NCBI GenBank assembly: GCA_046290225.1
Contig: JBKAGE010000036.1
Location: forward strand, 320,001-384,000
Direction of reading: 5' to 3'
Source: Bradymonadia bacterium
GTDB taxonomy: Bacteria; Myxococcota_A; Bradymonadia; UBA7976; UBA1532
DNA length: 64,000 nucleotides
Under the pieces are notes generated by a model that did no database searches, had not been told where the DNA came from, and saw nothing but the letters and a program-made list of their open reading frames with translations. This document shows positions 1 through 64,000 of the stretch, in pieces. A program made the position numbers and the translations under genes. Within the stretch, counting starts at the first letter, position 1. Each line of letters starts with the position of its first letter.

Positions 1-131
1 AGAGGCGCTCGATCGGCGCCTTCGTGCCGCGCAGTGATGTCGAGGCTGAGGGTGAGGCTGGCCTCCTGCTCGGAGAGCGTGATCGCAGGTGGATCAACCC
101 GCGCGTCGATGCTGATCTCAACAGCGCTCAC
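1..131 (-). CDS. 5' part of a gene running off the left edge; possibly a vWA-domain protein
   Basis: GTG at 131 overlaps the TGA of the upstream CDS (GTGA). The frame is open to the edge: MSAVEISIDARVDPPAITLSEQEASLTLSLDITARHEGADRAP. The vWA call is only an inference from this beta-rich leader ending in RAP. Confidence 0.6.
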   Translation of the reverse strand, partial: MSAVEISIDARVDPPAITLSEQEASLTLSLDITARHEGADRAP

Positions 132-2095
132 TTGCCACGCCCCTTCCTCGGAATGCTCAAAGGCGTCGCGTCCCCCATGGGCAGAGGCGAGCCAAAGGAG
201 AGCACCACACAGCTGATGTTGTCGCCCCCTGCACCGCGGTTGGCGAGGACCATCAACTCAAAGGCTGCCCATGTGGCTCCGGGGGCCGACTCCACGATTT
301 GCCTCATACGATCTTCTGCATCCTCTTCGTCGAGGCCTGCGTAGTCTGGGATGCCGTCGGAGCACAAGACGATGGTGTCGCCCGGCAACACCCTCAGCTC
401 CCGAAAGTCGGGCTGGAGCGGCACCGGCACAAGTCGATCGCGATCGTTCTTCTCGAACTCGCCGACACACCGCACCAGGGCTCCGCCCCCGGCGACCTGA
501 CGCACCGTGGAGGGGGTGCGGCCGAACCTCAACAGCTGGGTGGCCAGATCGTGATCAGCCATCAGAGATGTGATGTGGCCATCGCGAATGAGGTAGATGC
601 GGCTATCGCCGATGGACATCAGGGTCACCGCGTTGCCGTCCACCAGAGCAGCGACAGCCGTTGAGGCCATGATGCCCATGGGCTGAGCAGGGAACGTGGG
701 CATGTCCTGGTGCACCCGCTCACCGATGCGGGCGTTGGCCTGATCGAGCATCTGGCGCATGATGGCCCGGCGGCCCTTGGGGTTGAGCGGCAACCCCGGA
801 CGACTGTAAGGCCCCGGCTCGAAGATGAGGCCCGTGGACTCTACGTTCTCGCGATCGGCAGCCTTGGGCGACTCTACCCGGCCACTTCTCAGGCGGCTCC
901 AGAGGTTGAACGCCTCTTCTCGAACGCAGGCACTCGCCAAATCTCCAGTGCCGTACTCCGAGATGCTCACCCCATCAGCGATCAGGAACAGGCCCACACC
1001 CGTGAGGTGGTCCCATGCGAGGAACATGTCGTCCTGATTCTGGGGGTTGTACTGCCCTTTGAGCACGCCGATGTGCAGCTCGTGTCCGATCTCGAGCTTG
1101 AGCCTCTGGAACGGCAGCGTGCTCCGCTTCTCTTCTTGATGGAGTGCCCAGGCCAGCGCGGTACGCAAGGCAAGAGCGTCGGGATACCGCCTGCTGGGCA
1201 CCGGCGAGGTGGCTCTGCGAATCACCGCCACCAGGTCAGGTGAAACATCGAGGCGATAGATGTTCGGGTTGGGCAGACGCTCGCTTGGCCAGACCGTCTC
1301 CTCGAAACGCTCCACACCGGTGACGAGGTAGTACAGCACCATGCCGGCGAAGAAGACATCGGTGGCCGGCGTGATCACGCCGCCACAGTGTCCGACGACC
1401 TCAGGTGCCGAGAAGCCGGGGCTCACGGGCTGGGCCTCAGGGTGAAAGGGGCCATCAGCGATGTCGAGGGGTACAGGGATGTCGAGGAGGACGCATCGAT
1501 CCTGAGGGGTGATCAATACTTCGTCGGGATCGACAGCGCCGAGGAACAACCCCTGATCGTGCAGCTGAGCGAGGAAGTTGATGACTGGCAGGGCCCATGT
1601 ACGTACAGCCTGGGCATAGACCACAGCGTCGCTGGACTCGGACATCCGCTCGATGGCCTCACCGAGCAGCGTGCCTTCAGGCAGCGCGGTGACGACGCAT
1701 CTGCAGTCCGCCCAGTCTGCCACCCACGCTGGGCTCAAGGCAGCATCACCGAGGAGCGCCCGGGCTTCCGCTCGCCTTCGCCGGAGCGCTTGCACTGCAT
1801 CGGCTGCGGTGATCACGACTTCGTAGCGACGGCCTTCCTGACCGTCAGCGAGGAAGCGGCGCTCCTCCGAGCCATGTTTCAAGGCGCGCTTGAGGGTGAT
1901 GCTCTCGCGGCCCCCTTCGATGATCTCACCGACGCCGGGCCAGCTGCGGGTGCTTTCTTCAGGGGGCGCAGCCCGCAGGCCACAATAACCACACCATGCA
2001 CCGCTCACAGGGTGGCCACAGCCTCGGCACTCGCTGGCAGGGGCCATGTGCTTCTTCTCGCCATCCTTCACTGGATGGTCCACTTCCTGGGTCAA
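128..2095 (-). CDS. Zn-ribbon + degenerate Ser/Thr kinase-like domain + PP2C (PPM) phosphatase fusion
   Basis: N-terminal CRGC..WCGYCG. Kinase C-lobe motifs GFSAPE and TDVFFAGMVLYYLVTG. PP2C motifs NQDD, IADGVS, IGDSRIY, CSDGI and GGDNIS. Confidence 0.88.
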   Translation of the reverse strand: MTQEVDHPVKDGEKKHMAPASECRGCGHPVSGAWCGYCGLRAAPPEESTRSWPGVGEIIEGGRESITLKRALKHGSEERRFLADGQEGRRYEVVITAADAVQALRRRRAEARALLGDAALSPAWVADWADCRCVVTALPEGTLLGEAIERMSESSDAVVYAQAVRTWALPVINFLAQLHDQGLFLGAVDPDEVLITPQDRCVLLDIPVPLDIADGPFHPEAQPVSPGFSAPEVVGHCGGVITPATDVFFAGMVLYYLVTGVERFEETVWPSERLPNPNIYRLDVSPDLVAVIRRATSPVPSRRYPDALALRTALAWALHQEEKRSTLPFQRLKLEIGHELHIGVLKGQYNPQNQDDMFLAWDHLTGVGLFLIADGVSISEYGTGDLASACVREEAFNLWSRLRSGRVESPKAADRENVESTGLIFEPGPYSRPGLPLNPKGRRAIMRQMLDQANARIGERVHQDMPTFPAQPMGIMASTAVAALVDGNAVTLMSIGDSRIYLIRDGHITSLMADHDLATQLLRFGRTPSTVRQVAGGGALVRCVGEFEKNDRDRLVPVPLQPDFRELRVLPGDTIVLCSDGIPDYAGLDEEDAEDRMRQIVESAPGATWAAFELMVLANRGAGGDNISCVVLSFGSPLPMGDATPLSIPRKGRGK

Positions 2096-2195
2096 GATGA
2101 CTCCCTCAGTCTGCCATCAGAGAGGGCACAATATGACAAGGTGTCGGGGGGGGCAATGTCGACAGGATGACGCCGTTTTCTGAGTTCAACTGTTT

Positions 2196-2867
2196 TTAGA
2201 GCTCAACGAAGACGACTCGGGAACGCTGGAGGTGTTCGCCCGCCATGTTGTATGCGCGGATCATGAAGCCGTATCGCTCGCCGATCTCAAGTTCGACCTC
2301 AAAGCTGGGTGTCTTGATGTTTTCCCACGACTCTTCGTCGGAGGGCACCTGAGCACCCTCGGGCCAGGTCTGGCTGATGACGGTGTAGCGATCAGCGCCG
2401 GCGAGGGCATCCCACTCGAGGCGCACCGTCTTTTCGTCGAGCACGTCGATCCGCAGACCGAGCACCGGCCGGAAACCGGTCTCACGAGAGCAGACATTGC
2501 ACAGCTCGATGCCAGGCAGGTGGCGCTCGTCTTCATAGCTCTGCCGCTCTTCGCACACGGAGAGACAGATCGGATCAGCACCACACCGGGCCTCGCAGAC
2601 ATCGGCCTCGGGCTCGTCCCGATCGAAGATGGCCACTTGATGTACTGCGCCACGACGAGGCACGCCGATGACCTCCAGCGCAGTCTCGGGGAGCTCGGCC
2701 CGGGCCTGGATCCCCCGAAGTCGTTTTGGGGTCCACGTGGCCTCAGAGGCAGTAGATTCCACGACAGCGCGGTCATCCTGGCCATCGATGTCACCTTGCA
2801 CCCCACACCCGGCGACGCCGAAGGCGGAGATGAGGCACAACAGGGAGACGCTCAAAAGCTTACGCAT
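2196..2867 (-). CDS. Lipoprotein with a Cys-rich segment and a C-terminal FN3-like domain
   Basis: ATG at 2867 lies just after the upstream stop (2872). Signal peptide with lipobox VAGC. CEARC..CLSVC and CNVC. FN3-like pattern VRLEWD..ADRYTV..YGFMIRAYN. Confidence 0.7.
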   Translation of the reverse strand: MRKLLSVSLLCLISAFGVAGCGVQGDIDGQDDRAVVESTASEATWTPKRLRGIQARAELPETALEVIGVPRRGAVHQVAIFDRDEPEADVCEARCGADPICLSVCEERQSYEDERHLPGIELCNVCSRETGFRPVLGLRIDVLDEKTVRLEWDALAGADRYTVISQTWPEGAQVPSDEESWENIKTPSFEVELEIGERYGFMIRAYNMAGEHLQRSRVVFVEL

Positions 2868-2871
2868 GGCT

Positions 2872-3645
2872 TCAGTCCTCCTCATCGCGCAGGCAGCTGC
2901 CGGTGTAGAGCCCATACACTCGGGACTCATCGGCCTCTTCAGCGGCTTCCTCAAGCTCGTGCACCCGAGCGCGGATGAAGTCGAGCAGCTCTTCCCGGAA
3001 TGCCCGAGCATCTTCAGGTCGGGCCTTGAAGGCAAAGGTGCGGGCCGCAGCCTCGTCGGGCTCGTCGCCGATGAACCGCTGGAGGATCGTCTCGGTGAGC
3101 ACCTCGAGGTGCTCGCTCAAACCATCGATGCGGGCTTCCCAGTTGGCGTCGCAGTAGAGGTTCCGGTGACCTGGGACGAGGCGGTAACGCACTTTACGGC
3201 CGGGGGTCCGCTCGTCTTCTTCGATCCGCCCCTCTTGCAGCAAGGTGCGCACCGCCAGCCGGGTGCTGTCGAACTCGTTGCTGTGGGGCAGACGCTCTGC
3301 GAGCTCGTCGATGGACATGGGCCGCTGGCTCAACATGTCTTCGATGCGACGGGTGAGGTTGGTCTCGGTCTCCTCGAAGAACCCGCCTTTGTTGAACCGT
3401 GCAGAGAGCGCTTTGATGGTGCGGGTGGACTTCCCGAAGATGAGAGAGATGACGTTGATGGTGGAGTGCTTGCGCTTGGCCTCTCGCCAGAGGGCGAGCG
3501 TCATCATGTCTTTGACGGTATCGAGCGGGTAGTTGAACTTCGCCGCTGTCTTCACCGCGGGGTAGAACATGGTGAACAGCATGCGCAACACATACTCGGA
3601 ATAAGGGATTGTACCCTCTGTCGTGTCTTTGGCCTGTGACTCCAT
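2872..3645 (-). CDS. Putative HTH regulator, DUF6502-like
   Basis: ATG at 3645 has a GAGG RBS. Two HTH-like segments (INVISLIFGKSTRTIKAL; MSIDELAERL..LLQEGRI). The N-terminus and the C-terminal RVYGLY resemble DUF6502 from memory. Confidence 0.6.
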   Translation of the reverse strand: MESQAKDTTEGTIPYSEYVLRMLFTMFYPAVKTAAKFNYPLDTVKDMMTLALWREAKRKHSTINVISLIFGKSTRTIKALSARFNKGGFFEETETNLTRRIEDMLSQRPMSIDELAERLPHSNEFDSTRLAVRTLLQEGRIEEDERTPGRKVRYRLVPGHRNLYCDANWEARIDGLSEHLEVLTETILQRFIGDEPDEAAARTFAFKARPEDARAFREELLDFIRARVHELEEAAEEADESRVYGLYTGSCLRDEED

Positions 3646-3949
3646 GCGTCCTCTCTGTCGATCCACTCTGGCGGTCTTCTCTCGCGGCGTTCTGCAACCT
3701 GATGAGGAGTTTAATGTGTCAGTACGGCAACATGCCAGTCTCAAGGGCACATTGCGATAAATTGGCCCTCGACTGATCCCCATGTTACCTCAAGGTGCAG
3801 GTGGAGACGCCGACACCAAACGCCTGAGTTCAGTGTCTGTACCCCTGTTGCCCTGAGCGCCCCTCGCCTCGACCAGTCAGTGTCGAACACGAGACCGGGC
3901 ATTGACCGATCACCCAGAGATACCCCCGGTACATGGCCCTCCTATTCAA

Positions 3950-4924
3950 ATGAGGGCACAAATGAATACGATGGCTGTAGGTTCACCCCGTTTATTTACT
4001 GGAGAGGATGTCGCTCGTCTGTGTGGCGCCAGCCCTCAGCATGTGGCTCGGTGGACCCACATGGGCCTCTTGATTCCCCGCGCGCCGGGGTGTCATCGGT
4101 TTGCATTCCGAGATCTCATTTCCGCCCGCACCGTGGTGGCTCTCATCGCCGAAGGGGTCTCTGCTCTGCGAATCAGCCAGGCGGTCATGGCTCTTCGGCG
4201 ACTCAATCCCGAGATCCGCGAGCCCCTGGCCACCTGCTCTGTCTTTGCATTTGCCGGCCGGATGGTGGTGGCCCTCGACGGGGTGATGCTCGATCCCATC
4301 GATGGGCAATTGCTCCTCGTCGATGTCGTCGGGCCCATGAAGTCGGTTCGCCCGGCCCATGCCGGCCGCGTACTCGCCGCAGAGGGTTGGCGCGCAGGCC
4401 ACCCCTGGCATCATCGGCGAGGCTGGACTGCCGATCAGTGGTGTCAGGCGGGCCGCTCCGCCCGTGCCGACGGTGTACCTCTGGCTGAAGTCGAAGCGCT
4501 GTATCAAAAAGCCCTGCGCGTCGATCCAGATCACCTCGAAGGGCTCACGGAGTTGGGCCACCTGCACTATGAGCAGGGGAGCTACCGCCGAGCGGTGGCA
4601 TGCTACCGACGCGTCGTCAGGCGAGATGCCATGTGGGCCGAGGGACACTACAACCTCGCCAATGCCCTCGACGCCCTCGGGCAATGGCCCCGAGCCCGTG
4701 ACGCCCACCGGCGAGCCCTTGCTCTGCAGGCCCACTTCGTCGGCGCCCACTTCAACCTCGCTCTGGTCCTCGAGAAGATGGAGGACCGCCTCACCGCGGC
4801 CGTTCACTGGCGTCGCGTCATCGACCTCGAGCCCGAGGGGGTGGAGGCAGCCATCGCCTGGGGCTTCTTGAGCGATCGCGGACCCAACCCCCGACTCCCC
4901 CTGGTGGCAGGCCACCGCCCCTGA
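3950..4924 (+). CDS. MerR-type HTH + TPR protein
   Basis: FTGEDVARLCGASPQHVARWTHMGLL..RFAFRDL is a MerR-like HTH. About four TPRs follow (GHYNLANALDALG, AHFNLALVLEKM). Start uncertain (3950 or 3962). Confidence 0.8.
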   Translation: MRAQMNTMAVGSPRLFTGEDVARLCGASPQHVARWTHMGLLIPRAPGCHRFAFRDLISARTVVALIAEGVSALRISQAVMALRRLNPEIREPLATCSVFAFAGRMVVALDGVMLDPIDGQLLLVDVVGPMKSVRPAHAGRVLAAEGWRAGHPWHHRRGWTADQWCQAGRSARADGVPLAEVEALYQKALRVDPDHLEGLTELGHLHYEQGSYRRAVACYRRVVRRDAMWAEGHYNLANALDALGQWPRARDAHRRALALQAHFVGAHFNLALVLEKMEDRLTAAVHWRRVIDLEPEGVEAAIAWGFLSDRGPNPRLPLVAGHRP

Positions 4925-4989
4925 AGCAGCGGTCGATTGCCCTGGCAGGGCTACCCCTCCCCGTGATAGCAACAGACACTCACATGTAG

Positions 4990-7900
4990 ATGGAGACGTG
5001 CACCTTCATCGATGTGAGCCGCGCAACGAAACGTGAGCGAGTCGGAGTGTCCGAATCCAGCTTCATCGGCATCACCATCGCCCAGCGCTACCGGGTCGAG
5101 CGGAAGCTCGGCCAGGGTCCTGTGGGCACCTTGTATGCCGGCCGCCATCTCGACACCGATCAACAGGTGGCGATCAAAATTCTCAACCCGGACTTTGTCC
5201 CAGGTACACCTGAGGTCGATGCCGCCCTCGCCGATGGGCGAACAGCCTCCGAGCTGGCGCACCCTCACCTCGTGCCCATGCTCGATCAGGGCGTACACGA
5301 GTCCCGCTTCGTGTACATCGTCGAGCCCCTGCTCGAGGGTCAGTCTCTCGCTGATCAGCTCGGTGATGGACCACTCCCGGTCGAAGACGTAGTGCGTATG
5401 GGGCGTGGGGTGCTTCGTGGCATCGGCGGTCTGCACGATGCGGGTTTGACGCACCTCGACCTCAAGCCATCGAACATCTTCCTCATCGACGAGGGCGACG
5501 GTCGGCAACGCCCGGTGGTGAGTGGCGTGGGCATCGCCCACCTGCTCCGCCTCGATGATGCCCGGAAGGGGGCTCGGGGCCGATGCCTCGCTCGGCCTGA
5601 GTACCTGGCCCCAGAGTGCATCAAACGCGGTGGCCAGCCCGACGCGCGCAGCGACATCTATGCCTTTGGCGTGTTGATGTACGAGGCCCTCACGGGCCGT
5701 CCGCCTTTCACGGGCAACAACTTCTCCAGCACCGCCAAGCGCCATGTGTACGAGAAGCCCTTGAGCGTGCGTCTGGTCCGCCCTCAATCGGGGATCCCCG
5801 AGAACCTCGACGCGTTGGTCATGCAGTGCCTCGGCAAGGCCTTCAAGGATCGCTTCGAGACCGTCGCCGCGGTGGCCAGGGCATTGTACCAGCTGGTCGA
5901 ATCAGGCCTTGGCGGTGATGCCCTCAGGGCAGAGCCCTCTTTTGCAGGCCCTCCCCCGCTGGCGCTGATCGCCGCCGGCGCCACGCTCCTCGACCATCCT
6001 GCAGTGCCCACACCAGAGGAAGACGCTGGAGACGTTGAGCAAGGTGGGGAAGCGCCAGTCTCTGCAGACGGTGCGCCTACAGTGCTCGATGTGCCTGCAG
6101 TGAGCCTCCCCGCAGCAGAGCTGGAGGATACTGCAGAGCCTGAAGAGGCCGTGAAGCCTGAAGAGGCAGCAGAGCCAGAGGCTGACGCAGAAGAAGACAC
6201 CTCTACGGAAGTGGCTGAGACTGCAAAGTCGCCTGAACCAGAGTCGCCTGAGCCAGAATCGCCTGAGCCAGAATCGCCTGCAGACAAGACTTCTGAGCAG
6301 GCTGAGGATGCTGAAGCCTCCACCGACGAGTCCGAGAGTGGCGTGCCCGACACGGCTGTTTCGGCGTCAGAGGTCGATGAAGACGAGGTCACAGAAGACG
6401 AGGTCAATGACTCGGAGGCTGCCGGCTCTGAAACCCATGAGCCAGACCCTCAACAGGGAGACACACAGACTCAGGCAGAGCAGGCGCCAGAGAGTACCGA
6501 CGAGCCTGCCGCGGCAACCATCGGAGCAGCTGCCGACACAGCGCCCGCAGAGGACGACACTTCAGAAGACGCCGAGGCAGCTTCTCCTGCGACCGAAGAC
6601 AGCCCTTCTGAAAACGAGACAGCAGCCTCTGAAGACGAGCCCAGTGAAGAGGGGCTCACTCAAGAGGTCGCAGCAGCCAGTCCTGAAGAAGGCTCGGAGG
6701 CCGCTGAGGATGCGCCCTCCGCACAAGAAGCATCTGCTGATTCGAAGAGTGCACCCAACGCTTCAGACACAGAGTCCGGCTCGGAGACACCCGAGGCCAG
6801 CACTTCGACAACCGAATCAGATGCAGACTCTGCATCTTCTGCCGAGCCAAGTGCCGAACCGGACACTGATGGTGATCCCGAAGAGCCCGCTGTAGTCGCA
6901 GCGGAGTCGCCCGAGAAGGCCGAAGCGGAGGCATACACCGAAGCGTCCGGACCTGCAGAGCAGACCGCTCAGTCCAACACCTCGCAGGGGCAGAGCAACC
7001 GGGGCAAGCGCAACAAGCGTGGCAAGAAGAAGAAGCGCGGCAAGCGGCGCTCCTCTCCTTCCCTGCCTGTTGTGCCTGCGGTCAAAGCCGACACTGCTCA
7101 AGAGGCAACAGCTCAGAAACAGGCCCAGGCCTCCACTGACGAGACAGTGGAAGAGCCCCAGCCAGCTCCAGAGAAGAAGGCTTCTGAAAAGTCAGGCCCA
7201 ACAAAGGCGGCCCCTACAAAGGCAGCTTCCAAGGACAAACAAGCTGCAGCGGCGCGACAGGCCACCGAGCCAGGCAAGGGTGACGAGACCAACCAGGAGA
7301 ACGGGATCCATAAGGCCAGCGAGTCTGGCGTGCATCTCGACACCTGGTTCGTCGATGGTGACAGCGTCGAGCAGCTCGAAGAGCAGCAATCGAAGCTCTC
7401 CGTGTACCAGGTGCCCGAGGAGAAGGAGCGCAGCTTCTTCCTCCCTGTCCTCCTCTCCGTCGCTGCGCTCGTGGGCGGGCTCATGCTGTACTTCTCCAGC
7501 AGCACACAGCCCTCCACCGATGCTCCAGACGCCGAGGCCACTGTCGCCGACCAGACACCCGAGCCCGTGAAGCCTCCAGGCGCCGACCCCAAACCCGAGG
7601 CCACACCTCCGAAACCTCCAGCAAACCCTGCTCTGCAGATCGAGCAAGCGGCGCGGCAGGCCTTCGAAGAGCAAAAGTGGTCCGGCAGTCAGGACGCCCT
7701 TGCTGAGCGCTTGCAGGCCCTACGCGCCTTGCAGCCCACCAACAAGGTGGCCAGCAGGCTGGAGAGTCGGGCCGTGAACCGTCTGCTCGCCGAGAGCGAC
7801 GACGCCCAGAAGAAGGGCGACTGGACACTCGCCGAGACCCACCTTCGCCATGCTGGGCTGATCTCGCCCAAGAACCCCCTGATCAGCACGGCTCAGGAGA

Positions 7901-8772
7901 ACCTGGCCAAAGCCCGCACGATGGCTTCGAAGAATGCAGCCCAAGCAGCTGAACAAGCCGCCGCCCAAGCAGCAGCAGAGAAGGCTGCTGCTGAGCAAGC
8001 CGCCGCGGAGAAAGCTGCTGCCGAAAAGGCAGCTGCGGACAAGGCTGCCGCTGAGAAGGCCGCTGCAGACAAAGCCGCCGCCGAAAAAGCTGCTGCCGAA
8101 AAAGCTGCCGCTGAGAAAGCTGCCGCTGAGAAAGCTGCCGCTGAGAAAGCTGCCGCAGCAAAGGCCGCTGCAGATAAAGCAGCCGCAGACAAAGCAGCCG
8201 CAGACAAAGCTGCTCAGCTCGCGGCCTCTCAGAAGGCCGCCCAAGCACAGGCCCTCAAAGACAAGCGTGCAGCTGAGAAGGCCGCGGCAGCACGTAAGCG
8301 CCGTGAGGCCGCAGAGGCGCGTAAGAAGCGAGAGGCAGAGGCCAAGGCAAAGCGAGACGCCGCCAAGGCTGCTGAGCGAAAGGCAGCCACCGAGCGTAAA
8401 GCGGAAGCCAAACGCCTCGTGGGTGTAGGCAAGGTCCACATCCGCAATGCCAAATGGTCCGAAGCGCGCAAGAGCTACTCAGCAGCGATCAAGCTCGACA
8501 AGAGCAACGCTGCTGCATATGCCGGGCTGGGCAAAGTGGCCTTCCAGGAGCAGAAGTTCTCCGAGTCGGTCCGCAACGCCGAGCGCAGCGTGAAGCTGTC
8601 TCCTCGCAACGCCGATTACCGCGTCAGCCTCGGCCTCGCGTACTTCAAACTCAAGAAGTTCGGTCAGGCCAAGAGCGCTTGGGAAAAGGCTCTCACGCTC
8701 TCACCGAGTGCCTCGACCAAGCAGACCGCCAACAAATATCTGAAGATTGTCGAGAAGCGCCTGAAGAACTGA
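4990..8772 (+). CDS. Membrane-spanning Ser/Thr kinase-like protein with acidic disordered linker, TM helix, TolA-like AAAEK repeats and C-terminal TPRs
   Basis: RYRVERKLGQGPVG, VAIKIL, HLDLKPSNIFL, PEYLAPE, SDIYAFGVLMYE. TM FFLPVLLSVAALVGGLMLYF. TPRs AYAGLGKVAF and YRVSLGLAYF. An alternative GTG start is at 5047. Confidence 0.9.
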   Translation: METCTFIDVSRATKRERVGVSESSFIGITIAQRYRVERKLGQGPVGTLYAGRHLDTDQQVAIKILNPDFVPGTPEVDAALADGRTASELAHPHLVPMLDQGVHESRFVYIVEPLLEGQSLADQLGDGPLPVEDVVRMGRGVLRGIGGLHDAGLTHLDLKPSNIFLIDEGDGRQRPVVSGVGIAHLLRLDDARKGARGRCLARPEYLAPECIKRGGQPDARSDIYAFGVLMYEALTGRPPFTGNNFSSTAKRHVYEKPLSVRLVRPQSGIPENLDALVMQCLGKAFKDRFETVAAVARALYQLVESGLGGDALRAEPSFAGPPPLALIAAGATLLDHPAVPTPEEDAGDVEQGGEAPVSADGAPTVLDVPAVSLPAAELEDTAEPEEAVKPEEAAEPEADAEEDTSTEVAETAKSPEPESPEPESPEPESPADKTSEQAEDAEASTDESESGVPDTAVSASEVDEDEVTEDEVNDSEAAGSETHEPDPQQGDTQTQAEQAPESTDEPAAATIGAAADTAPAEDDTSEDAEAASPATEDSPSENETAASEDEPSEEGLTQEVAAASPEEGSEAAEDAPSAQEASADSKSAPNASDTESGSETPEASTSTTESDADSASSAEPSAEPDTDGDPEEPAVVAAESPEKAEAEAYTEASGPAEQTAQSNTSQGQSNRGKRNKRGKKKKRGKRRSSPSLPVVPAVKADTAQEATAQKQAQASTDETVEEPQPAPEKKASEKSGPTKAAPTKAASKDKQAAAARQATEPGKGDETNQENGIHKASESGVHLDTWFVDGDSVEQLEEQQSKLSVYQVPEEKERSFFLPVLLSVAALVGGLMLYFSSSTQPSTDAPDAEATVADQTPEPVKPPGADPKPEATPPKPPANPALQIEQAARQAFEEQKWSGSQDALAERLQALRALQPTNKVASRLESRAVNRLLAESDDAQKKGDWTLAETHLRHAGLISPKNPLISTAQENLAKARTMASKNAAQAAEQAAAQAAAEKAAAEQAAAEKAAAEKAAADKAAAEKAAADKAAAEKAAAEKAAAEKAAAEKAAAEKAAAAKAAADKAAADKAAADKAAQLAASQKAAQAQALKDKRAAEKAAAARKRREAAEARKKREAEAKAKRDAAKAAERKAATERKAEAKRLVGVGKVHIRNAKWSEARKSYSAAIKLDKSNAAAYAGLGKVAFQEQKFSESVRNAERSVKLSPRNADYRVSLGLAYFKLKKFGQAKSAWEKALTLSPSASTKQTANKYLKIVEKRLKN
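6229..6279 (+). repeat. Coding 15-bp tandem repeat (SPEPE x3)
   Basis: tcgcctgaaccagag / tcgcctgagccagaa / tcgcctgagccagaa / tcgcct. Confidence 0.85.
7969..8208 (+). repeat. Coding 15-bp repeat, 16 units of AAA(E/D/A)(K/Q)
   Basis: Read from the translation; synonymous variation between units, with three identical gctgccgctgagaaa units in a row. Confidence 0.9.
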
Positions 8773-8881
8773 TCAGATCTTCTCTGGCAACATCTGCCAT
8801 CTCACCCGACACACAACAGGAAAATTTCGGTGACACGGCAGTGAGTACGCCACCCGCTGCGCCCGAAATAGATACTGCCTT

Positions 8882-9064
8882 CTACAGGCTGAAGTCTCTC
8901 TTCAGCTACAGAAGTCTCTCTTCAGCTACAGGCGCGTCAGCGCCGTCCGCTACAGCTCTCGCCTTCGGCGAGGCGTCCGCTACAGGCTGTCGCCAAAGGC
9001 GATGACCGTCCGCTACAGACGGCGCGCAGCGCGGTCGTCCGCTCAGGTGGCCCGAAGGGCGGCC
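8882..9064. repeat. Intergenic array: conserved (CGTCCG)CTACAG motif alternating with variable hairpins (REP/GTAG-like)
   Basis: CTACAG at 8882, 8906, 8926, 8950, 8980 and 9013. CGTCCGCTACAG at 8944, 8974 and 9007, with degenerate CGTCCGCTCAG at 9036. Every interval is palindromic. Confidence 0.85.
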
Positions 9065-9068
9065 GCTC

Positions 9069-10133
9069 TCACCACCTACCCGACCAGTTGAACATGGCCC
9101 CCTGACCTGACGGCGTCGGGCTCACGCTGGGCGTCGGCTCAGTGGGCACACCGCCGGGATCGAGTACCAGAAGAGAAATGCCGACACCCAGGGCCGCAGC
9201 GCCGATGCCCAGGGCCCCTGCCCCTGCCCAGCGGGTGTCGTAGACATTGGGACACTCTGTACGGCCGCGGCCATCATCACAGGTGATGTCACCGTCGAGA
9301 TCGATGAGCCAGATGCCACCACCCACCAGCAGAGCACCACCGATGATGCTGCCCCAGCCGTACTGAGCGTAGCTGTCGGTGCGCTCGATGGTGCGCTCGG
9401 TCCGCGTCAATGCCGTCGTCGGCTCCGCCACCACCTTCAAGGGGATCTTCACCGTGATGGGGCCCTTGGCGTCAGCCTTCACCGTCACCGGTCGATCCTC
9501 GGGCTCGAAGCCTGCCTTGCTCAATTTGAGCACATGATCTCCGGGCTTCAGCTTCACCGTGAGGGGGGTCTTGCCCTGGAACACCTCGGCGACGTAGACA
9601 TCCGCCCCTGGGGGGGTGCTTTGTACCTGCACATCCATCGGCGCGTCGGCGGGGGCCTTCTTCGGCGCAGGCGCCTTGAGCTGATCAGCGAGCCCCTTCA
9701 CCGCCTTGGGGATGGTGATCGATGCCACCTCGCCCACAGCGCACAGCTCACAGGTCTCGACCTTCGGCGCCCCGACCTTGCCCTGGGCCGCGTCGTAGAC
9801 CACCACCGTGACCTTGTAGATTTCGTCTTCGCTGATCACGCTGCTCATGACCGCGAAGCGCGCCTTTGCCGCTTGAGTGAGCGCCGCCCCACACTCGGGG
9901 CCAGTACACTTGTCTGCGGTGATTTTTGCCGTGCCCATCGCCGCAGCAGTGCTGTCCCGGCCCACGACTTTACGGGTCCTGGCGACCGCCTTGCGCACAG
10001 CATCGTCGAACTTCGCACGAATGGCGTCGGAGATGCCCGCGCCCACCCTCACGGGCGGACACACCACCTTGTCGGCGAAACTCTCGGTGGGCAGGGCGGC
10101 GAGAATGAGGCAGATGATCGACGTCCGCAGCAT
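9069..10133 (-). CDS. PEGA-domain exported/membrane protein
   Basis: AGGAGA RBS and signal peptide. PEGA motif VQSTPPGADVYV..GKTPLTVKLKPGDHVLKLSKAGF. Two Gly-rich hydrophobic helices at the C-terminus. Confidence 0.85.
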   Translation of the reverse strand: MLRTSIICLILAALPTESFADKVVCPPVRVGAGISDAIRAKFDDAVRKAVARTRKVVGRDSTAAAMGTAKITADKCTGPECGAALTQAAKARFAVMSSVISEDEIYKVTVVVYDAAQGKVGAPKVETCELCAVGEVASITIPKAVKGLADQLKAPAPKKAPADAPMDVQVQSTPPGADVYVAEVFQGKTPLTVKLKPGDHVLKLSKAGFEPEDRPVTVKADAKGPITVKIPLKVVAEPTTALTRTERTIERTDSYAQYGWGSIIGGALLVGGGIWLIDLDGDITCDDGRGRTECPNVYDTRWAGAGALGIGAAALGVGISLLVLDPGGVPTEPTPSVSPTPSGQGAMFNWSGRW

Positions 10134-10202
10134 GCGCTGGTGTTCTCCTGCTGATAGAGCACCCAGCGATACTGTATCCATCCTGCGACAATGTCGATGC
10201 TT

Positions 10203-10979
10203 TTACCGACTCTCACCCTCGAGAACATCCACCACCATGGCGGTGATGTTGTCGTGACCCCCGGCGGCGAGGGCATCTTCGGTGAGTACCCGGGCGGCCA
10301 CGTTGGGTCGACGACATGTGATGAGACGTTGACGAATGCTCTCGTCAGAGACGAGATCGGTGAGCCCATCCGTGCACAGCAAGAAGCGATCACCGGGCAT
10401 CAGATCCACCTGCTCGACGTCGACAGCGACGTTGGGCGAGAGGCCCAGGGCCCGCACGATGACGTTCTTGTAGGGGAAGCTCGACGCCTCATGGGGTTGC
10501 AACACCCCCAGGCGTAGATACTCGTTCACCAGAGAGTGATCCCAGGTGATCTGCGTCAACCTGCCCCCTCTCAGGTGATAGACCCGGCTGTCACCCACAT
10601 GGGCCACGTGAGCGATGTGCTGGTGCACCCAGATCGCCACGACGGTCGTGCCCATACCCTCGTAGTCAGGCCGCACACGTGCTGAAGCCAGAATCTCCTG
10701 GTTCGCGATGCGCACCGCATCGGCGAGGTAGAGGGCGCTCTGGGTCACCCATGATCCCTGCCCCTGCTGTGTATTGAACGTGGGACGGGTCTCGAACTGG
10801 TTGCGGACTGCTTCGACTGCGAGCTGGCTGGCCACCTCGCCGGAGGCATGGCCACCCATACCGTCGGCGACGACAAAGACCCCCCCACGGGGCATCGCCA
10901 TCCACGCGTCTTCGTTGTGATCTCTGACCCGGCCGACATCAGTGACGACGCCGAACCGGCACACGCCTGGCGCCGTCAT
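10203..10979 (-). CDS. PP2C-family Ser/Thr phosphatase (Stp1/PrpC type)
   Basis: TDVGRVRDHNED, VADGMGGH, GMGTT, HVGDSR, LCTDGL, GGHDNIT. Confidence 0.95.
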   Translation of the reverse strand: MTAPGVCRFGVVTDVGRVRDHNEDAWMAMPRGGVFVVADGMGGHASGEVASQLAVEAVRNQFETRPTFNTQQGQGSWVTQSALYLADAVRIANQEILASARVRPDYEGMGTTVVAIWVHQHIAHVAHVGDSRVYHLRGGRLTQITWDHSLVNEYLRLGVLQPHEASSFPYKNVIVRALGLSPNVAVDVEQVDLMPGDRFLLCTDGLTDLVSDESIRQRLITCRRPNVAARVLTEDALAAGGHDNITAMVVDVLEGESR

Positions 10980-11578
10980 ACGTCGAGCTTTCGTGCCAGA
11001 GACTTCACTCCATCGTGCTCTGCATCGATGGCCATCAGGCGCTCAAGGTGCCGTTGGGCAATGGGCGCCCGGCCGATCTCGATGAGCTCGTCGGCGATCT
11101 CCAGTCTCAAGCGCACCACCTGGGCGATGCCCTCAGCATCACCGGAGGCGGCTTTGCGCTCCGCCTCCCCCAATGACAGAAGTCGGCCGACCCGCTCTCT
11201 CAAGCGGCTGATGCGCACCGGCTTGGTCATGTAGTCGTCTACACCCGATGCCTGAGCCTGACGCAAGCTCTCACCATCTTCCCGAGCGGTGATCACCATG
11301 ACCGGCAGCTGCCCGGTGTAGTGCATCTTCAGGTAGCGGGTGGTCTCCAGACCGTCGAGACGGGGCATCATGATGTCCATGAGCACCAGGTCGGGCAGGT
11401 TGTTCTGGGTGATCAGGATCGCGTGCTCACCATCGGCCACACGCTTGACCTTCAACCCCATGCTCGCCACCCCCCGAACGATCAGGGCCGCAGCGGCGTC
11501 ATCATCTTCTACGAGTAGGATGTCGTAGGGATGATTCGGCGCTTGCCCCTCGCTCCTGGCGTTTATCGACTCACTCAC
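10976..11578 (-). CDS. Response regulator (receiver + short TPR-like helical tail)
   Basis: LLVEDD, DLVLMDIMMPRLDG, VITA, YMTKP. Confidence 0.9.
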   Translation of the reverse strand: MSESINARSEGQAPNHPYDILLVEDDDAAAALIVRGVASMGLKVKRVADGEHAILITQNNLPDLVLMDIMMPRLDGLETTRYLKMHYTGQLPVMVITAREDGESLRQAQASGVDDYMTKPVRISRLRERVGRLLSLGEAERKAASGDAEGIAQVVRLRLEIADELIEIGRAPIAQRHLERLMAIDAEHDGVKSLARKLDV

Positions 11579-11622
11579 GATCCCTCACTCCTCTCCACCT
11601 CAATGCGCTACGGCACCTATGC

Positions 11623-14004
11623 TCACCCTTCGGCGATCTCCCCCGATCGCTCAAGGGGTAGGCTCACTCGGAAGACACTTCCCTCCCCTTTTTGGGAAGA
11701 CACCTTCACCGAGCCGCCCATGCTGTGACACAGCTCCTTGGTGATGGCCAGGCCCAAACCCGAGCCACTGTATCTGCGGGTGCGGGATCCATCTGCCTGA
11801 CGAAACTTCTCGAAAATCGCCGGCAACAGCTCGGTGTCGATGCCGATGCCGGTGTCTCGCACCTCTAGAAAGAGTCGGTCCTGATGGGGCCACAGCTTGA
11901 CCCTCACCTCACCCTCTTCCGTGAACTTGATCGCGTTCGAGACCAGATTCTGCACGATGCGGGTGAACTTGTCCTGATCGATGAGGACCACCCCTACGGC
12001 TTCGTCGACCTCATGGGCCAGGGCGATGCCCTTGCTGTCGGCCATGGGCTTGAGGTGACCCGTGCACTCAGAGAGCAGCTCGCCCACATCGACAGGACGC
12101 ACGTCGATGGTGATCTTGCCCGCCTCGATGCGCGACAGGTCGAGGATGTCCGTGATCAAGGCCAGCAGCTGCTCCGCGTTGCGCATCACCTTGCCGAGAT
12201 TCTCCCGGCTCGTGTCCTTCATCTGACCATCACGGAGCATCACCAGCTCGGTGAACCCGATGATGGCGTTGAGCGGGGTCCGCAGCTCGTGGCTCACGGT
12301 GGCGAGGAACTCGCTCTTGAGCTGGTTCGCCTGCTCGAGTTCGGTGTTCACCTCTTCGAGCTCTCGGGTCTTTTGCTCCAGCGCCACCGCCGAGGTCCGG
12401 ATGGTCTCCACGGATCGCGCGTTGTTCAGGGCCACGGCGATTTGGAAGATCGAGTCTTCGACGAAGTGGCGGACCTCTTCGTCGAAGGGGGTCATGCCCG
12501 CGAGCTCCACCACCCCCATGAGCTCGTCCTGGAAGATCATGGGCACCACCAGGATCGAGCCGGTATGGGCTTCGATGACCCCGGTGATGATCTTGAGATC
12601 GGCGAGGGGCACATCGGCGAAGTGCAGGCTCTCGCGATCCCGGGCGGCCTGACCGACGAGCCCTTCTCCGAACCGGACGCGCTCGAGGAGCATGGCCCCT
12701 CGCAACACCGCAAAGCTCTCGGCGAGGAGCAGCTCCTCGCGGCCAGCCATCTTGAGATACATGCACCCCGCCTTCGCCCCCGTGGCCTGGGACAACGATT
12801 TCAGCGAGAGTCGCAAGATGTCGGAGACGTGCACGCTCCGGTTGAGACCGGTGACGAGCTGATCACGGTGATGCTGTTGCTCTTTGACGCTGATGAGCGA
12901 TCGCGCCAGGTGATTGAACGCACCCCCGAGCTCGCCCAGCTCCGAGACGCCTCCGGGGAGCTTCACTTCGTCCCGAGGCGACTCGCCACGCTCCAGCCTG
13001 CGGGCCAGATCTTTGAGCGCCCAGAGGTCGCGCTCCATGCTGCCGATGAAGGCGCCCATCAGCAGAGCTGCGAGGCCGAACCCCACCACGGTCATGCCGA
13101 TCAGCCAGATCAGGCTGTTGTAGCGGCGGTTCTGGATCTCCGTCATCCGCGTCTCTACGCGCTGACGCTCGTCTGCGGTGAGGGCGGCGGTGTACTCCCA
13201 CAGCGTCTCGAAGTGCTCCAACCATGCGTACTCGAGGGCGATGAATCGCCGCTCCACCGACTCCCGCTTCACCACGTTCACCTGCATTTCAAGAAGCACC
13301 TTGCCGATGCTGTCGATGAGGCCCAGGGTCGGGCGCCTCTGTGCTGATCCGGCCATCTCCCGTATCACTCTGCGGCGGAGCGACTTGAGGTGAGCAAGGT
13401 GCGTGTCCAGCGCCTCCTTCCATGGGGTGAGGGCCTCGGCGCTGGCATATCTCAGCAGTTCGAATGTCTGCAGCAGGTCGATGCTGAAGCGCTCGACGCG
13501 ATCGGCGATTTCCTGGGGCAATGCCGACTCGCCCTGTTGGGAGACCAGACCGTTGGAGCGGCCGGCGATGAGCTGCACTTGCGATGCGAGGGTGGTGCTC
13601 AGCTTCTCGATCTGAACCCGGTGAGCGCTGCGGTTTTCACTCAGCTTTTTGCTCAGATCGTCGAGATGGCTCAGCTCTTCCGAGACCACCACCTTCTTGA
13701 TCTCGCTCTTCTCCCAGTGCTCCGAAGCTTGCTCGATGAGGCCTCGCAGCTGATCTCTCAGGCGCTGACTTTCAGCCTCGAAGGCCTCGCCAGCGCCGCT
13801 GTTGAAGCGCTCTTGAGCGATGCGGAGTCTGTGCATCGTGGTGCGGATCGCCGACTGCTGTCGCACGCTGTCGAACTCGGTGGCCACGAGGGCCTGAGCG
13901 CCTCGGTGCAGTTTGGCGATGTGATAATAGCTGGTGGCGATGAGGGCGCCGCCAGTGATCAGAATCACCAGGCCGATCAGCAGCAGCCGGATCCGCAGGG
14001 TCAT
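11623..14004 (-). CDS. Membrane sensor histidine kinase (periplasmic helical sensor, HAMP, GAF, HisKA, HATPase)
   Basis: Two TM helices, HAMP ELGELGGAFNHL, GAF GEGLVGQAA..VPMIF, SHELRTPLNAI, NLVSNAIKFT, DTGIGI, GSGLGL. Confidence 0.95.
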   Translation of the reverse strand: MTLRIRLLLIGLVILITGGALIATSYYHIAKLHRGAQALVATEFDSVRQQSAIRTTMHRLRIAQERFNSGAGEAFEAESQRLRDQLRGLIEQASEHWEKSEIKKVVVSEELSHLDDLSKKLSENRSAHRVQIEKLSTTLASQVQLIAGRSNGLVSQQGESALPQEIADRVERFSIDLLQTFELLRYASAEALTPWKEALDTHLAHLKSLRRRVIREMAGSAQRRPTLGLIDSIGKVLLEMQVNVVKRESVERRFIALEYAWLEHFETLWEYTAALTADERQRVETRMTEIQNRRYNSLIWLIGMTVVGFGLAALLMGAFIGSMERDLWALKDLARRLERGESPRDEVKLPGGVSELGELGGAFNHLARSLISVKEQQHHRDQLVTGLNRSVHVSDILRLSLKSLSQATGAKAGCMYLKMAGREELLLAESFAVLRGAMLLERVRFGEGLVGQAARDRESLHFADVPLADLKIITGVIEAHTGSILVVPMIFQDELMGVVELAGMTPFDEEVRHFVEDSIFQIAVALNNARSVETIRTSAVALEQKTRELEEVNTELEQANQLKSEFLATVSHELRTPLNAIIGFTELVMLRDGQMKDTSRENLGKVMRNAEQLLALITDILDLSRIEAGKITIDVRPVDVGELLSECTGHLKPMADSKGIALAHEVDEAVGVVLIDQDKFTRIVQNLVSNAIKFTEEGEVRVKLWPHQDRLFLEVRDTGIGIDTELLPAIFEKFRQADGSRTRRYSGSGLGLAITKELCHSMGGSVKVSSQKGEGSVFRVSLPLERSGEIAEG

Positions 14005-15830
14005 TTTTCAGCAGTCCATGGGGGCGGCAGGAGCGGCGAGCGCCCCTTGTCTTTTTGAGTGCGCTGAAGCTCGATCTCTTCAAAGAGCATGGCCGGGGCC
14101 ACTGCGCTCACGGGCACATACCCGCTCTCGGCACCGCAGAAACCATTGAAGGCGTCCATCTCCTCGCTGGCGGCGAGGATTTTGTTCATCGCCGTGAGCG
14201 GGGTACCCACCATCTCCACCCCACGAACCAGCGTCTCCTCGCCGGTCCTGGCGTCGACGCGATACACGAGGCGGGGGGAGCCCTTGAAGGCCTGGTAACC
14301 GTAGTTGCTGGTGTTCGTGGATCCCCCGGTGATGTCCCGAATGACGAGGCCGTAAGGCTTGCCTTGCTTACGTGCTGCCTTGACGAGCATGTCGGTGAGC
14401 TTTTTCCGGGGCACGCGGCGGCTCGACTCCACGATCAAGTTGCCCATCCGGGCCATGGGGCTGCGCGTGCTCTGGGTCCGACCGTGGCCGTTGCTCTCCG
14501 GAGCACCCTCCACAGGGGTACGGCTGGTGAGGAATGTCTTGAGCACTCCGTCTTGCACCAGCACCACGTTTCGAGAAGGCACGCCTTGATCGTCGTGGGT
14601 GTAGTAGCCGTTGAGGGGCAGCGAGCCGATGGACTTCACCGTAGGATCATCTCGTACGGAGATGAAGGTGGGCAGGATCCGCGTACCCAGCTGTCCCTGG
14701 AAGGTACGACCCTCTTCCTCGTCGCTCTGACGCTCGCCTTCCAGTCGGTGACCGAGGGTTTCGTGGAAGAACACGCCGGTGGCCTGAGGCTCCAAGATCG
14801 CCGGACCGGTGTACGGATCGGCCACGGGCGCATTCCTGAGGGCCTCGAGGTTCTTCAGGGCCTCGTCCACCTGGGCGAAGAGCGTGGCCTCGTCGGGCAG
14901 CGTGCTCCACTCGCGGCTGTAGTGCGTACGCCCCTGCTCCAGCAGCATGCCGTCGGGGGCCCGGGTGATGGCTTCGAAGGCCACAGTGTACAGACGCTGG
15001 TCCTTGACGATCTCAGTGCCTTCGCTGTTGACCAGGTACACCCGCCAGAGGGTGCCCTCGATGCGCACCGCCCCTTCGAGCAGCTTCGGATCAGCCTTGA
15101 ACTTCGCCGAGAGCCTCCGGGCCAGATCGGCCCATCCCGCCCGATCAGTTTCCAGCTTCAGCGGCGTGTCACGGTGCTTGATCGCCTCTGCCTTGCTCAG
15201 GCTGCCCACCTTGCGATCGTCGATCTCGCTCACCTTTTGAGCGCGCTTCTTCAGAAAGTTCGACAGAGCATTCTTGTAGGCCACGTCGGTGAGCAGCCAG
15301 AGCGTGGCCCTCAAGATGGCGGCGGACCCCTCAATTGGGGCGTCCTGACTGGGCTCGAAAGCTGCGGGCTCGCCGAACAGATCGAAGTCGTTGGCCTTGA
15401 GGCTGCTGTCGAAGTCGTAGCTGCCCACCCGAACGTCCACGGCCACACGTCGGCGGCGATCGTCTTCGTCTTCGAGCAAGGCGCCGAAACGCGCCTGCAC
15501 CCTCACGCTCCGAGCGTCGACGATGCGGTAGGCGATGAAATAGGGGTGCTCGTAGTCTTCGAGCTTGAGCTCTCCCTGACTGCGCTTCAGCTCGTCGGCC
15601 ATAGCCTTGAGGATCACCGTACGCTCGGCAGGATCCATGGGCTCGCCCCCGGCACCCGCCTGAGCAGGCGCCGCGATGGCGGAAGAGACCAGTCCGCCCG
15701 CACAGACAATGCCGAGGGTGAGGACGAAGAGAGCCTTTTGCGTGACCTTCGCTGTGATGTACACGTGTCGCTTCACCTTGAATGGGCACCCGTGAGCCGC
15801 GGCTTCAGGGTGCTGTTTTGATGTCTTCAC
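14001..15830 (-). CDS. tldD: TldD/PmbA-family metalloprotease, apparently exported
   Basis: HETLGHRLEG, DDPT..DDQG, SNGHGR..RMGN, FCG. Hydrophobic signal-like N-terminus. The true start may be GTG at 15764. Confidence 0.85.
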   Translation of the reverse strand: MKTSKQHPEAAAHGCPFKVKRHVYITAKVTQKALFVLTLGIVCAGGLVSSAIAAPAQAGAGGEPMDPAERTVILKAMADELKRSQGELKLEDYEHPYFIAYRIVDARSVRVQARFGALLEDEDDRRRRVAVDVRVGSYDFDSSLKANDFDLFGEPAAFEPSQDAPIEGSAAILRATLWLLTDVAYKNALSNFLKKRAQKVSEIDDRKVGSLSKAEAIKHRDTPLKLETDRAGWADLARRLSAKFKADPKLLEGAVRIEGTLWRVYLVNSEGTEIVKDQRLYTVAFEAITRAPDGMLLEQGRTHYSREWSTLPDEATLFAQVDEALKNLEALRNAPVADPYTGPAILEPQATGVFFHETLGHRLEGERQSDEEEGRTFQGQLGTRILPTFISVRDDPTVKSIGSLPLNGYYTHDDQGVPSRNVVLVQDGVLKTFLTSRTPVEGAPESNGHGRTQSTRSPMARMGNLIVESSRRVPRKKLTDMLVKAARKQGKPYGLVIRDITGGSTNTSNYGYQAFKGSPRLVYRVDARTGEETLVRGVEMVGTPLTAMNKILAASEEMDAFNGFCGAESGYVPVSAVAPAMLFEEIELQRTQKDKGRSPLLPPPWTAEK

Positions 15831-17167
15831 ACCCCGTAGAGCGCGTCGTCAACTTCGGATCGCCCCTTCGATGGGTCGAGACCCACGGACTGCCCGTGGG
15901 TGCCGCCCTCTTGGACACTGATCCACGGGCCGGCGTTCCCGAAGATCTCACGCGCTTCTCGGCCCTGGGGCTCGACCCCGTCGAGGTGATCTCTCACACG
16001 TTGGGACCAGACCCGCTCTCAGAGGATCCGATCTCCGCGCTGGAGGCGTTGCACCAACGCAGCCTGCTCGAAGGCCTCGACGCGCGCCTGGGGCCGAGGC
16101 CCATGGTCATGTGCGCCCTCGCCTACGATCTCGGCCGTTGCTTCGAGCGCTTGCCGGCGCTTCGCCCTCGAGACCATACCCTGCCCGATCTGTGGGCCGC
16201 CCGCTATTCGGCGGTCTACGTATGGGATCATTTGTGCCAGCGCGGTCGAATCACCGCCGAGTCTCCCGAGGCCGCCGCTCAACTGGCCCACCGGCTCGCA
16301 GCGCCGGCTTCACCCCCTGCCCCGCTCACCCCGGGCACCGCACGACCCGCCATGGACCGTGAGGCATATCTCGACGCCATCGCCCAAATTCGTGAGCACA
16401 TCCGCCTCGGCGATGTCTACCAGGTGAACTTCACGCTGCGCTTCACCGCCACCCTCCCCACCTCGGGGTCCGATCCAGCAGCTCTGTTCTCTGCTCTGCG
16501 TCGAGAGACCTCGGCCCCCTTCGCCGTGGCCATGCGCCTCGACGCAGATCGCGCCATCCTCAGCGTGAGCCCGGAGCGCTATCTGAAGTGGCGCCCGGGC
16601 GGTGTGGTGGAGACCCGGCCGATCAAGGGCACCCGACCTCGTGGCGCCGATGCCCGAGAAGACGCCGCGCTCTCCGAGCAGCTGCAACACAGCGCCAAGG
16701 ATCGCGCCGAGCACATCATGATCGTCGATCTGGAGCGCAACGATCTCGGTCGATTGTGTGTGCCGGGCACAGTGCGCCCCAGCCGACTGCTGGCCCCTGA
16801 AGCGCACCCCACGGTGCACCACCTCGTGAGCACGGTCGAAGGGGTGCTCCGCCCTCAGGTGGGGCTGAACGATCTCCTGCAGGCCACCTTCCCCGGCGGC
16901 AGCATCACCGGCGCGCCCAAAATCAGGGCCATGGAGATCATCGAGCAGCTGGAGCAGAGTCGCCGGGGCATCTACTGCGGAGCTCTGGGCTATCTCGATG
17001 CCCTCGGTGGAGGCGATCTGAACCTGCCGATCCGCACCGCATGGGTCGACGGTGATCAGCTCGTGTACCCCGCTGGGGGCGGCATCGTCATCGACAGTGA
17101 TGGTGAAGAAGAATGGGCTGAGGTGGCCGCCAAGGCGGCGGCCTTCACCCGCGCCTGCGGCGGGTGA
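15821..17167 (+). CDS. pabB: Aminodeoxychorismate synthase component I (chorismate-binding family)
   Basis: GDVYQVN, SPERY, TRPIKGTRPRG, KDRAEHIMIVDLERNDLGR, FPGGSITGAPKIRAMEII. Confidence 0.9.
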   Translation: MSSHPVERVVNFGSPLRWVETHGLPVGAALLDTDPRAGVPEDLTRFSALGLDPVEVISHTLGPDPLSEDPISALEALHQRSLLEGLDARLGPRPMVMCALAYDLGRCFERLPALRPRDHTLPDLWAARYSAVYVWDHLCQRGRITAESPEAAAQLAHRLAAPASPPAPLTPGTARPAMDREAYLDAIAQIREHIRLGDVYQVNFTLRFTATLPTSGSDPAALFSALRRETSAPFAVAMRLDADRAILSVSPERYLKWRPGGVVETRPIKGTRPRGADAREDAALSEQLQHSAKDRAEHIMIVDLERNDLGRLCVPGTVRPSRLLAPEAHPTVHHLVSTVEGVLRPQVGLNDLLQATFPGGSITGAPKIRAMEIIEQLEQSRRGIYCGALGYLDALGGGDLNLPIRTAWVDGDQLVYPAGGGIVIDSDGEEEWAEVAAKAAAFTRACGG

Positions 17168-17190
17168 TCACGAGATCGAGTTTACTGCAG

Positions 17191-17634
17191 CTACTGCTGC
17201 TGGGACTTCTGGGCATTCCAGCGACCGCCCCCCTCTTCCGCCTGATCGTACCCCCAGGTGCCCTGCAGCTTCGTACCCGCGTGGGTGATGCGGAAGACGG
17301 CCTTGCCCCGCTTGGGGAAGATGGCCCTGGCGGTGTCGCCGGGCTCGATCCAGTCGATGCGCAACAGATCACCGTTGATCTTGCCCCGGAGGGTGCCGTC
17401 GTATTCTGGCCCTCGGGGGTTCTGATAGCTGCCCTGAACAGTGTCGCCCGACTGGATCAGCTTCATGTCGCCGAACTCCTGGCTGTACCAGAGCCCGTTG
17501 AGGTTGAGACCGGGGATCGCTGGCCCTGGTTGCATTTTGGGCTTCTCGGGTGCGCCACCACAGCCTGCGAGGTTGCCAGTTGTACCGACAAGGGCCAGGG
17601 CGAGGACGATGCGCTTGATCATGAAGCGGGACAT
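17191..17634 (-). CDS. Small beta-rich lipoprotein
   Basis: Lipobox LAGC; LNGLWYSQEFGDMKL..GSY..GTWG pattern. Confidence 0.75.
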   Translation of the reverse strand: MSRFMIKRIVLALALVGTTGNLAGCGGAPEKPKMQPGPAIPGLNLNGLWYSQEFGDMKLIQSGDTVQGSYQNPRGPEYDGTLRGKINGDLLRIDWIEPGDTARAIFPKRGKAVFRITHAGTKLQGTWGYDQAEEGGGRWNAQKSQQQ

Positions 17635-17687
17635 TGTGGCTCCAGTGAAGTCATGACAGGGAACAAGTACCCGCCCCAGCGGCGCTG

Positions 17688-18521
17688 TCAAGCCTCGGCG
17701 ATGGCGCTCAACAGCGCATGGTGGAGGCGGTGCCCTGCGCATTGGGCCACGACACGTGCCTGAAGCGGACGCCCGAGACACATCAGATCACCGAGGAGAT
17801 CGAGGGCCTTGTGACGCACGGGCTCGTCAGGCCAGCGGAGCCCGTCGACGTTGAGGGGCACACCAGCGTCGTCGAAGACCACCGTGTTCTCCAAACTCAC
17901 CCCACCGAGCACCCCAGCGGCAGCGAGGGCTTCTCGATCTCTCAAATGACCAAAGGTCCTGGCGTGGGCCACCGCGGCGATCATGTCGGATCCAGGCGGG
18001 CCACACTCGAGCACCATGGGTTGCTGAGGCGGATAGTGCACCTCGACCCGTGCGCTGAAGCGCTCAGCGGGCGTGGCGACGATGCAGGCCTGCCCCTCGG
18101 CGACCTCGATTGTGCGCTCGAGCACAACCGGTGAATACGGCGGCTCCCCCTCAAGTTCCACCGCTGCGATGGCCTCGACCCATCGGCCCGCGCTCCCATC
18201 GAAGATTGGCGGCTCTCCGCCTTCGATGGCGATCTCGGCGTCGGTGATGCCCATCAACCAGAGCGCACCGAGCAGGTGCTCCACCAGAGCCACTGGGCCA
18301 CGGGCGGTCATCACGGCGGTGGCGCGACTCACGTTCGGGATCAAGACACGAGGCGTCAGAGGAGTGTCATTGATCACCACCCCCCGCCGGCCAGGAGAGA
18401 TGGTGGTGACACAGGGCGCACCACTCCTTAGCCCCACGCCGCTTTGAATCACGACATCGGCCACCGTGCGGCGTTTAAGCCAACTCTCGTCGTCGGTGCA
18501 AAAGCGTGCGCTGGAGTCCAT
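17688..18521 (-). CDS. lpxC: UDP-3-O-acyl-N-acetylglucosamine deacetylase
   Basis: SGVGLRSG, VEHLLGAL, EPPIFDGSA, ARTFG, EPVRHKALDLLGDL, AGHRLH. Start approximate. Confidence 0.92.
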   Translation of the reverse strand: MDSSARFCTDDESWLKRRTVADVVIQSGVGLRSGAPCVTTISPGRRGVVINDTPLTPRVLIPNVSRATAVMTARGPVALVEHLLGALWLMGITDAEIAIEGGEPPIFDGSAGRWVEAIAAVELEGEPPYSPVVLERTIEVAEGQACIVATPAERFSARVEVHYPPQQPMVLECGPPGSDMIAAVAHARTFGHLRDREALAAAGVLGGVSLENTVVFDDAGVPLNVDGLRWPDEPVRHKALDLLGDLMCLGRPLQARVVAQCAGHRLHHALLSAIAEA

Positions 18522-18573
18522 CGACCACTCCTGGCAGGATGAGCCCCTCTTCATCGTCGATGTGCAAGGTTCG

Positions 18574-19467
18574 ATGCCAGTGTTCTCTGATCTCATGCAC
18601 CTTCTGCCGGCGCCCTCGGCCGCCCTGCTGTTCGCCCTCGCCGCCCTGTCCACCGGGTGTGGTGGTGACGACAGCAGCGGAGACGACAGCGAACCGGTGA
18701 TGCCCGACGCCACCGTCGCCGACGCCTTCGTCATCACCGAGACCTCGTGCGACTCCGCCTCCGGCCGCGCCCTTGTGCCCGGAGGGCCCTTCACCTGTGA
18801 GGGCGAGCCCGAGTACGTCACCATCGAGACCCGACGTGACGGCGCCGCGTACCAGTACGACATCTTCACCTATGAGGCGAGCCACCCGCTCTCGACCGAG
18901 ACCCTCGCGTTCCCGTGTGCCGGTGAGAGCGACGTCGAAGCCGGCATCGCCAACTTCGCGGCACCAGAGGGCGCAGAAGCGTGCTCCATCGCCGGCGTCC
19001 GCCCCTGGCACAGCGTCACCTGGGAAGAAGCCCGTACAGCGTGTCAGGCCATCGGCTGGCGCATGTGCGACGACTTCGAGATCGAGCGCGGCTGTACCGG
19101 GGGCGATGGCCGCCGGTACACCTACGGCGATCAGTTCCGCTCTGGCACTCAGGGCTGCAACGTACAGCAGTCCTACCTTGCTCCTGGCGCCGAGTTCACC
19201 AGCGAAGCCCCTACGGGCAGCTTCGAGTTCTGCGTGAGCGCCGATGGTGTCTTCGATCTCAACGGCAACCTCTGGGAATGGTCTGGCAGCCCCCTCGAAG
19301 ACGACTCTCGAGGTCGACGCTATGTCGGTGCAGGCTGGAAGATCATCGCCGAGCGCCACCAGGACGAAGAGCAAGCCTGTCAGGCTGAATCGCAGGTGCT
19401 GGGCTCTTTTGCCCGCAGCTTCAAGAGCCCCATCGTGGGTTTCCGCTGCTGCCGTGACGCCCAGTGA
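18574..19467 (+). CDS. FGE-sulfatase (SUMF1/EgtB-like) domain lipoprotein
   Basis: Lipobox STGC; VTWEEARTAC..GWRMC, GVFDLNGNLWEW, GFRCC. Confidence 0.85.
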   Translation: MPVFSDLMHLLPAPSAALLFALAALSTGCGGDDSSGDDSEPVMPDATVADAFVITETSCDSASGRALVPGGPFTCEGEPEYVTIETRRDGAAYQYDIFTYEASHPLSTETLAFPCAGESDVEAGIANFAAPEGAEACSIAGVRPWHSVTWEEARTACQAIGWRMCDDFEIERGCTGGDGRRYTYGDQFRSGTQGCNVQQSYLAPGAEFTSEAPTGSFEFCVSADGVFDLNGNLWEWSGSPLEDDSRGRRYVGAGWKIIAERHQDEEQACQAESQVLGSFARSFKSPIVGFRCCRDAQ

Positions 19468-20240
19468 GCGGCCCCAACACACGCCAGCAGCCTCAGCAAG
19501 GGGTGCAGATTCACCTGCGGTGGCTGGTCTTGCTGGCATCCATGATCGTCCTGGTGTTGCTCCGGCGGCACCGCGTGCTGCTCACCATCTACGTGGCGCT
19601 GTTCTGCACTGGCTCGCTGCTCTACCTGCTGTGGCTGCCCAAGTTCATGGCCAGCCAGGAGCGCAAGTTCACCCGCGAGGCCCTGAGGCTGATCACGTCG
19701 GGTGACATCAGCGGCCTCAAAGCCCTCGCCCAGCGTCAGGGTTTGATCCGACGATTCGGCCGGCGCCACGTGATCCCCGACACCCTCGCCATGGGCGCAG
19801 CCTCAGTGGGCGATCACGAAGCTGCCTGCCACCTGTACGCCGAGGCCTTGCAACACGCGCCCCCTGAAGATCGGGTCCGCATCGAGCTGAACCTCGCCGC
19901 CGAGGAGGTCCAGACAGGCCGGCTCGACGCCGCTGAGGGCCGATACCGGGCCATTCTGCGCAAGCGACCCGGTCAGCTCATCGCCGTGGGCCAGCTTGGG
20001 CGGCTGTTGGTGAAGAAAGAGGCTTTCTCTGAAGCCATCGACCATCTGAAGCAGGCCTTGGAGATGGCCAACGGCAGCGAAGCGGCGGGGCTGAAGCTGG
20101 CCCTCGCCGAGGCCTTGATTCTCACCGGCGACGCCTCAGGTCAGGCCCTCGCTCAGGAGGCGGGATCTGAAGGGGCCTCTTCTGAAGAGGTCTCTCGCGT
20201 GCTCGCCCTCTCCAGCAGCCAGCGCGACACCCGCGGGTAG
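19464..20240 (+). CDS. Membrane-anchored TPR protein
   Basis: GTGA overlap with the upstream stop; two N-terminal TM helices; TPR-like helices. Confidence 0.75.
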   Translation: MSGPNTRQQPQQGVQIHLRWLVLLASMIVLVLLRRHRVLLTIYVALFCTGSLLYLLWLPKFMASQERKFTREALRLITSGDISGLKALAQRQGLIRRFGRRHVIPDTLAMGAASVGDHEAACHLYAEALQHAPPEDRVRIELNLAAEEVQTGRLDAAEGRYRAILRKRPGQLIAVGQLGRLLVKKEAFSEAIDHLKQALEMANGSEAAGLKLALAEALILTGDASGQALAQEAGSEGASSEEVSRVLALSSSQRDTRG

Positions 20241-21265
20241 ACCACCTCCGGGGCCCGATGCCCCAACACCAGATCCACGTGCCCCCAGTCGCCGTCGGCG
20301 CCGCCGAGGACCTCCATGTGCTTGTGGGGGCTGCCCATGGCTTCGAAGCCCGCCTGTACCGAGGCGATGGGCGCCATGCGATCCAGGTTGCCGGCGATGG
20401 CCAGGTAGGGCCACTTCACCCCTTCGAGGCGGGTCAGCGTCTGATCCGCGGGCCGACCATCGAGACCCTGGCGGTGCAGAATCGCGTCGACGAAGTTACG
20501 GATCACCTTCCGGGGCACATCTTCGAGCACCTCGGCCATGAACGCTCGCTGCGTCGTGGGGCGCATGTGCTCTGGATGAAAGAACATGCGCTCCACAGGC
20601 CGCGCCGGCACTCGCCCTGCGAAGGGCAACACCAGCGCGCACCAGCGGGCGATGCGAGCCGAGGGCAGCCAGTCGAGGTAGCGCAGCCACCGGGCGATGC
20701 CGCCCCAGTGGGCCCGCACCGGATCCGGGTGCGTGGGGGTGCCCAACGTGATGAGCCCGCCGAGATCGTCGATGCGGCCCTCCGCACCCGCGAGCAAGGC
20801 CACGAGGCCCCCCATGGAGTGGCCTACCCAGAGCACCTCGCGCTCACCCGTGAGCGTGCGCACGTGCTCAAGGGCTGCGGGCACGTCGAAGCGGGCATGA
20901 TCGATGATGCCGTAGGTCCACCCCTTGCCGAAGAAGCCCGGCTTCTCGCTGCCGCCGGCCCCTCGCAGATCGAGCAGGAACACGTCGAACCCCTGCTCGG
21001 CAAGGTGACGGCCGAGGCTGTACTCGGCGTCGAGATCGAAGAAGCGGTGGTTGCACGCCAGGCCATGGCAACAAATGACCGGACGCCCGCCCCCCGGGCC
21101 CTCGGGGTTGGCTCGAATGCGATTGAGCGCGATGCGCCAGCCGTCCTCCGTGGCGACGAAGTGGCGCTCGTCTGGCAGACGCAGACGGCTGTAGTGGCGC
21201 TTCCAGAACCAGATGTGGGCCACCACCAGCGCCACGATGGCCACGAGGTAGATCAAAATCTCCAT
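20153..21265 (-). CDS. Alpha/beta hydrolase (lipase/PhaC-like) with N-terminal anchor
   Basis: TEDGWRIAL, CHGL, DLRGAG, GHSMGG nucleophile elbow, WGHVDL catalytic His. Confidence 0.9.
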   Translation of the reverse strand: MEILIYLVAIVALVVAHIWFWKRHYSRLRLPDERHFVATEDGWRIALNRIRANPEGPGGGRPVICCHGLACNHRFFDLDAEYSLGRHLAEQGFDVFLLDLRGAGGSEKPGFFGKGWTYGIIDHARFDVPAALEHVRTLTGEREVLWVGHSMGGLVALLAGAEGRIDDLGGLITLGTPTHPDPVRAHWGGIARWLRYLDWLPSARIARWCALVLPFAGRVPARPVERMFFHPEHMRPTTQRAFMAEVLEDVPRKVIRNFVDAILHRQGLDGRPADQTLTRLEGVKWPYLAIAGNLDRMAPIASVQAGFEAMGSPHKHMEVLGGADGDWGHVDLVLGHRAPEVVYPRVSRWLLERASTRETSSEEAPSDPAS

Positions 21266-21269
21266 CGAG

Positions 21270-22367
21270 TCACTCCTGGGCTGAGCCCACCACCACCATG
21301 AAGTTGAGGCGATCCCGCCCTCGGGCCACCCGCACCTGAGCGGCGCGGCCAGGCTTGGTGGCAGCGATGAGCCAGCTGAGCATGCGCGGATCTTCGATGG
21401 GCACCCCATCGTACGCCAGAATGATGTCACCGGGCTCCAGGCCCGCCAGATGGCCAGGCGCCTCCAAAACGACCCCCTTGACGAGGGCCCCTCGGCGAGT
21501 GCTCAGCCCGGAGGCCGCCACCTGATCCAGCGAAGGGCTTATGGTGACGAGGCCAGTGTACCCTCTCACAAAGCGGCCATCAGCCAGGATGCTCTCCACC
21601 ACCACATTCACCATGTCGATGGGCGTCGCGAAGGAGACGCCCTGGCCGTGGCCGAGGACCGCGGTGTTCACCCCTACTACCCGCCCATCGATGTTCACCA
21701 GCGGTCCCCCCGAGTTGCCCGGATTGATGCTGGCATCGGTTTGAATGAAGTTCGCGTATCTCGGCGCCCCTGAGGGCAGATTCCGGCGACCCAGGGCGCT
21801 CACCACCCCCACAGTGATCGAATGATCGAAGCCGTAGGGGCTGCCCAACGCCGCCACCCACTGCCCCGGCCGCAGCGGCTTCACCGAGCCCCGAGCGAGG
21901 GGAGGCAGCCGCCCACCGTCGAGCTTGAGCACAGCAAGGTCAGTTTTGGGATCACTGCCCACCAGGACAGCGGACAAGACTTGCCGATCGGCTGTACGCA
22001 CCTGAAAAGCAGAGACATTGTCGACGATGTGATCGTTGGTCACGAGGTGGCCCTGAGCGTCCCAAAGGAAGCCACTCCCCTGACGCACAGTGGCGAAGCC
22101 CGTCTCCTCCACGTGGCCGGCGAGCACGCTCACCACCGAGGGCGCCACGGTATCGAAGACATAGGTGAAGTCGGGGCCACGGCCGTCACACTGGCAATCA
22201 CCAGATCGCTCGACCTTCTCGGGCTCAGGGGCTGGCTTTGGGGGCGGGGGCGCAGACACGGGTGCTTTTGACGGTGCCGGCCGTGCGTTTGCAGGCGGCG
22301 CAGGCTCCTGACATCCGAGAAGGGCCAGGAGGCAGCCCAGAGACCACCCAGGACGGCTGGCGGTCAC
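21270..22367 (-). CDS. HtrA/DegP-family serine protease with one PDZ domain (lipoprotein)
   Basis: GSGF..VTNDHIV, DLAVLK, IQTDASINPGNSGGPL, C-terminal PDZ; lipobox LLGC. Confidence 0.93.
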   Translation of the reverse strand: MTASRPGWSLGCLLALLGCQEPAPPANARPAPSKAPVSAPPPPKPAPEPEKVERSGDCQCDGRGPDFTYVFDTVAPSVVSVLAGHVEETGFATVRQGSGFLWDAQGHLVTNDHIVDNVSAFQVRTADRQVLSAVLVGSDPKTDLAVLKLDGGRLPPLARGSVKPLRPGQWVAALGSPYGFDHSITVGVVSALGRRNLPSGAPRYANFIQTDASINPGNSGGPLVNIDGRVVGVNTAVLGHGQGVSFATPIDMVNVVVESILADGRFVRGYTGLVTISPSLDQVAASGLSTRRGALVKGVVLEAPGHLAGLEPGDIILAYDGVPIEDPRMLSWLIAATKPGRAAQVRVARGRDRLNFMVVVGSAQE

Positions 22368-22702
22368 CGACGCGCTTTCTGGACGTACTTCACACGGAGT
22401 TCGTACAGCAGCGTATCGAGCAGCCTGCGCTCCTCGTCGTCGAGATTGCCTACGGTCTTGTTCTTGAGCATGCCCAGGGTGTCGATGACCTGAGCCGCCA
22501 TGACGAGATCGGGCGCGCTCTCACCGGTCTCGCCGAGGTGCACCAGGGCGAGGTGGTTGAGAGACATCACGTGGTGGGCGAACGTCATGGTGGAGATCAC
22601 CGGACGCTGTGTGCCCCCCTCGTCCTCGGCGGGCTTCACCTCAGGGGTGCCCTCCGGATCGACGTGGAACACCCGCTTGTCGTGCTGATCGCGATCGCCC
22701 AT
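22364..22702 (-). CDS. DUF1844-like protein
   Basis: TFAHHVMSL..ALVHLG..IDTLGMLKNKTVGNL..LYELRVKYV. Confidence 0.85.
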   Translation of the reverse strand: MGDRDQHDKRVFHVDPEGTPEVKPAEDEGGTQRPVISTMTFAHHVMSLNHLALVHLGETGESAPDLVMAAQVIDTLGMLKNKTVGNLDDEERRLLDTLLYELRVKYVQKARR

Positions 22703-22726
22703 GGGGCCTCCTCGGGCCGAGCCCTT

Positions 22727-22948
22727 TTACATCGAGGTGGTCTCGTCTCCGGGCACCTGGTGGACCTCTTTCGAGCCCACTTTCTCCTTGAGGGACTCCA
22801 TCTCGATGACCACAGCCTCGCTGTTGCCCTCGGCGTCTTCGAGGTTGGCGAGCCAGTCTTTGTGCTCGTCGGCGGTGACCACCCCCATCTCGACGTGGCG
22901 CTTCACCAGGCGAATATCATAGAGGTATTCAGGGACCTTGCGGATCAT
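22727..22948 (-). CDS. Small hypothetical protein (73 aa)
   Basis: GGAG RBS; DIRLVKRHVEMGVVTADEHKDWLANLED; heads the DUF1844-htrA-hydrolase operon. Confidence 0.7.
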   Translation of the reverse strand: MIRKVPEYLYDIRLVKRHVEMGVVTADEHKDWLANLEDAEGNSEAVVIEMESLKEKVGSKEVHQVPGDETTSM

Positions 22949-23143
22949 GAGGGGGCTCCAATGGCAGCATGTTTGAGGGGCCACTCCATCCAACGGGGCA
23001 GCCCGGACAGCGGCAAATAGTGCTCAATGGCCCCGTCAGAGTCAATCTGCTAAGGTGCGCCGCTGCCAGCGACACTGTAGGTGTACCTGCCCGTGACGCG
23101 GCACACGACGCCCTCGAACAGACCCATCCACAGGAAGATGGCC

Positions 23144-24403
23144 ATGACCGCTCAGCCCAAATCAGAGTTCCTCAACATCGTCCTCCGGCGTGGCTTCATG
23201 CACCAGTGCACCGATCTCGAGGCACTCGACGAAGCCTTCATGAAGGGACACGTGACGGGCTATGTGGGCTTCGATGCCACCGCAGACTCGCTCCACGCCG
23301 GCAGCCTCGTGTCGATCATGTTGTTGTACTGGCTTCAGTACTGCGGCCACCGTCCTCTCGTGCTCATGGGCGGTGGCACCACCAAGGTGGGTGATCCCTC
23401 GGGCAAAGACGAAAGCCGTCAGCTGCTCACCGCCGATCGCATCGAGCAGAACATCGCCTCCATCAAGGGCATCTTCGACAAGGTCATCGACTTCAGGGGT
23501 GATGGTCCCGACAGCGGCATCTTCCTCAACAACGCCGAGTGGCTCGATGCCCTGGAGTACGTGCCCTTCTTGAGAGACGTGGGCCGCCACTTCACCATCA
23601 ACCGCATGCTCACCATGGACTCGGTGCGGTTGCGCCTCGATCGCGAGCAGCCCCTGAGCTTCCTTGAGTTCAACTACATGCTGCTGCAGGCCTACGACTT
23701 CGCCGAGCTCAACAAGCGCTACGGCTGCACCCTGCAGATGGGCGGCTCTGATCAGTGGGGCAACATCACCCAAGGCATCGACCTCGGTCGCCGCATGCAC
23801 GGCGCCAGCCTGTTCGGCCTCACCACCCCCCTCATCACCACCGCTTCTGGGGCGAAGATGGGGAAGACGGCCGCTGGCGCGGTGTGGCTCAACCCTGATC
23901 GACTCTCGGCCTACGACTACTACCAGTACTGGCGCAACGTCGAAGACGCCGACGTGGGTCGGTTCCTGCGCCTGTTCACCATGGTGCGTCTCGAGGAGAT
24001 CGAGCGCCTCGAGGCCCTCAAGGGTCAGGAGATCAACGAGGCCAAGAAGGTCCTCGCCCGTGAGGCCTGCGCCATCGTGCACGGCCGAGAAGCCGCAGTC
24101 GCCGCGGAGACCACCGCCCTGGAGACCTTCGAAAAGGGGGCCAGCGCCGCAGGTCTGCCCACCTTCGACGTACCTCAGGGCAACCTGGACGCCGGGGTGA
24201 AGATCATCGAGCTCTTCGTTCAGGCGGGGCTGGCGAAGTCCAACGGCGAGGCCCGACGCCTGATTCGTCAGGGCGGCGCCAAGGTGAACGACACTCAGTT
24301 CAAAGACGAGCACGGCAGCCTCACCGCCTCCGATCTCAACGGCGAGGGGGTCATCAAGCTCTCCGCCGGCAAGAAACGCCACGCCCTGATCCGCCCAGCC
24401 TGA
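23144..24403 (+). CDS. tyrS: Tyrosine--tRNA ligase
   Basis: [30 protein letters not shown]-terminal S4 domain. Start 23138 or 23144. Confidence 0.97.
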
Positions 24404-24413
24404 GAGAGTACCC

Positions 24414-25448
24414 ATGCGACTGCTCGCCGGTGACGTCGGAGGCACCCACACCCGCCTCACGCTGTACGAAGGCCCCGCTGATCAGCCTCCCCAGGCATCG
24501 GCCACCGCGGTCTACAAGAGCCAGGAGTTCACCGATCTCGCCCCGGTGATCCGCGCCTTCCTCCGAGAGCACGCCCTGGCACCGCCAGAGGGCGCCTGCA
24601 TCGGCGTCGCGGGCCCTGTCCGCCAGGGGCGGGTGCGGCTGACCAATGTGAACTGGCAGCTCGATGCGATCCGGCTCAGCGCCGACCTCGGGTTCCCTAT
24701 CACGTTGATCAACGACTTCCACGCTCAGGCGGCGGCGATCCCTCACCTGGGGCCCCACGATCTCGTGGCTCTCGAGACCAACGGCTCTGCAGAGCCCGAG
24801 GCAGAAGAGGGCGCGCCCATCGCCATCCTCGGCCCAGGCACAGGTCTTGGTGAGGCGCTGCTGATTCCCGAAACGCACGGCGGCTACCGTGTACTGCCCA
24901 CCGAGGGCGGCCACAGCCGGTTCGCCCCCCGGGACGAGCGGGAGATCGGCCTGCTCCGAAGCCTGTGGCAGACATTCCCGGAGCACGTGAGCGTAGAGCG
25001 CGTGCTCAGCGGCAATGGTCTGGTGGCCATCTACGACTACCTGCGGGGCGACACCCCCAGGCGGCCCGAGATGGCCACCACAGATCCTGCGGCGGTCATC
25101 ACCACGCAGGCCCTCGCCCGTGGCTGCCCCATCTGCGTCGAGGCCGTGGAGATGTTCGTCGCCATCCTCGGCGACGAAGCTGCGAACCTCGCCCTCAAGA
25201 GCAACGCCGGCGGCGGTGTCTACATCGCAGGTGGCATCGGCCCCCGCATCGCCCCCCTGATGCAGGGCACCTTCCGTCGTGCCTTCATCACCAAGGGCCG
25301 TTTCGGCAGCTGGTTGAGGGGTGTGCCCACGTGGCTGATCATCCGCACCGACTCGGGCATGCTCGGCGCCTGGGCTGAGGCCCACCGGCTCGCGAGCCAG
25401 CCCCACGAGCAGTCGCCCGAGAGATCGCTGATGGAGAGCGAAGACTGA
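24414..25448 (+). CDS. glk: Glucokinase
   Basis: GDVGGT, GVAGPV, LINDF, GPGTGLG, TEGGH, SVERVLSG. Confidence 0.95.
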   Translation: MRLLAGDVGGTHTRLTLYEGPADQPPQASATAVYKSQEFTDLAPVIRAFLREHALAPPEGACIGVAGPVRQGRVRLTNVNWQLDAIRLSADLGFPITLINDFHAQAAAIPHLGPHDLVALETNGSAEPEAEEGAPIAILGPGTGLGEALLIPETHGGYRVLPTEGGHSRFAPRDEREIGLLRSLWQTFPEHVSVERVLSGNGLVAIYDYLRGDTPRRPEMATTDPAAVITTQALARGCPICVEAVEMFVAILGDEAANLALKSNAGGGVYIAGGIGPRIAPLMQGTFRRAFITKGRFGSWLRGVPTWLIIRTDSGMLGAWAEAHRLASQPHEQSPERSLMESED

Positions 25449-27721
25449 TGCGGAATTCCGAGAGCCGATGGCTGACGGCCCCCACGCGCCTCGCCCAGGA
25501 CCGACTCGTCGTCGGCGCCCTGCTCCTGGCGTTGCTGGCCCTCTACATGCCCAACCTCGGCGGCTATGGCCTCTATGACCCCTGGGAGACCCACTACGGT
25601 GAGGTGGCCCGGAACATGGTCGAGACCGGAAACTACATCGATCCCTTCTGGGGCGCCCCCTGGGATCCGAACGGGGTGAAGCGCGAGCGCGCGGGCTTCT
25701 ACAGCAAGCCGCCGCTGACGATGTGGCTCATGGCCGCGGGCATGAACATCGCCGGCTACAACGAGTGGGGTGTGCGGCTGCTCTTCCCCGTACTGGCCAT
25801 CATGGCCCTGCTGGCCATCTACCTCGCCGTGTCGAGGCTGAAACATCGCCGGGCGGGGCTCATCGCCGTCACCGTCACCGGCACGATACCGTTCTATACA
25901 TTCTTGAGTCGTCAGGCCGTCACCGATGGCCCCATGGTGTCCCTCATGGTGCTCGCCGCCATGGCTCTGGGGCTTGGCCTCTTCGCTTGCGAAGACGATG
26001 ACAGCCCACCGAGCCCAGCGCTTTATTGGGGCACGCTCACCCTGGCCATGGTGGTCATGCTCGGCCAGCTGTGGGCCATGCTGCCCATGGATCGCAGCCC
26101 CGACACCATCCGACCCTACCCGGGCGACGGCGGGTTCTTCATCGCCATCCAGTGGTTCTTCCGCGATCTCTTCTGGGTGGGCCGCGGCAAGGGTTGGGTC
26201 ATCGCCCTGGTCTTGATGCCCCTGGCGGTCTTCACCGCCCTGCGCATCGCCCGCCAGAGGCGCCGGCAGATGCTCTACATCTACCTGTTTTACATCTTCG
26301 TGGGCCTCGTGGTGCCGGCGAAGGGTTGGGTGGCCTGGGCCCCCCTCGGCGGGGCCATTGTCGGCTACCTGCTCATCACCGGCGAGTGGCATCGGCTCAA
26401 GCAGGTCGACATCCCTGGTGGGCTGCTCATCGTCTTCATGACTGGGCATCCGTGGATCATCGCCATGCTCGGAGGGCACCACCCGGGGTGGTACAACCGT
26501 TTTGTGGTGCACGATCACTACAAGCGGCTCTTCGAGAAGGTGCACAGCACCGACGACGGCGCCTTCGAGTACTTCGTCAAGTGGATCGGCTACGGCTTGT
26601 TCCCCTGGATCGGGTTACTGCCTGCAGCCATCGCCCGGATGGTGGGGTTGCGCAAGGGCCCCGACGGCTACACCAAACTGCAGAAGTTCGAGATCTTCAT
26701 CTTTGTGTGGGCCATCTTCGGCTTCATGATGTTCTCCAAGTCGGGGACCAAGTTCCATCACTACATCTTCCCAGCGATCCCGCCCCTGTGCATCTTGCTG
26801 GCCCTCGCCCTCGACGATCTCATCGACCGGGCCCCTCGAGGTGCTTCGGTGCTGCTCATGGGCGGCGCTCTGATCACTGTGTGGGTCGGTCAGGACCTCT
26901 ATCGCATGCCCACCCGGCACGGTGAGGCCAGCCAGAACCTGGTGAACCTCTTCACCTACAAATATGACCGCGAGTGGCCCGAATACACTCCACCAGAAGA
27001 GCTCGCCGAAGCCCGTGCAGCCCTGGCCACTGCGCCCGATGCAGAGGGCCCAGATGTAGACAAAAAAGACAAACCACCCATGACTGCGGAGCAGCTGGCC
27101 TTCGCCGAAGAAGACAATGCATTCCTCTTCGAGCTCTCGGGCCCACTGTTCTGGATGACCTGGATGGGGGCCATCGGCCTGGGCGCCATGGCGCTCTTCG
27201 GCGGTTGGATCAGAGAGTACGGTGGGGTCGTGGTGGCCCTCGGCGGGCTTTGGTGCGCCATGTATTGCCTGCACACCTATCTACCTGTGGTCTCACACCA
27301 CTGGAGCCAGAAAGGCATGTGGGACACGTACTACAGTCAGTGCACGCCTTTCGAAGAAGGCGACACTCTGGGCTATCGACAACACATGTTGGGCCATCTC
27401 GGTCGAGTCCCGAAGCGGGCAGACATGTTCCCCAGGGTGAAGTGCAAAGAGCCCATCATCGCCTTCCGAACCAACTGGCGCGGTGAGACTTTCTACTCCG
27501 CCAACACCACGCTGCCGGTCATCGAGACCAAGTTCATGAAGCAGTTCTTCGCCCAGTGGGGCGAGCACCAGCCCTTCTACCTCTTCACTGAGCGCAGCCG
27601 GGTGAAGTCGGAGCTGGAGCCCAATTTGCCCAAGCACCTCAAGGGCAAGGGACAAGAAGTCTTCGGTGCCAACCGCAAGTTCGTCCTGTTCCGCTTCGAC
27701 CCCCCGCCGGCGTCACAGTAG
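25448..27721 (+). CDS. GT-C glycosyltransferase (ArnT/PMT_2-like)
   Basis: LYDPWETHYGEVARNM, YSKPPL, KFHHYIFP; many TM helices; TGATG coupling to glk. Confidence 0.88.
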   Translation: MRNSESRWLTAPTRLAQDRLVVGALLLALLALYMPNLGGYGLYDPWETHYGEVARNMVETGNYIDPFWGAPWDPNGVKRERAGFYSKPPLTMWLMAAGMNIAGYNEWGVRLLFPVLAIMALLAIYLAVSRLKHRRAGLIAVTVTGTIPFYTFLSRQAVTDGPMVSLMVLAAMALGLGLFACEDDDSPPSPALYWGTLTLAMVVMLGQLWAMLPMDRSPDTIRPYPGDGGFFIAIQWFFRDLFWVGRGKGWVIALVLMPLAVFTALRIARQRRRQMLYIYLFYIFVGLVVPAKGWVAWAPLGGAIVGYLLITGEWHRLKQVDIPGGLLIVFMTGHPWIIAMLGGHHPGWYNRFVVHDHYKRLFEKVHSTDDGAFEYFVKWIGYGLFPWIGLLPAAIARMVGLRKGPDGYTKLQKFEIFIFVWAIFGFMMFSKSGTKFHHYIFPAIPPLCILLALALDDLIDRAPRGASVLLMGGALITVWVGQDLYRMPTRHGEASQNLVNLFTYKYDREWPEYTPPEELAEARAALATAPDAEGPDVDKKDKPPMTAEQLAFAEEDNAFLFELSGPLFWMTWMGAIGLGAMALFGGWIREYGGVVVALGGLWCAMYCLHTYLPVVSHHWSQKGMWDTYYSQCTPFEEGDTLGYRQHMLGHLGRVPKRADMFPRVKCKEPIIAFRTNWRGETFYSANTTLPVIETKFMKQFFAQWGEHQPFYLFTERSRVKSELEPNLPKHLKGKGQEVFGANRKFVLFRFDPPPASQ

Positions 27722-27748
27722 TCAACTCGCAGCGATGGTGAGTGTGGC

Positions 27749-28360
27749 CTACCCCGTGAGGCCGAACAGCATCTCACCGAGGCGTTGACGCAGGCTCTGG
27801 TAGGCAGAAGCCGCCAGGATGAACATCACATAGCCCTGACTCCGGCTCTCTTTGAGCGTGAAGTCGATCTGCACCATGATGAACTGTTGCCGCGCCCGGG
27901 ATTTGATCTGGCCCATGAGCGTGTTGTTGTCGCCCTGGAACCAACGGGGCAACCCAGTTTGCAGCTCCATGCCGAAGGTGTCGGCAAAAGACGCCAGGCA
28001 CGCGTTGAGGATGATGTTCCCCACCTCGCTCAAGGCTTCGAATTCCAGCTCGGTCAGCTCTTGTCCGCACTGATCGTTGAGCAGCGCGTGCACCAGACTG
28101 TGGCTGTTCTCATCGGGGAAGATGAGCAAGCCTTCGCCATCCAAAGGGCCATGGAACCCCTGTGAGATGGCAGTGATGTCATCGGGAAACTGGACTCGGG
28201 CGTAAGCCTCCACCTGAGCCTCGTCACAGATCTCCACCTGGGGGAGCGACAACAGCACCTCTTCCCGAGCCATCTGGCTCAGAGCGTCGGCGGCTTGCCC
28301 CAGGCCCATGTTCAAGAGCTCACCGAGGGCATCTTTGAACATGGCGTCGTCGAGGGCCAT
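27749..28360 (-). CDS. cheC: CheC-like phosphatase
   Basis: DALGELLNMGLGQAADALS and EALSEVGNII (two ExxN motifs). Confidence 0.88.
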   Translation of the reverse strand: MALDDAMFKDALGELLNMGLGQAADALSQMAREEVLLSLPQVEICDEAQVEAYARVQFPDDITAISQGFHGPLDGEGLLIFPDENSHSLVHALLNDQCGQELTELEFEALSEVGNIILNACLASFADTFGMELQTGLPRWFQGDNNTLMGQIKSRARQQFIMVQIDFTLKESRSQGYVMFILAASAYQSLRQRLGEMLFGLTG

Positions 28361-28719
28361 CAGACACCCTCGATGAAGTGCTGCAACTTCGCCGGCGACA
28401 CGGGCTTGCCGATGAAGGTGTACCCCTGCTCTGCAGCACGGTTCTGAATCCGCGCCTGCACATTTGCCGTGAGGAGGGCGATGGGTACCTCAGGGTACTT
28501 CTCTCTCACCTGTGCGGCCGTTTCGAAGCCGTCCAGACCCGGCATATTGATGTCGATGAGCAGGGCATCAGGTACCTGCTCCTCTGTCTTGTTGATGGCC
28601 TCTTCACCGTTACTCGCGTCAACCACTTGCCACTCGGGCTTCAAGTTGAGCAGCGCGCTCCGCGCCCACAGGCGTGCGGTCATGCTGTCGTCAACGATGT
28701 AGATGGTCTTCTCGCTCAT
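28360..28719 (-). CDS. Single-domain CheY-like response regulator
   Basis: IVDDS, IDINMPGLDG, LTAN, GKP; GGAGG RBS. Confidence 0.92.
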   Translation of the reverse strand: MSEKTIYIVDDSMTARLWARSALLNLKPEWQVVDASNGEEAINKTEEQVPDALLIDINMPGLDGFETAAQVREKYPEVPIALLTANVQARIQNRAAEQGYTFIGKPVSPAKLQHFIEGV

Positions 28720-28867
28720 CGCCGAGCCTCCTGCGTTGGGGGTGGATCGTTCATCGACCGGCAGGAGGCTCGACTTTACCTGGAGGCATGCACAGGCCTC
28801 ATATTCTGGCTTTAGCGGCACCCTGCACGTGCCGAAAAATGGGCTATGTGATGGCAGGAGACATGTC

Positions 28868-30586
28868 TTGACGACCGACGAGCCCAGCCAGGAGCCCCCC
28901 CGCTCTCTGGCTCACAGCGCCCTCGACGTGCTCGATCTGGGGGTCTTCGTCCTCGACTCGGCGCAGCGGTTCACTGCGTGGAACGAGTGGATGAGCCGCC
29001 ATGCCGACCGCGCAGAGCCCTCTGTGCTCGGGCAACAGTTTTTGTCGATCTTCCCTCAGATGGCCAGCCATCGACTGGGTCAGGCTGTGGAGCAGGCGCT
29101 CAAATACGGGATGTCTTCGAAGCTCTCCCAGGCGCTGCACATCGCCCCCTTGCCGCTCTACCCAGCCGACGCGCGGGGCTTCGGTGCTCGGCGCATCGAT
29201 CAGATGATCCATGTGCGACCTCTGGACACTGCCGAGGGGCGCCAGTGCATGGTGGAGGTGCACGACGTCACCGCCACAGCCCGCCGTGAGCGTCAGCTTC
29301 GACAGCAGGCGAAGCACATGGAGAGCCTCGCCCGCGAGGCAGAGCAGGCCCGTGACGATGCCAGGCTTCAAGCACGACAGCTCGAACAGACCAACGACGC
29401 CCTGAACCGCGCCCGGAACGAAGCCATCAAGCTCAGTCAGGAGCACAATGACTTCCTGGCCATGATGAACCACGAGGTCCATGGGCCGCTCAACCAGGTC
29501 ATGGCCGCCCTCAACGATCTCGAAGCATCCGAACTCAAGCTACACCAGACGAAACGCCTCAACGGGGCCCGGCAGGCCACTGAAGATCTCAGTCGTCTCA
29601 TCGGCGACGTGCTCGAACTACATCAGCTCAAAGCGCAGAAACCTCAGGGTGTACGGGTGCCCTTCGAGCCTGAGCAGCTCAAGCAGCAACTGCTGACACA
29701 GTTTGCACCCATGGCAGGTGCCAAACATCTCAACCTGGACATCGAGATAGACCCTCATGTGCCTGGGGTGCTGCTCGGAGACTTGGATCGTCTCAGCCAA
29801 ATCATGGAGCGGCTGATCCACAACGCCATCCGCTTCACCACCACAGGCCGTGTGCAGGTGAGCTTCAAGAGCGTGGACGACATCGCTCCCGGGCAACTGC
29901 GTCTGCTTTGCTCAGTGGCCGACACCGGCCCTGGCATCCCCACGGATGCTCGACGAAAAATCTTCGATCCGTTCATTCAGTTGTCTTCTCGCGCCGGTGG
30001 AGCGGGCCTGGGGCTCGCTTTGGCGCGTCAACTCTCCACTGCCCTCAAAGGGCGCATCTGGGTCGAGAGCGAAGTCGACGAGGGGTCTTGCTTTCACGTG
30101 ACCCTGCCCATGAAGCGCCCCCACACTCACGGGCTCAGCACGCACAACACGACCCGACACATCATGACGCCGCCGCCTCTGGAGCCTCTGGAGATCTTGT
30201 TGGCTCAGAGCGATTTGCTCGGACAGCAGGCACTGGAAGATCAGCTCACCCACCGCCAGCACAGCGTTGTGCTCGCTCCAGACATGCAGCGTGCCCTCGA
30301 CAGCTTCGTCGACCACCGCTTCGACGTCATCCTGCTCGATGTGGCACTGCTGAACTCAGGAGAAGGCGCTCTGGGGATGATGCTCAAAAGAAGGGCGGGG
30401 CTCAGAGGATACGAGCCCCTCGTGGTGGTCTTCGACGTGCCGCAGAGCCGAATGACGGATGTGCGTGCGGATCGAGGCGTCGACCTGGTCATCGAACCCC
30501 CTTTATCCCTGCACAGACTGGAGCGTGCGCTGCTTCAGTATCTGCCAAAGAAAGCCACCGCCGCAGGCCGGCGGCTGATGGGCTGA
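28868..30586 (+). CDS. Cytoplasmic PAS histidine kinase with degenerate C-terminal receiver
   Basis: TTG start after AGGAG; PAS (WNEWM); NHEVHGPL H-box; LIHNAIRFT, DTGPGI, GAGLGL. Confidence 0.88.
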   Translation: MTTDEPSQEPPRSLAHSALDVLDLGVFVLDSAQRFTAWNEWMSRHADRAEPSVLGQQFLSIFPQMASHRLGQAVEQALKYGMSSKLSQALHIAPLPLYPADARGFGARRIDQMIHVRPLDTAEGRQCMVEVHDVTATARRERQLRQQAKHMESLAREAEQARDDARLQARQLEQTNDALNRARNEAIKLSQEHNDFLAMMNHEVHGPLNQVMAALNDLEASELKLHQTKRLNGARQATEDLSRLIGDVLELHQLKAQKPQGVRVPFEPEQLKQQLLTQFAPMAGAKHLNLDIEIDPHVPGVLLGDLDRLSQIMERLIHNAIRFTTTGRVQVSFKSVDDIAPGQLRLLCSVADTGPGIPTDARRKIFDPFIQLSSRAGGAGLGLALARQLSTALKGRIWVESEVDEGSCFHVTLPMKRPHTHGLSTHNTTRHIMTPPPLEPLEILLAQSDLLGQQALEDQLTHRQHSVVLAPDMQRALDSFVDHRFDVILLDVALLNSGEGALGMMLKRRAGLRGYEPLVVVFDVPQSRMTDVRADRGVDLVIEPPLSLHRLERALLQYLPKKATAAGRRLMG

Positions 30587-30593
30587 GGCAAAC

Positions 30594-33020
30594 TCACTTC
30601 ACGACGAAGTTGATCATCCGACCCGGGACGAAGATCTCGCGCTTCAGGTCGCCACTGGCGAGGTGTTTGCCCACATTGGGCAGAGCCCGGGCTGCAGCGA
30701 GGGCGTCGTCCTTGGCGACATCCTTGGCCAGCTCGAGCTGACCACGAACCTTGCCGTTGACCTGGATGGCGTAGCGCACAGTGTCATCGACGGTGAGCGC
30801 GGCGTCGAAGGCAGGCCACGGCACGTAGCTGATGCTCTCGGCGTGACCCAGACGGGCCCAGAGTTCCTCGGCGATGTGCGGCGCGAACGGCGCCAGCAGC
30901 TGACAGAAAGGCGTCAGCACGCTGCGCGGGCGCACCTTCAACGGCGTCAGATGGTTCACCAGTTCCATCATGGCGGCGATGGCGGTGTTCAGCCGCAGGG
31001 CCTCGATGTCTTCGGTGACCTTCTTGATGGTCTTGTGCAGCACCTTCAAGGTGGCCTTGTCCGGGGCGTCGTCTGTGACCACCAGAGCATCGGTCTCCTC
31101 GTCCACGTACAGACGCCATGCCCGGTTGAGGAACTTCCGCACCCCCTCGACCCCCTTGGTGGCCCAGGGCTTGGTGGCCTCGAGGGGCCCCATGAACATC
31201 TCGTACAGGCGCAGGGCGTCGGCGCCGTGCTCGGCGATGACGTCGTCGGGGTTCACCACGTTGCCCCGGGACTTGGACATCTTCTGCCCGTCTTCGCCGA
31301 GGATCATGCCCTGGTGCACCAGCTTCACGAAGGGCTCCAAGGTGCTCACAGCGCCCACGTCGTAGAGCACCTTGTGCCAGAAGCGCGCGTAGAGCAGGTG
31401 CAGCACCGCGTGCTCGGCGCCCCCGATGTAGAGATCGACGGGCATCCAGTGCTTCTCGAGCTCGGGATCGATGAGGGCGTCGTTGTTGTGGGGGTCGATG
31501 TACCGCAGGTAGTACCAGCACGATCCAGCCCACTGAGGCATGGTGTTGGTCTCTCGGCGACCCTTCCGGCCATCGGGCAGAGTGACGTTCACCCAGTCTT
31601 CGATGGTGGACAGCGGGCTCTCGCCGGTGCCCGAGGGCTGGTAAGACTCCACCTCGGGTAAACGCACGGGCAGGTCCGCGTCGTCCACCACCACGATCTC
31701 GCCATCCTCAGCGTGAATCACCGGGAAGGGCTCACCCCAGTAGCGCTGGCGGCTGAACAGCCAGTCCCGCAGCTTGAAGTTGATGGTGCCCTTGCCCACC
31801 TTCTCACCCTCGAGCCACTCGATGATCTTCGCCTTGGCGTCGGTCACGGCGAGCTCGTCGAGCATGCCGCTGTTGATGAGGGTGCCGTCACCGCTGTAGG
31901 CCGACTCGCTGATGTCGCCCCCACTGATGACCTGCACGATGGGCAGATCGAAGGCCTTGGCGAACTCGTAGTCGCGCTGATCGTGGGCGGGCACCGACAT
32001 GATGGCCCCGGTGCCGTAGGTGGCCAGCACGTAGTCGCTGATCCACACGGGGATCTCGTTGCCGTTCACGGGGTTGATGGCGTACGCCCCCGTGAAGACC
32101 CCGGTCTTCTCCTTCACCTCGGTCATGCGCTCCCGATCGCTCTTGCGGGCGGCAGCGGCGACATAACCTTCTACAGCCTCACGCTGGCTGTCGGTGGTGA
32201 TGCGCTTCACCAGATCGTGCTCGGGGGCCAGCACCATGTAGGTGGCCCCAAAGAGCGTGTCTGGACGGGTGGTGAAGACCGTGATCACACCTGCTTCGTC
32301 GCCTTCAGTGGCAGCGAGCTTAAAGTCCACCTCGGCGCCGAAGGAGCGGCCGATCCACTCCTTCTGCATGGTCTTGGTGCTCTTGGGCCAGTCCACCTGC
32401 TCGAGATCGTCCATCAGGCGGTCGGCGTAGGCGGTGATCTTGAGCATCCACTGCTTCATGGGCTTGCGGATGACCGGGTGGCCACCACGCTCGCTCTTGC
32501 CGTCGATGACCTCTTCGTTGGCGAGCACGGTGCCCAGAGCAGGGCACCAGTTCACGGGCACCTCGGCGATGTAGGCCAGGCCCTTCTTGTAGAGCTGGGT
32601 GAAGATCCACTGGGTCCAACGGTAGTAGTTGGGATCAGTGGTGTTCACCATCCGGCTCCAGTCATAGCTGAAGCCCAGGGCCTTGAGCTGCTCGGTGAAC
32701 CGCGCCACGTTCCGCTCAGTGGTGATGGCGGGGTGGGTGCCGGTCTGGATCGCGTACTGCTCTGCGGGCAGGCCAAAGGCGTCGTACCCCATGGGGTGCA
32801 GCACGTTGAAGCCCTGGGCCCGCTTGTACCGGCTCACGATGTCGGTGGCGGTGTACCCTTCGGGGTGGCCCACGTGAAGGCCGGCGCCGGAGGGGTACGG
32901 GAACATGTCAAGACAGTAGAACTTGGGCTTGGTGGTGTCGTTCGTGGTCTTGAAGGTCTCTTCGGCCGCCCAATACTTCTGCCACTTGGGCTCGATCTGG
33001 GCTGGGGTGTACCGGGACAT
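30594..33020 (-). CDS. leuS: Leucine--tRNA ligase
   Basis: [35 protein letters not shown]. Confidence 0.98.
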
Positions 33021-33068
33021 GTCGCTGTCGCTCCGTCGCTTCACATGTGAGCGGCGGAGGATACACGA

Positions 33069-36000
33069 TCACGAGGACTCGGGCACGAAGCCTCGCCTCT
33101 GGGTGTTTTCGGTGATGGTCCGGGGGTTCAGACACTGCAGCAAATAGTCAGGCCCCCCGGCCTTCGTGCCGCCGCCGCTCATGGCAAAACCACCAAACGG
33201 CTGCCGACCCACGATGGCGCCGGTGATGCTGCGGTTGATGTAGAGATTGCCCACCCGATACTCCGTCCGGGCCCGGGCGATGTGCGCTGGCGATCGGCTG
33301 AACACCCCGCCGGTGAGGGCATAGGCGGTGCCGTGGGCGATCTCCAGAGCATGATCGAAATCTCGAGCCTTGATCACCGCGAGCACTGGGCCAAAGAGCT
33401 CGTCCTGCGCGATGGGATCATCTGGGGCCACGCCGGTAAAGATCGTGGGCTCAATGAAGAACCCGGCGCCCTCCCTCACCCCGCCCACACGTCGTTCGGC
33501 ATATCCATCGGCGGCCTCGATGGCTGCCTGCAGCCGATCCCGAGACTCCGTGTCGATGACTGGCCCCACATGACACGCGGGATCAGTGGGCGGCCCCACG
33601 TGCAGACTCTTCGTGGCCTCCACCAGCCGCTCCACGAAGGCGTCGTGGTGCTCTTCGAGTACGATGACCCGAGAGCACGCGCTGCACTTCTGACCTGCAA
33701 AGCCAAAGGCGCTGGACACCACACCCAACACCGCCTCATCGAGATCGGCGTCGCCGTCGACGATGATGGCGTTCTTGCCCCCCATCTCACAGACAACGCG
33801 CTTAAGGTGCATCTGGTCGGGTCCGGTGATCCCGCACTGGCGCCAGATCTCCAACCCAACGGCTCTGCTGCCGGTGAAGAGCACCGTGGCCACTCGCGGA
33901 TCGGCCACCAGAGCCGCCCCCACTTCTTCGCCATAACCCTGGATGCACTGAAACACCCCAGGGTGAGCGCCGTGCTTGCGCATCACTGAATGCACCAGCG
34001 CCGTAAATCGGGCGCCGATGACCGCTGATTGCTCTGCAGGCTTCACGATGGTGGGGTTCCCCGTGACCAGGGCCGCAGCGGTCATGCCCGTGAGGATCGC
34101 CAAGGGAAAATTCCAGGGAGCGATGACCACAGCGGGGCCTCGACCGATGTAGCCGAGGTGGTTGGTCTCTCCGGGCAGGTCCTGCATAAGCCTGGGCACG
34201 TCGAGGCGCATCATCTCCCGGCCGTAGTACTCGAGAAAATCGATGGCCTCGCACACGTCAGCATCTGCCGAGGCCCGGGCCTTGCCCACCTCTCGTAGGA
34301 TGAGCGCGATCCAGGCGTCACGCTCAGCCCGCATGTCGGCGGCGATGTCGAAGAGCACCTGTGCCCGCTCTGCGGCGGGGGTGTCCCGCCATCCAGGGAA
34401 CGCCTCCGCTGCATGATCGAGGGCTTTCTGCGCGAGGGCCACGTCGGCCACAGCCACTGTGCCCACAATTGTCTGACCGTCAGCAGGATCGATGCTTGTG
34501 AGTTGCCGGCCCGTCTCGAGCACGAAGCTGCCACCCACGAGCGAGCCGGCATGGGCTGCGCCAGTCTTCAACGGCGTCCACTGCTGGAGCGCCCGCTCGA
34601 TGGCCGCCCGTTGAGGGGCCTCGGTGAGCTCTCGAAGCGGCTCGTTGACGAACTCACCAGGGTCGGTGGCCAGAGTGCGAGGCCCCGGCACCCCTCGAAG
34701 CATCGGATCTGCGTCCACCGGCTCTGGTTTGGCCAACAGCGTCGCAGTGTCGACGGCCTCGACAAAACCCATGCGTAGCCAGCTCTGGTTGCTGGTGTTC
34801 TCGAGCAGACGCCGCACGAGGTAGGCCATACCAGGAATCAAATCACCCACGGGGGCATAGACCCGCACTCGATAGCCGAGGTTGACGCAGGCGGCCTTTA
34901 TGGGCTCAGCCATGCCATAGAGGCACTGCACCTCGAAGGCCTCTTTTGGGAGCTTCTCTCGCTCGGCGATGGCCATGGCGTGGGCGAGGCTGCGCACGTT
35001 GTGGCTGCCGATGGCGGTCTTGAGGTGTTTGTGGTTCTTGAGCAGTAACTCGGCGCAACGCTCAAAGCACGCGTCGGTGTCGCCCTTGTGCAACCACACC
35101 GGCGAGGCCCAGCCTTCTTGATGGGCCTTCACGGTCTCGTAGTCCCAGTAGGCCCCCTTCACCAGTCGAATGGTGATCCGCTTGCCGCTGCGCTTGGCCC
35201 ACTGCACGAGGTCACGGGTGTCGGCCTCGGCAGAGCGCAGATAGGCCTGCACCACCACCCCGGCATCGGACCACCCCTCAAGGCTGGGATCGGACATCAC
35301 CTGTTTGAAGATGGCGTACGTGAGATCTTTGTAGGCGAACTGCTCCATGTCGACGTTGAGGAACACCCCCCGCCGTCTCGCCGCCTGAAACAGCGGCAGC
35401 AGCCGAGCGCTGGCCCGCTCGACGCTGTGGTCGAAGGCCTCGGCGCTCAGCTGGGAGTACATGGCGCTCACCTTCACCGAGACGTTCACTCTGGGGATGA
35501 GCCCCTTGTCGTCTCGCTCGAGCGTCTCGTCCTGGGTCCAATCCGCGCAGGCGTCGGCGAGGCCTTCAATCAGGGCGAGATACTTTGCGGCATACGCCTC
35601 GGCTTCTGCCTCACTGACGGTGGCCTCGCCCAGCAAATCGACGGTGAAGCCCTGCCTGGCATCACGGAGCTGTTTCAGCGTGGACAGCGCGCTCTCGGCG
35701 TCGGTCCCCACGATGAACCGCTTTGCCATACCTTCGAGATTCTTGGCGATCTGGCCTGCTGCGACCTTGGTGGCCATCTTGCCCAGCCCGGCGCCCTTGA
35801 GGGCCATCTTGATGACTGCAGGGGGCTTCACCCCGGGCCGCAGCAGGTATTCCTGAATGTGCCGCGCGATCTCTTCGGGGCTCTGCAGCACGGGGAAGAC
35901 GTCGACAAACCGGAACATCTCGGTTTTGAAGCCTTCGTCCTTCATGGCCCACTCAAGGACCTGGCCGCTCCACCACGCTTTGTTGAACAGGCCTGGGGTC

Positions 36001-36089
36001 TCCCCCTTCATCTCGGCGAAGAGCTGCTCGCCGATGGCCTGGATCCGCGACTCCAGGTTGGCTTTTGAACGAAAAAGCACCGCAGCCAC
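33069..36089 (-). CDS. putA: Bifunctional proline dehydrogenase / P5C dehydrogenase (short type, no DNA-binding domain)
   Basis: VDLLGE, RLVKGAYWD, RRLLENTSN; ALDH motifs PWNFP, EMGGKN, GQKCSAC, ELFGP. Confidence 0.96.
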   Translation of the reverse strand: MAAVLFRSKANLESRIQAIGEQLFAEMKGETPGLFNKAWWSGQVLEWAMKDEGFKTEMFRFVDVFPVLQSPEEIARHIQEYLLRPGVKPPAVIKMALKGAGLGKMATKVAAGQIAKNLEGMAKRFIVGTDAESALSTLKQLRDARQGFTVDLLGEATVSEAEAEAYAAKYLALIEGLADACADWTQDETLERDDKGLIPRVNVSVKVSAMYSQLSAEAFDHSVERASARLLPLFQAARRRGVFLNVDMEQFAYKDLTYAIFKQVMSDPSLEGWSDAGVVVQAYLRSAEADTRDLVQWAKRSGKRITIRLVKGAYWDYETVKAHQEGWASPVWLHKGDTDACFERCAELLLKNHKHLKTAIGSHNVRSLAHAMAIAEREKLPKEAFEVQCLYGMAEPIKAACVNLGYRVRVYAPVGDLIPGMAYLVRRLLENTSNQSWLRMGFVEAVDTATLLAKPEPVDADPMLRGVPGPRTLATDPGEFVNEPLRELTEAPQRAAIERALQQWTPLKTGAAHAGSLVGGSFVLETGRQLTSIDPADGQTIVGTVAVADVALAQKALDHAAEAFPGWRDTPAAERAQVLFDIAADMRAERDAWIALILREVGKARASADADVCEAIDFLEYYGREMMRLDVPRLMQDLPGETNHLGYIGRGPAVVIAPWNFPLAILTGMTAAALVTGNPTIVKPAEQSAVIGARFTALVHSVMRKHGAHPGVFQCIQGYGEEVGAALVADPRVATVLFTGSRAVGLEIWRQCGITGPDQMHLKRVVCEMGGKNAIIVDGDADLDEAVLGVVSSAFGFAGQKCSACSRVIVLEEHHDAFVERLVEATKSLHVGPPTDPACHVGPVIDTESRDRLQAAIEAADGYAERRVGGVREGAGFFIEPTIFTGVAPDDPIAQDELFGPVLAVIKARDFDHALEIAHGTAYALTGGVFSRSPAHIARARTEYRVGNLYINRSITGAIVGRQPFGGFAMSGGGTKAGGPDYLLQCLNPRTITENTQRRGFVPESS

Positions 36090-36396
36090 CTCCAGTGAGC
36101 GCCTCGACGGCCACCAACCGCGAGCGCTCGGTTAGATGTGTCTCTTTCCCACTGGAGATGATAGCGCACTCCGAACAAAATCGAGTGATGGTGGATGGAT
36201 ATGGTGGTTGATGAAGCGGGCCTTGGACATGCTGACTTGCTCTGAGCCGCCCTCCCACCACCCTAAACATCTAGAACTTAAAAACATCACCATATAGAAC
36301 GCCATAACACCGAAATAAAACGCACTGTTTTGCTGGCAGGGTGTGATCTATCTCTCGAGCGCTCTGGATGGTTTCAAAATGCCTGTGATTTCAGGG

Positions 36397-36728
36397 GTCG
36401 CTCCGCTGGCAAGAGAGTTTCGGGCACGGGCAAGGGCACGGGCACGGGCACGAGTTGATTCGGGTGTGGACCCGTGGTCCTGCATGATTCAGGACGAAGG
36501 TTGTCATTGAAGCTGAGACGGTACGCTTCGAAATGGCCTGAGAGTTCAGATCTTGGGGTGTATGGACCTCAAAACCTCCACTGAGGAGAGCGTGGGGCCG
36601 AGCAAAGCCTCCAACATCACAGACCCACGAGCGGAGTCATGCTGGGCCACGGGTCCACACCCGAATCAACTCGTGCCCGTGCCCGTGCCCTTGCCCGTGC
36701 CCGAAAACTGATCTGCGAGCGAAGCGAG
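36397..36728. mobile_element. Non-autonomous MITE/REPIN-like element, copy 1 (~95-bp inverted arms with GGGCAC x5, 143-bp core)
   Basis: Arms 36397-36490 and 36634-36728 are near-perfect inverted repeats. A homologous copy lies at 41360-41794. Mobility is inferred, not shown. Confidence 0.75.
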
Positions 36729-36804
36729 GATCTCTTCCCCTCCCATGTGACACCCTGACCACAACCGGACTCTCCCCCAACACAAGCACAACACCGAGCC
36801 CTCC

Positions 36805-37443
36805 ATGCCCCAGGCCCCCGAGCACGCCGACATCGCCTTCGCCCACGCCCTCGCCAATGGCGAGCGCGAGGCCGTGGTGCGTTTCGAGGCGCAGTATCGA
36901 CGGGTTATCCGGCATGCCCTCGGCGTGGCCATTCGGCGGTGGAAGCCCGAATCACCGGTGGAGCCCGAAGACTTCGTCCAGGACTTCATCGGCTTTTTGT
37001 TCACCGACAGAGGCCGTCGCCTGCGGAGCTTCGAGGGCCGTTCTTCCTTTGGTGGGTGGCTCTACACCGTAGCGTTGAGGCACTTCCAACGCGCCCTGTC
37101 CAAGCTCGCGAAGGACAGGCGCTCGGAGGTCGTCCTCACCCGGCTGCCCGAGCGCGAGGAGCGGCGACCTGACCACCTCGCAGCGGTGGCTGCCGACGCA
37201 GAGCGCTTGCGGGCGGTGGTGGGGCAGTTGCCAGAGCGTGATCGGCTTTATGTGCGCCTGTTCTATGTCGAAGGCCTCAACGCCAGCGAAGTGGCGCGCA
37301 CCCTCGGCAAGCGACCCTCAGCAGTGCGCATGCACAAGATGAGACTCCTGGAACGCCTGCGGGTGATGCTCGACGAGCCCCCGGAGGAGACCACCTCGAC
37401 GAGACCCGAGGCCACACGCCGTCGGGTCGGGGAGGATCCATGA
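36805..37443 (+). CDS. ECF RNA polymerase sigma-70 factor
   Basis: EDFVQD..FEGRSSFGGWLYTVA (region 2); LPERDR..EGLNASEVARTLG (region 4). Confidence 0.92.
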   Translation: MPQAPEHADIAFAHALANGEREAVVRFEAQYRRVIRHALGVAIRRWKPESPVEPEDFVQDFIGFLFTDRGRRLRSFEGRSSFGGWLYTVALRHFQRALSKLAKDRRSEVVLTRLPEREERRPDHLAAVAADAERLRAVVGQLPERDRLYVRLFYVEGLNASEVARTLGKRPSAVRMHKMRLLERLRVMLDEPPEETTSTRPEATRRRVGEDP

Positions 37444-38543
37444 CCCACGAGCGACTGGAAGCTCGACTCAGAGTGCTCGACATGCAGTGGGACTCTGTGG
37501 GCGAGCACCTCGACGAGGCCGCGCTGCTCGAGATCGTCGGCGGGCGGGCGCCCGAGCCCCATGAAGCGGCCCACCTGGCCAGCTGCGACGAATGCACAGA
37601 GCTGCTCATCGTGCTCGGTGTTGGCCTCGAAGCCCTCGCTGCGGACATCCCCGAGGCCGCGGCCATGGTGCCGTTGGGCAACGCAGAGACACCCGTTGAG
37701 CCCCTGACAGAGGCACCCCTCGAGCATGCTGCTGGCCAGACGCCAGAATCACCTCCTGTATCTGGGGGCAAGCTCCTCTATCTCCCTCGGCCTGTGAAGT
37801 GGCTGATGATGGTGGCCATCGTCGCTGGGGTGGCCTTTGCAGGACACTCCACGTTGTCACCCTCTGCAACGGTACAAAATCTCGCGACGGCGACCCGAGA
37901 CCTGCCCACCCTCGAAGCGGCCCCAGCGCCATCAACCCAGATCGCCCCAGTACAACTCGCCCCAGTACAACTCGCCCCAGTACAACTCGCCACAGCACCC
38001 GCTCGACCTCTTCGTCCTGTGGAGGAGGTCGCCTCTCTGCCACATCCTCCGGTGCCTCGAGTCAAACGCTCCCTGGCCCTTCCCCCGCTTTCTCAACGCT
38101 CAGGTGTCGAAGATCTCACCCCAGCACCGCCTTCAGGCTGGTCTCCGCCTCCTGCGGTTGAGACGCCCAAAGTGATTGCCGAGGTACAGGCGCCTCGGCG
38201 TCGGATACGCAGAGCTCGCCGAGTCGCTCCAGATGTCGTCGAGGACACACCATTTCGGCGTCCGGGGCCCTCTGCACCCATCTCGGGCCGTCCCAGAGCC
38301 TTTGGCCAGCTGCAGTTGATCAGCAAGCCCCCCTCACGGGTCTACATCGACGGGCGAGATCGGGGCTGGACCCCCATCGTGAATCTGCGGCTGCCCGAAG
38401 GCCCCCACGACATCCGGCTGGTGTACTCGCACCCTCGGGCACGACAGGCCGAGGAGACATTCCGGGTGGTGATTCCGCCAGATAAAACCTGGCGGATCTC
38501 GCGGGACAACCTCGGCCCTGCTCGTGGCGGTGTGGGGCCCTGA
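37440..38543 (+). CDS. Zinc-binding anti-sigma factor (ZAS) with TM helix, Pro-rich linker and PEGA domain
   Basis: ATGA overlap with the sigma gene; HLASCDEC (HxxxCxxC); TM helix; SKPPSRVYIDG..GWTP..LPEGPH. Confidence 0.85.
   Translation: MTHERLEARLRVLDMQWDSVGEHLDEAALLEIVGGRAPEPHEAAHLASCDECTELLIVLGVGLEALAADIPEAAAMVPLGNAETPVEPLTEAPLEHAAGQTPESPPVSGGKLLYLPRPVKWLMMVAIVAGVAFAGHSTLSPSATVQNLATATRDLPTLEAAPAPSTQIAPVQLAPVQLAPVQLATAPARPLRPVEEVASLPHPPVPRVKRSLALPPLSQRSGVEDLTPAPPSGWSPPPAVETPKVIAEVQAPRRRIRRARRVAPDVVEDTPFRRPGPSAPISGRPRAFGQLQLISKPPSRVYIDGRDRGWTPIVNLRLPEGPHDIRLVYSHPRARQAEETFRVVIPPDKTWRISRDNLGPARGGVGP
37944..37988 (+). repeat. Perfect coding 15-bp tandem repeat x3 (APVQL)
   Basis: gccccagtacaactc x3. 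Confidence 0.9.
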
Positions 38544-38711
38544 CGCCCCGGGCGGAAGGGGCACTGGTCAGGACGCTTGTCACCAGCCACATCCCTGGGG
38601 CGGGCCCCGTCGCCTTGATGCACCCGCAGGCCTTTGGCATTGTTTGTGAAGTTCGAGAGGCTCTCGGTACATGTACCGATCCGAGCCGCTTCCCCTTCCA
38701 AGGAGTTCACA

Positions 38712-41306
38712 GTGCGTCGATCTGCATCGAGCCCCCTCCTCCCGGCGCTTCTCGCCGCGGCCACCACCCTGGCCGTCTGCCCCACGGCGAACGCCAACGT
38801 GACGCCCTTCGGAGAGCGGGTCAACGAGGCCATCGAGCGTGGCCTGACCTACCTGAGGAACATCCAACAGGGGAACGGCCGCTTCGGCGACAACAACACC
38901 TCTGGCGGGCCCACGGGCCTGGCGCTCCTAGCGTTCTTGGAGAAGCGGGCCAGCGCTGACTGGAACGCCGCTCACGTGGGCTATGAGAACTCCAGCCCTG
39001 ATGATCAGCAGCGCATCCGCAACGGGGTGCGCCACTGCATCGACAACGTGCCGGGCTTCCGAGGCGGCAACCCCTACTCCTACACCACGGGCTCATGCCT
39101 CATGGCCCTGAGCCTCTATCTCACCACCGGCGGCCCCAATGACGTAGGGGCAGGCGCCGCGGTGAACACCGCGGTGAACAACGCCGTGAATGCCCTGCGC
39201 AACACCCAGGGCAGCCAGGGCTCCAACCAGGGTGGCTGGAACTACACCACGCCCGACAGCAATGGCGATCTCTCCACGACGCAGTTCTCCATGGCAGGCC
39301 TCGCCGCGGCGGTCTCGGTGCGCCCGGACGCCGGCGACACCCTGCCCCTGGCGGTGAGCTTCGTCACCAACGCCAAGAACGGTGACGGCGGCCACAAGTA
39401 CCGCAGCGGAGGCAACTACAACAGCACCTCGGCGATGTCGGCCTCGGGCCTCTGGACCTACCGCCTCGCGGGCCTGCCCACGAGCGACGATCGGGTGCAG
39501 TCCGCCCTTGGCTGGCTGCAGAGCAACTATCGCTACAACAGCCTGATCACCATCAACGGTTGGCAGAGCCAGTACTACTACCTCTGGGCCGCCGCGAAGG
39601 GCTTCGAGGTGACCCCCGATGATGGCAATGGGGCAGCGATCTACGCCGACAACATCGGCGGCGTGCGCGATCCTGCCGGCGACGGGTTCCCCGAAGAAGC
39701 TCCGAACTGGTACTACGACTTCGCCTGGTACCTCATGGACGTACAGGCAGGGAACGGCAGCTGGGGCAGCAACCCCGGCAGCTGGGACGTCACCGCAGCA
39801 ACCTCGTACTCCATCCTCGTGCTGCAGCGCTCCCTCGGCGGGGTCTGCATCCTCGACGAGGACATGGACGACTTCTGCGACACCCTCGAAGACAACTGCC
39901 CCGGCATCCCCAACCCTGATCAGGCCGATCAAGACGGCGACGGCATCGGCGATGTCTGCGACAACTGTCCCGAGGAGGCCAACGTCGATCAGGTCGATGA
40001 GGACGCCGACGGCATCGGTGACGCCTGCGACGACATCATCTGTGTGCCCGACGGCAACCCAGATCTCTGCGACGGGCTGGACAACGACTGCGACGGCGAG
40101 GTGGACGAAGGTCCCGACGGCGCCGCTCCGGTGGCCCCGGGCACCTGCGCAACGGGCCTGCCGGGCCTCTGCGCCACGGGTCAGCGCGCCTGCATCGACG
40201 GCGAGGTGGTCTGTGAGCCCGACAACGAGCCCACGGACGACATCTGCGATCTCTACGACAACGACTGCGACGGCATGATCGATGAGGGGCTCTACAACGT
40301 CTGCGGCACCTGCGGCGAGGTCCCTCAGGAAGAGTGCAATGGCATCGACGACGACTGCGACGGCACCATCGACGAGGGTGGCGATCTCTGCGACATCGGC
40401 GCCACCTGCGCTCAGGGCGACTGCCGCACCAACTGCCCGGATCGTGAGTGTCTCAACGGCGGTGAGTTCTGTGATCCTGATCTGCTGCTCTGTGGCGAGG
40501 CCTGTGAGCTGGTGGAGTGTGGCTTCGGTCTCGCCTGTGATCCGCAAACGAATCAGTGCTTCGACCCCTGCGCTGGCGTGAGCTGTGGCGACGGCGAGCG
40601 CTGCTGGCTCGGCGACTGCGTGCCCAATGACTGTGAGTACACGGGCTGTGAAGCGGGCAGCATCTGCGACGGCAACGAGTGTGTGCCTGATCCCTGCGCA
40701 GCGGCGGAGTGCGAAGAAGGCGAGTTCTGTCGTGGTGGTCAGTGTATCCCCAGCTGCGCTCAGGTCAGCTGCACCTTCGGTGAGGTCTGTGTTGATGGCG
40801 CCTGTGTAGAGGATCCGTGTGGCGGGGTCACCTGCCCCGACGGCGAGGCCTGCATCGACGGCTTCTGCGAGGCTGATCCCTGTGAGGGTGTGAACGATTG
40901 TGGTGAGAACCAGTTCTGCCTGAACGGCGAGTGCATCTTCGATCCCTGCACCGACGTGGCCTGTCCTCCGGGGCAAACCTGTGAGGTGCGCCAGGGGACG
41001 GCCCAGTGCATCCGCATCGTTCAGCCCGAGCCGATGATGCCCCCTGGCCCCGACATGGGGGTCGGCGGCGCCGGTGGCATGGGCGGTATGGGCGGCGCTG
41101 GTGGATTCGGTGCTGGCCCTGGCGGTGCGGGTGGCACCGGCGGTGGTGGCATCACGCCTCCGCCCCCGGCACCTGACTCCGGCGTGGACGATGGCGGCTC
41201 TGGCGACGAGGCTGGGGGCTGCAACTGTGATGCTTCGACGGGCGGTGGTGCCTCCGGGCTCTGGCTGCTGGTCTTGGGCCTGGGGCTGTTGCGTCGGCGG
41301 CGCTGA
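38712..41306 (+). CDS. Surface protein: prenyltransferase/terpene-cyclase-like alpha-alpha barrel + TSP3 + MopE-like + Cys-rich repeats + MYXO-CTERM
   Basis: AGGAG RBS and signal peptide; [50 protein letters not shown] x3; [20 protein letters not shown]. Confidence 0.88.
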
Positions 41307-41337
41307 GCTCTTCTATTGGGCTCTATCTGCAGCTCAG
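41303..41337. terminator. Possible terminator hairpin
   Basis: ctgagct...agctcag inverted repeat at the stop of the MYXO-CTERM gene; no U tract. Confidence 0.3.
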
Positions 41338-41359
41338 AATAAGTCTGACAGGTGTAGGA

Positions 41360-41794
41360 CTCGCTTCGCTCGCAGAGAGAGTTTTTCGGGCACGGGCACG
41401 GGCACGGGCACGGGCACGAGTTTCACGGGTGTGGACAGTGCAGCCTGAGGCTGCATGTCTTGGAGCGAGTGTAGGCCTGCGTAGCCGGCCGGAGGGAGCG
41501 GAAAGACACCCGGAGGGCTGTCCACTGGTCAACCTGACCCATGGCCCTGCATGACTCCGCTCGTGGGTGTGTGATGGTGGAGGCTCCACTCGGCCCCATG
41601 TGTCTCTCATTGGAGGTTTTGACCTCCATACACCCCAAGACCTGAACTCTCAGGTCGTTCTGAAACGCATCATTCCAGCGTCAGTCGTAGCCTTTGCCCT
41701 GAGTCATGCAGGGCCACGGGTTCACACCCGTAAAACTCGTGCCCGTGCCCGTGCCCGTGCCCGTGCCCGAAAACTGATCTGCGAGCGAAGCGAG
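41360..41794. mobile_element. MITE/REPIN-like element, copy 2 (core inverted relative to copy 1; 102-bp insertion in the left arm)
   Basis: Same arms as copy 1. Core 41558-41700 is the reverse complement of 36491-36633 (about 110/143 identical by hand count, ungapped). Confidence 0.75.
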
Positions 41795-41829
41795 CCCACC
41801 CCCATCACACCAACAACGTAGAAGTCTAC

Positions 41830-42624
41830 TCAATCCAGCTTGAGCGCCCGCAACTCAGTCGGCCTCATCCAAGCACCCGCACCATTCGGGAGAATGATGC
41901 CCACCCAGCCCTCTTCCTCCCCACGCACTTGCACCTTCACCCCAGCGTACACCTCGGCCACCGTTTTGTAGTTCGACTCCGGGCCCACCTTGGCCAGGGC
42001 CTTGTCGGCGATCACGATGGCGTAGGTGTTCTGGCTCACCACCAACTCGCGACCCAGGATCAAGCCCCCGGACGCCAGAGCGCCGAGGCCGACCAGCACC
42101 GCCGAGAACATCAACGCAGTGCGGCGACCCCCCACGGCATAGCGAATGGCCAACAGCAGCGCGAAGAGTGTCGTCCAGAACACAGCCGCCATGATCGTCA
42201 GCGTGCTCGGAGACAACGCCATGAAGAGATCAGTGCTCGTATCTGACTGACCAGGCACGATGCGTTTTTGATCGCTGCCCTCAGCGCCGATGCGTTCGAG
42301 CACCTGATCGGTGACCACCTTGAGGTTGTGTTGCGCGTCGGCATCTTCGGGGCGCAACAGCAAGGCTTGCTCGAAGGCCCACACGGCCTTGCCCAGATCC
42401 CCTGCCCCAGCGTGGGCGTTGCCGAGATTGAAGTACACATCAGCATTGCGGACCCCGGCGTCGATCACCTGACCATAGGTGGCGATGGCCTGCCTGTGTT
42501 TGCCTTGCCAGAACGCCTCGTTGCCCGCCTTGAAGTCTTCGACAGGGCCGCCGTGGGCCAGAGTGGCTGTCAGCCCGAGGGCCAGGGTGATGATGCACGC
42601 TTTGAGCACAGCGCTTTTGCTCAT
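41830..42624 (-). CDS. batE: BatE-like TPR + TM + SH3 protein
   Basis: VYFNLGNA..FEQALLLRP..AQHNL; two TM helices; SH3b-like GWVGI..GAWM; operon context. Confidence 0.85.
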   Translation of the reverse strand: MSKSAVLKACIITLALGLTATLAHGGPVEDFKAGNEAFWQGKHRQAIATYGQVIDAGVRNADVYFNLGNAHAGAGDLGKAVWAFEQALLLRPEDADAQHNLKVVTDQVLERIGAEGSDQKRIVPGQSDTSTDLFMALSPSTLTIMAAVFWTTLFALLLAIRYAVGGRRTALMFSAVLVGLGALASGGLILGRELVVSQNTYAIVIADKALAKVGPESNYKTVAEVYAGVKVQVRGEEEGWVGIILPNGAGAWMRPTELRALKLD

Positions 42625-44405
42625 GACAGCTCCTGCTCGGCCTGCTCGATGAGACCTCGGGCGCGGCCCAGGGCTTCTTGGAGCTCTCCAGAGCGGCTCC
42701 CTGTGGGGGCGAATCGCGCGAAGTCACAGTTCTCGAGCTCGTCAGCGAAGGCCTTTGCGAGGGCATCGCTCAGACCGTGTGCCTTCAGGCTCGCCATCAG
42801 CTGGGGCCGCGTGAGACCTTGGACGGGGGTACCGAAGCGCTGGCCCAGGTAGCCATTGAGCGCCTTGGCAATGCCCATGAAGCCCTCAGCCCCAGAGGCC
42901 GAGGCAATGCCCCCAAGCACCTTCTGAGCATCACCTGCGGCGGCCTGAACCGCCCGAGCCCCTGCCCCCTCACCGTGACGTGCTGCCATCCGCTCTCGGA
43001 TGATCAGCACCCCAAACAACATCGGTGGCAACAAGACGAAGGTAACGAAGAGTGGAGAGGCGTACATTGGGAGCCCCTCAGTGGCCAGGCTACTCTCGCC
43101 TCTGATGGTGCGCAGGCCAGCGCCAGGCTCTGTGGTGGTCTGAGCATCAGAGTGGGTGGCCACATCGTCCACTTCACCGCTCACCTCGATCGACAGCGGA
43201 CGAGTACGGGCGATGCGGTACTTGCCAGACACCGGGTCGAAGTAGGGCAGCTCGATCTGTGGAATCTTCAGCTTGCCCGTTCTCGTGGGCCGCAGCAACC
43301 ACGTCGCCGTGCGGGTGCCCTGCAGCTGATCACGGTGGACGTTGGCGTCCTGGTTCTTGGTCGGATCGAAGACCTTGAAGCCCGGCAGATCAGGCAGCTC
43401 CAGCTCCGGCACGTTCTGCAGCAGACCCTTCACGCGGGTGAGGATCGTCAGTTGCACACCCTGGTTGCCCTTGATGCGTGTGCGATCCACCTTGGCGATC
43501 AGGTTGATGCGCCCCACAGCAGGCCCTGAGAACCCCTTGGGGCGCTTGGCCGAGGGCAGCGGCTTGACCTCGAGCTTCAGCTCGGGGGCCGTCCGAGTGA
43601 TGGCGCGGCTGCCGCGACCAAACCCCGCTCGGGCATCCATCGACACTTCCACCTCGGGCAGGCTCAGCTGGCCGGCTTTGAGGGGAAACAGCACATACCG
43701 ATTGCTCTGCTGCCGCACATAGGATCGACCGTTCACGGTCACCGTCCGCGCCCGCTCGTTGCGACCGTTCACCGGCTGATTCCAGAAGCCCTCGAGGTTG
43801 ATGTTGCTCGACCCGGTGGGGTTGATGCTGAGGCGGCGATTCACATAGAAGACCAGGCTGGCGTTCACCTGCTCGCCGAGCCAGGGATTCTCCTTGTCGA
43901 CCTCCCATCGCAAGAAGACCAGCTCGTCGGTCCCGTCAGATCCAGTCTTGCTGTCTCCGAAGATGCCCTGTGGTGAAGGTGGTGCCGGACCGTCGCCGGT
44001 GACTTTGATGGTGACAGGCTGACTCTTGTGCACCTGCCCACCGGACTTCAGAGAAAACGCGCCGATGGTGAGATCGCCCACCCCTTCGGGGCGCATGGTG
44101 AGATCGATGGTGGTCTGTCGCTGACCGCTGATGCCGTCGAACCGCATCTGGCGACTCTGATTGGTGACGCTCCACTGCCCCAGAGGAGGCATCTCCACGT
44201 CACCGCCGCCGCGACCGCCCTGACGCACGACGACCCGCAGACGCATGGTCTGTCCATAGGCGATGGAGCGGGCGCTCACCTGTACCTGAATGGAGGGCTT
44301 CTGGGCGCTGCCCTTCGGCTGGGCCATGGCGAAGCTGCACAGGCCGAGGCACGCCGACAGGGCGAGGGCCCACACTGACACAGATCTGAGCGCAGAGGTG
44401 CTCAC
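42621..44405 (-). CDS. batD: BatD family protein
   Basis: Signal peptide, repeated Ig-like units (LFPLKAGQLSLP, LPYFDP..Y), TM helix, C-terminal CDFARFAP. Confidence 0.88.
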   Translation of the reverse strand: MSTSALRSVSVWALALSACLGLCSFAMAQPKGSAQKPSIQVQVSARSIAYGQTMRLRVVVRQGGRGGGDVEMPPLGQWSVTNQSRQMRFDGISGQRQTTIDLTMRPEGVGDLTIGAFSLKSGGQVHKSQPVTIKVTGDGPAPPSPQGIFGDSKTGSDGTDELVFLRWEVDKENPWLGEQVNASLVFYVNRRLSINPTGSSNINLEGFWNQPVNGRNERARTVTVNGRSYVRQQSNRYVLFPLKAGQLSLPEVEVSMDARAGFGRGSRAITRTAPELKLEVKPLPSAKRPKGFSGPAVGRINLIAKVDRTRIKGNQGVQLTILTRVKGLLQNVPELELPDLPGFKVFDPTKNQDANVHRDQLQGTRTATWLLRPTRTGKLKIPQIELPYFDPVSGKYRIARTRPLSIEVSGEVDDVATHSDAQTTTEPGAGLRTIRGESSLATEGLPMYASPLFVTFVLLPPMLFGVLIIRERMAARHGEGAGARAVQAAAGDAQKVLGGIASASGAEGFMGIAKALNGYLGQRFGTPVQGLTRPQLMASLKAHGLSDALAKAFADELENCDFARFAPTGSRSGELQEALGRARGLIEQAEQELS

Positions 44406-44408
44406 AGC

Positions 44409-46325
44409 TCAGTAGTCCTCCATCTGGGGCACTGAAGGCAGGTTGCGCAACATCTTCTCGAGCTGGGGGTTCCCTGGCTGCTCGTCGAGGGCGTCGATGA
44501 GTTGTTGTACGTCCACCTGCTCTTCATCTTTGGGCTGCTGTTCTTGGTCCTGTTGCTCATCCTGATCCTGATCTTGTTGCTGATCCTGATCCTGTTGCTG
44601 GTCCTGATCCTGTTGGTCCTGCTGCTCATCCTGATCTTGTTGATCCTGATTTTGCTGCTGGTCCTGGTTCTGATCCTGGCCAGACTCCTGGGGCGGCTTG
44701 AAGGTGACGTCGTAGGTGTTCTCTTTCTCTGCGGTGGTCACCCTGGCGAGGAACACACGCTCGTCGTCGGCCTCTTTGAAGCTGAGCATCTGGCCTTGCT
44801 GGTTCTGGCGAGCTTTGCGCAGCATGGTCTTGCCGTCTACATCGTAGAGCTCGACGTCGAGCAGCGCCCGCTCGGTGTCGTGGACCACGGTGAACTCCAT
44901 GGCCTCGTCGGCGGGGACCGTGAACTTGAACCAGTCAGCATCCCCGACACACGACTTCAGGCCACGAACGGCTTCTCCTTCGACGGCTGTGGCAGCATCG
45001 GGTACGTCGTTCTCTTCGTGGGCATCGTCGGCGGGGCACGGCGGCGCCACCTCGACCTTCACGGTGTAGTTCAGCTCACCACGACCTTTGCCCATGATGC
45101 GAAACGCCCAGGTGCCTTCTTCGTCGACGATGCGCACCCCGAGGCGGGCCTTGCCCTTGACGAACTTCGAGACGTTGGCCAGTCGCATGCCCGCCTCGGT
45201 AGGCTGGTACAGCAGAACCTCGGCCTCTCGCTCTGCCCCCCAGGCCTCGTCGACCTCGCCGCTCACGGTGACGAAGAGCCCCTCGTTGACCCCCACCGGC
45301 ACGGCGAACCAGTCCTCGTCGTCGGGACAAAGAATGTACTCCGCAGGCTGGGGCTCCTCGCCCTGACCCGGAGGCGCCCCAGGTTGGCCCTGGGCCTGTG
45401 TGGGAGGCAGCGGTGGCTTGGCCTGGAACAACGAGTCGTCTTCCTCGTGGGGATCATCCCGCTCGGCGCAGGGGGGCAGCGCCTCGAGGGTGATGCCATA
45501 GCTGATCTCGGCCTTGCCGGGACCGGCGAGCTGCACCAGCCAGGTCCCCGAGGTGGGCAGCTCCGCCACGCCGATACGCGCCTCACCGCCCTCAAGCTTC
45601 ACAGTGCGCATGGGCGCATTGCCGTTGGGGGCGTAGAGGTTCACCACCGCATCGCGGGTGTCGTCTTCTTCGGCCTCGATCGAATGGTTGATCACCACCC
45701 GGAGAGCGCCACCGGCCTGAGCCTCCACGGCGTACCAGTCCTCGTCCGCAGGGCACAGCAGCCGATCTTTCTGGGGGCCTTCCTGCTCGGCGTCCTGTGG
45801 AGGTGCCTCGAGGGGCTTTGCCTGGCCCCGGGCGTCGTCGGGCTCGTGATCATCGTCCCGGACCGAGCACGGCGGATGCAGCTTGAACCACGCCAGCTCG
45901 AGGTTCCAACGCGCGTCTTCGTCCTCGGGGTGGATTTTGAGGACCTCCCCAAAGAGACGATGGGCCTTGGACCAGTCTTCTTTCTCAAGGGCCAGCAGGC
46001 CCCGGGCGAACGCGATGCGGGCCTTGAGGTCGAGCAGCTCTGGGGGTTTGGGATCTTCGGCCTCGATGAGAGCATCGAGGGTCTGCCGCCACGCCAAATC
46101 GAGTGAGGTGCTCGCGGCCTCGCCGTTGTCCGTGGCCATTTGAGCGAGGCCCCGGGCGAAGTGCACTTCTGGGGCATCGTCGTCCACGCGGCCGAGGGCG
46201 TCGATGGCCCCCTGGCCATCCTGTGCAGCGAGGCGCCGCCCCGCCTCGTCCACATCTCCATCGGCGCAGACAAAGGGCCCGAAACCCACAAGCCAGAGCG
46301 CAGTCAACGCGATCTTGAGCCTCAC
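44409..46325 (-). CDS. BatC-like TPR protein with three inserted PPC-like repeats and a Q/D-rich tail
   Basis: DEDARWNLELA TPR; three C..DD.HE.(N/D)D..C..D.DW(Y/F) units; QD-rich tail ending MEDY; sits between batB and batD. Confidence 0.75.
   Translation of the reverse strand: MRLKIALTALWLVGFGPFVCADGDVDEAGRRLAAQDGQGAIDALGRVDDDAPEVHFARGLAQMATDNGEAASTSLDLAWRQTLDALIEAEDPKPPELLDLKARIAFARGLLALEKEDWSKAHRLFGEVLKIHPEDEDARWNLELAWFKLHPPCSVRDDDHEPDDARGQAKPLEAPPQDAEQEGPQKDRLLCPADEDWYAVEAQAGGALRVVINHSIEAEEDDTRDAVVNLYAPNGNAPMRTVKLEGGEARIGVAELPTSGTWLVQLAGPGKAEISYGITLEALPPCAERDDPHEEDDSLFQAKPPLPPTQAQGQPGAPPGQGEEPQPAEYILCPDDEDWFAVPVGVNEGLFVTVSGEVDEAWGAEREAEVLLYQPTEAGMRLANVSKFVKGKARLGVRIVDEEGTWAFRIMGKGRGELNYTVKVEVAPPCPADDAHEENDVPDAATAVEGEAVRGLKSCVGDADWFKFTVPADEAMEFTVVHDTERALLDVELYDVDGKTMLRKARQNQQGQMLSFKEADDERVFLARVTTAEKENTYDVTFKPPQESGQDQNQDQQQNQDQQDQDEQQDQQDQDQQQDQDQQQDQDQDEQQDQEQQPKDEEQVDVQQLIDALDEQPGNPQLEKMLRNLPSVPQMEDY
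44535..44685 (-). repeat. Low-complexity Q/D coding repeat
   Basis: QDQNQDQQQNQDQQDQDEQQDQQDQDQQQ... Confidence 0.8.
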
Positions 46326-47389
46326 GAGACCACCTCCTGCCGGCGGCGCTCACGGATCCAGAGCTCAGCGATCAACAACAGCAACGCCGGGCCCAGGATG
46401 TACTGGTACTTCTCCCCGAAGGCCTGCCGCAGGCTGCTCTCCATCACCGCCCGTTGCAACGTGCCCAGGGCGGCGATGAGCTCGTCGGCCACAGGGGTGC
46501 TGCCGTCGAACTGGAATACCCGTGGATCATCGATGGCCTCGGGATCAGCGAGATCGGCCAGCTGTTCGAGCAGCTCGATGTTGAGCTGGCTGTAGATCGG
46601 CTTGCCGCTGGAGTCCTTCTGATAGCCCGCGTGGGTGCCGTCCTCGGCGACAATGGGGATCGGCTCCCCAAGCTTGGTGCCCACAGCGACGGCAAAGATC
46701 CTCACGCCCGCCTCGGCGGCTTCCTTGGCGGCGGCCTGAGCGGCCTCGCCCTTGTCGCGAGCAACATCTTCGCCATCAGTGATGAGCAAGATCACCCGGC
46801 TACGCTGCCCGCCCTCGTCGGCCTTGTCACCCACACTGGTGAGCAGGCGCAGGCTCTCTCGGATGGCCATGGCGAGGTGGGTTCCGCCCACAGGCATCTT
46901 CTGTGGGTCGAGGCTGTTCATGTAGAGCTTGATGGCGCTGTCGTCGTGGGTCAGCGGGCTCTGGGTGAACGCCACCCCCGCGAAGGGCACCAAAGCCACT
47001 CGATCACCGGTGAGGCGCTCGATGAGGGTCAACAGCTGGCTGCGAGCGGCGCTGATCCGTGAAGGCGACACGTCGCGGGCAAGCATCGACTTGCTGATGT
47101 CGAAGGCCACGGCGATGTCCATGCCAGTGCGCTTGAGGGTGCGCGGCTGCACGCCGAACTGCGGGCGTAAGAACGCGAAGACCATCAGGCAGAGGGCGAG
47201 GCCGGTGAGCAGCTGCTTGAGCAGCCGCGCTTCGGGGTTGAACCGGGCCAGGAGTCGCTGCACCAGAGGGTGGCGGCCGAGCTGAGCCACAAGGGCTTTG
47301 TGCCGCACCGAGGCATAGACCCACAGGCCCGCAGCGATGACCGGCAGGGCCCACAGCCACCACCACGCGTCGTCGGCGCCGAACCTCAT
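46322..47389 (-). CDS. batB: BatB-like vWA membrane protein
   Basis: DISKSMLARDVSPSR MIDAS, PLTHD, LITDGED. Confidence 0.9.
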   Translation of the reverse strand: MRFGADDAWWWLWALPVIAAGLWVYASVRHKALVAQLGRHPLVQRLLARFNPEARLLKQLLTGLALCLMVFAFLRPQFGVQPRTLKRTGMDIAVAFDISKSMLARDVSPSRISAARSQLLTLIERLTGDRVALVPFAGVAFTQSPLTHDDSAIKLYMNSLDPQKMPVGGTHLAMAIRESLRLLTSVGDKADEGGQRSRVILLITDGEDVARDKGEAAQAAAKEAAEAGVRIFAVAVGTKLGEPIPIVAEDGTHAGYQKDSSGKPIYSQLNIELLEQLADLADPEAIDDPRVFQFDGSTPVADELIAALGTLQRAVMESSLRQAFGEKYQYILGPALLLLIAELWIRERRRQEVVS

Positions 47390-47435
47390 CTCATCTTCTC
47401 CATGACACAGTTCGAGGGCGTACGGCGTGTGCTCG

Positions 47436-48509
47436 TCATGGGAACCTCCGCAGTACGGTCTGGCTGAGCAGCACCTCGAGGAACAACAGCAACAGCGCAG
47501 GGAACAGCGCCCAGTGGAAAGCCTCGGTCCGCTCCGCAGCGGCGAGATCCACCAGGCGGCTCTTCTCGAACCGATCGAGAATGTCCTGGAAGTCTTCGGC
47601 GAGCTTCTTCTTGTCTGTGGCCCGGTAGAAGGTGCCGTCAGTGACCTGAGCGATCTCCTCGAGCAGGGCTGGATTCACCGGGGACGTCACCTTCTGGTAC
47701 ACCGGCTGCTGCGTGAACATGTCCACCCGCCCCGTGGGCTGACGGGACTGATCGTCGGTCCCCACCAGAATCGGGAACACGTGCACCTTCTGTCGAGCGG
47801 CCTCCTTGGCCATCTCCAAGGGAGACACGTTGCTCCCGTTGTCCTCGCCATCAGTGAGCAGGATCACCAGTCGGGTCTTGGCCTCGCTCTCTTTGAGGCG
47901 GGCGAGGCTCATGGCCAGGGCGTTGCCGATGGCCGTGGCCGAGCCGTCGATGTCGTCGAGGGCCATCTGATCGAGTATCCGCAGCATCACCGCGTAATCG
48001 AGGGTGAGCGGGAACATCAAGAAGGCCTGCTTGCCAAAGGCCACGAGACTGATGCGGTCGTACTTTCGCGACTTGACGAAGTCCCGCATGACGTCGGTGG
48101 CGATGGCGAACCGATCTTGCGGCGCCTCGCCTCTGGACAACAGATCGGCGAGCTCGGCGTCGGTGATGTCCACCATGGCCATGGAGCCGGAGAAGTCGAA
48201 GGCCACCACGATGTCGATGCCTTCGACCTCGGCGGTCTCGGCCTCGGTGAGCTGAGGCCTTGTGAGCGCCAGCAGCCCCAAGAGAATGGCTCCGAATCGC
48301 AAGGCGAGGGGTAGGTGAACCAGCCTGACCTTCCAGCCCGGGTTCACCCCCTTTAGCCGGCGCTCGGCGGGGAACTTCATGCCCGGGGTGCGACCACGCC
48401 GATCGCGCCAGACGATGAGCGCGGTGACGACGGCGAAGAGGGACAACAGCCCGAAGACCACCCAGAACCACACAGGGTAGTCAGGCCACACCAGATGCTC
48501 GGTGCTCAT
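47436..48509 (-). CDS. batA: BatA-like vWA membrane protein
   Basis: LTRPQ..GIDIVVAFDFSGSM, PLTLD, TAIGNAL, LLTDGEDN, C-terminal RRFP. Confidence 0.9.
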   Translation of the reverse strand: MSTEHLVWPDYPVWFWVVFGLLSLFAVVTALIVWRDRRGRTPGMKFPAERRLKGVNPGWKVRLVHLPLALRFGAILLGLLALTRPQLTEAETAEVEGIDIVVAFDFSGSMAMVDITDAELADLLSRGEAPQDRFAIATDVMRDFVKSRKYDRISLVAFGKQAFLMFPLTLDYAVMLRILDQMALDDIDGSATAIGNALAMSLARLKESEAKTRLVILLTDGEDNGSNVSPLEMAKEAARQKVHVFPILVGTDDQSRQPTGRVDMFTQQPVYQKVTSPVNPALLEEIAQVTDGTFYRATDKKKLAEDFQDILDRFEKSRLVDLAAAERTEAFHWALFPALLLLFLEVLLSQTVLRRFP

Positions 48510-49759
48510 GTGGATGCCTCCTCTTCTGCCTCAGAGGGCTCTTCAGGGGACGCCACGATGAGGTGTGTCTTGGCAGAGGGGGGCTCTACGACAGGCGCTT
48601 CCGAGGGCGCCACGGGGGTGTCGGGCACACGGGTCAGCTCCACGATGCCCCGGGCCGCCCGCATCACGGTGTCGATGGCGCTCTCACTCGGCGCGAAGCC
48701 CGCAAACTTCACCAGGTCAGACTCGGCGAGGAAGTCTTCCACAGCTTGATGCCCCTCCACCGAGAGCGAGAGCTCGGGCAACTTGGACCGGATCTCGTCG
48801 GTGGTCATCTCCAGGGCATAGAAGCCGAACCGGCGCTCGAAGTAGTCGCGGATGATCTCGGAAAGACGCGAGTAGTACTGCTTGATGAGGCCCTCGGCGG
48901 GCAGGCCCTGCTCCTCGAGCTCAACGAGGGCGGCGAGGGCGATGACGTGGGCTGGTCGCGGATCGACCCACGGCGCTTCTTCCACCTCGCGCTGGTCGAG
49001 CCAGCGCCGTACGGCCCAGGCAATGGCGAAGCCGATCCCACCGGCGCCGAAGACGATGAGGGCGATGATGAGCGGCCAGTTGGTGATGAGATATGGCGTG
49101 GGGCCATGGGCTGACCAGAACGCCGACACCGCCGCTTGGTCAGCTTCGGAGAGCGCGGGCTTCTCTTCACCCTCTGCAACGCTCTGCTGGGGCGCGCGGC
49201 CCAGCGGCTCGGAGAGCGTACGGAAGCGCGTATCCAGCTGACCGGCGGTGGTGAGCGTGATCGGCACCACCATGCCCGCGACGTCGACATGGCCCACAGC
49301 GCCGTCGGGCTCGTGCCAGGTCAGGGTGAGGGTGGGCACCTTGACGTCTCGGGGTGTGAGGCTGGTGATGGAGAACCGACGCACCCACTGACGCTTGCCA
49401 TCGGGCAACACTTTCGTGCCTGCTCCCGAGGCAGCACCTGCCTTAGAGGCCCCAGGGGCATCGATGCTCTTCACCGTGGACAAGCCCACGCTGGCGGGCA
49501 CGGGCACTTCGACCCGTACACCGTCAGGCGCCACGGCGGTGAGGGTGCACACAAGAGGCTCCCCCATCTTCACGGGGTTGGGACCGCACTCGAGCGTCGC
49601 CTCGGGCGGCGGGCCCTTTGCTGGTGGCGGCGGCGCAGGCTCAGCGGCGGCGGGCTGCCCAGTGGCGGGCTGCACAGTGGCGGGCTGCCCAGTGGCGGTG
49701 GGCGTCCCCCCCGCGTCAGGGGCCAGCAGGGCCACGAGGAGGGGCAATACGATGCTCAT
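48506..49759 (-). CDS. Bat-operon single-TM protein (DUF4381-like position)
   Basis: PAHVIAL..YYSRLSEIIRDY..ALEMTTDE..SDLVKFA. Confidence 0.8.
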   Translation of the reverse strand: MSIVLPLLVALLAPDAGGTPTATGQPATVQPATGQPAAAEPAPPPPAKGPPPEATLECGPNPVKMGEPLVCTLTAVAPDGVRVEVPVPASVGLSTVKSIDAPGASKAGAASGAGTKVLPDGKRQWVRRFSITSLTPRDVKVPTLTLTWHEPDGAVGHVDVAGMVVPITLTTAGQLDTRFRTLSEPLGRAPQQSVAEGEEKPALSEADQAAVSAFWSAHGPTPYLITNWPLIIALIVFGAGGIGFAIAWAVRRWLDQREVEEAPWVDPRPAHVIALAALVELEEQGLPAEGLIKQYYSRLSEIIRDYFERRFGFYALEMTTDEIRSKLPELSLSVEGHQAVEDFLAESDLVKFAGFAPSESAIDTVMRAARGIVELTRVPDTPVAPSEAPVVEPPSAKTHLIVASPEEPSEAEEEAST

Positions 49760-50643
49760 CAGCCTCTCCTTGCCCGCAGTCGGAAATAGTCCACCAGAGG
49801 CCCGGCGAAATCTCGAGCGTCAGTGCTCACCCGGATCGGGCTCACGCGATAGCGTCTGAGATCGGAATCCCGGGCCTGGCGGGCCTGGGCCTGACGATCG
49901 GCGTACCCCTTCCGCACGCTGGCATCGCCGGTGTCGAGGGCCATGAGGGCCCCGGTCTCCGCGTCCTCGAGCATGAGCAGCCCCAAATCGGGCAGCTCGA
50001 GCTCTGCAGGATCTTCCACTGTCATGGGAATGAGATCGTGTCGCCGGGCGGCGACGTGCAGGGGGCGCTGGTAGCCCTCGTCGAGGAAGTCCGAGATCAG
50101 GAACACGATGGCCTTGCGCCGGGCCACTCGGCCCACGAACTCCATCGCCGCGCCGATGTCAGTCCCCTGCCCCGATCCTTCCAAGGTCAGGATCTCGTCG
50201 ATGAGGCGCAGCACGTGCTTGCGGCCCTTCTTCGGGGGCACGTAGCGCTCCACGGTGTCGGTGAAGGCCACGAGGCCCACGCGATCACCGTTCTTGATGG
50301 CGGAGAAGGCCATGAGGGCCGACAGCTTCGCCGCCACCACCCGCTTCTCGTCGCGGGCGGTGCCGAAGCCCATCGAGCCCGACATGTCGACGACGAGCAG
50401 CACCGTGAGCTCGCGCTCTTCGGTGAAGGTCTTGATGTGGGGCTGCCCGGTCCGGGCGGTGACGTTCCAATCGATCACGCGGGGATCGTCACCGGGGGTG
50501 TATGGACGCACCTCGTCGAAGGCCATGCCCCGGCCCTTGAAGACCGAGTGGTACTGACCAGCCATCTGCTCAGTCACCAGCCTGCGGGTGACGATCTCGA
50601 TGCGTCTGATCTCGGCGAGCAGCTCTCGGGAGAGGGCAGCCAT
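49759..50643 (-). CDS. DUF58 (vWA-like) protein
   Basis: GRGMAFDEVRPY.PGDD..IDWNVTAR, EERE, DMSGSM, ISDF. Confidence 0.95.
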   Translation of the reverse strand: MAALSRELLAEIRRIEIVTRRLVTEQMAGQYHSVFKGRGMAFDEVRPYTPGDDPRVIDWNVTARTGQPHIKTFTEERELTVLLVVDMSGSMGFGTARDEKRVVAAKLSALMAFSAIKNGDRVGLVAFTDTVERYVPPKKGRKHVLRLIDEILTLEGSGQGTDIGAAMEFVGRVARRKAIVFLISDFLDEGYQRPLHVAARRHDLIPMTVEDPAELELPDLGLLMLEDAETGALMALDTGDASVRKGYADRQAQARQARDSDLRRYRVSPIRVSTDARDFAGPLVDYFRLRARRG

Positions 50644-51623
50644 CAGGGGACCTCCACCACCTCCAACACCCGGGAGACGATGGTGTCGGCGTCGATCTCC
50701 TCGGCCTCGGCCTCGTAGGTGGGGATCACGCGGTGGCGCAGGATGTCGGGGGCGATGGCCTTGATGTCTTCTGGCAGCACGTAGGCCCGGTGCTTCATGA
50801 AGGCGTGGGCCCGTGCGGCCTTGGCCAGGGCGATGCTGGCCCGGGGGCTGGCCCCGTACTGGATCATGCGAGCAAAGCTCTCGAGCCCCTTGGTTTCGCC
50901 GGGGTTCCGGGTGGCGAAGACCACATCGAGGATGTACCCCTTCACCTTGTCATCCACGTAGATCTCGTTCACCACCTTGCGGGCGTTCAGGATCCGCTCG
51001 GGGGTGATGATCGGCCGCACCTGAGGCGGGGTCGGGTCGAGCTGGCGGGTGATGATCTCCGCCTCCTCTTCACGGCTGGGGTAGCCCACCTTCACCATGA
51101 GGGTGAAACGGTCCACCTGAGCCTCGGGCAACGGGTACGTGCCCTCCTGATCGAGGGGGTTCTGGGTCGCCATCACGATGAAGGGCGACTCCAGAGGATA
51201 GGTGGTGTCGCCGAGGGTGACCTGCTTCTCCTGCATGGCCTCGAGCAGGGCGCTCTGCACCTTCGCCGGGGCGCGGTTGATCTCGTCGGCCAGCACGATG
51301 TTGGCGAAGATCGGGCCCTTCTTCGGAGAGAACTCACCTGAGTTCGGGTGGTAGATCATCGTCCCCACGAGGTCGGCGGGGAGCAGGTCGGGGGTGAACT
51401 GGATGCGCTGAAACTTCGCATCCAGGGTCGACGCGAGGGTGTTCACCGTGAGGGTCTTGGCGAGGCCGGGTACACCCTCGAGGAGCACGTGGCCCCCGGT
51501 GAGCAGACCCAGGATCACCCGCTCCACCATGTACGTCTGGCCGACGATGACCTTGTTGACCTCGTTGACCACCTCGTCGACGAAGGCGCTCTCCTGTCGA
51601 ACCAGCTCTCTGACGTCCTGCAC
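50643..51623 (-). CDS. moxR: MoxR-family AAA+ ATPase
   Basis: GVPGLAKT, RIQFTPDLLPAD, DEINRAPAKVQSALLEAM, ATQNP, GASPRA. Confidence 0.97.
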   Translation of the reverse strand: MQDVRELVRQESAFVDEVVNEVNKVIVGQTYMVERVILGLLTGGHVLLEGVPGLAKTLTVNTLASTLDAKFQRIQFTPDLLPADLVGTMIYHPNSGEFSPKKGPIFANIVLADEINRAPAKVQSALLEAMQEKQVTLGDTTYPLESPFIVMATQNPLDQEGTYPLPEAQVDRFTLMVKVGYPSREEEAEIITRQLDPTPPQVRPIITPERILNARKVVNEIYVDDKVKGYILDVVFATRNPGETKGLESFARMIQYGASPRASIALAKAARAHAFMKHRAYVLPEDIKAIAPDILRHRVIPTYEAEAEEIDADTIVSRVLEVVEVP

Positions 51624-51832
51624 CGCGTGACCTCTCAGTGTGCGTGCCCCCGGGGTTCACCGGCGGGTTTTCGAGTGAATGATGTGCGTAATTTGCGTTC
51701 CGGCAACCGACGGGCGACGGCGGTTATTCCCTAAGGTCGCTCACCACGCCTGCGCCGTGCGCAGCAGTGCTCTATACACCGACACGGCGATGTCAACATC
51801 ATGAATGTCATGAGAGGCGCCCCGGCCCGTCG

Positions 51833-51841
51833 TGGTATAGT
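51833..51841 (+). promoter_or_regulatory. Candidate extended -10 promoter (TGnTATAGT)
   Basis: tggtatagt ends 8 nt before the ATG at 51850; no Shine-Dalgarno sequence in between. Confidence 0.45.
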
Positions 51842-51849
51842 CCCGCGCC

Positions 51850-53004
51850 ATGTCCAGACCCCCTAGATTTTTCGCCACCTGTGGCCAGGGCATCGAGCCC
51901 TGGCTGTTCCAAGAAGCTCAGGCCCTCGGTCTGCCCGGCGCCACCCAGGCTCCTGGCGGAGTGGCCTTCGACGGCGATCGCGTCGACGGCATGAGGGCCT
52001 GCCTGTGGTTGCGCAGCGCCACCCGGGTCCTCGAGGTCGTGGGCGGCGGCCCCGCTCGCAGTGAGACAGGGCTCTACAAGGCCGCCAAGGCTGTGCCATG
52101 GGAGCGCTGGCTCACCCCGGAGACCACCTTCCGCGTGGACGCCACCGTGGCCCACAGCGCCCTCACCCACAGCGGCTATGTGGCCCTCAAGACCAAAGAC
52201 GGCCTCGTCGATCGGTTGCGGCAGAAGCTCGGCAGCCGGCCCAGTGTCTCTGTGGACGATCCGCAGGCCTGGATCAGGGTGCGGCTCTATCGGGATCAGG
52301 TGACCTTCGCCCTCGACCTCGCAGGCTACCCGCTGCATCTGCGGGGTCTCGATCGCGACGGCGGCATCGCCCCCCTCAAGGAGACCCTCGCCGCCGCCCT
52401 GGCCCTGGCCACAGACTGGGATGGCACGTCACCGCTGTACGATCCGTTCTGCGGCACCGGCACCCTCGCCGTCGAGGCGGCGTGGATCCACATGAACCGC
52501 GCCCCAGGTCTCGACCGGGTCTTCGGGTTCGAGGGTCTCGCCGACCACGCCGCGGATCCGTGGAGCACCCTCATCGACGAGGCCCTCGCCGCGGTGAAGC
52601 CCCAGCCCCCCGGGCCCATCATCCTGAGTGACTGGGATGCCGAGCAACGCCATCGAGCCCGACAACTGCTCGACTCAGCCGAGATCAAGGCCGAGGTGAA
52701 GTCGGCGGACGCCCGCAGCTTTACGCCCACCGAGGGACCAGGGGTCATCCTGACCAACCCGCCATATGGTGAGCGCCTCGACCCCGAGGGAGGCATCCCG
52801 CGCCTCTATCGGGCCTTCGGTGACCGCCTGAAGAGTCACGGCACGGGCTGTACGCTGCACATGATCACCACCCCGGCTTGTCTGAAGACCCTGGGCCTGC
52901 GCACCGAGCGCAAGCTCCCCTTCTACAACGGTGATCTCGACTGCCGACTGGTGAGAGTGCCCCTGTTCCAAGGGGCGCGGAAGGATCAGCGGGGTCGACG
53001 GTAG
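51850..53004 (+). CDS. THUMP-domain RNA methyltransferase (RlmL-like)
   Basis: CLWLRSATRV, LHLRG, APLKETLAAAL, DPFCGTGT, TNPPYGERL. Confidence 0.9.
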   Translation: MSRPPRFFATCGQGIEPWLFQEAQALGLPGATQAPGGVAFDGDRVDGMRACLWLRSATRVLEVVGGGPARSETGLYKAAKAVPWERWLTPETTFRVDATVAHSALTHSGYVALKTKDGLVDRLRQKLGSRPSVSVDDPQAWIRVRLYRDQVTFALDLAGYPLHLRGLDRDGGIAPLKETLAAALALATDWDGTSPLYDPFCGTGTLAVEAAWIHMNRAPGLDRVFGFEGLADHAADPWSTLIDEALAAVKPQPPGPIILSDWDAEQRHRARQLLDSAEIKAEVKSADARSFTPTEGPGVILTNPPYGERLDPEGGIPRLYRAFGDRLKSHGTGCTLHMITTPACLKTLGLRTERKLPFYNGDLDCRLVRVPLFQGARKDQRGRR

Positions 53005-54701
53005 ATGTAGGCCCGTCGCGGGGCACACAAGCTCTCGAGGCGCCCGCCGAGAGAGAGGCCCACGAGCTCCATGGGGGCACACAGCCAACGACGGGGGCGA
53101 CTGGCGATGATCTCGGGCTCGCCCCAGGTCCTCACCTCGTCCAGCAGCTTCTCTACCTGCTGAACACACGCCTCGTCGAGCTTGCCGGTCTTGTCCTTGC
53201 TGCCACAGTTCTCGGGTTGCCTGATGGAGTAGTCCCAGCTCTCGGGGCGGAACAAGAAAGCGTCGACCCCCTTCAACGGGTCGTCTCCCGTGAAGACCTG
53301 CATGTGAGCGTCTTTGTAGATGAAGGCCTTGTCGGGGTGCTGCGTGAGCACCCGCATCTGGGGAAGCATGGTGCTGAAGCCGTCGTAGTACAGCGACACC
53401 GAGTAGGTGTGATGATCCGTGGCGAAGACCGTCTGGGGCTCTGCCTTGACGGTCTCGACGAATTGCGACTCGAACCATGTGTTGGTGCCGTCGTCGAGGC
53501 CTGCCCCCAGTAGACCGCTCACAGCCACGCCGGCGATGCCCAGGGGGGCGACAAAGGTGCGCCCCTTCAGCCACAAATCTCGCGCGAAGATCGCCACGGC
53601 CACCATGAGGGGCAGGGAGATGACCGCGTAGTAGCGCGGCATTCTGCCCAGATGTATCCATCGAGCGGGTGTGGTGGTCCCGTAGGCCGTCCAGAGGAAG
53701 ACCACGGCGAACCACAACACGAGGGGTCGCATGGCCTGATGCTTCACGGCGGCATAGGCCAGCGCCGGCAAGCCCACGATGTAGTAGAGCGCGAACTCCT
53801 GGTTGAGAGCCGCCATGGACCATGGCCCCAACCAGAACGACGCCAGGGCCGTGCCCTCGATGAGTTGGCTGGTGCCCTCCCAGTTGACGATGAAGCCCCA
53901 GCCCAGGCCGTCGTTCTGAGAGCGGTTGGCCTGCTTGAAGCTGTACCACCACTCCTCGTGGAACACGTAGTAGGCAAAGCTCTCGGCGAAGAGGAATGCC
54001 ACCACCCCGGCCACCACCAGGCCCCACCCCCAGGTGAAGCGCTTGCGCCACATCAGCAGGTAGCAGCCGAAGAACAGGAACACGAAGAGCGAGGTGATGT
54101 GGATCAGATAGGCCATGCCCAGCACGCTGCCGATGAGCAGCCACTGTGTGGCCTTCACCGTCTCCCCACCCTCACGCTGTTTTTCAGCTTTGAAAAACAG
54201 ATACATGGCCCATGAGACGAAGAGCGCCTGGGGCTCCGTAGGCCACAACACACTGGCGAAAATGATGCTCAGGGGGAAACACGCCATGAGCCCTGCAGCG
54301 AGAAGGCCCACTTGCTCGGAGACGAAGAGGCGCCCGAAGCGATGGGCCAGCACGATCAGGCCCAGAGAGCACACAAAGGGGAAGGCCCCGGTGGTCCAGT
54401 CGGAGACCCCGAAGAGCGAGTAGAGCAGCGCCACAGGGAACACGAGGCCTTTTCGAAGGCTGTGGTGGTTGTGCACGAACTCTTCAGGCGGCGCTCCGAA
54501 GAGCGTGCTCGCCTCGATGCGGGCCAGATCGGCGTAGTTGAGATCGTCCGTGCCCCAGAGATGGCTCGCCATCGCCAGGCGCACCACGGCGCCAAAGAGC
54601 ACGATGGTCACAAGCCACGCCTGTGGACTCATACGTTCGTAGATTCGCTCGATGATGCGCACAGAGGTTTCCGGCCGCCTTTGGGTCACCTGATGGCTCA
54701 T
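52986..54701 (-). CDS. GT-C glycosyltransferase (ArnT/PMT_2-like)
   Basis: TDDLNYADLA after the first TM helix, many TM helices, PRYY motif. Confidence 0.8.
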   Translation of the reverse strand: MSHQVTQRRPETSVRIIERIYERMSPQAWLVTIVLFGAVVRLAMASHLWGTDDLNYADLARIEASTLFGAPPEEFVHNHHSLRKGLVFPVALLYSLFGVSDWTTGAFPFVCSLGLIVLAHRFGRLFVSEQVGLLAAGLMACFPLSIIFASVLWPTEPQALFVSWAMYLFFKAEKQREGGETVKATQWLLIGSVLGMAYLIHITSLFVFLFFGCYLLMWRKRFTWGWGLVVAGVVAFLFAESFAYYVFHEEWWYSFKQANRSQNDGLGWGFIVNWEGTSQLIEGTALASFWLGPWSMAALNQEFALYYIVGLPALAYAAVKHQAMRPLVLWFAVVFLWTAYGTTTPARWIHLGRMPRYYAVISLPLMVAVAIFARDLWLKGRTFVAPLGIAGVAVSGLLGAGLDDGTNTWFESQFVETVKAEPQTVFATDHHTYSVSLYYDGFSTMLPQMRVLTQHPDKAFIYKDAHMQVFTGDDPLKGVDAFLFRPESWDYSIRQPENCGSKDKTGKLDEACVQQVEKLLDEVRTWGEPEIIASRPRRWLCAPMELVGLSLGGRLESLCAPRRAYIYRRPR

Positions 54702-54762
54702 GTTCAACTTCGAACTCCCCCGGCCACGCCGCTGTGAGGGCACTGGCCGTCAAGACTCCATC

Positions 54763-54820
54763 GTAAGGGCGAGCACTCAGCGCGTTGACACATCAACCTC
54801 TGCGCATGCTCGCCCTACAG
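54763..54820. repeat. Long intergenic hairpin with GTA(A)G...CTAC ends
   Basis: gtaagggcgagca / tgctcgccctac with inner gttga-caca-tcaac. Confidence 0.65.
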
Positions 54821-54858
54821 TTCGATTTCGACGTTGGGGGGCAAATCTTGAGTGATTC

Positions 54859-54969
54859 GCGGATGTTTGCGTTCAGAAGACCCATTGTTCAGATTCGGTA
54901 CACATGCACCGTACCGCATTCTTCGGGCCGCAATCGAGCCCTTGGGCCGTCTTTGAACGCACGGGTCGC
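54859..54969. ncRNA. Candidate structured RNA (multibranch), family unknown
   Basis: tgcgttca(g)aagac pairs with gtctttgaacgca and encloses cggtac/gtaccg and gggc/gccc hairpins. Confidence 0.35.
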
Positions 54970-55055
54970 CTGAACCAGGCCTGGGACACCGAAATTTAAG
55001 GGAGGGGAAGTCTAAGGGAGGATGCTCGGCAAACGCTCGAGCACAATGGGCGGCC

Positions 55056-55412
55056 TCAGGCCTCGGCGGCTTCGGCAGTCTCGGCCTTGGGAGCCTCTTC
55101 AGCAGCAGCCTCGGGGGCCTCTTCGGCAGCAGCCTCAGCCTCGTCGCCCTTGGCCTCGTTGTTCTCGTCGCGGCGACGATCGTTGCGGCTGTCGCCACGA
55201 CGACGCTCACGGGTCTCGTAGACGTAGCTGTCGAGCTGGCCGTGGCTGAAGTTCATGGTGACGATGCCGTCGACGCGCTCCACGAGCACGCGGCCCTGGT
55301 GCTCGCTGCTCAGGGACTTGGCCCGAGCCACGGCCTCGTGATGACCGACGATGGCCTCCACCTCGGTGCCGAAGGTCACGTTGAAGGTCACGGAATCCTG
55401 CTCATTCGCCAT
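55056..55412 (-). CDS. Small hypothetical protein with Arg-rich patch and acidic tail
   Basis: Typical GC3-rich codons; RERRRGDSRNDRRRD followed by EAAAEEAP repeats. Confidence 0.7.
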   Translation of the reverse strand: MANEQDSVTFNVTFGTEVEAIVGHHEAVARAKSLSSEHQGRVLVERVDGIVTMNFSHGQLDSYVYETRERRRGDSRNDRRRDENNEAKGDEAEAAAEEAPEAAAEEAPKAETAEAAEA

Positions 55413-55629
55413 GATAATCACTCTCATGTTGGGGGCGCTGGAGGCTCACCAAGACCTCGCAGGGTGCATATATCTCGCGCACCCGGCGCCGCGCCGACGC
55501 AAATCATCCGCCCCGGCTCAGGTGAATGACGCACAAGGGGGCTTACAAGGTCGCGCATACTGCATTGGCGGTGTAGTGACTGTCAAGGACCCTGGCCGAT
55601 CCCACACCTGGCAATCTGGAGACCATCAG

Positions 55630-56079
55630 ATGAAAGCCCTCTCGATCCTCTTGCTCAGCCTGCTCCCCGCCCTGGGGCACGGAAAGTCAGCCCGGAGCTT
55701 CGGCGCGGGGGTCATCCTCGGCGATCCCACCGGTCTGTCGGCCAAATACTTCATCGATCGCACCCACGCCCTGGACGGGGCCCTCGATTATGATTTCGCG
55801 GACGAGGCCTATCACCTGCACGTGGGCTATCTGTTGCATCTGAGCCCTTTCAAGAAGGACTTCGTGCCCTATGTGGGCATCGGCGGGCGGCTGCGCATCA
55901 GAGATCGCGATGACAAGAAGGACGAGGAGCGACTGGGCGCCCGAGCCCCCCTGGGCATCGCCTGGATGCCCAAGCACACGCCCATCGACGTGTTCCTCGA
56001 GGTGGCCCCGGTGCTCAATGTGCTGCCGGACAGCGACATCGACATCGATGCAGGGCTGGGCATCAGATACTGGTTCTGA
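55630..56079 (+). CDS. Small outer-membrane beta-barrel (DUF3996-like)
   Basis: Signal peptide; GAGVILGDPTGLSAKY, PIDVFLEVAP, C-terminal GIRYWF. Confidence 0.8.
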   Translation: MKALSILLLSLLPALGHGKSARSFGAGVILGDPTGLSAKYFIDRTHALDGALDYDFADEAYHLHVGYLLHLSPFKKDFVPYVGIGGRLRIRDRDDKKDEERLGARAPLGIAWMPKHTPIDVFLEVAPVLNVLPDSDIDIDAGLGIRYWF

Positions 56080-56106
56080 GAAGAGCAGGCAGGGCGAGGG
56101 GCCAGC

Positions 56107-56727
56107 TCAGAAGTTGGAGCGCAGGCCTACAGTGACGGGGATGTTGTCGAAGGTGGTGGTGTAGTCGTCGCCATAGGTGCGGGTGCAGTAGTAACCCACG
56201 TCGGCAAATGCGGAGACCGAGTTGTTGATGGCGAACGACCCACCGAAGGCGAAGCGGTAGCTCCACCCGAAGCGGGTGGAATCGAGGGGCTCAGCGTCAC
56301 CGGCGGAGGTCCAAATCGAAGGCCCGATGCCGAACATGGCGCCCACGGAGACCTTGTCACCGACAGGGAAGCTCATACGGGCCCGCACGTGGGGGCTCAT
56401 GATGAGGTGACGCTCGTCGGCGCCGTCGCCCTTGGCCCAGACGAACATGTACTCGGCGCCGAAGGCCACCGACTGCCCGAGCATCTTCTCCACTGCGGGG
56501 ATGATGGCGAGGGTCAGATCCGCATCTTGTGCGTCGAACTGCAGATTGGTGTCGTCGTGATCGAACTCGTACTGGCTGGCGATGCCCATCTGGAACCCCA
56601 GCGAGCCGACGACCTTGCCAGGGCGCTGAGTGGCCTGCTTCTGGACATCTTGAGCGGAGGCGGTGCCGACAGCGCCAGCGGTGAGCAGGGCGCCGGCGGC
56701 GAGGGCGGAGGCGAGGCGAAGAGACAT
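56107..56727 (-). CDS. Outer-membrane beta-barrel protein (OmpA/OMP_b-brl-like)
   Basis: GGAG RBS; signal peptide ASA/Q; amphipathic strands; C-terminal Phe. Confidence 0.78.
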   Translation of the reverse strand: MSLRLASALAAGALLTAGAVGTASAQDVQKQATQRPGKVVGSLGFQMGIASQYEFDHDDTNLQFDAQDADLTLAIIPAVEKMLGQSVAFGAEYMFVWAKGDGADERHLIMSPHVRARMSFPVGDKVSVGAMFGIGPSIWTSAGDAEPLDSTRFGWSYRFAFGGSFAINNSVSAFADVGYYCTRTYGDDYTTTFDNIPVTVGLRSNF

Positions 56728-56750
56728 GATTCTAACTCCCGGTACGTGCA

Positions 56751-56787
56751 TTCCCATCACACGAAATCCTCTACTTCGTGATGGGAA
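56751..56787. promoter_or_regulatory. 10-bp perfect inverted repeat (operator or RNA hairpin)
   Basis: ttcccatcac-N17-gtgatgggaa between the ivd stop and the OMP start. Confidence 0.45.
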
Positions 56788-56843
56788 CGAGCGGCGTTCG
56801 GGCTTTCTTCTACCTCATCCGCCCTGATGAAAACCAAGAATCG

Positions 56844-58028
56844 TTATTTGATGATCTCCATGCGGCTGAGATCGCGGGTCATGTTCTTCTGGTGGGCCTC
56901 GATGGTGCCCCCGCCGATCTCGAGGAGCTTGGCGTCTCGCCACAGGCGCTCCACGTGGTACTCACCGATGTAGCCATAACCGCCGAGGACCTGGATCGCC
57001 CGATCGGCGACGTTCTTGGCCATGGTGGAGCAGTAGAGCTTCACCCCGTCGGAATCGAGGCGGTTGCCGGCCTTGTCGAGGCGCATGGCCTGGGCGGTGC
57101 TGTAGACGTAGGACCGGCCCGCCATGAACTCGGCGTAGCTCTCGGCGATGTGACGCTGAATCTGACCAAAGCGGTTGATGGAGTGTCCGAAGGCCTGCCG
57201 CTCGGTGGCGTAGCGGTTCATGACCTCGATGCACCGCCGGGCGATGCCCAGGCTCATGGCGGCGAGGGTGAGGCGCTCGAGCTCGAGGTTGCGCATCATG
57301 TGCAGGGTGGCGTCGCCTTCTTCGCCGACGCGGTTGGCCAGGGGCACCTCGCAGTCTTCGAAGACGAGCTCTGCCGTAGGCGAGGCCCGCATGCCCAGCT
57401 TGTCCTTGATGCGCTGGCCCAGGCTGAAGCCCGGCATACCCTTCTCCACGATGAACATGGAGACCCCGGCGGCCCCTCGGCCCTCCTGAGTGCGGGCGTA
57501 GACCAGAAACACGTCGCCGAGCTCGGTGTCGCTCACGGCGCCGTTGGTGATCCACATCTTGTTGCCGGTGAGCCGGTAGACATCGCCATCTCGTACCGCC
57601 CGAGTGGTCATGCCCAACACATCGGTCCCTGCCCCGGGCTCACTCATGCACATGCCGCCCACGAGGCTGCCGTCGCACAACCCCGGCAGCAAACGGGCCC
57701 GCTGGGCGTCGCTGCCGTTCTGGTCGAGGTTGTTCACGCACAAAATCGCGTGGGCGAGGTAGGCCAGGGTAAAGCCAGGGTCGACGGCGGAGAGCTCTTC
57801 GTGGGCGATGACCGCGGCCACGGCGTCCATGCCGGCGCCGCCATGATCCGGATCAGCGGTGATGCCCAGCACCCCCAGCTCCTGGCCGAGGCGGCGGAAC
57901 AGCTGGAGGTTGAACTTCTCTGCTCGATCGAACTCCGGCGCCTGAGGACCCACCTCCCGCTCGGCGAACTTTCTCAGGGTGCGGCGCAGCTCCGCGTGCT
58001 CTGACGTGGGGTTGAACAGATCAGCCAT
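56844..58028 (-). CDS. ivd: Isovaleryl-CoA dehydrogenase (acyl-CoA dehydrogenase)
   Basis: MSEPGAGTDV, GNKMWITNG, KLGMRASPTAEL, GGYGY, RDAKLLEIGGGT; IVD-like LELERL. Confidence 0.85.
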   Translation of the reverse strand: MADLFNPTSEHAELRRTLRKFAEREVGPQAPEFDRAEKFNLQLFRRLGQELGVLGITADPDHGGAGMDAVAAVIAHEELSAVDPGFTLAYLAHAILCVNNLDQNGSDAQRARLLPGLCDGSLVGGMCMSEPGAGTDVLGMTTRAVRDGDVYRLTGNKMWITNGAVSDTELGDVFLVYARTQEGRGAAGVSMFIVEKGMPGFSLGQRIKDKLGMRASPTAELVFEDCEVPLANRVGEEGDATLHMMRNLELERLTLAAMSLGIARRCIEVMNRYATERQAFGHSINRFGQIQRHIAESYAEFMAGRSYVYSTAQAMRLDKAGNRLDSDGVKLYCSTMAKNVADRAIQVLGGYGYIGEYHVERLWRDAKLLEIGGGTIEAHQKNMTRDLSRMEIIK

Positions 58029-58277
58029 GGAATCTCTCTGCAGGTGGCCACCCTGATCCCGAGGTCACAGATGGCCACTCCAGTGGCCACCCACAAAACG
58101 CTCCAAAGGGCTCTGTAAAGGGGTGGTCAGGATGTTGTGAAAGGGCAAACAACTGAATTCAAGTGCCTTTTTACAAAATGCCCGAGCAGGACGCCACTGG
58201 AACGTGATGTGCATTCCTCATTGGTCATGTTTCGGCGCGGCCACTGGCCCCGCCACCTTCGACTCCGGGAGAGCATC

Positions 58278-60005
58278 ATGGCCCTTCAGCGCAGCACTCA
58301 GCTCAACCTTCTCTATGCACTGACGCTGGTCTTCGCCGCCGGTTGCGCCGGGGGCTCGGATGACGCCGGCCTCCCTACGGCCCCCGGGTCGGAGCAGATG
58401 GGTCCCGGGATGCCTGGGGCGGAGCAGCCTCCGGGCAACGAAGATCCCGGCGGCGATCGCGTGGCCCCTGGGGTGCGGCAGCTGGTCATCGACGGCCAGC
58501 TCAGTCACCTCGCCACCTTTGGTGAGCGCGTGGCCCTGCCAGTGTTCTACCTCGACTCCGCCGACGCCCCCATCGCCAACCAACGCGTCACCGCCCGCCT
58601 GCTCGACGCCCCTGGGGGCACCGACTTGGGCCCCGCAGCTGACGGCAGCGGCCTGGGCAGCACCCAGGTCACCACCGACGCCGCAGGCCTGGCGACCTTC
58701 GAGCTGCTCGCCGGCGCTGTGGACACCCGCTTCACCATCGAGGCCAGCGCCGATGGCGCCGCGCCGGTGTACTGGACCATCGCCGTGGGCGCCGCCCCCG
58801 GTGGCAGCCTCACCGTGATCATCGAGGCCAGCGCCGCCCCTGACCACGCCTATGTGGGCCTGCACCAGTCCCCAGGCTGCAACGCCGCTGAAGGCGGCGC
58901 TCCGGCCATGCAGCAGGTGGGCCCGGTGGACCTCCAGCCCCCGACCACCTCGGTGAACGTGGGCGATCTCGCCGCCGGTGTTGTGGTGAGCGTGGCGGTG
59001 ACGGGGCATGACGCCAGCGGACAGGCCGTGGCCTTCGGCTGCGTCGATGGGGTGCAGATCAAAGGCAGCGACGAGACGGTGGTCCGTGTGACCATCGACG
59101 ATGCCCCCCTCAACGTCGGCGGCACCTTCGCTGTGGTGCACAACTTCGACCTGACCCAGGCCCTCGGTGAGAACGCCGTGCTCCGGACCATCGGCGAGAT
59201 CGGCGGCGGCAACGTGAGCCGGGGCAGCGCCCTGGTGGATCTGCTCTGTGACAACATCGAGCTCAACGACATCATCTGCATTGGCCTGCGGGCCATCGGT
59301 GGCGGGGTCATCGACAACCTCATCGACACCCAGGTACCCCCTGAGACCCTCGAGGCCCTCGACGCCCTGGGCGATCTCTACGACGCGGTCTCGGACCTTA
59401 CGGTGCACGGGCAGATGACCCTCACCACCCCCAACGGCGACCGCCTCAGCGGCAACACCCAGCGCTGGACGGAGCTGAGCTTCCAGTGGCGTGACGGTTG
59501 CCCCTTCGACGATCCTGCCCAGTGCATGAACACCTTCTCCATGGCGGATCTCGAGGTGCCCGGGGGTGCCGTGGAAGGCACCTTCGAGGCCAGCCTCTCC
59601 GGCGAGACCCAGGTGAGCATCGAGTCCCACGTGATGCCCCTGCCCTACGGCACCGCGGTGCGGGTGGCGGCAGAGTACTGGGTGCTCCCCAACGCTCTGG
59701 GCCGCGGCGGCCCGGTCACCGTAGAAGACGTGGTGGCCGACCTGGTGCCCTGCGCCGCCCTCGCAGCGCAGGTCCCCGTGCTCTCTCAGGATTTCTGTGA
59801 AGACACCATCATCACCGCCCTTGCCGACCTGATCTACGACCAGTTCAGCCAACTCAACCCAGGCCTCGAGGGCATGCAGCTCTCGGGCACGGTGCAGACG
59901 GTGGATACGACGGGGAACCGTCAGGCGGATCGCCTGGAAGAAGGCATGTGGAACGCCACGGTCGATGGCCTCGGCGCAGTGACGGGGGTCTTCGGCAGTC
60001 GCTGA
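58278..60005 (+). CDS. Large lipoprotein with an Ig-like (Big-1-like) domain
   Basis: GGAG RBS; lipobox AAGC; VTTDAAGLATF Big-1-like motif; several Cys pairs. Confidence 0.75.
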   Translation: MALQRSTQLNLLYALTLVFAAGCAGGSDDAGLPTAPGSEQMGPGMPGAEQPPGNEDPGGDRVAPGVRQLVIDGQLSHLATFGERVALPVFYLDSADAPIANQRVTARLLDAPGGTDLGPAADGSGLGSTQVTTDAAGLATFELLAGAVDTRFTIEASADGAAPVYWTIAVGAAPGGSLTVIIEASAAPDHAYVGLHQSPGCNAAEGGAPAMQQVGPVDLQPPTTSVNVGDLAAGVVVSVAVTGHDASGQAVAFGCVDGVQIKGSDETVVRVTIDDAPLNVGGTFAVVHNFDLTQALGENAVLRTIGEIGGGNVSRGSALVDLLCDNIELNDIICIGLRAIGGGVIDNLIDTQVPPETLEALDALGDLYDAVSDLTVHGQMTLTTPNGDRLSGNTQRWTELSFQWRDGCPFDDPAQCMNTFSMADLEVPGGAVEGTFEASLSGETQVSIESHVMPLPYGTAVRVAAEYWVLPNALGRGGPVTVEDVVADLVPCAALAAQVPVLSQDFCEDTIITALADLIYDQFSQLNPGLEGMQLSGTVQTVDTTGNRQADRLEEGMWNATVDGLGAVTGVFGSR

Positions 60006-60017
60006 GGTCTGAGCGCC

Positions 60018-60896
60018 TTACTGCTCGGCGCCCGTACCCGTACCCGTACCCGCCCGCACCTTCAGCTGCCCCTTCTTGATGCGCGCCTTCACCTGCTCGA
60101 AGGTCAGCTTGGTGCCCCGACACTTGTAGTCAGGCTTGCTGTTTCGAACCACCTTGTCACCGTAGCGGCTCTTGATCTCGTTGCCAATGTCCTTCATGCG
60201 CCGGTCGCTCGAGGGGTGTGACGACAGGAACTCCGGCATGCCCCCACCCTGCCCTGCGAGGCGCTCGAAGAAGTCCACGAGGCCGTAGGGGTTGTAGCCC
60301 GACTCGAAGGCGATCTGCAGGCCCACGCTGTCAGACTCGGCTTCGTCTTCACGGCTGAACTTGGTGCCCTGCAACAGCCCGAAGATGCCGTTGGCGGCAT
60401 CTTTGGTCAGGCCGTCTTCGAGGAAGAAGCCGGCGATCATGTCCACCGTGTAGGCCGCCTCGATGGACTTCACGCCGTGCTTCTGGGTCACGTGGCCCAG
60501 CTCGTGGCCCATGACCCCTGCCACCTCGGCGCAGCTGCCGGCCTGCAAGATGAACCCGGTGGAGAGGTAGGTGAAGCCTCCAGGGGCGGCAAAGGCGTTC
60601 ACCAGCTCGTTGTCGGCGATGACCTCCACCTTGTAGCCCCCGATGTCGTCGGGGTTGCGGAACGGCTTGCTCGAGGGCACGAGGCCCTTCACGAGCTGCC
60701 GCGCCCACAGCGCCACAGGATCGCTGTCTTCGAGCAGCTTGTACTGCTCTTCCAGGGCCTGGTCGACGCCCTGGCCGATCTCCACCTCTTGTTGATTGGT
60801 GATGAGGCCGCCACAGCCTGTGAGGGCGCCAAAGCCAAAGGTGAGGGCGAGACCGCCCGCGATCCGGATCAGATGTTTCATGTGCATGCTCTTCAT
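60018..60896 (-). CDS. M48 metallopeptidase lipoprotein (BepA/LoiP-like)
   Basis: Lipobox LTGC; NAFAAPGG, HELGH, FSREDEAESD, FLSSHP. Confidence 0.92.
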   Translation of the reverse strand: MKSMHMKHLIRIAGGLALTFGFGALTGCGGLITNQQEVEIGQGVDQALEEQYKLLEDSDPVALWARQLVKGLVPSSKPFRNPDDIGGYKVEVIADNELVNAFAAPGGFTYLSTGFILQAGSCAEVAGVMGHELGHVTQKHGVKSIEAAYTVDMIAGFFLEDGLTKDAANGIFGLLQGTKFSREDEAESDSVGLQIAFESGYNPYGLVDFFERLAGQGGGMPEFLSSHPSSDRRMKDIGNEIKSRYGDKVVRNSKPDYKCRGTKLTFEQVKARIKKGQLKVRAGTGTGTGAEQ

Positions 60897-62440
60897 GCGG
60901 GTTGCTCCTCGGTGATCGCCTTGAGGACGGGGGCCGTGGACAAATAAATCAGGTGGTGATCCGACGGGATCAGGGTCTCGTCGGCGGGGTTGAGCTGCTC
61001 CTGCCCCGTCTCGGGGTGGCGAGTGCCGATGAGCAGCGCCCCCTTCTGCCCTCTCACCTGCTGGGAGAGGGCCTGAAAGGTGAGGGCCTCAGCGCGTTGC
61101 AGCTGCCCGACGTAGAGATTCTGTCGGCCTGCGGAGGCCACCTGGCTCAGGATCGAGCCGCTGCCGGGTACCACGGCGGCATGGGCCATGAGGGAGAAGC
61201 CCAGCCGGGTGGTCTCGATGACCTCGTCGGCGCCAGCGGCCCGGGCGTGGCCCACGTTTTCGGCGTCGAGGACCTCGGCCACCACGTACAGAGGACGTTT
61301 GCGCTCTGCCTTCGGCGGATGACTGCGCACATACCCTCGAAGGGTGAAGGTGGTGAGGATGGTGGTGGCATCGGCCTGCTGAGGGGTGATGCTCCGCGCG
61401 CCGACGATGATCACGCACCCCGCGTCGGAGACCCGCACCTTGTCGAGCTCGCTCTCCTTGGTGGGATCACCGCTCACCCAGGTGAATTCCGGGGGCACGT
61501 CCGGAGGACGCTCACCGGGGGCGAAGACCACCACCGGGGTCTCGGCGAGGCTGATCTCCTCGATGAGCGTGTCCAGCAGCATCCTGGCCCCGGGATCATA
61601 CCCGCAGACCACGATGTGGTTGATGAAGGCCCGCATGCGAAATTGCTCCTCCCTGATCCCGAGCACGATGTGCAGCAAGGTGTGGCTGACGATACCTGCG
61701 AAGAGCGCGAGGGTGAACATGCCCACCACCATGAGCAGGCCGCCGACGATGCGGCCGCCGAGGCTCGCGGGGCTGATGTCGCCATAGCCCACGGTGGTGA
61801 GGGTGACGATGGCCCACCACAGGCCGTCGCCGATGCTCTCGATGTTGCCACTCCCGGACTCTCCCTCGAACAGATAGAAGCTCACCCCGCCGATGAGCAC
61901 GGCGCCGCCGAGCACGCTGAGGGCGAAGAGGAACAACAAAGCGTTGTCGGCAAAGGCCCGCTGCAGGCTCAAGAAGACATCGTGATACCGGAACAGCTTG
62001 CTCGCCCGGAGCAACCGCAACAGCCGGAACGCCCTCAAGGCCCTCAGAGCAGGCACCACGGCGAGCACAGTGAGCAGATCAACGAGCACCATGGGCCGCA
62101 GCAGGAACGTGAGCCGCCCGATGATGTGCACCTTCAGGCGCCCGAGGGGGCTGAGGTGAAAAAAAGTGAGCGCGGGGGGTGACCAGGTCGCCACTCTCAA
62201 GAGCAGCTCGAGCACGAAGATGTAGAGCACGACGTCATCTACGGCAGCCACCCACGAGGCCCCGGCATCTCCTGAAGGGAGCGAGAGTTCCCAGGCGAAG
62301 AGACCGATGGAGAGCACCACCAAAGCGTAGATGAACCACTCCACCTTGGCGTAGAGCGGATCGTGCACATCGTGAAGGGCCCCCCGGATCACCGCCCACG
62401 GGGTCCGGGCATCTTTTGAGGCCGGCAGAGGGTTGACCAT
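60893..62440 (-). CDS. 6TM potassium channel with C-terminal RCK/TrkA-N domain
   Basis: S4 RALRAFRLLRLLR; filter TTVGYGD; HIVVCG, GDPT, AGADEVI. Confidence 0.93.
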   Translation of the reverse strand: MVNPLPASKDARTPWAVIRGALHDVHDPLYAKVEWFIYALVVLSIGLFAWELSLPSGDAGASWVAAVDDVVLYIFVLELLLRVATWSPPALTFFHLSPLGRLKVHIIGRLTFLLRPMVLVDLLTVLAVVPALRALRAFRLLRLLRASKLFRYHDVFLSLQRAFADNALLFLFALSVLGGAVLIGGVSFYLFEGESGSGNIESIGDGLWWAIVTLTTVGYGDISPASLGGRIVGGLLMVVGMFTLALFAGIVSHTLLHIVLGIREEQFRMRAFINHIVVCGYDPGARMLLDTLIEEISLAETPVVVFAPGERPPDVPPEFTWVSGDPTKESELDKVRVSDAGCVIIVGARSITPQQADATTILTTFTLRGYVRSHPPKAERKRPLYVVAEVLDAENVGHARAAGADEVIETTRLGFSLMAHAAVVPGSGSILSQVASAGRQNLYVGQLQRAEALTFQALSQQVRGQKGALLIGTRHPETGQEQLNPADETLIPSDHHLIYLSTAPVLKAITEEQPA

Positions 62441-62478
62441 GGGGCACCTTACATCGACAGGCAGCCGAGGCGAAGACC

Positions 62479-63420
62479 ATGGCCCTTGAACCTCATTCAG
62501 GACACGATCGAGCGGAGATCGCCGCACAACATCGGCGCCACACGCTCCACTCCCTGCTGATCTTGCTGGCCATCGGCGGGGTGCTCACGGGGAGCGCCTT
62601 CCTCGTGGCCGGGCGTCCGGGGGTGCTCCTTGCCGGTGGAGCCCTGGTGGTGACCTTTCTCTTTGCGCCCCGGTTCTCGGGCTCGATGTTGCTGAGGCGC
62701 CTGGGTGGCCAGCCACTCGACCCCTCCGAAGCCCCCTGGCTGTATCGGGCGGCGGCGACGCTCAGCAAGCGCGCGGGCCTGCCTCAACCCCCCATCATCT
62801 ATGGGCTGCCCTCTCAAGAACTCAACGCCGTCACCGTAGACACTGCGGGTCATCGGCCCATCATCGCCATCACCCGGGGCCTCGCCGAGAGCCTCAACCG
62901 CCGACAGATGGCCGGGGTGCTGGCCCACGAGCTCGCCCACCTGCGCAATGGCGATCTCACGTGGCTGCATCTGGCCACGCAAGGCATCCGGCTCACGACA
63001 CTGCTTTATCGGATGGGGCTGTTTTTGATGGTCTTCAGCCTGCCCCTGGCCTTCACGGGCCGCGGCAGGATCCCGCTCCTGGGCGGATTGTTGCTTTTCG
63101 CCGCCCCGGTGGTGGCTCAACTGCTGGCCCTGGCCCTCTCTCGAAGCCGGGAGTTCGATGCCGACGCCGTGGCCGCTGCGCTCACGGGGGATCCTGAAGG
63201 CCTGGCCTCAGCGCTCGAGGCCCTCGAAGGCCGCCAGCGACCTCTCTGGGCCAGGATGATGTGGCCCGCGGGCCAGCCACGCCGCGCAAGCCAGCCCCGT
63301 AATGTGAGCTGGCTGCAGTCTCACCCACCCCCTCAGGAGCGGGCGCGGCGTCTACGGCGTTTGTTGAAATCCCAGCGGCCGCCGAGGTGGTCCCCCTCAG
63401 ATTGGGACGACAGCCTCTGA
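62479..63420 (+). CDS. htpX: HtpX-like M48 membrane zinc protease
   Basis: GVLAHELAHLRNGD, SRSREFDAD, LASAL, SHPP. Confidence 0.85.
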   Translation: MALEPHSGHDRAEIAAQHRRHTLHSLLILLAIGGVLTGSAFLVAGRPGVLLAGGALVVTFLFAPRFSGSMLLRRLGGQPLDPSEAPWLYRAAATLSKRAGLPQPPIIYGLPSQELNAVTVDTAGHRPIIAITRGLAESLNRRQMAGVLAHELAHLRNGDLTWLHLATQGIRLTTLLYRMGLFLMVFSLPLAFTGRGRIPLLGGLLLFAAPVVAQLLALALSRSREFDADAVAAALTGDPEGLASALEALEGRQRPLWARMMWPAGQPRRASQPRNVSWLQSHPPPQERARRLRRLLKSQRPPRWSPSDWDDSL

Positions 63421-63441
63421 CATCTGCGATGCCAGCGTCGC

Positions 63442-64000
63442 TCACTCAGGGCGGGCGCAGAGGCACACCTGGTCTTTTTTGAGCTCACTGCAGGGGATCT
63501 CCCCGTCGTGGGCACAGGTGTCGTTGAGCTCGTTGAAGGCGATGAGGCAGTAGGTGCGGTAGCGGCCACAGACCGTATCGCAGCTCAGCTGTTCGGGATC
63601 TGACCGGCTCAGGACCTCGCAGTAGGGGGTGCCGTCGGTATGGGTCCCTTCTTCGCAGAAGGTGATGCCCTGGCCGACGAAGCCCACACAGCCTTCGGTG
63701 GGCGCGGGGCCGCCGTTGCCGCCACCTCCAGGTACGCCCGCGTCGACCTCTTCACCGATGGCAGGGCCACCACCGACGCTGCACACACCCCCGAGCATGC
63801 AACTGCCGTTGCCTCGACAGGGGGTACCCGGCGGCACCGGCCGCAGGGCGGGCTGGGCGTTGGCGGCGCAGCCCACGAGGGTCTGACACGGCCCTCGGGC
63901 CCGGATGACCTCTTCGCGGCCCTGATCGGCACACTCTGAGGGGTCGTTGACGGTGCGGCACTCGCCCTCGGCGGTGCAGTTGCCACCGTCAGGGAAGCTG
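63442..64000 (-). CDS. 3' end of a Cys-rich (probably secreted) protein running off the right edge
   Basis: The frame stays open from 63876 to the edge (SFPDGGNCTAEGECRT...); many Cys residues. Confidence 0.75.
   Translation of the reverse strand, partial: SFPDGGNCTAEGECRTVNDPSECADQGREEVIRARGPCQTLVGCAANAQPALRPVPPGTPCRGNGSCMLGGVCSVGGGPAIGEEVDAGVPGGGGNGGPAPTEGCVGFVGQGITFCEEGTHTDGTPYCEVLSRSDPEQLSCDTVCGRYRTYCLIAFNELNDTCAHDGEIPCSELKKDQVCLCARPE

Follow-up and report, generated by a model that had tools for sequence, protein, structure and literature searches.

Gene-less long-inverted-repeat elements of a Bradymonadia genome: matched arms, mosaic cores and a silent-site halo in neighbouring genes

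Introduction

DNA segments that lie between inverted repeats and are found in two orientations are well known from recombinase-driven systems such as Hin/Gin, Fim and the shufflons. Replication is linked to a G+T (keto) strand skew, with G exceeding C and T exceeding A at silent sites, that is attributed to deamination of single-stranded DNA. MITEs are recognised by terminal inverted repeats, a target-site duplication and an autonomous transposase partner between the same ends. REPINs or REP doublets, which are linked to a RAYT (Y1) transposase, are described in the accessible text of PMC3116915 as extragenic inverted hairpin doublets, present in many copies and with compensatory changes between the two sides. 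In the S23p intervening sequences of 23S rRNA genes, a PF05635/TIGR02436 ORF lies in a stem loop with short tandem repeats adjoining, and the function of PF05635 proteins is called an open question in the available sections of PMC4990558. Template switching at quasi-palindromes, according to the available part of PMC8604942, homogenises arms, extends them outward and inverts spacers, all without a recombinase.

Here we describe a family of long-inverted-repeat elements from a Bradymonadia bacterium, two copies of which lie in a stretch of 64,000 nt (the window). In behaviour the family resembles a REPIN or a MITE and in architecture an S23p intervening sequence, and it departs from each in a defining respect. 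In contrast to Hin/Gin, Fim and the shufflons, no recombinase is linked to the copies, the window family lacks fixed asymmetric ends, and the core has no shown gene or promoter function. The skew observed in neighbouring genes has the same sense as the replication-linked one (G>C, T>A), but is local (~500 nt), centred on the repeat and reversed across it. The inverted repeats are terminal, as in a MITE, but neither a target-site duplication nor an autonomous transposase between the same ends was found; between the arms lie only one four-helix-bundle gene and one DDE transposase with ends of its own and a 9-nt duplication. All the features listed above for REPINs other than the linked RAYT are shared, but the window copies are longer (330-430 nt) than the elements described in the accessible text of PMC3116915 and contain hexamer arrays and modules, no PF01797 RAYT is present in the assembly, and the gene within the arms encodes a four-helix bundle. 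That gene belongs to the S23p protein family and lies in a stem loop in a single copy, on contig C72; in contrast to the intervening sequences in the sections of PMC4990558 at hand, however, the elements are intergenic and outside rRNA genes, and the window copies, which lie between protein genes, have no trace of the gene. The arms behave as in template switching, but the inversions reported in the part of PMC8604942 available concern yeast genes and spacers a few bases long, whereas here the spacers are 120-140 nt, the repeats form a family and there is exchange between loci.

Results

Copy A (36397-36728) is a gene-less long-inverted-repeat element flanked by the divergent putA and ECF sigma genes. 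Its left tip (36394-36421, + strand) has a mini-hairpin of the GC-TCC-GC type followed by a GAGAG spacer and a T run, and is succeeded by a (GGGCAC)5 array (36422-36451, +) that by inspection fits the G3N3 pattern of a putative quadruplex. The left arm (36418-36501, +) shows 90% complementarity to the right arm (36623-36706, -), the non-coding core between them (36502-36622, +) is in the forward orientation, and the right tip (36700-36728, -) belongs to the GATCAG spacer class. Copy B (41360-41794) lies between convergent genes for a MYXO-CTERM protein and a TPR protein, the latter presumably BatE-like. It comprises a left tip, (GGGCAC)5 array and variable segment (41360-41436, +), an extra 102-nt module in the left arm (41437-41538, +), a core that with the inner arm ends occupies 41558-41700 in reverse orientation (-), and a right arm with a GATCAG-class tip (41720-41794, -). 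The arms are 84 nt long in copy A and 54 nt in copy B, where the 102-nt module breaks the left arm; the longest perfect inverted matches are 60 and 41 nt, respectively, and both copies fold into long hairpins (z = -16.7 for A and -17.7 for B, each against 100 shuffles). No Rfam match was found in the window, cores included. The MYXO-CTERM gene (38634-41306), which comes after the ECF sigma gene and a gene for a PEGA-domain protein, encodes an 890-aa protein that is cyclase-like in its N-terminal region and has cysteine-rich repeats. Ordinary coding tandem repeats are present at 7927-8243 and 44518-44691 (15-nt Ala/Lys-rich units; a Gln/Asp-rich linker).

An earlier note on this DNA had inferred from the two copies that the core inverts between its arms, given that the cores are opposed while the outer tips point the same way. 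The opposed cores are confirmed: 36491-36633 agrees with the reverse complement of 41558-41700 at 110/143 positions without gaps, compared with 41/143 in the same orientation. The right tips are indeed identical over 29 nt. The left tips, however, are not of one type, since copy A has the CGCTCCGCTGG hairpin type and copy B the CTCGCTTCGCTCGC type; all that they have in common is the GAGAG-T-run spacer, a form that prevails at either end across all copies. A read check over 34000-44000 (one run, share 0.06, contigs only) gave the stretch in fragments, too little to bear on core orientation, with no strand-changing joint among them.

Searching the genome (8.58 Mb, 64% GC) gave 151 arm matches, some of them by chance, that form 49 inward pairs. 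The core is present in 45 of these, 22 times forward and 23 times reverse. From the outside in, an arm consists of a GC-rich mini-hairpin, a GAGAG or GATCAG spacer, a T run, a (GGGCAC)n array (n=5 in 73/89 arms), a variable segment, optional 102-nt modules and an inner stem. The module flanks the core on one side or the other (4 and 4, n=45) but in no copy on both, and the median perfect inverted match is 48 nt long. The copies favour convergent spacers (18/38 vs 284/1546), and core orientation shows no relation to the neighbouring genes (7 vs 8).

Tip classes were tabulated for the 37 core-bearing pairs with intact tips, leaving out the 4/49 pairs that lack a core and the 8/45 with an interrupted tip. 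There were 29 S/S, 3 T/T, 3 S/T and 2 T/S pairs, that is, 32 with the same class at both ends and five mixed, including both window copies. The mixed-tip elements have cores in either orientation (3 and 2), the GATCAG spacer is a minority class (11/74 ends), and no distal variant is bound to one side of the copies. Tip types are thus not distinct side classes in the window family, an outcome that the earlier note had itself named as counting against inversion. Fixed left and right classes would make every copy mixed; with only 5/37 mixed, the pair has to be explained otherwise. It is explained by the orientation of the whole element together with arm exchange and variable tips, and is by itself no demonstration of a flipping core.

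The earlier remark that no target-site duplication is seen was borne out, in that the longest flanking direct repeat averages 5.48 nt vs 5.25 in shuffled sequence (40 pairs; 33/500 shuffles as high), a comparison in which the element ends are blurred and to which no close relative contributes an empty site. Both putA and the sigma gene are present at 9/14 loci from relatives, all outside the genus, and the element is absent from the spacer in all 9. A composite transposon carrying the sigma cassette was considered and rejected, since the sigma gene adjoins putA without elements in those 9 loci and the TPR gene comes after on the same contig in genome G002. Arm and insertion-end patterns had no match in the public collections searched, and a 22-nt arm pattern was found in 1/40 relatives, in a different layout. 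The same-family genome G019 carries GGGCAC and GGTCAA arrays, also in a different layout (L018-L042, even ids), with G-rich codons in the gene ends adjoining them.

At contig ends of the genome (G000), an element is inserted only in GGGCAC arrays, with junctions on the left in 14 cases and on the right in 10 (e.g. C72:1-89 and C47:1-82). This recently spread element is identical at all ends and always in one orientation, is bordered by GG on either side, and has weak subterminal repeats. It resembles IS110/IS1111-type targeting as outlined in the accessible part of PMC11187229; its body is unassembled, and the assembly has no match to the IS110 domain PF02371. A DDE_Tnp_1 element, with its own terminal repeats and the 9-nt duplication, lies inside one core (L240:359-1537; G000:C50:55561-57125). 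Two contig-end copies (G000, C17:22891-23052 and C76:112613-112774; 94% identical overall) have the same core and different arm variants, as a result either of recent core conversion or of assembly. Sequences that look tRNA-like by eye lie inward of a solo arm (G000:C35:240000-240471).

We compared the two arms of each copy with arms drawn across copies. Identity was higher within copies for the variable arm segment (0.754 vs 0.613; 49 pairs, 0/10000 shuffles) and for the tip (0.669 vs 0.514; 40 pairs, 0/10000 shuffles), and the T run was identical at both ends in 24/39 pairs vs 10.6 in shuffles (0/10000). Tip class was equal at both ends in 32/37 (Fisher p=0.02) and hairpin class in 20/24 (p=0.002), p-values that are overstated, as are the others given here, since the copies are kin. 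The match extends 7-12 nt outside the tip hairpin (0.44 vs 0.32; 23 pairs, 7/10000) and is gone at 13-16 nt. Arms of one copy are therefore more alike than arms across copies, as in template switching, and the matched variants are copy-specific. The cores all differ (median identity 75%, maximum 95%) and are mosaic, with linkage falling with distance (rho -0.24; 41 cores, after 4/45 with large indels were left out; 0/2000 permutations). Arm matching and mosaic cores are the trace that arm-to-arm copying and exchange between loci would leave. Because such copying erases any side marker, flips within the window family are neither shown nor excluded.

A sister long-repeat family that includes the second four-helix-bundle gene of the genome (C77) is more informative on this point. 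It has 39 pairs and a 135-nt core, and its arms are asymmetric, with an inner module in two forms, X and Y; fixed asymmetry, absent from the outer ends of the window family, is found only in these inner modules. With cores aligned, the 36 usable pairs (3/39 were left out) comprise 23 X/Y, 8 X/X, 5 Y/X and no Y/Y (p=0.003, or 0.009 once two identical cores are merged). Two Y/X copies have cores with 96-97% identity to X/Y cores, and two Y/X copies show a joint swap of both arm modules. Next to the core, the perfect repeat spans just 1-25 nt, which makes a flip by the assembler unlikely in this family. The Y/X copies are likely to represent real inversions, few in number and with crossover points that vary, to judge from these alignments, though kinship of the copies and possible conversion of X/X copies from another locus weaken this reading. 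The general idea of core inversion in the earlier note survives through the arm exchange within copies, the 102-nt module on either side of the core and the reciprocal swaps of the sister family, not through the pair on which it was built.

Could the same counts arise if cores never flip in place and every pattern, within copies and across them, comes from one-way gene conversion of arms and of whole copies? Arm matching and mosaic cores require nothing more, and X/X copies that could serve as substrates exist (8/36). From the margins, however, independent conversion should give ~3 Y/Y and ~2 Y/X copies, where 0 and 5 are seen, and it does not account for the joint swap of both modules in two copies. 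We consider conversion alone unlikely. A core that is actively and often inverted by a site-specific recombinase acting in trans would agree with the reciprocal swaps, with the mixed-tip copies in both core orientations and the 102-nt module on either side, and with the tyrosine and serine recombinases encoded in the genome. Yet no recombinase lies beside or inside any copy (the nearest is 2.6 kb off, past a flagellin gene), the orientation of cores ignores the neighbouring genes, 23/28 asymmetric sister copies keep one arrangement, and the swaps take in different arm modules. The last two points fit rare events with variable crossover points, and regular inversion in trans is very improbable. 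Elsewhere in the genome, three flagellin genes lie interspersed with two genes for tyrosine-recombinase-domain proteins (L239:3040-9716; G000:C78:534039-540715), possibly a flagellin variation locus.

Genes next to the arms differ from other genes at silent sites, as read on the GGGCAC strand with crude ORF calls. For 63 genes that read towards an arm, G+T at fourfold sites of the final 90 nt is 0.75 vs 0.47 in 1041 control genes, and this halo fades over ~500 nt to reach the baseline beyond ~600 nt. In 36 genes reading away from an arm the value is 0.675 vs 0.54. G+T is higher near than far in 60/63 towards genes and 28/36 away genes (controls 586/1039 and 634/1381). The skew reverses across the element. 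C drops and G climbs at fourfold sites while GC content stays constant; at twofold sites of the towards genes T goes up from 0.27 to 0.54 and A down from 0.225 to 0.13, with smaller shifts in the away genes. Adenine mutagenesis of the DGR type was rejected as the cause, since C is lost more than A. Conversely, an arm lies downstream of 24 of the 61 most G+T-rich gene ends, compared with 70/5302 genes overall.

In the window, the halo is seen in the last 150 nt of the TPR gene (41830-41980, -; 22/27 fourfold sites G/T vs 46/90 beyond 300 nt) and of the MYXO-CTERM gene (41156-41306, +; 22/37 vs 150/402 beyond 300 nt). It is weak at the 5´ end of the sigma gene (36805-36955, +; 19/29 vs 41/73 on the G strand of the arm) and not detected in putA (12/25 vs 277/515). 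Orthologs were compared for five genes, of which four besides the TPR gene were picked by function; 6 truncated orthologs were left out. The result was clear in 3/5, namely the TPR gene (0.82 in the last 40 codons vs 0.39 pooled in 21 orthologs, range 0.11-0.59), an AlaS-like gene (0/17 orthologs as high) and a carboxyltransferase gene (0/20), and weak in the other two (7/20 and 5/18 orthologs as high). Solo arms have a halo on both sides, with 0.66 vs 0.52 on the 3´ side (9/10 genes), and the sister family has a weaker one (0.58 vs 0.48; 47/61 genes). A third repeat family of 67 loci, mostly unpaired and palindromic (e.g. C75:41887-42062), has no outward halo; on the 5´ side its flank is poor in G+T, as read on the motif strand (0.415 vs 0.51; 18 genes). 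Foreign four-helix-bundle loci have no flank skew. In relative G019, 12 loci hint at a halo in a comparison that lacks a proper control. The halo likely arises from neighbouring DNA that is often left single-stranded.

That these patterns are instead artefacts of assembly or, for the halo, reflect selection acting at RNA ends or insertion at sites that were skewed beforehand is highly improbable. The assembly does break inside arms (the 24 contig-end junctions), the copies prefer convergent spacers, and towards genes show a stronger halo than away genes. But the long perfect inverted matches and the copy-specific variants speak against an artefact, the skew reverses from one side of the element to the other and extends to the away genes, and ortholog gene ends are unskewed on average.

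The earlier note had named a four-helix-bundle gene among those that a copy might enclose, and one pair does so (G000:C72:82296-83332). It encloses a TIGR02436/PF05635 gene, above the cut-off, between modules of the 102-nt type, and the module in copy B is 92-95% identical to the four modules around this gene. With one copy of the family enclosing the gene, the window copies are read as gene-less forms of this cassette, although they have no remnant of it and the core of copy A bears no likeness to it; there are ~48 gene-less paired copies to the one with a gene. Among the best 80 relatives of the C72 gene, less 8 with short flanks, 44/72 loci have flanking inverted repeats, often of GGGNNN hexamers, and 7/72 direct ones. 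The sections of PMC8700078 available make no mention of repeats around the four-helix-bundle gene, and neither the cassette nor the halo is described in the literature searched, which mostly lies outside subscription journals.

None of the candidate mobilisers sought adjoins an arm. RAYT (PF01797) has 0 matches in the 99.4% complete assembly, in which multi-copy elements can stay unassembled, and the one GIY-YIG (a 625-aa frame) and two reverse transcriptase matches in the assembly lie apart from any arm. Two reverse-transcriptase genes are adjacent and convergent at G000:C79:178718-180977. The four-helix-bundle protein might itself drive copying of the element through a single-stranded intermediate, with arm matching, flips and halo as by-products: both long-repeat families have a copy with this gene and both have halos, the third repeat family has no outward halo, no RAYT was found, and 21/80 of the best relatives come from one genome. 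On the other hand, an inverted repeat lies within 600 nt of just 1/21 copies in that genome, and the family has no known catalytic activity according to the available sections of PMC4990558. We regard this role as decidedly doubtful.

Discussion

Passive repair of hairpins by the host, with no programmed switch or dedicated invertase, probably accounts for the matched arms, the halo and what are likely rare flips. In this model, the arms would extrude as hairpins or cruciforms, perhaps with G-quadruplexes, at which replication forks stall or break. Template switching or break repair may then copy one arm onto the other, and the available part of PMC8604942 reports that template switching homogenises arms and inverts spacers, though much shorter ones than here. 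The same repair could extend the repeat by a few bases outward, borrow patches from other copies and sometimes invert the spacer, giving an occasional core flip, while the exposed single strand would collect C-to-T and A-to-G changes and so give rise to the halo. The tips of copies A and B likely match through arm swapping and copying by ordinary host repair. Flip, break and single-strand exposure are all deduced from sequence patterns and not directly observed. Three observations run against the model: the constant GC content at fourfold sites is unexpected from deamination alone, a halo 3´ of solo arms would not follow from forks stalling at a hairpin, and foreign four-helix-bundle loci lack flank skew. 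Blending of repeat copies in short-read assembly could also weaken it.

A broader reading, for which we see a slim chance, is that four-helix-bundle cassettes and their empty shells are transposase-free mobile DNA processed as a single strand, in which arm rebuilding, core flips and a codon-rewriting halo would go together and the small pentameric four-helix-bundle protein would be the driver.

The present analysis adds the refutation of the tip argument, the statistics for arm matching and mosaic cores, the reciprocal swaps of the sister copies and a halo shared by both four-helix-bundle families. The window pair is unremarkable by itself, but the genome is an unusually good test bed, with two families of ~40-50 copies each and one gene-bearing copy in each, and the function of PF05635 can be tested with a marked empty copy. 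Arm matching, mosaic cores and reciprocal swaps can be counted and indicate how repeats of this kind are maintained. A non-coding repeat is associated with altered silent sites in ~100 neighbouring genes; should mutation be its cause, the repeats act as local mutators and can be dated by their halo.
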